Below, one piece after another: positions 1 to 20,382 of a stretch of 20,382 nucleotides of DNA. Location: contig JBBCAV010000428.1 of NCBI GenBank assembly GCA_051382305.1, forward strand, positions 1 through 20,382, in the 5' to 3' direction. Position 1 is the stretch's first letter, and each line of letters opens with the position of its first letter. Both the position numbers and the translations under genes were made by a program. The notes under the pieces were generated by a model. That model did no database searches, was not told where the DNA came from, and saw only the letters and a list, made by a program, of their open reading frames with translations. Origin of the DNA: Bdellovibrionota bacterium FG-2. GTDB taxonomy: Bacteria > Bdellovibrionota > UBA1018.

Positions 1-187
1 ATTTCTGAGGCTCTCTTACTGACCCTTTTTGTAGCGCCTTTTTCCGGAGCCAATTGGGATCACGTTATCCGGTAGAGAGTTTGCCTCAGGTGAATTTTAG
101 TCGTCAGCTAAAAATGAAAAAAAACTCACGCGGGGGTGAAAAACTGATTTATGTCAGGTTGCGCACGGTCCGAAAAAGGACACTGCC
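1..187. mobile_element. Possible end of an insertion sequence interrupting the helicase gene (family not determined)
   Basis: Helicase-like sequence stops abruptly at about 185 and the frame has a TGA at 137-139. The minus strand read from 187 begins GGCAGTGTCC, like GG-starting IS termini. No partner IR or transposase is visible. Confidence 0.3.
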
Positions 188-556
188 GTTCAAGGCGGCA
201 CTTTTTCGGAGGGCGTGGATTACCGAAGCGAGATGGTGATCGGCGCGTTCGTGGTGGGGCCGCCGCTTCCGAACTTCGATCTCGAACGCGAGCAGATGAG
301 GCAGTACTATCAGGAACACTACGGGGCCGGATTCGATTATGCTTACAACATTCCCGCGATGGCCAAGGCGATTCAAGCCGCGGGCCGGGTGATTCGTTCT
401 GAAACTTACCGAGGACTCATCGTCCTGATGGACAGTCGCTTCGTACAGCCAAGCTATGCGCGTTCAATGCCCAAGGACTGGTTTGATACGCACGCAAGCG
501 AAGTCGTGTCGGCAGGCATTTTGAAAGAAGTCGCAGACTTTTGGAATGCGATCTGA
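185..556 (+). pseudogene. 3' fragment of DinG/Rad3(XPD)-family ATP-dependent DNA helicase
   Basis: Frame reads AVQGGTFSEGVDY...VVGPPLP...QAAGRVIRSE...LMDSRF (SF2 motifs V/VI). The N-terminal part is absent and there is an in-frame stop at 137. Confidence 0.8.
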
Positions 557-559
557 GGC

Positions 560-994
560 CTATGCCGCCTTTTGCTTAAGGGCGGCATTCATGGTCACTC
601 TCGCCTTTACAAGTTTTGAAATCGGGCAATTCGTTTTCGCGGTTTCTGCAAGCATTACGAATTTTTCTTGCGAGATCGTGGAAACGTCCGCGCTAACGTC
701 AAGGTGGATTTCGCTGATCTTCCAACCCGAACCGTCTTTTTCTAAAGTGAGGACCGCACTCGTGCTCACACTTTTTGAAGAGGCGCCCATTTTTTCCAAG
801 TCAGCAGAAAGGGCCATCGAAAAACATGCCGCATGAGCTGCGGCAACCAGCTCTTCAGGATTCGTCCCTGGGTCATTCTCAAAACGCGTCCCAAACGAAT
901 AGGGAACTTCGGAAAGCACCTTGCTCTCCGTCGTCAGGGTTCCACTTCCGTTTTTCAACCCACCATTCCAAACTGCATATGCTCTTCGCAACAT
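560..994 (-). CDS. osmC: OsmC-family peroxiredoxin
   Basis: GTNPEELVAAAHAACFSMALS and AKTNCPISK carry both catalytic Cys. GGAGG RBS upstream of the ATG. Confidence 0.93.
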   Translation of the reverse strand: MLRRAYAVWNGGLKNGSGTLTTESKVLSEVPYSFGTRFENDPGTNPEELVAAAHAACFSMALSADLEKMGASSKSVSTSAVLTLEKDGSGWKISEIHLDVSADVSTISQEKFVMLAETAKTNCPISKLVKARVTMNAALKQKAA

Positions 995-1082
995 TTAGGT
1001 TTCCTCCGATTTTAAACTGAGTTCCAGTTCCATGTTGCAAGTACGATGCAAACTCACAACGACTGCACTGCAAAAAAAACAG

Positions 1083-1111
1083 TTGCACCTTACGCGTTAT
1101 GTCTTTAGAAT
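1083..1111 (+). promoter_or_regulatory. Sigma70-type promoter of micropeptide module copy 1
   Basis: TTGCAC(1083-1088)-17 bp-TAGAAT(1106-1111), with an A-tract upstream. Conserved in copy 2. Confidence 0.75.
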
Positions 1112-1148
1112 CAAAACGTAACATCAACAACTAACCAAAGGAGCCAAC

Positions 1149-1184
1149 ATGGCAACCAAGAAAAAAGCTGCTAAGAAGAAGTAA
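1149..1184 (+). CDS. Lys/Ala-rich micropeptide MATKKKAAKKK (11 aa)
   Basis: AAAGGAG RBS at 1137-1143, ATG 1149, TAA 1182-1184. The paralog at 7337 differs only by synonymous changes plus an in-frame indel. Confidence 0.7.
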   Translation: MATKKKAAKKK

Positions 1185-1188
1185 ACCC

Positions 1189-1257
1189 TTCCCCACACTA
1201 TGTGGGTCATTAACAAGTGTGGGAGGCGGCACCCGTGTCCTCTCCCGACAGCTTCCC
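1189..1257 (+). ncRNA. Conserved 69-nt structured 3' RNA element, copy 1
   Basis: 63/69 identical to 7413-7481. Hairpins CCCACA/UGUGGG and GGGAGG..GGCA/UGUCCUCUCCC. Confidence 0.55.
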
Positions 1258-1263
1258 CTCACC

Positions 1264-3180
1264 TTAGTTGAAAGTTTCAGAGAGCCCTAGCGACACGACC
1301 GGAACGCGGGCCTTCGCAGGTACCTGATACAACTCAAGCACTGCGCTGTTAAGTTCCCCAAAAACATCAGAACTGAAGCCGCTCTCAAGCTGCCGCACAA
1401 TCTCCTCAATCTGATCCATAATGGGCTGTTGGGGCGCAGGAAACGGAAACTTTTCCAGATTTCCACGCAGCGTCTTTATCGAATTGAATTTGTTCTGATA
1501 ATAGAACTGTCCGAGCTGAGAGTTCAAAATCCCACAAATTGCCCGCAGCGAATAGCCGGGCAACCGCGGCAAAAGGACGTTAGCACTATTGAGGGTTAAG
1601 CGCTGTCCGCGGTCGATTGCAAAAACCAATTCTTTACAAATAAACCGGTAAACAAGCTTCTCCGCGACTCGATATTTATCCTCTGGAGCCACTTGCTGCA
1701 ATTCGTCTTTCTTAAAAAGCAGATGAGTGCCGGGGGTGCTAAGGCGAAAACGAAACACATCCGTGCCCTTAAGGATACACTCAAACCTATTTTTGGGAGC
1801 GTCCGACAGAAACCTCTCGTTATCCCCCGTCACAATTCCAAGCGCCCAATCAGCATTTCCTTTTAAGAAGAACGCTGCCTGCGCCTCCATATGCTTTAAG
1901 AGCCTGTCGCCAACTTCGTCTAAGCCAAAGGGAATGCAACTCTCTTCGTCAGCAATCAATTCGGAAACCGGCTTCCGAAGGAGCGATTTGTTTTCAATCA
2001 AAACCAAACTTTCTGCTTGGGGCGCGGTATTGCTTACCGTGATAGTGATGGCCTTCGTAAAGACGCCAGAGAATTTCTCAGAAACCGCTTTTACCGCCTT
2101 CAAATCATAATTCTTGAGAACGAATCTCCTAATGTCGCTATGAAGCTTTACATTCAAAAATGACTCTGGAAGCACAAACGACAGAACACCCTCGGGAGCC
2201 AGCATTTCCAACGACTTCGCTATGAAATAGGAGAATGATTCACCGGATTTAATTTCAGCATACTGCTGTTTCAAGCAGGTTTCATAATCGGGCGCAAAAT
2301 TCCCGCCCCAAGGGGGGTTTGTGCAAATAAAACGAAAACCCCCGCTAAACTGGGGGTCCTGCAAAGAGTCGCAACAAACTATTTGTTTAACTGAATTTGA
2401 TTTGCCCGCGCTGACCAGCGTGAGATTAGCTCTTGCGACCAACACTGCATTCATATCCAAATCGGCGCCAAATATCATCTCATGCGGTGATTCACCACCG
2501 ATTGCCTGAAGCCGCACAAAGGCTTCGATCAAGAAGCTACCGCTGCCGCAGCAGGGGTCGAAAAAGGTTCCAACTGACGTGACGGTTTCTGTCGCCATCT
2601 TCCGAATTAGACTCGGGGGCGTATAATAGGCGCCACCTTTTTGTTTATCTCCGACCAGGCTTAAGGTTTGATAAACAAAGCCCAGGGTATTATCTGAAAA
2701 ATCCAACTCAGCGGAACCGACCCAGGCATACGTCTTACCAAAAGTCTCGCATTGAATATCGACGCCCCAATCCCGTATCTCGTCATGGAGATGAGCCGCC
2801 TGAACCTTGAGTTTGCTGCCCCGAAACGAAATCAAGTTTAGGGCTTCCAAATGGCGAAAATAGAGCGCCAGCAAAAGATCTTTGGGTTCAAAAGAGTCAA
2901 AAGAAAGACGGGAAATCAGCCCAAGCAGTGGCAGCTCATTGCCCTTGTTCTCCAAAAGCTCCGAATGGGAGTGCGTTTGGGTATTTTGGTTCTTATTGGC
3001 CCGCTTTCGCAAGCGGCGAACTTCGCCCAGCGATATTTTTCCCTTAAGCGTGGTGACATCTGCCTCAAGAAAACAAAGTCCGCGGCTTGATTTACATGCG
3101 GGAACCAATCCGGATTTCACCCAGTTTCTTAGGGTCGCGGGTGACACCTCCAACAAACTGGCCGCATCGTTTATGTGCAT
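1264..3180 (-). CDS. N6-adenine DNA methyltransferase (gamma class, TaqI-like C-terminal TRD) with N-terminal HTH
   Basis: GAYYTP (motif X), FDPCCGSGSFL (motif I), NPPW (motif IV). N-terminal AASLLEVSPATLRNWVKSG is HTH-like. Start reassigned to ATG 3180 so the gene does not overlap its divergent neighbour. Confidence 0.9.
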   Translation of the reverse strand: MHINDAASLLEVSPATLRNWVKSGLVPACKSSRGLCFLEADVTTLKGKISLGEVRRLRKRANKNQNTQTHSHSELLENKGNELPLLGLISRLSFDSFEPKDLLLALYFRHLEALNLISFRGSKLKVQAAHLHDEIRDWGVDIQCETFGKTYAWVGSAELDFSDNTLGFVYQTLSLVGDKQKGGAYYTPPSLIRKMATETVTSVGTFFDPCCGSGSFLIEAFVRLQAIGGESPHEMIFGADLDMNAVLVARANLTLVSAGKSNSVKQIVCCDSLQDPQFSGGFRFICTNPPWGGNFAPDYETCLKQQYAEIKSGESFSYFIAKSLEMLAPEGVLSFVLPESFLNVKLHSDIRRFVLKNYDLKAVKAVSEKFSGVFTKAITITVSNTAPQAESLVLIENKSLLRKPVSELIADEESCIPFGLDEVGDRLLKHMEAQAAFFLKGNADWALGIVTGDNERFLSDAPKNRFECILKGTDVFRFRLSTPGTHLLFKKDELQQVAPEDKYRVAEKLVYRFICKELVFAIDRGQRLTLNSANVLLPRLPGYSLRAICGILNSQLGQFYYQNKFNSIKTLRGNLEKFPFPAPQQPIMDQIEEIVRQLESGFSSDVFGELNSAVLELYQVPAKARVPVVSLGLSETFN

Positions 3181-3225
3181 ATGCGGCCAACCTACCAGCC
3201 TCCCAATGTTCCCCACAAGCAAAAC

Positions 3226-3241
3226 TTTCAATGGATTGACA
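3226..3241. promoter_or_regulatory. Back-to-back -35 boxes with a palindrome between MTase and nuclease genes
   Basis: TCAAT-GG-ATTGA inverted repeat at 3228-3239 overlaps TTGACA (+, 3236-3241) and TTGAAA (-, 3231-3226). The matching -10 boxes are poor. Confidence 0.3.
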
Positions 3242-3274
3242 AGAGGGAAACCGCTCGGCATCGTTGGGAATATT

Positions 3275-3817
3275 ATGAACGCCAACAAATTCAGAGACGG
3301 TATCTTTAACTTAAAGACGAGAAGGCTCGGGAAGGTCGCCGAACTGATGATTCAGCGCCTCATCAGTTGTGGAAAAGGCAGGAGTCTATTCCATGACCTT
3401 TATGACGAGGATAAGAACCACCTGATCGAGGTCAAATTTTCAACGGTCAGAAAGAAAAATGACCGAACCCTTTCGGAAGAAACCGTTCTCAAGGGCATTG
3501 AAGACGAGCTAGCGGAAAATAGACAGGTAAGCTTCAAGAGCTGGAAGAATTTCACTTTCGACTGCAATATTCAGCAGATAAAAAAGGATCAGTTTGACAG
3601 CTTGTATTACGGCCTATTTTTTCATGATGTGGTCTTAATCTTCAAAATTGGGAGTCACGATATCACCAAAGAAAACCTCAACTATTCAGACAAGCAACAT
3701 AAGGGGAACAAGGGCGAAGGGCAGTTCCACATTAACCAAGACACCTTACCCAAGCACCTCAAGGACTACCTCTACAAACAAATCACTTATGAACAGTTGC
3801 TCGAACTCCTTCGATAG
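3275..3817 (+). CDS. Putative PD-(D/E)xK restriction endonuclease (180 aa)
   Basis: AELMI...HDLYD...IEVKFS pattern, adjacent and divergent to the MTase. The start is ATG 3275, since the longer ORF overlaps the MTase antisense. Confidence 0.65.
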   Translation: MNANKFRDGIFNLKTRRLGKVAELMIQRLISCGKGRSLFHDLYDEDKNHLIEVKFSTVRKKNDRTLSEETVLKGIEDELAENRQVSFKSWKNFTFDCNIQQIKKDQFDSLYYGLFFHDVVLIFKIGSHDITKENLNYSDKQHKGNKGEGQFHINQDTLPKHLKDYLYKQITYEQLLELLR

Positions 3818-3830
3818 GCGGGCCCCGGCA

Positions 3831-6095
3831 CTACGGGCTCCCAACGTCCAGTTCATGCACTGCCGCCCCCCCGAAAATCTCGCGGACCGCTGCCTTGATA
3901 CTTTCTTCTTTAGTAAAGATAATCACTTGCCATTCACTCTTTTTCTGAAATTCCGCGATCATTTTGAGCGCCTGCACCTCACGCTCCTTATCCATACTTA
4001 GAAAAGGCTCATCGAGCAGTAGCACAGGAAGTGGGCTCTTTAACTGCTCCGAGAGCGCGATCTTCACGGCCAGCAACAAAAGATCACGAGTCCCCTGTGA
4101 CAAATTCTGAGCCTCCCGACTCACCCCGCCCGCATCCCCCATAAAAACTAAAGAATCATTAAACCCAGAAGTGGCTACAAACCGCTCTTGCCCCAAAGCG
4201 AGTCTGATCAACTCTTGTACGCGCATGTTCACGCCATCCAGCCGATGAGAAGAATCCCTTTTCAGCTCTGAAAAAAGATCGGCTGCCATGCGCGCCCCCT
4301 TCTTGTCGCTTTCAAGCTCCAAAAGCTCTGCCTGAGCCCCGGCAAGATCCGCTTCCAGTCGGAGAATCGCCTCGGGAATGCCCTTCATCTCTCCCTTCAG
4401 AAGGCTTGACGACCCCTCCTGTTTCTTATCTCGCTCTGCAAACTCCGCGCGGAGTTTTTCATGGGCCGTCAATTTTGCGACGATCCTTTTTTCCAGCTCC
4501 TGAAGACTGGTATCAGTCATGAAGTCCTCGGGGACCTCTCCCTCATCCAATGTCTCGAGCGACCTAATCTGGGTTTCGACAAGCACTGACGCCTCAATGA
4601 CCGAGAGCGCCCCGAGCTCCGCCGGGAGAAGCCCCTTCTTCTCGAGAAGCTGGCTGGTCTTTTGCGCTAATTCTGCCTTCTTAATCAGATAGGCATCCTT
4701 GCCTTGGACTCCGATGCTCCTATAAAAAGAAGCTTCATCGTCCAAAACAATCTTCAGAGCCCTGTCAGCCTCTTCAAGCGTCATCGACTTCTTGTGAAGC
4801 TCCTCTTTACTGCTCGCCACCGTTTGGACTGACTCAAGAATCTGAGTTTCGAGAAGACGGTGCGCATTGACGATCTCGCTCAAGACCCCCAGGGCAGCAG
4901 AGGAGTTGCGGCCCTCAATAGGATGAGAGCTATACATGACGTTCCACCGGTTTGCTAGGCCACCCAGTTTGGTTTCCAGCGCCTGAACGTCCTTTACCAT
5001 CTCACTTCTTCTTGCCCAAAACCCAAGACCGCAGGCCACAACCACGCCAACCCCGATACAGATCAGATCAAGCGGACTTTGGGTTAAGAACGCAAGAATG
5101 ACCCCGATCATCAACGCCCCAAAAGCCATGCCGATTCGTGAACGAACCCAAGTGACCTGCTGACTAAAGCTCGGCTCGGCAATGGCCTGATTGATGGACC
5201 GACTTGCCTCCGCCGCCTCATCGGACATTTGTTTTAACTGGGAAAGCCCTGAATTCAGACGGTCATGCTTCTCCTTGGCCGTTGAGAGCACCTTTTTGAT
5301 TTCTTCAAGGCTGGCCCGCGTATCACCAAGTTCGCGCAATAACTTTTCGCGCTGCCCCTCAAATTCTTTGGGTTTGGCATCGCCCGCATTCCTCACCCCT
5401 GAAAACAACTCAATCTCTTTATCGAGAGCCATAATCGAATTCAGCGAGTTCCGATGCCTGATCAGTTCTTCTTTTTTGGCGTTGTGCTTCTTAGCAACCA
5501 GGCACCGCTTGAGCGCTTCAAGCTCAGAATTAGACTTGCCAATCTTAGCGGTAAGTTCTTTGAGCTGCTCCCCGAAATTGGAAATCTCCTTTTCCCGCCC
5601 CAAAATCTGATCGCGCTCTGCGACTTTGCCCAGCAGATCCTTACCAAGTTGGCTCAGCTGGAGTTTCGTCTCCTTGATCGCCCTCAAATGCTTATTATTG
5701 CCTGTTTCGGCACAAAGTTTCTCAAGTTTTCCTATTAAGGCATCCAGATCAATCCCCGCCAGACGACTAATGACGTCAGATTCCCAGTCGGCGTTATCGC
5801 CCAGCGTGACATCCCCGCTGCGAATCGAGTTCACATTCAAGAAATCCCCTACCCCAAGGACCTCACCGGGTACAGAGGGACCACTCAGCGTAACGGAAAT
5901 CTTATCCCCGTATCTAGAAATGATGCGCTTGCCCCAGACCGTCCCTTTTCCAGGGGAACAAAGGGAATTAAAGAAGGCATCGAAGAGTGTCGTCTTTCCC
6001 GCCTCATTTTTTCCAAAAAAGAGCGTACACCGAGCAAGCGGAAACCCCTTCTCGTTGAATTTGCCAAAATGCCCCAAATGAATTTTTTCGATCAT
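3831..6095 (-). CDS. SMC/Rad50-like ATPase (YhaN/SbcE-type) with central transmembrane hairpin
   Basis: Walker A GKNEAGKTT, signature LSQGT, Walker B LLLDEPF, long coiled coils and two hydrophobic segments mid-protein. ATG 6095 overlaps the upstream stop (ATGA). Confidence 0.85.
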   Translation of the reverse strand: MIEKIHLGHFGKFNEKGFPLARCTLFFGKNEAGKTTLFDAFFNSLCSPGKGTVWGKRIISRYGDKISVTLSGPSVPGEVLGVGDFLNVNSIRSGDVTLGDNADWESDVISRLAGIDLDALIGKLEKLCAETGNNKHLRAIKETKLQLSQLGKDLLGKVAERDQILGREKEISNFGEQLKELTAKIGKSNSELEALKRCLVAKKHNAKKEELIRHRNSLNSIMALDKEIELFSGVRNAGDAKPKEFEGQREKLLRELGDTRASLEEIKKVLSTAKEKHDRLNSGLSQLKQMSDEAAEASRSINQAIAEPSFSQQVTWVRSRIGMAFGALMIGVILAFLTQSPLDLICIGVGVVVACGLGFWARRSEMVKDVQALETKLGGLANRWNVMYSSHPIEGRNSSAALGVLSEIVNAHRLLETQILESVQTVASSKEELHKKSMTLEEADRALKIVLDDEASFYRSIGVQGKDAYLIKKAELAQKTSQLLEKKGLLPAELGALSVIEASVLVETQIRSLETLDEGEVPEDFMTDTSLQELEKRIVAKLTAHEKLRAEFAERDKKQEGSSSLLKGEMKGIPEAILRLEADLAGAQAELLELESDKKGARMAADLFSELKRDSSHRLDGVNMRVQELIRLALGQERFVATSGFNDSLVFMGDAGGVSREAQNLSQGTRDLLLLAVKIALSEQLKSPLPVLLLDEPFLSMDKEREVQALKMIAEFQKKSEWQVIIFTKEESIKAAVREIFGGAAVHELDVGSP

Positions 6096-7201
6096 AAAAC
6101 CTTTTTCAACTCTTGTAGCCCAATCATGCGGGCCTTCTCCCATATCGGGTAAGCCACATGGTCCCTCGCTGGTTTCTTGGCCTCGCAAAGCTCCAAAAAC
6201 CTTTTTGCCACGGGAAGCGCACTCACCCCCGCCAACACAATCACGTTTTCCGAGCTAAAGGAGAACCTTCGTATAGTTTTCCCAACGAACCGCTCCGTCA
6301 GCGCCGTCTCCAGCAAATGTAACGGATTCTCATCCTCGACGAGGCCACTGAAGCGAATCTCTACGTGGTCGTCTGGACCCCATTCGGGAGGAAACTCGTC
6401 ACTATAAAGGGGGGAATAAAGGGTAGAATCAAAGTTTAAGGGCGCGTCCCAGGTCCGGTATTGCCCTGCTTTTTTGAAGAAAACCCGGCTAGTGGTCAAC
6501 GTATCCGTGCATTCGATAAGCACCCCACCTCGTGGCCCGGTCTCCTTCTTCGTGCGCACTCTGGCAGAACCTGCATAACAAAGAATTAAGCCGCCCATCC
6601 GAATGGGTTGAGTGAGGGTATGCACATGCCCAAGAGCTGCGTAATCGACCTCATGCCGTAAGAAAACATCCCGATCCATCGCCCCAGCAGCCGTTTCTTC
6701 GTCCGGTGGAGGAAAACCCAAGCCTGAGAGCATGCCATGAGCCATCGCGATCCGAAATTTGGCCTTCTTGGGAGGAACCTTCCCCTGTGCAATCCAATCC
6801 CGATAGCCGCTGTATTCATCCTGATGTGGGATCGCCAGAATCTCCACCGCTGGATCGCCGGGAAGCAGCACCACCGACACCGGAGTCTCAGTAAACACCA
6901 GAGCAGGGTCGAAACGGGAGCGTTTGAACTCATTCATTGCACCGCCCGGTGCACCGCGGAGGACCTCATGATTTCCGGGAATAAAGCAGGTTTTTCCGCC
7001 AAATCTTGAAATGATTTTTCGAAAAGCTTCACTCAATTCTTTAACACTCTCCGCATCGTCAAAGACATCGCCACACAGAAGGAGATAGTCCGCCTTGAGC
7101 GCATTCGCCTGCTCAATGATCTCTTGAAGCACTCCGAGACTGTATTCTTTTTCCTCACCCGTGCTCAGATGAAGATCAGCAACATGCAGAAGTCGGGTCA
7201 T
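6092..7201 (-). CDS. Mre11/SbcD-like metallophosphoesterase nuclease
   Basis: HVADLHL, GDVFD, GNHE, AHG and GHVH motifs. GAGGAG RBS. Translationally coupled to the ATPase. Confidence 0.9.
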   Translation of the reverse strand: MTRLLHVADLHLSTGEEKEYSLGVLQEIIEQANALKADYLLLCGDVFDDAESVKELSEAFRKIISRFGGKTCFIPGNHEVLRGAPGGAMNEFKRSRFDPALVFTETPVSVVLLPGDPAVEILAIPHQDEYSGYRDWIAQGKVPPKKAKFRIAMAHGMLSGLGFPPPDEETAAGAMDRDVFLRHEVDYAALGHVHTLTQPIRMGGLILCYAGSARVRTKKETGPRGGVLIECTDTLTTSRVFFKKAGQYRTWDAPLNFDSTLYSPLYSDEFPPEWGPDDHVEIRFSGLVEDENPLHLLETALTERFVGKTIRRFSFSSENVIVLAGVSALPVAKRFLELCEAKKPARDHVAYPIWEKARMIGLQELKKVL

Positions 7202-7258
7202 TCAGTGTCTCCTCAAGAAGCGACACTACTCGATGGACAATGCGAAGGCAAAAAAAGG

Positions 7259-7287
7259 TTGCACCTCACGCGTTAAGCATTTAGACT
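7259..7287 (+). promoter_or_regulatory. Sigma70-type promoter of micropeptide module copy 2
   Basis: TTGCAC(7259-7264)-17 bp-TAGACT(7282-7287). The spacer motif ACGCGTTA is shared with copy 1. Confidence 0.75.
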
Positions 7288-7336
7288 AGAAAATGTAACG
7301 TCAACAACTGACACTAACCTAAACAAAGGAGCCCAC

Positions 7337-7408
7337 ATGGCAACTAAGAAAAAAGCAGCAAAAAAACCCGCTAAGAAAACCGCTAAAAAAGCTGCAAAAA
7401 AGAAGTAA
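7337..7408 (+). CDS. Histone H1-like Lys/Ala micropeptide MATKKKAAKKPAKKTAKKAAKKK (23 aa)
   Basis: AAAGGAG RBS at 7325-7331, ATG 7337, TAA 7406-7408. xAKK repeats. Confidence 0.75.
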   Translation: MATKKKAAKKPAKKTAKKAAKKK

Positions 7409-7412
7409 TCAA

Positions 7413-7481
7413 TTCCCCACACTGTGTGGGTTGTTAACAAGTGTGGGAGGGGGCATTCGTGTCCTCTCCCGACAGCTTCCC
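7413..7481 (+). ncRNA. Conserved 69-nt structured 3' RNA element, copy 2
   Basis: 11-bp stem GGGAGGGGGCA/UGUCCUCUCCC with a UUCG loop and two G-U pairs, so it folds on the + strand. A CCCACA/UGUGGG hairpin lies upstream. Confidence 0.55.
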
Positions 7482-7536
7482 ATCCTCTCCTCGTTCTTCC
7501 TCCCCGCCGCTCTTCTCTTCCCCTCTTAAAACACCC

Positions 7537-8769
7537 CTATTGATTCACAACACAACGGGTAAATATATTACCTTCCCAAAACTGATCACTCAGCGTGAAA
7601 AAGATGCCGTTGTCGTTAGAATATTTGGCTTTGCTAAAAACATCGACGTAACTGTCTTTTTCTTGGGTCCAAAAGCGCTGCTTTATATGAGGCAACATGG
7701 CTTCGATCTCGGCCGTGGAGTATGGATTATAGCCCGTGCCTCCATCGGCCATTTCCCAGCTGCGCCTAAATCTCCACAACTGTTTCACGTCTTCCCTCGT
7801 GGGTAAACGCCCCCCCTGCTTCTCGCACGCTTGAGCCGCATGGGCCTGATCCGTTGCACTCAGTACATCACCCCAAATCATGCCCTCAGGAGTTTTCCAC
7901 GATTCTCCAAACCCCGCACGGGCGACACGCTCGTAAACATTGGCCCCCCAGCTTGAAATCCGACATTTGAAACCAGGCCCCGCAGCCCTGAGTTGCAGTT
8001 CCGAATAGGAGGTACACAGACCCAACTCAGACGTAAATGGCGGAGAGACAGGGTCCGAAGTGTGGTATTGAAAGGTGTACGTGGGCCGCTCCGATAGTTC
8101 TCCGCTATAGATCTCCAAGTTCATCTGCTCAGGCTTCTTTGGGTCAATCTCAAGAACTATAAACTTTGGAAATAGGGCTTGCGTTAAATTCACTTCATTC
8201 AAGGCCCTGCAATTTGCGCCGCTGCAGACCTTGTCATCGGGATACAAACTCACCTTATCTAGAGAACTCATCAACAATGGATCCACGCTTGCGACACTCA
8301 GTCGTCTATTAAACCAGTCGGCCCCATCGATGGGTTTCTTGGGATCTATGAACAAAAGAAACCGATAAGACCCACCACAACCCATACTTTCTTGAACTGC
8401 GGGATAAATGGTTTCGCCGTACACGTAGTTTTTATAGGAGTTAGAAACGTACATCAGGGTCGCTACCGAACCAAACGCTTCGGCTTCAGTGAGCAAATGC
8501 ACTTGATCGACATTTACGCCCTCAAGAAAATCGGAACGATGAGAAACGAAAAGCTTCAATTTCTGCGAGATCACCGGAGTCTCCCCCGAGCCCCCCATCA
8601 GCTCGCCGTCATGAGAAACCTGCCACTCGCGCGCGGCTAGCATCGAACTTAAAACTTTGACGCCCCCTTTTGAGACGTGAGAAAAATGAGGTTTGCCCAT
8701 CCCAAAGGAGGTCACAGAACCGAGATACACGAAAAGGCCCATCATCAACATCCAGTTAGGTTTTTTCAT
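7537..8769 (-). CDS. Secreted hypothetical protein with C-terminal DUF1566/Lcl-like domain
   Basis: Signal peptide-like N-terminus. WKTPEGMIW...AAQACEKQGGRLPT...RFWT...RCV pattern. Confidence 0.7.
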   Translation of the reverse strand: MKKPNWMLMMGLFVYLGSVTSFGMGKPHFSHVSKGGVKVLSSMLAAREWQVSHDGELMGGSGETPVISQKLKLFVSHRSDFLEGVNVDQVHLLTEAEAFGSVATLMYVSNSYKNYVYGETIYPAVQESMGCGGSYRFLLFIDPKKPIDGADWFNRRLSVASVDPLLMSSLDKVSLYPDDKVCSGANCRALNEVNLTQALFPKFIVLEIDPKKPEQMNLEIYSGELSERPTYTFQYHTSDPVSPPFTSELGLCTSYSELQLRAAGPGFKCRISSWGANVYERVARAGFGESWKTPEGMIWGDVLSATDQAHAAQACEKQGGRLPTREDVKQLWRFRRSWEMADGGTGYNPYSTAEIEAMLPHIKQRFWTQEKDSYVDVFSKAKYSNDNGIFFTLSDQFWEGNIFTRCVVNQ

Positions 8770-9332
8770 AGTGACTCCAGTTCTGATTTCTGGCAGGCTT
8801 CGCGTGACTCAAATCGCTCATAATAGTCATTCTTGATCAAGATTGATTTATCATTTGATTTTAGCAAAAGGTGATTGATGTGATAGCGCCTCCATTGCGA
8901 GGCTTGATCTATAAAGAGCCATCCTAGAAAATTGAATCTGCAATGCGATATTCTTCTTAAACCTTCAAATTTAAGGTTTTTATCTTTTTGCAATACGACT
9001 TTTCTTAAGCCCTCATCCGCTTCGGAACATACCTGAGCACCGTATTCACTCGGTAATGCGCCCAACAATACTGAGTTTTTATGGTTCTTGTTTTGGTAAT
9101 AAATCTCATCTCCGATTAGCATGATCTGCTCGCCATGCGTGCTCCCGTCGTTGTTGTCCAGCCGAAATTCGGTTAGCCCGGCTCCTATCGTTAAGCTTGG
9201 CTGCGCGATGATGTCTCCGCCGTGACAATAAACGCTAGCCACAATATCTTCCTTCGGCGTATCCGCATAAACGGACGACACAGTCGAAATCGCAACCAAG
9301 CCAAGCATCTGAATAATTCCACTCTTTTGCAT
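8766..9332 (-). CDS. Secreted hypothetical protein (188 aa, 4 Cys)
   Basis: Signal peptide ending VYA, GAGG RBS, ATGA overlap with the next gene. Confidence 0.75.
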   Translation of the reverse strand: MQKSGIIQMLGLVAISTVSSVYADTPKEDIVASVYCHGGDIIAQPSLTIGAGLTEFRLDNNDGSTHGEQIMLIGDEIYYQNKNHKNSVLLGALPSEYGAQVCSEADEGLRKVVLQKDKNLKFEGLRRISHCRFNFLGWLFIDQASQWRRYHINHLLLKSNDKSILIKNDYYERFESREACQKSELESL

Positions 9333-9348
9333 AAACCCTCAGTTCCGC

Positions 9349-10374
9349 CTATTTCATCCGGTTATAGTTGGCGTTCCCATGACAGGCATGAGCGCAGGTC
9401 CCACCCGTCGGTGTCACCGATAATTCGAATTTCCTATGTTTTCTAGGCGAATCATCGGAGGCAATGTTGTGTGGATTTGACCCACCATGCACATCATGAC
9501 ATTCGGCGCAGTCTTTTCCCTTTTTTACAACATGGAGATGGTGCAAGTTCGTCCCTACAATTTTGCCATTCGGAATCGCATCCCCCTTTGCATCGCTGCG
9601 GAAGCGGGTTTCATTCTTCGTGACAAACTCCGTTGAGACCGCCGCCCCATGGCACTGAAGACAAATCTTAACGAGATTGTCGTCCCAATAAGTTTTTTTA
9701 CCCGCATTTGATTCATTTTGTGACTCGTCTTTGAGTAACGGCAAAAACCGACTTGCATGGGGCGTGTGACAAGCAACGCATTTACCCTCTTTGACCGGTT
9801 TGTGAGACAGCGGCAAATCGCCAATGACCTTGGCCATATTCGGAGCTTGCCCCATCTCCTTATCGTGACAGGAGAGGCAATTGCCCCCTTGAGCAGTCAA
9901 GAGTGTCGGAGTCGAACTTGAGTGAGGCACATGACAGTTCAAACAGCTGCGCCCCAGTTCCAAAGCGCCGTGCTTGGTCGTCCCAGCAGGAATTAGATTT
10001 GAATGGCAAGACACACACAATTTACCCGGCTCAGCTCTAAGGAAACTTCTTCGAGTGCTTGCATGCGGGTTGTGACAAAAGATACAGGATTCCTTCTTCT
10101 GAATAGCGCCGTGAACGACGGGACTACTATCCTTCGGACTGTGGCAATTGAAACAGGTGTCATTGGAGCGATCGGTAGTGACGTCTTCTCTCCTTTGACG
10201 GGTTCGATGTTCTTGCTTAACAGCGTGACAAATTTCACATTTATTATCCCCTGATGGATAATGAACATATTCGCTCTCTGCGAGATTAGAATGACAGGGC
10301 ATACAGTCAGCCGCAAAGGCATTTACTGAAGCAAAAACAATGAGGCTGATAACTGTAAACATAAAGTGACTCAT
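9349..10374 (-). CDS. Periplasmic multiheme cytochrome c (10 CxxCH + 1 CxxxCH)
   Basis: CMPCH, CEICH, CFNCH, CIFCH, CVSCH, CLNCH, CLSCH, CVACH, CLQCH, CAECH and terminal CAHACH. Repeated CH-x-PH paired-heme pattern. Signal peptide ending AFA. GAGGA RBS before ATG 10374. Confidence 0.92.
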   Translation of the reverse strand: MSHFMFTVISLIVFASVNAFAADCMPCHSNLAESEYVHYPSGDNKCEICHAVKQEHRTRQRREDVTTDRSNDTCFNCHSPKDSSPVVHGAIQKKESCIFCHNPHASTRRSFLRAEPGKLCVSCHSNLIPAGTTKHGALELGRSCLNCHVPHSSSTPTLLTAQGGNCLSCHDKEMGQAPNMAKVIGDLPLSHKPVKEGKCVACHTPHASRFLPLLKDESQNESNAGKKTYWDDNLVKICLQCHGAAVSTEFVTKNETRFRSDAKGDAIPNGKIVGTNLHHLHVVKKGKDCAECHDVHGGSNPHNIASDDSPRKHRKFELSVTPTGGTCAHACHGNANYNRMK

Positions 10375-10551
10375 CAAATCGTTCCTCAATCGAATCAGTC
10401 ATAACACAGCGCGTCACGTTAGTACACTCATTATTCTCCTGCCACTGCCGCATCGACACATTCCTAAAAAGAATTATTCACATTCCAACGATCAATTTGC
10501 GCATTGCGGCACAATAAGCTAAATACCCCCACAACAAAGGGGATAAAGTAT

Positions 10552-11088
10552 ATGTTTACATTCAAAAAGAGTCTTTCGATTGCGGTACTTTCACTGTTTC
10601 TCGCGACTTCCATAACCGCACCAAAAGAATCCCATGCGCTCATAGGAATCGGCGTCACAAGCGCTTTTGGGGTTATTGGAGCACCCATCTTAATTGGGGG
10701 GATAGCACTTACCGCAGTCGGCGCAACAAAAGTAGTTACTGGCCTCACAAGCAATACCGGAGAGGGACTACTGACCGCCATGGCATTCTCAGTCATTACT
10801 GGAGTTGGCCTTCTGATCTTGGACCAAGACGGGGCACAAACCGCTCGATTCGCAGTCATGACTCAGGAGCAGGCGCTCTCACTTCAAGTCTCTAATGCTT
10901 CACTCAAAATCTACAATCAAAATCTCGACGAGCTCAATGCGATTGCAGCAACTATTGCCACCAAACTAGCCGCGATGAAACAACCGACGATTCAGGATTC
11001 TGCGCGTCTTTGGGACGCGTATAAATCCGAATTGAGCCCCGAAACTTTTGAAGTCGCAGGAATAATTAGCGGCGCCGCACTACAGTAG
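10552..11088 (+). CDS. Hypothetical exported/membrane protein (178 aa)
   Basis: AAGGGGA RBS, signal peptide (…PKESHA), glycine-rich hydrophobic segments. Confidence 0.75.
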   Translation: MFTFKKSLSIAVLSLFLATSITAPKESHALIGIGVTSAFGVIGAPILIGGIALTAVGATKVVTGLTSNTGEGLLTAMAFSVITGVGLLILDQDGAQTARFAVMTQEQALSLQVSNASLKIYNQNLDELNAIAATIATKLAAMKQPTIQDSARLWDAYKSELSPETFEVAGIISGAALQ

Positions 11089-11102
11089 GCTTAAGCGAGA
11101 CT

Positions 11103-11252
11103 TCATTTCGAAAAACGTTTCACAATCTGCCTCATTCCCTCAACATCATCGGGAGTGAGGTAGAAGTAATCTGAATCCTGCATCACACTTGAGGGCTGAT
11201 TCTCGGATCTGAATTTGGGGTCACATTCTCTTTCATACATTTTCTCATAAGT
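11103..11252 (-). pseudogene. C-terminal remnant of a metzincin-type zinc metalloprotease, cut by IS21
   Basis: A 49-codon open frame runs from the IS edge to TGA: TYEKMYERECDPKFRSENQPSSVMQDSDYFYLTPDDVEGMRQIVKRFSK. It contains a Met-turn-like SVM and an LxxDDxxG motif. The HExxH motif is missing. Confidence 0.55.
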
Positions 11253-11395
11253 TGTTCCGTCCCACCTAATCGGCCCCCTTTTTAGGGGTTATATTCCCAG
11301 GTATTCAGCCCCCACCCCGGCAGCGTGTTTTGAGGGCTCTATTCCCACATAAACAGCCCCCTCCGGAAGGGGTTCATTCCCAGGTATCCAGGCCC
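11253..11395 (+). repeat. Four ~20-bp sub-terminal transposase-binding repeats at the IS21 left end
   Basis: TCCCA(C/G)nTAnnC..GCCC units at about 11260, 11295, 11343 and 11378. Two inverted copies lie at the right end (13921-13940, 13945-13964). Confidence 0.8.
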
Positions 11396-11446
11396 TCGGT
11401 CGGCCGCTTATTCTGATCCCAAACTTAACCAAGAGAGGGGTCATGC

Positions 11447-13126
11447 ATGAAGCAGGCAAACGGGAGGCATCGAATGGATCGCAATATTTTGGATCGGCTG
11501 GCAGCGGGGCGTGGAGTCAAATCGATATGCAAGGAACTTAAGGTCGGCAAGGACCGCGTTCGTGAAATCAGGAAGAAAGGCATCGGGGCACACTACCTCG
11601 CAACCGATGGCAGTTCGGCAGGCACGGAGCCAGTTCCAGTCATGCCGCTTGCGGTATTCCCGGATATAATTGACCGGCGTCACCACAAGAGCAGTGATGT
11701 CGACCAAGCCCTTCTTTCACATCTGGAGTGGCTCAAGGAACGGATGATTTCAGGATGGAGTCCAATCACCGTCTTCGAAGAACTCCCATGTCCCGGCATC
11801 ACTCGATCAAGTTTTTATCGCTTTTTAGTTAGGCATGAACTGCACAAGCTTCTTAAGCAGAAGAATCTCGATGATTTAAGTGGCCCCATAGTGCACCTGC
11901 CGGGCGAGGCATTGATTTTAGATTGGGGTAAACTCCGTGACGTCATAGACCCAAAAACAGGTGAGAAGCGCACTTTGTGGGCCTTTGTCGGCGTGATGGG
12001 CTTCTCTCGTTATCTCATGATTCGACTTGTTTGGACCAATAGCGTGCCCGTCACTTGCGATGCCATCGAGATCATGTTGCGAGAGCTGGGGGGCACCCCA
12101 AGTCGAGTGACAAGCGACAATCCAAAATGTTTTTCACTGAAGGCAGATATGTACGACCCCCTTCTTAACCCGGCATTTGAGAGGTTTGCGGTACATTACA
12201 ACAATTTTAGAATTGAATGCCTGCCTCCGGGGGAGCCGAAGAAAAAAGGAAAAGTGGAGCGGATGATGCCATTTGCTCGAAGGTTATTTGAAGCCTATCC
12301 AAAGACTTTTGTCTCCATCGAACACGCTCAAGCCTACATGGATCGTAAATGCGCCATAGCTAATGAGCGCCGTCACGGGACGACGTGTCTCAAGCCTATT
12401 GAATTTTTCCTAAGTCAGGAAGTCCAGACGCTGAAGCAGCTCCCTGTTTTAGCCTATGAACGTGAGGAAATTGCTTATCCCATAATTCGCCAGGATAGGT
12501 TTGTCAGATTTGCGAACAAATATTACGCCGTCGCGGACGAATTCAAGGGGAAGGACGCGGTGGTTCTAGGCACCTCTTCGCGCGTTTCAATTTTTGCGCA
12601 AGGACGCCTTCTCGAAACCTATGATCGAATCACCTCTCAATATCAAATACACGCTATTCACGATCACCTTAAAAAACCGTGGCAAAAGATCGAGGAAAGC
12701 AATGCTCACTTTATTCGTAGAGCTGAGGCAATTGGGCCCGCTTGCGGTCGCATGATTCGTGAAGTCCTGATGAAGGGGGATGGTTTTGTCGATACGCGCA
12801 TTGTTTGGGGCGTGTTGGCGCTGGATAAAAAATACTCAGCCGCGGCCGTTGATGCCGCTTGCGATGCCGCCCTGGAGATTGGCAAGCTTTCCTCTCGTTT
12901 TGTAGAGCGACTTATTCGCCTCACGGCATACCCCAAAAACTCTTCGCCCACGCCAGTTACTCCGGTCGCCACGGCGGATACATCAAAAACTGAATCACAA
13001 AAAACAACAGAAACATTTAAGTTCGCCCGCCCTATGAGCGTTTATCAAGAACGTATTGAAGAGCAGGCAAAACCCGGCCTACGTTCGCTACCCCCTACAG
13101 GGCAGCAAGCGCAGGCCATTACGTAA
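11447..13126 (+). CDS. istA: IS21 transposase IstA
   Basis: N-terminal HTH; DDE motifs ILDWG, TSDNPK, KGKVER. Confidence 0.92.
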   Translation: MKQANGRHRMDRNILDRLAAGRGVKSICKELKVGKDRVREIRKKGIGAHYLATDGSSAGTEPVPVMPLAVFPDIIDRRHHKSSDVDQALLSHLEWLKERMISGWSPITVFEELPCPGITRSSFYRFLVRHELHKLLKQKNLDDLSGPIVHLPGEALILDWGKLRDVIDPKTGEKRTLWAFVGVMGFSRYLMIRLVWTNSVPVTCDAIEIMLRELGGTPSRVTSDNPKCFSLKADMYDPLLNPAFERFAVHYNNFRIECLPPGEPKKKGKVERMMPFARRLFEAYPKTFVSIEHAQAYMDRKCAIANERRHGTTCLKPIEFFLSQEVQTLKQLPVLAYEREEIAYPIIRQDRFVRFANKYYAVADEFKGKDAVVLGTSSRVSIFAQGRLLETYDRITSQYQIHAIHDHLKKPWQKIEESNAHFIRRAEAIGPACGRMIREVLMKGDGFVDTRIVWGVLALDKKYSAAAVDAACDAALEIGKLSSRFVERLIRLTAYPKNSSPTPVTPVATADTSKTESQKTTETFKFARPMSVYQERIEEQAKPGLRSLPPTGQQAQAIT

Positions 13127-13143
13127 GAAGAGAGGAAAAATTG

Positions 13144-13905
13144 ATGGAACTCGAAACGATTCGAATGCAGCGTTCTCAGCTCCGGCTTCCCACCGCAGCC
13201 AGAGAACTTGAAGAGGTCTTGTCTAAACAAAAAAAAGCGGTCTCGCTGGCATGGGTCTCTGCGCTCTTGGAAAGAGAGATCGATGCCCGACGCGAGTCCA
13301 GTCTAAAATCGAAGCTTAAGGCGGCAAAGTTCCCAGTACTCAAAACCTGGGAGACGTTCGATTTTGACTTTAACCCGCATCTTGATCTCGATGGCCTCTC
13401 AGAACTGAAGACATTGGCATTCGTCAGGCAGAATCAGATTATTCAGTTTCTAGGGCCCCCAGGAACGGGCAAATCCCATTTGGCGACTGCGCTGGGCATC
13501 CTCGCCACGAACCAAGGACATCGAGTCTATTGGACCTCTGCGAAGAAGCTCCAAAAGCAAATCATTGAAGCTAGACTCAGAAACAACTTGGATGATTTGT
13601 TCCGCAAGATCCTGGCCGCCAAACTGTGGATCTATGATGATTTTGGGGTGGTCACTTACAGCCGAGAGGTCGCCGAGGAGGTCTTCGATCTTCTGGATCG
13701 ACGCAAGCACTCCTCCGCTCTCATCTTGACCTCAAACCGCGCAGTCATTGAATGGCCTTCCGTCTTCCCAGATCTTGTCCTCGCCAATGCGACAATCGAT
13801 CGCATGTTCGAACAATCAAGATCGTTCATATTCAATGGTCATAGTTATCGGCTGAAAGGCAAAATTCACACACCGGAGGTTGACGAGGAAAAATTAAACG
13901 GCTAA
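13144..13905 (+). CDS. istB: IS21 helper ATPase IstB
   Basis: AKFP..KT.E.FDF, Walker A GPPGTGKSHLA, Walker B IYDDFG, TSN, GHSYR. Confidence 0.95.
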   Translation: MELETIRMQRSQLRLPTAARELEEVLSKQKKAVSLAWVSALLEREIDARRESSLKSKLKAAKFPVLKTWETFDFDFNPHLDLDGLSELKTLAFVRQNQIIQFLGPPGTGKSHLATALGILATNQGHRVYWTSAKKLQKQIIEARLRNNLDDLFRKILAAKLWIYDDFGVVTYSREVAEEVFDLLDRRKHSSALILTSNRAVIEWPSVFPDLVLANATIDRMFEQSRSFIFNGHSYRLKGKIHTPEVDEEKLNG

Positions 13906-13971
13906 AGCACGCGCACGACCGGGGCCTGAATATCTGAGACGAAGAGGGGGCCGGTTATGTGGGACGCGACA

Positions 13972-14112
13972 GTTTATCCTCTTGCTTCAAACTTCAGAAT
14001 ATCTCTCAGCACCTGACAGCCACGCCTGCCCCAACAAAGTTGAATTCGAGCCGCTCAGATTTCCCATTGCAGTAATGTCTTCGCTCCTTCAAAAGATGTG
14101 TGTAATAGACAG
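13972..14112. mobile_element. 141-bp remnant of an IS4-family (IS50-like) element ending in its terminal IR
   Basis: 14089-14112 is the exact reverse complement of 20287-20310. The terminal 19 bp match the Tn5 mosaic end at 17/19. Peptidase-like coding starts right after it. Confidence 0.7.
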
Positions 14113-14906
14113 ATCCTGACCAACTAAAAAAATACATACTTGATATTACAAACCTTGAAAAACGCGACATTGCACAGCTCGATGCTAAGAAGGATTCAGG
14201 CAACAAACTGACCATGGATTATGTGTATGACACTTTTGTCTCCCTGGGGCTCACCGCAGAGAGACACTGCTACAAAACTAGCAAACATGACCCGGAATGC
14301 AATATCATCAGGAAAAAACTGGGCGCCGCCGAAAATCCAAAAGCTGTAGTGATAGTGGCCCATCTTGATTCTGTTGGCCATAACAGGGCCGGCGCAGATG
14401 ACAACGCAAGCGGTACGGGCGGACTTCTTGAGCTCGCGCGGATCATGTCCACAGTGCGCACCCAACACACTCTTGTATTTGTAGCCGCAAACGGTGAAGA
14501 GGCTGGGCTCAAGGGTTCTATCGCCTATGTAAAAGCCCTTCAAACCGCTGGAGAGATTTCAAAATTCATATACGGCATCAATATGGATATGATTGCCTAT
14601 AACAACAAGGGCAACACTGTGGATATCGAGACCAACGAGGAATTTCTTCCCTATGTTGAGTGGGTGAGTAAGCAAGCGCGGATCTACACCAAACTTGTTC
14701 CCAATATCACCACTCCCGCCTGGGGCAGCGATCATGCCTCTTTCCTCGACGCCGGGGTTCCCACCTATCTTTCAATTGAAAAATGGAATGCCCACAATCC
14801 CTGCTATCACAAGGCCTGCGATACACCTGATTTGATCGACTGGGACTACGCCACCGAAGTCGTGAAGCTTAATGCCGCGGTTTTGGCAGGGAAAGCCGAA
14901 ATTTAA
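14113..14906 (+). pseudogene. M28-family aminopeptidase, 5'-truncated
   Basis: AHLDS, GADDNASG, GEEAG, NMDMI, SDH and YH motifs are intact. The frame is open back to the IR at 14112, with no signal peptide or native start. ATG 14214 could restart it. Confidence 0.75.
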
Positions 14907-15301
14907 AGCCCTTTGGTTGAACCGTGGCAATATTTCCTGACCGTCGTCAGCAAGCGATCGAATTCGATAGGCTTCTGAATAACGCCGTCAGCCTTGATCG
15001 TGCCAGCCTTGTCTCTAAACGCGGTAACTACAACAACAGGTGTCGACGCGTAGGCGCGCACTTTACCCACCGCTTCGACAAACTGCCAACCATCCATGAC
15101 CGGCATCATGAGATCGAGAAGAATCAAACAAGGCGGCTCAGCACATGTGGCCAGCTTGTCCATGGCTTCTTGTCCGTTTGCAGCTAGCAAAACGTCGTAG
15201 TTTTCGATCTCCAGCATCATTTGAAGCACCTGACGAATCGATTCCTCATCCTCCACGATTAAGACAGTGCGGCATTCTCCATGATTCATCAATTCGCCCA
15301 T
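14903..15301 (-). CDS. Single-domain response regulator (receiver)
   Basis: VLIVEDE, LLDLMMPVMDG, VVTA, QKP. Alternative start at 15289. Confidence 0.92.
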   Translation of the reverse strand: MGELMNHGECRTVLIVEDEESIRQVLQMMLEIENYDVLLAANGQEAMDKLATCAEPPCLILLDLMMPVMDGWQFVEAVGKVRAYASTPVVVVTAFRDKAGTIKADGVIQKPIEFDRLLTTVRKYCHGSTKGL

Positions 15302-15373
15302 TTCCTAACTTATAATGCAAAAAGCATGTTAGAAACCGGCACGTGCATTGCTAGCTCCCAAGGCGAGGCGACG

Positions 15374-17497
15374 ATGCGGCGACCACGATTCTTTCATATT
15401 AGACGAGCAATATGCACTCTGTTGGCAGTTCTAGCGCTTACCGGGTACGGCGCGGGCGCTCAAGACGCAGGGGACGACCTTAAGAATCTCTCTGAAATGC
15501 CACTTGAAGAGTTGATAAAACTCCAGGTCATCACGGTCGCAACCGGATCTCATAAATCCATTCCTGAAGCTCCCGCCATCGCCAGTGTCATCACCGCGCA
15601 AGACATCGAAGCCATGGGAGCGACGACCGTCGAAGAAGCCTTAGAAATGGTGCCTGGGCTCCATGTTTCAAATTCGGGGGAACTCTACTCCCCCAAATAT
15701 TTGATCCGGGGAATTTCAACTCGATACAATCCCGAGACCTTGGTTTTGATCAATGGCATTCCTATTACCAGTATTTTCCGTGGAGACCGAGCGAACCGCT
15801 TGGGCACTCTTCCGGTAAAAATGGTTTCGAGAATCGAAGTGATCCGCGGCCCGGGTTCGGCGCTCTATGGGGCAGATGCTCTTTCGGGGGTCATCAATGT
15901 CGTAACCAAAACCGCTTCCGATAGCCCCGAAAACCAGAAAACCGAAATGGGGGGAAACATCGGGAGTTTCAATACTCATGAGGCTTGGCTCATGCACAGC
16001 GAGAAGTATGGAGAGCTCAAGGGCATCATCATGGCGGATTATCGTAATACCAATGGCCAAAATCGCGAGATCACCCAGGACGCTCAGACCCAGTTGGACA
16101 ATCTCACGGGCACCCGTGCATCGCTAGCGCCTGGGCCCGTGAATCTCTCGGCAAAAGAGTTAGCGCTATTCTTGGATCTGGAAAAAACGAAATGGCGACT
16201 TCGGGGCTCTTATCACGGACTTTCCAATGCGGGCACGGGACAGGGCGTTTCCTCAGCGTTGGATCCCAATGGCAGAGCGAGCTTTGCTCGAAGCACCGTG
16301 GATCTCACCTATCACGAACCAAAACTCAATGAGAATTGGGACTTCACTTCCCAGCTGGCCTACTATCACGGCTCTCAGGAAGTGGATAAGAATCTAATCC
16401 TTTTTCCGCCGGGCTCAAATCTGGGGAGCGGCGTTTTCCCCGAAGGAGCCATCGGCAATCCTGAATTTTGGGAGCGGCATATCCTGTTCGATAATTCAGC
16501 CATTTATAAAGGGTTTGAAGATCATCGAATTCGCCTTGGGACGGGTTACCAGTTTCTTCACCTCTATCGGGTGAAGGGCTCCACAAACTTTTTTCCCTCA
16601 ACCTTCTCGCCCCGGCCTGGGCTCACGGATGTTGCGGATACGTCAGAGATTTACATTCCGGAAAATTCAAGAAACAGTTTCTACGGTTACGCGCAGAATG
16701 AATGGAAGTTATCCCGCGATTGGGAGCTCACGGCGGGCTTGCGCTACGACCACTATTCGGATTTCGGAAGCACGCTTAATCCCAGAGCGGCCTTGGTCTG
16801 GAAAACAACGCCTGCCTTGACCACGAAGTTTCTTTATGGCCGCGCTTTCCGTGCTCCTGGTTTTATCGAACTCTACATCATCAATAACCCGGTGTCTCTG
16901 GGTAATCCAAACCTCAAACCTGAGACCAACAATGTTTACGAACTTGCCTGGGCATATCAGCTCACGCCCAACTGGCATGCGAGCCTCAATCTCTTTCACT
17001 ACAAGGCGCGGGATATGATTACATTCTTGAAAGATCCGAGTGGAACCGCAACTGCGCAAAACGACGGAAGCCAAATCGGCAATGGCTTTGAATTCGAAAC
17101 CAAAATCAAAGCGACGCCAAATCTCCATCTCACCGGAAACTATTCTTTCCTGAAAGCAACCAACGAAGCTGCGGATGAACCTGCGGGCAACTATCCCAAG
17201 CACCAAGCGTACCTCCGCGACGATTGGACGTTTATGCCGAATTGGACGTGGGGAAATCAATTCAATTGGGTGGGGCCCCAGAACCGGGAACCCGGCGACT
17301 CCCGCGAGCCCTTGAAAAGCTACGCAACCGTCGATGTGATTCTCCGTCGCAAAGCGCTTTTTGATAAACTCAACCTCGCCACTGCTGTACGCAATCTCTT
17401 TGATTCCGACGTCCGTGAACCCAGCGCCGCGATCCCGAACGATTTGCCGCAAGCCGGGCGCAGTATTTATGTGGAGTTTTCTTATCATCTCTTCTAA
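15374..17497 (+). CDS. TonB-dependent outer-membrane receptor
   Basis: Signal peptide, plug motif RIEVIRGPGSALYGADALSGVINVVTK, beta-barrel pattern, C-terminal Phe. GAGG RBS before ATG 15374. Confidence 0.93.
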   Translation: MRRPRFFHIRRAICTLLAVLALTGYGAGAQDAGDDLKNLSEMPLEELIKLQVITVATGSHKSIPEAPAIASVITAQDIEAMGATTVEEALEMVPGLHVSNSGELYSPKYLIRGISTRYNPETLVLINGIPITSIFRGDRANRLGTLPVKMVSRIEVIRGPGSALYGADALSGVINVVTKTASDSPENQKTEMGGNIGSFNTHEAWLMHSEKYGELKGIIMADYRNTNGQNREITQDAQTQLDNLTGTRASLAPGPVNLSAKELALFLDLEKTKWRLRGSYHGLSNAGTGQGVSSALDPNGRASFARSTVDLTYHEPKLNENWDFTSQLAYYHGSQEVDKNLILFPPGSNLGSGVFPEGAIGNPEFWERHILFDNSAIYKGFEDHRIRLGTGYQFLHLYRVKGSTNFFPSTFSPRPGLTDVADTSEIYIPENSRNSFYGYAQNEWKLSRDWELTAGLRYDHYSDFGSTLNPRAALVWKTTPALTTKFLYGRAFRAPGFIELYIINNPVSLGNPNLKPETNNVYELAWAYQLTPNWHASLNLFHYKARDMITFLKDPSGTATAQNDGSQIGNGFEFETKIKATPNLHLTGNYSFLKATNEAADEPAGNYPKHQAYLRDDWTFMPNWTWGNQFNWVGPQNREPGDSREPLKSYATVDVILRRKALFDKLNLATAVRNLFDSDVREPSAAIPNDLPQAGRSIYVEFSYHLF

Positions 17498-18059
17498 GGG
17501 GACCAGGCACCGTCTGTCGCTTGGGTTACTTTGCGCGTTTCTCGTCGCTCCTTCGCTGGGGTTAGGCGCGCCGTTCACGATCGAGGAAGTCAAATCAGCA
17601 TTTTTACTGAATTTTGGCAGATTCGTTGAGTGGCCCACGCAAGTGATTCAAAAGTCCCCCGATCGATTCACGATTTGCCTCATCGGCAAAGATACGCTCA
17701 GACACAACCTCGAGGCGATCGTACGAGATCAGAAAGTAAAAGGGCGAACGTTGGAGGTCGTAACGCTTGCTCCGGATACTGCGGCAACGGCTTGCCAAAT
17801 CGCTTACCTGAATCTCGGCGGCAAAGGTGGCAATAACGGCAATGCTAACGATAAGCAAACCCTTGAAGTCCTCTCACACCTTAAAGCCAGCCCTACCTTG
17901 ACCGTGGGAGATAATCCTAATTTTTTAGCGGCGGGGGGCATTATCCAACTTCAAATCGACGGAGGCCACATCCATCTCAAGATAAACTTAAAAGCAGCGA
18001 AAGATTCTGGCCTCATCATCAGCTCCAAGCTGCTGGCCATCGCCGAGGTGGTCCAATGA
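17469..18059 (+). CDS. YfiR/HmsC-family periplasmic regulator
   Basis: VKSAFLLNFGRFVEWP, ICLIG, CQIAY, INLKAAKDSGLIISSKLL. The exact start is uncertain. Confidence 0.88.
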   Translation: MWSFLIISSKGTRHRLSLGLLCAFLVAPSLGLGAPFTIEEVKSAFLLNFGRFVEWPTQVIQKSPDRFTICLIGKDTLRHNLEAIVRDQKVKGRTLEVVTLAPDTAATACQIAYLNLGGKGGNNGNANDKQTLEVLSHLKASPTLTVGDNPNFLAAGGIIQLQIDGGHIHLKINLKAAKDSGLIISSKLLAIAEVVQ

Positions 18060-19525
18060 AGCGAAGGCGATTTACGACATGGATTTCACGGCGATTCGCT
18101 AAAGCCACGATCCGTTCGAAGATCATCATCCTCATCATGGGAACCGTTCTTACAGCTCTTGCTTTGGCAGGAATCGCTTTGCAGACCGACGACATAATAC
18201 GGGAAAAGCGTCGACTTGCCGAAAGCGTCATGGCAGTAGCCCAGGTCATTGGTTCCACCAGCACTGCCGCCGTCACCTTTCACGACAAGAAAACCTTAGA
18301 TGAAATCCTGGCCTCACTGGCGAGGCGCCCCACTATTGTAATGGCGTGCGTGTATGATTCGACTCCGCAGAAGGTCGGTTCCTTCGCCAGAGCTGATGAG
18401 CGTGCGCAATGTCCCTCCTCCCCCAGCGGTCGGTCCTCCGATTTTATCGGCGAACGGCTTTGGGTTTACGAACCCATCGTGCTAGAAAACAAGCAGATTG
18501 GAACTTTGCTGATCATCTCAGACCTTCAGGAAATGAGGCAAGACATCATCTTTCACGCGTTGATCACCCTGTTGATCAGCCTACTGGCGGCGCTGATCTC
18601 GCTGTGGATCTCCCGGCGGATCGAGCACTTGGTCTCAGGTCCTTTGTATGCATTGACCAGGACAGCGCGAATTATATCTGAAAAACGGGACTACGCCATT
18701 CGTGCCGAAAAACACAGCGATGACGAAATGGCGGTATTGATCGACGCCTTCAATCATATGCTGGCCCGCGTGGAGGAACAAAATAAGGAGCACGAACATC
18801 TGCTGCACGAGGCGCAGAATGCGATCAGGGTCCGCGACGAATTCCTGTCAATCGCTTCGCACGAACTTAGGACGCCGCTCACTTCCCTCAAAGGAGGGAC
18901 ACAGCTCATTCAAAGGCTTGTGGAAAAAAATCTCATCGCCACCTACCCGAAAGACCGCCTTCAAAAACTACTCGCCATCAACGACCATCAGTTCACACGT
19001 TTTTCCAAACTTGTGGAGGACCTGCTGGACGTCACCCGGATCAGTTCCGGCCATCTCACGTTGAATCCGGAGTCGGTCGAACTTGATCCGCTTATTCGCT
19101 CGGTACTAAGCCAGCTTCAAGCAGAGATCAATAATTCGAAGTCGTTAATTACGCTCGATTTGAAAGGAGACAAACCGGGCCTTTGGGATCGCTTCAGAAT
19201 CGAACAGGTATTTGTCAATCTTGTGTCCAATGCTCTCAAATACGGGGCCGGAAAGCCGATCACGATCTCTACCCGTACCCATGAATTATCCGCAGTGATT
19301 AGGGTACAAGACCAGGGTATCGGCATCTCGGCGGAGGATCAAGTCCGGCTCTTTCAGCGTTTCGAAAGAGCCGCCTCTAGCAGGCATTTTGGAGGTCTCG
19401 GCCTTGGACTGTACATCACTCGACAGATCATCGAAGCCCATGGCGGAACCATTCGCATTTTAAGCCAGCCGGATCAAGGGACTACGCTAACCGTTGAATT
19501 GCCACTAAGGTGTGTGGTCCCTTAG
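18056..19525 (+). CDS. Sensor histidine kinase (TM-periplasmic YfiN-like sensor-TM-HAMP-HisKA-HATPase)
   Basis: H-box SHELRTPL, N-box NLVSNALKY, DQGIGI, GLGLGL; two TM helices and a HAMP domain. ATGA coupling to the YfiR gene. Confidence 0.93.
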   Translation: MKRRRFTTWISRRFAKATIRSKIIILIMGTVLTALALAGIALQTDDIIREKRRLAESVMAVAQVIGSTSTAAVTFHDKKTLDEILASLARRPTIVMACVYDSTPQKVGSFARADERAQCPSSPSGRSSDFIGERLWVYEPIVLENKQIGTLLIISDLQEMRQDIIFHALITLLISLLAALISLWISRRIEHLVSGPLYALTRTARIISEKRDYAIRAEKHSDDEMAVLIDAFNHMLARVEEQNKEHEHLLHEAQNAIRVRDEFLSIASHELRTPLTSLKGGTQLIQRLVEKNLIATYPKDRLQKLLAINDHQFTRFSKLVEDLLDVTRISSGHLTLNPESVELDPLIRSVLSQLQAEINNSKSLITLDLKGDKPGLWDRFRIEQVFVNLVSNALKYGAGKPITISTRTHELSAVIRVQDQGIGISAEDQVRLFQRFERAASSRHFGGLGLGLYITRQIIEAHGGTIRILSQPDQGTTLTVELPLRCVVP

Positions 19526-19533
19526 CAACGTAA

Positions 19534-19608
19534 TGGTGCGAGTGACAGGGATTGAACCTGTGACCCCGCCCGTGTGAAGGGCGTGCTCTCCCGCTGAGCT
19601 ACACTCGC
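19534..19608 (-). tRNA. tRNA-Val, anticodon CAC, CCA encoded
   Basis: GCGAGTG/CACTCGC acceptor stem, anticodon arm CGCCC-TTCACAC-GGGCG, GGTTCAATCC T-arm, 3' ACCA. Confidence 0.96.
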
Positions 19609-19629
19609 ATCAACCTGAACAATTACTCG

Positions 19630-19658
19630 GATATAGGCCAAGGCCCATACTTTTGCAA
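19630..19658 (-). promoter_or_regulatory. Candidate tRNA promoter
   Basis: TTGCAA-17 bp-TATATC, ending 21 bp upstream of the tRNA. Confidence 0.45.
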
Positions 19659-19668
19659 GCCAGAAGAC

Positions 19669-20286
19669 TTAAGGGTGAAAAAGCTTATGGAAAATCGTTT
19701 TTCCACCTGCATCATAAGCCCTCTTGTCATCTTCCCTTATATGCTCCAGCTCTTCATAGAGATCATGGGCCGTCATCGGAAAGCCCGTCGCGCGGATCCG
19801 AGCCTCATCCTGGGCCTGCAACTTTACTTCAATCGGGCCCACAGTGTCGTTAAGGACTCCAATGGTTTCCAACGTTTTACGGGGCATATAAGGAGGAAAC
19901 TTTTCTTCAAGCATCAGTCCTACAAAGGGCGTATGACGAAGCACCCACAGAACACGACTGGCCGCTGCCGTAAACGCTGTAGGATCAAAAGCGTAATTTC
20001 TGGTTTCAATCCACTCATACACCTTCGTAAGCACTGCATCTTTGTATCGCGTTGTTCGCATACGACTAAAATCTCGCCATTCCGCGATCAATTCAAAGCG
20101 GGGATCAACTTCTGTATCCCCTGGCATATAGGACTGTGTCGCCGTCACGCCCAATCGATCCACAAAGCTTCGATTCTTAGGCTTCACGCGGCTCATGAAC
20201 ATAGGGATCAAGACTTTACCTCCAGAAGCCGCTTCAAATCCGGTCGCGACCACTTCTGAACAAAAAATACTGGAGTGATCCTTCAC
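19669..20286 (-). pseudogene. 3' fragment of probable YiiX/YebB-like permuted papain (NlpC/P60) enzyme
   Basis: KDHSSIFCSEVV catalytic-Cys-like motif and a PGD motif. The gene is cut at the IS50-like IR at 20287, so the first 23 aa of the ORF call are IS-derived. Confidence 0.6.
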
Positions 20287-20382
20287 CTGTCTATTACACA
20301 CATCTTTTGAGTCCAAGAATGTTATGCGCGGTATTCTGAAAAATACACTGGACACAGGTTGATTGTTTTGTTAACCTCTGCG
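20287..20382. mobile_element. Start of an IS4-family (IS50-like) element running off the window
   Basis: CTGTCTATTACACACATCTTTTGA terminal IR, identical in inverted orientation to 14089-14112. Confidence 0.7.

Follow-up and report, generated by a model that had tools for sequence, protein, structure and literature searches.

Among described bacterial proteins, Hc2 (PF07382) and the families NF038052 and NF038053 share with the micro-proteins considered here both a residue alphabet (K, A, T, V and P) and short KKK-x-x repeats. The micro-proteins are, however, 5 to 15 times shorter than Hc2-type proteins (11-27 aa), are encoded by stand-alone genes and match no profile. The AlgP tail is likewise lysine-rich and H1-like; ScvA of Coxiella is a very short basic, nucleoid-associated DNA-binding peptide, rich in Arg and Gln, unlike the micro-proteins. 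Ribosome-bound micro-proteins offer another comparison. bS22, eL41 and Thx are 25-33 aa long, very basic, often unannotated and strongly expressed, and a Chitinophagaceae-like version of the gene described here sits in a ribosomal protein operon; peptides encoded in the window (the whole 20,382-nucleotide stretch of DNA analyzed) differ in being lysine-only, devoid of hydrophobic residues, variable in length and multi-copy, with bS22 compared via PDB chains only. bS22 has ~30 aa with 61% K+R and was unannotated in Borrelia, and its authors predict further cases in other bacteria (PMC10618245, PMC7797042). Another small basic protein, bL38 of Bacteroidota (DUF4295, PF14128), was first identified as the third gene in an operon of ribosomal proteins (PMC7797042). 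It is a 5.6 kDa beta-hairpin protein encoded after rpmB-rpmG, not rplU-rpmA; the micro-proteins (two peptides searched) returned no Pfam match, and their neighbors are rplU-rpmA or non-ribosomal. Attenuator leader peptides (his, trp, thr) also combine a short ORF enriched in a single amino acid with hairpins that follow it, but neither the window nor the ancestral locus introduced below has a co-directional gene downstream.

Two paralogous units occupy positions 1072-1260 and 7250-7484 of the window, both on the forward strand, and each comprises a Shine-Dalgarno (SD) site, a micro-ORF and a two-hairpin 3′ element. In copy 1, AAAGGAG (1137-1143) lies 5 nt ahead of the ATG at 1149, which opens an 11-aa reading frame, MATKKKAAKKK, closed by TAA (1149-1184). 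Copy 2 has the same AAAGGAG (7325-7331) at the same 5-nt distance from an ORF of 23 aa, MATKKKAAKKPAKKTAKKAAKKK, again with a TAA stop (7337-7408). The 3′ elements extend to about 1257 and 7481, and the copies can be aligned from an upstream A-run through the end of that element (repeat family D1, the cassette repeat: 107 nt, 86%). The same cassette is found on two further contigs of the genome and twice in a sister species, a recurrence that excludes chance. Downstream of both cassettes the genes are convergent, at 1264-3288 and 7537-8769 on the reverse strand. An interpretation as an integron attC site or a MITE was dropped, the ends carrying neither terminal inverted repeats nor core sites. 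An earlier note on this DNA had described the promoter hexamers, AAAGGAG, the ORF and the 3′ element, together with the same arrangement at a second locus with a 23-aa peptide; all these parts are present, and alignment bears out the repetition.

The ORFs show selection on the encoded peptide. Three substitutions separate the two window ORFs, none of them changing an amino acid (ACC/ACT, GCT/GCA and AAG/AAA), and the length difference aligns as a single in-frame gap of 36 nt; the earlier note had drawn attention to two of the three substitutions and to the in-frame gap, and had suggested selection on translation. That suggestion gains from the additional copies. Three 23-aa copies (copy 2, contig C266 and G001 C322) specify an identical peptide while varying at nine sites, every one a synonymous third position, in a comparison where 42 of 198 possible changes are synonymous. 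The two 11-aa copies (copy 1 and contig C385) differ twice, again only at synonymous third positions. Across codons 1-11 of 12 pyrD-linked ORFs, mean entropy at codon positions 1, 2 and 3 is 0.06, 0.00 and 0.72; these ORFs were located without the peptide pattern but chosen for a MATKKKA[AT]KKK start, which caps variation at positions 1 and 2. In all, eight MATKKK micro-ORFs of 11 to 25 aa occur in the genome, all with a GGAG-type SD at the same distance from the ATG. These comparisons confirm the micro-ORFs as real coding genes under purifying selection at the peptide level, and from them we infer that the ORFs are translated. As previously proposed, such genes are too small for normal annotation.

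One of the eight is of an ancestral type, a 21-26 aa MA(T)KKK… gene beside pyrD; pyrD and a histidine kinase are the neighbors at this locus. When the loci of 30 relatives were anchored on pyrD alone, independently of the peptide pattern, 27 of 30 contained exactly one K-rich micro-ORF, convergent with pyrD. Among the three without one, one locus ends 137 nt past pyrD, and the others belong to G290 and G008. The next gene, pyrD, is convergent at 27 of 29 ancestral loci. Lysine accounts for 374 and arginine for two of the 622 residues of the 27 orthologues, and residues other than lysine are drawn from A, T, V, S and P. Signals for expression accompany the gene: TTGATN-N15-18-TAACAT upstream in 23/27, an A6+ run in 21/27, an ACGGAGG SD and a TAA stop in 14/16 orthologue ORFs scored. 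Terminators are visible in sequences following orthologues, and the ancestral copy in this genome has a two-sided intrinsic terminator after its ORF. An exact-start pattern was found in 32/57 genomes of the family and 36/401 of the phylum. The window genes are a local amplification of a family-conserved, single-copy gene mirrored in several phyla; the arrangement reported earlier as present twice does occur twice in the window, and its wider distribution is that of an amplified, conserved gene.

The start of transcription has two candidate explanations. The promoter originally assigned to copy 1, here P1, is TTGCAC-N17-TAGAAT (1083-1111, hexamers at 1083-1088 and 1106-1111), preceded by a UP-element-like A8 run at 1072-1079; its counterpart in copy 2 is TTGCAC-N17-TAGACT (7259-7287, hexamers at 7259-7264 and 7282-7287), preceded by an A7 run (7250-7256), and A-runs are also seen in C266 and G001 C322. 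The P1 hexamers match the sigma-70 consensus at 8/12 positions in copy 1 and 7/12 in copy 2. Hexamers and 17-nt spacing are kept in four cassette copies, while the spacer sequence has diverged in G001 C322. A consensus promoter scan of both regions did not call P1, but it also missed TTGATC/TAACAT, the conserved promoter upstream of the ancestral gene, and is too strict to decide the matter. Downstream of P1, the motif GTAACATC (1118-1125) could be either the P1 transcript start region or the -10 element of a second candidate, P2; in copy 2 the corresponding motif, GTAACGTC, preceded by TG, lies at 7295-7302. The P2 -10 candidates, TAACAT (1119-1124) and TAACGT (7296-7301), match the conserved promoter of the ancestral gene. 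The only occurrences of GTAAC[AG]TC in the window are at 1118 and 7295, and across the genome the 8-mer is underrepresented (50 found against ~132 expected). The P1 assignment is plausible but, with this second -10 candidate, ambiguous.

The encoded peptides, about 60% lysine and lacking arginine, have a net charge that rises from roughly +6 at 11 aa to +14 at 23 aa. Summed over all eight peptides of the genome the composition is K87 A41 T16 M8 V4 P3, with no R, D, E or aromatic residues; the long ORFs of the genome contain 5.76% K and 5.96% R. Two genes of the Orn/Arg-decarboxylase fold are present in the genome, and a spermidine synthase was not found there. The H1-like make-up proposed in the earlier note is borne out by this K, A, T, V, P alphabet and by longer relatives: the same MATKKK start leads proteins of 91-143 aa with KKKxx repeats, one of them fused to a SWIB domain, whose matches to HC2 (29.5 and 18.5 bits against a cut-off of 40) and hist_H1_lk_Burk (13.9 against 80) are sub-threshold. 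The micro-proteins themselves matched no Pfam or NCBIfam profile at E up to 10. For two of the eight copies an HU/IHF-family gene is found within 1 kb, such genes giving 10 matches in 4.3 Mb; other copies adjoin genes for TraG/TraD, a DDE transposase, a PLD nuclease and an SF1 helicase (RNase H domain), and an extra paralogue sits beside a DNA methyltransferase and an SbcCD-like pair. Judged from composition and neighbors, the peptide is most likely a nucleic-acid-binding polycation. We favor reading it as a mimic of a histone H1 tail, with a ribosome-bound peptide as the main rival.

With coding selection, conservation, synteny, expression signals and the lack of annotation established, we assign a probability of roughly 0.55 to the following explanation: both loci would be independently transcribed and translated micro-genes, copies of an amplified cassette, whose product is a nucleic-acid-binding polycation and whose hairpins serve the mRNA 3′ end. 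The cassette of ~190-240 bp (promoter, short leader with a strong SD, ORF and double hairpin) would have arisen in this genus from the conserved single-copy oligolysine gene of 21-26 aa, in which MA(T)KKK is followed by KKK-x-x units. Its product is envisioned as an unstructured peptide, most likely an abundant polycation that binds and neutralizes nucleic acid, as a free-standing histone H1 or Hc2-type tail on the nucleoid or on mobile-element DNA. The G+C-rich hairpins past the stop codon most likely generate the 3′ end of the short mRNA or protect it, and block read-through into the convergent gene.

Similar ORFs are found in other phyla, at lengths of 13-31 aa and beyond. Among named genomes, 110 complete ORFs have this start; 85 of them are at most 31 aa long, and 70 of those 85 follow an SD-like site. 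These cross-phylum members were collected with a search pattern in which residues 1-11 are fixed, and low-complexity convergence is an alternative to common descent. In Chitinophagaceae-like genomes, the 13 loci in which rplU and rpmA were found all have the micro-ORF on the strand of these genes, 95-140 nt downstream of rplU-rpmA; at L063, the one such locus scanned, the first terminator-like site comes after the micro-ORF and none separates it from rplU-rpmA. Outside Chitinophagaceae the neighbors are non-ribosomal: pyrD and a histidine kinase, yggX and merR, or an EVE-domain gene and rpiA. In Terriglobales, a 13-aa ORF is followed by a terminator and then by a merR-family gene on the same strand. 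The micro-proteins gave no match in Pfam, NCBIfam, PDB or Rfam, and searches of article text by peptide motif and by word yielded nothing relevant. The sORFdb paper does not mention lysine, and seven exact peptide sequences, not counting the 23-aa peptide of copy 2, have no entry in a collection of ~15 billion proteins. The earlier view that this is not a described system agrees with these results. A broader proposal may be offered tentatively, as a possibility we consider rather doubtful: that encoded oligolysines of 11-31 aa form a widespread, unnoticed class in several phyla, comprising the Oligoflexia-type family, Terriglobales, Chitinophagaceae, Steroidobacteraceae-like Gammaproteobacteria and Omnitrophota. 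Such peptides would serve generally as counter-ions to DNA, rRNA or polyphosphate, either as the peptide equivalent of polyamines or as histone H1 tails in free form, and in this genus they would have become a portable cassette that spreads with mobile and defense-related DNA.

The linkage to rplU-rpmA points to the ribosome over the nucleoid, and the micro-protein could be a lysine-only analogue of bS22, eL41 or Thx that fills an rRNA pocket or shields rRNA phosphate charge. Its size and charge suit bS22, and the strong expression signals of the ancestral gene are of the kind that such a role would call for. We nevertheless regard a ribosomal role as unlikely. An rRNA pocket of fixed dimensions is a poor fit for products of 11-25 aa in one genome and 13-31 or more across clades, with eight paralogues; arginine is nearly lacking and there are no hydrophobic anchor residues. 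A bS22-type protein would be expected to have about 30 aa, mixed Arg and Lys, a helical fold and one conserved copy; the ancestral gene shows a length of 21-26 aa and a single copy, but arginine makes up two of 622 residues and there are 11-aa and multi-copy forms. A phmmer search with three peptides against all PDB chains returned no match at E up to 10, a test weakened by low complexity. The non-ribosomal neighbors outside Chitinophagaceae also speak against it, and Bacteroidota already have bS22 (Fjoh_1533) and bL38 at other loci (PMC7797042). A crude scan of this genome (85% complete) for basic ORFs of 20-51 aa with an SD gave no convincing other bS22-like candidate, a result that carries no weight at this completeness.

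Within the cassette, conservation is highest in the 3′ element. Hairpin 1 pairs CCCACA with TGTGGG around a CTA loop in copy 1 (1192-1206; 7416-7430 in copy 2), and its 6 bp are unchanged in all five copies while a loop base varies. Hairpin 2 is a G+C-rich stem of 11 bp with a 4-nt loop, which in copy 1 (1221-1246) contains one C·C mismatch and in copy 2 (7445-7470) is perfect, including two G·U pairs, with loop TTCG; 98% of its cells are paired over five copies. The linker between them (1207-1220 in copy 1) contains the partial palindrome TCATTAACAAG, which reads TTGTTAACAA in other copies and TGTATACA in the sister species, a central TA-to-AT swap. The element folds at -23 to -29.6 kcal/mol and, owing to G·U pairs, is more stable on the plus strand in 4/5 copies (in copy 2, -29.6 kcal/mol against -21.7 on the minus strand). 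As there are two GTGTGGG sites with which CCCACAC can pair, two folds are possible. Whole transcripts fold only mildly better than shuffles (z -1.59 for copy 1 and -2.87 for copy 2). A terminator scan of both cassette regions returned no terminator-like site, the hairpins lacking a U-run, but the element occupies the position at which other family members carry intrinsic terminators.

Conservation, strand bias, a palindrome kept despite the swap between species, alternative pairing and the occurrence of cassettes at non-orthologous sites and contig ends in the two species could all be taken to indicate that the element has a role of its own, as a small or protein-binding RNA, a regulator's DNA site at the palindromic linker, or a structure for mobility or recombination. 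We consider this distinctly unlikely. A covariance model search found the element in 2/75 family genomes, of a single genus, all matches being training copies; metagenome pattern scans for the element, and for the leader plus ORF start, returned no stretches. No base pair has changed on both sides, in five copies that are 87% identical and for which a shuffle control is uninformative. A scan of the whole window against Rfam, as the earlier note had suggested, identified only the tRNA at 19537-19608 and no described family at the cassette. No transposase, terminal inverted repeat or target duplication is seen at the cassette ends, and everywhere else the micro-ORF family works without the element. 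The earlier idea of a dual-function peptide-RNA gene is not supported by the same evidence: 73/75 family genomes lack the element, terminators take its place, and compensatory changes are absent. The element is probably a 3′-end or stabilizer hairpin and not a second RNA function.

Remaining readings fare worse. The extra paralogues beside the methyltransferase and SbcCD-like pair, TraG/TraD, transposase, PLD nuclease and SF1 helicase invite the thought of a polycation of conflict, either an exported antimicrobial peptide or a mobile-element peptide masking DNA from host defense or silencing; this is very unlikely, as there is no signal peptide, no export gene adjoins any copy, and the family conserves the ancestral copy as a chromosomal gene of housekeeping type. 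Scarcely more than passing consideration is due to a regulatory leader ORF, in which ribosomes slowed on lysine codons would act as sensors of lysyl-tRNA or translation stress and flip the hairpins by attenuation. A run of lysine codons followed immediately by hairpins with alternative pairing has the right form, and the Terriglobales ORF, with its terminator and co-directional merR-family gene, has a suitable layout. Against this, a convergent gene comes next both in the window and at nearly all ancestral loci, leaving nothing downstream to regulate, and the restriction of non-lysine positions to A, T, V, S and P implies selection on the peptide and not on lysine codons alone. A non-coding repeat with an accidental ORF, which the tiny size and A-richness of the ORFs might suggest, is already close to refuted by the confinement of variation to synonymous third positions, by an SD, ATG and stop kept at 27/30 syntenic loci and by a reversed-pattern control that gave 0 in 401 genomes.

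The proposal of a widespread class, if true, would place oligolysine genes among the shortest conserved stand-alone genes in bacteria. Should the peptides be made, they would represent a conserved gene class in several phyla that every standard gene caller discards. They would also be abundant polycations with the capacity to change nucleoid compaction, ribosome charge or the way mobile DNA behaves. For Chitinophagaceae and Acidobacteriota they provide a concrete candidate for an extra ribosomal or nucleoid component, and in the genus studied here they present a case of a micro-gene amplified as a cassette.

Two copies of a compact cassette lie on the plus strand of the window, and in the sequence read they contain all the parts that the earlier note had listed. 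Copy 1 runs from an A8 tract (1072-1079) through TTGCAC (1083-1088), a 17-nt spacer, TAGAAT (1106-1111) and the Shine-Dalgarno sequence AAAGGAG (1137-1143) to the micro-ORF MATKKKAAKKK (1149-1184) and two hairpins (1192-1206 and 1221-1246) inside about 73 nt of conserved sequence. Copy 2 repeats the arrangement, with an A-run (7250-7256), TTGCAC and TAGACT (7259-7264 and 7282-7287), a Shine-Dalgarno sequence (7325-7331), the micro-ORF MATKKKAAKKPAKKTAKKAAKKK (7337-7408) and hairpins at 7416-7430 and 7445-7470. The copies can be aligned over the full length of the unit, and what separates their ORFs is one in-frame gap of 36 nt plus three substitutions that are all synonymous. Each is aimed at the 3' end of a convergent minus-strand gene: a DNA methyltransferase (1264-3288) for copy 1 and a gene with no assigned function (7537-8769) for copy 2.

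Other features of this stretch deserve a brief record. Three minus-strand genes occupy the interval between the cassettes (1264-7201): the methyltransferase, which is of HTH-N6 type with a TaqI-like specificity domain, and an SMC-type ATPase of 785 aa and a 369-aa metallophosphoesterase that form an SbcCD-like pair. An IS21-type element spans 11260-13964, with an istA-like gene (11447-13126; rve and Mu transposase C-terminal domains) and istB (13141-13905) lying after a pair of 74-nt direct repeats (11260-11333 and 11343-11416); its ends probably lie at a 21-nt inverted repeat (11343-11363 and 13944-13964). Further along, two 24-nt sequences 6.2 kb apart (14089-14112 and 20287-20310) form a perfect inverted repeat that encloses genes for an M28 peptidase, a response regulator, a TonB-dependent receptor and a CHASE8 histidine kinase, together with a tRNA (19537-19608, minus).

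The genome, G000, is a draft of 433 contigs estimated at 85% complete, and it holds two further cassettes, one on contig C266 and one on C385; two more occur in G001, the genome of the sister species (C322 and C244). Three 23-aa copies encode one identical peptide and differ at nine DNA sites, all of them third positions and all synonymous, where only 42 of the 198 possible single changes in such an ORF are synonymous; between the two 11-aa copies there are two differences, again both synonymous. These all-synonymous differences point to selection on the peptide. An in-frame repeat block was either lost from the 11-aa form or gained by the 23-aa form, which indicates that length is labile while the frame is kept. 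The C385 locus is shared with C244 of G001, and in G001 the orthologues of the genes flanking the window copies (OsmC and a 410-aa protein) lack a neighbouring cassette. The real number of copies may be higher, since several of them lie at contig ends.

A scan of G000 for lysine-rich short ORFs returned 59 rows, nine of which contain MATKKK and represent eight loci, one locus being entered with two alternative starts. All eight have a GGAG-type Shine-Dalgarno sequence. Four of them are not cassettes (C57, 25 aa; C103, 22 aa; C298, 23 aa; C425, 21 aa). Their flanks are unrelated, and at C298 and C425 the micro-ORF is followed by an ordinary hairpin and T-run terminator; what the copies share is thus the peptide and not the RNA element.

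The C298 copy represents the ancestral gene, with orthologues throughout the window's family. Among 29 loci found through the ORF, 27 are convergent with pyrD, 24 have rsmB beyond it and 18 are divergent from an NtrY-like histidine kinase. When loci were anchored on pyrD alone, as a guard against circularity, exactly one K-rich micro-ORF stood at the expected place in 27 of the best 30 pyrD loci of the order; of the other three, one ends 137 nt past pyrD and the others belong to G290 and G008. The 27 ORFs encode 21-26 aa (in total K374 A116 T85 M27 V11 S5 R2 G1 H1). TTGATN-N15-18-TAACAT lies 55-106 nt upstream of the ATG in 23 of them, an A6+ run occurs in 21, ACGGAGG is the Shine-Dalgarno sequence in nearly all, and a G+C hairpin plus T-run lies 3' of the ORF, the terminator after G000's own copy being confirmed by a terminator scan. 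Such signals are those expected of a well-expressed, independent gene. In the 12 ORFs with a MATKKKA[AT]KKK start, entropy over codons 1-11 is 0.06, 0.00 and 0.72 at positions 1, 2 and 3, where selection by that start caps variation at the first two.

This ancestral promoter bears on the one proposed for the cassettes in the earlier note. The latter's hexamers and 17-nt spacing are kept in four copies, with a diverged spacer in G001, but it has a rival just downstream: GTAAC[AG]TC, whose only two sites in the window are 1118 and 7295, agrees with the -10 block of the ancestral gene's promoter. Given this match, transcription of copy 1 may start near 1118 or near 1131.

The 3' element is narrower in distribution. 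A covariance model, a check that the earlier note had proposed along with an Rfam scan, recovered only the copies used to build it (2 of 75 family genomes); Rfam by E-value gave no match at either cassette locus, and two metagenome scans, one with the element and one with the leader plus ORF start, gave no match. In the two hairpins 98.8% of cells are paired, and the sister species has A-U in place of two G·U pairs; no pair has changed on both sides. Folding energies range from -23.0 to -29.6 kcal/mol, with the plus strand more stable in four of five copies. The element occupies the position of the terminator in every other family member, a few bases before the convergent stop codon; it has no U-run, and the terminator scan calls none. 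Most economically, the element is read as a hairpin confined to the genus that would form or protect the 3' end. Its linker is a palindrome (1207-1217 and 7431-7440; also L032, about 1669-1678), TTGTTAACAA in three G000 copies, one cut by a contig end, and TTATTAACAA (C244) or TGTATACA (C322) in G001. The central TA to AT swap between TTGTTAACAA and TGTATACA keeps self-complementarity, as a single event, and for CCCACAC there is a second GTGTGGG with which it could pair, again a single event. The linker could serve RNA dimerisation or be bound by a dimeric protein.

Beyond the genus, 36 of 401 sampled phylum genomes contain an exact DNA pattern for MATKKKA[AT]KKK (32 of the 57 from the window's family, 3 of the 100 from one other family and none of the rest), and 0 of 401 contain the reversed pattern. 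A one-genome-per-species scan with the same start gave at least 118 stretches. Among the matches listed, 110 are complete ORFs (85 of at most 31 aa, 7 of 32-60 aa, 18 longer), and the short ones group by clade into types that differ in their conserved neighbours. Terriglobales / Acidobacteriaceae records carry MATKKKAAKKKKH (at least 26 loci; yggX, merR) and MATKKKAAKKKKKH (at least 10; neighbours without annotation); Steroidobacteraceae and "Proteobacteria" records carry MATKKKAAKKKATKKKAAKKK (at least 6; an EVE-domain gene, rpiA), Omnitrophota / Planctomycetales records MATKKKAAKKKTAKRK (at least 3; a hemN-like radical-SAM gene), and Chitinophagaceae / Bacteroidota records MATKKKAAKKKAAPKKKAAKKKK and longer forms (at least 11; rplU-rpmA). 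A record labelled Oligoflexia has the family-type 24-aa gene, which makes Bdellovibrionota, going by such labels, the probable phylum of the window's family. The 13-aa MATKKKAAKKKKH ORF (for example L065, L078-L080, L087 and L088), which lies with a Shine-Dalgarno sequence and a terminator between divergent yggX and merR-family genes, ranks to our knowledge among the shortest conserved ORFs met; a 14-aa form occurs at at least 10 more Terriglobales / Acidobacteriaceae loci. The search pattern fixes the first 11 residues of these cross-phylum ORFs, which show many real micro-genes of one design and are not proof of a single origin.

As to function, we favour a polycation that would be directed at DNA and carried in part by mobile DNA, on the strength of composition, longer relatives and G000 neighbours. 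Lysine is the only basic residue used and the others are small, a composition shared with histone H1 tails and chlamydial Hc2 (G000 proteins overall use Lys and Arg equally, 5.76% versus 5.96%). Longer proteins with the same first residues consist of KKKxx repeats (56-143 aa), with sub-threshold HC2 or H1-like matches; one, in genome G337 (L035:1105-1533, minus; 143 aa), joins a MATKKKATKKK start and about 60 residues of KKKxx to a C-terminal SWIB/MDM2 domain. The layout is similar in a Gemmatimonadales record (L082). HU/IHF-family genes lie within 1 kb of two of the eight G000 copies: the C57 micro-ORF is convergent with an IHF-like gene, and on C425 the 21-aa micro-ORF comes third, after HU and an RNase H-like (RVT_3) gene and ahead of TraG/TraD. 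The first three (L184:1797-2892), after a terminator, are a possible operon, and the stretch before the TraG/TraD coupling protein looks like part of a conjugative element. The remaining extra copies adjoin a transposase, a PLD nuclease and an SF1 helicase.

A tiny basic protein bound to the ribosome would be the second reading. Among the matches listed, 13 Chitinophagaceae-like loci (L063:3890-4745, L067, L086, L091, L093, L101, L119, L128, L135, L145, L160, L162 and L171) have a micro-ORF beginning MATKKKAAKKKAAPKKK (23-44+ aa) 95-140 nt downstream of rplU and rpmA on the same strand; at L063, the only locus scanned, no terminator-like site precedes it and one follows. This ORF may be an unrecognised third gene of the rplU-rpmA operon. 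Ribosomal proteins of this kind have escaped annotation before, as with bS22 (30 aa in Flavobacterium, unannotated in Borrelia) and bL38 (PMC7797042, PMC10618245). The micro-peptides, however, lie at other loci than bS22 and bL38, are of variable length, contain neither arginine nor hydrophobic residues and have no match among solved chains, in searches that low complexity blunts; the ribosomal reading therefore ranks second, still in play.

The earlier note's view that this is not a described system agrees with the lack of a Pfam, NCBIfam, Rfam or literature match. Pfam and NCBIfam returned no family for any micro-protein tested (low complexity blunts such searches too), seven exact sequences from four clades were absent from a collection of about 15 billion proteins, and the peptide strings had no mention in a literature search of main texts. 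Membership in Hc2 itself was rejected because the profile test failed; unlike Hc2, the micro-proteins are miniature and stand alone. With the DNA-directed polycation as the favoured reading, we file them as a new, miniature, stand-alone form of lysine-rich H1-like proteins, whose function we infer.
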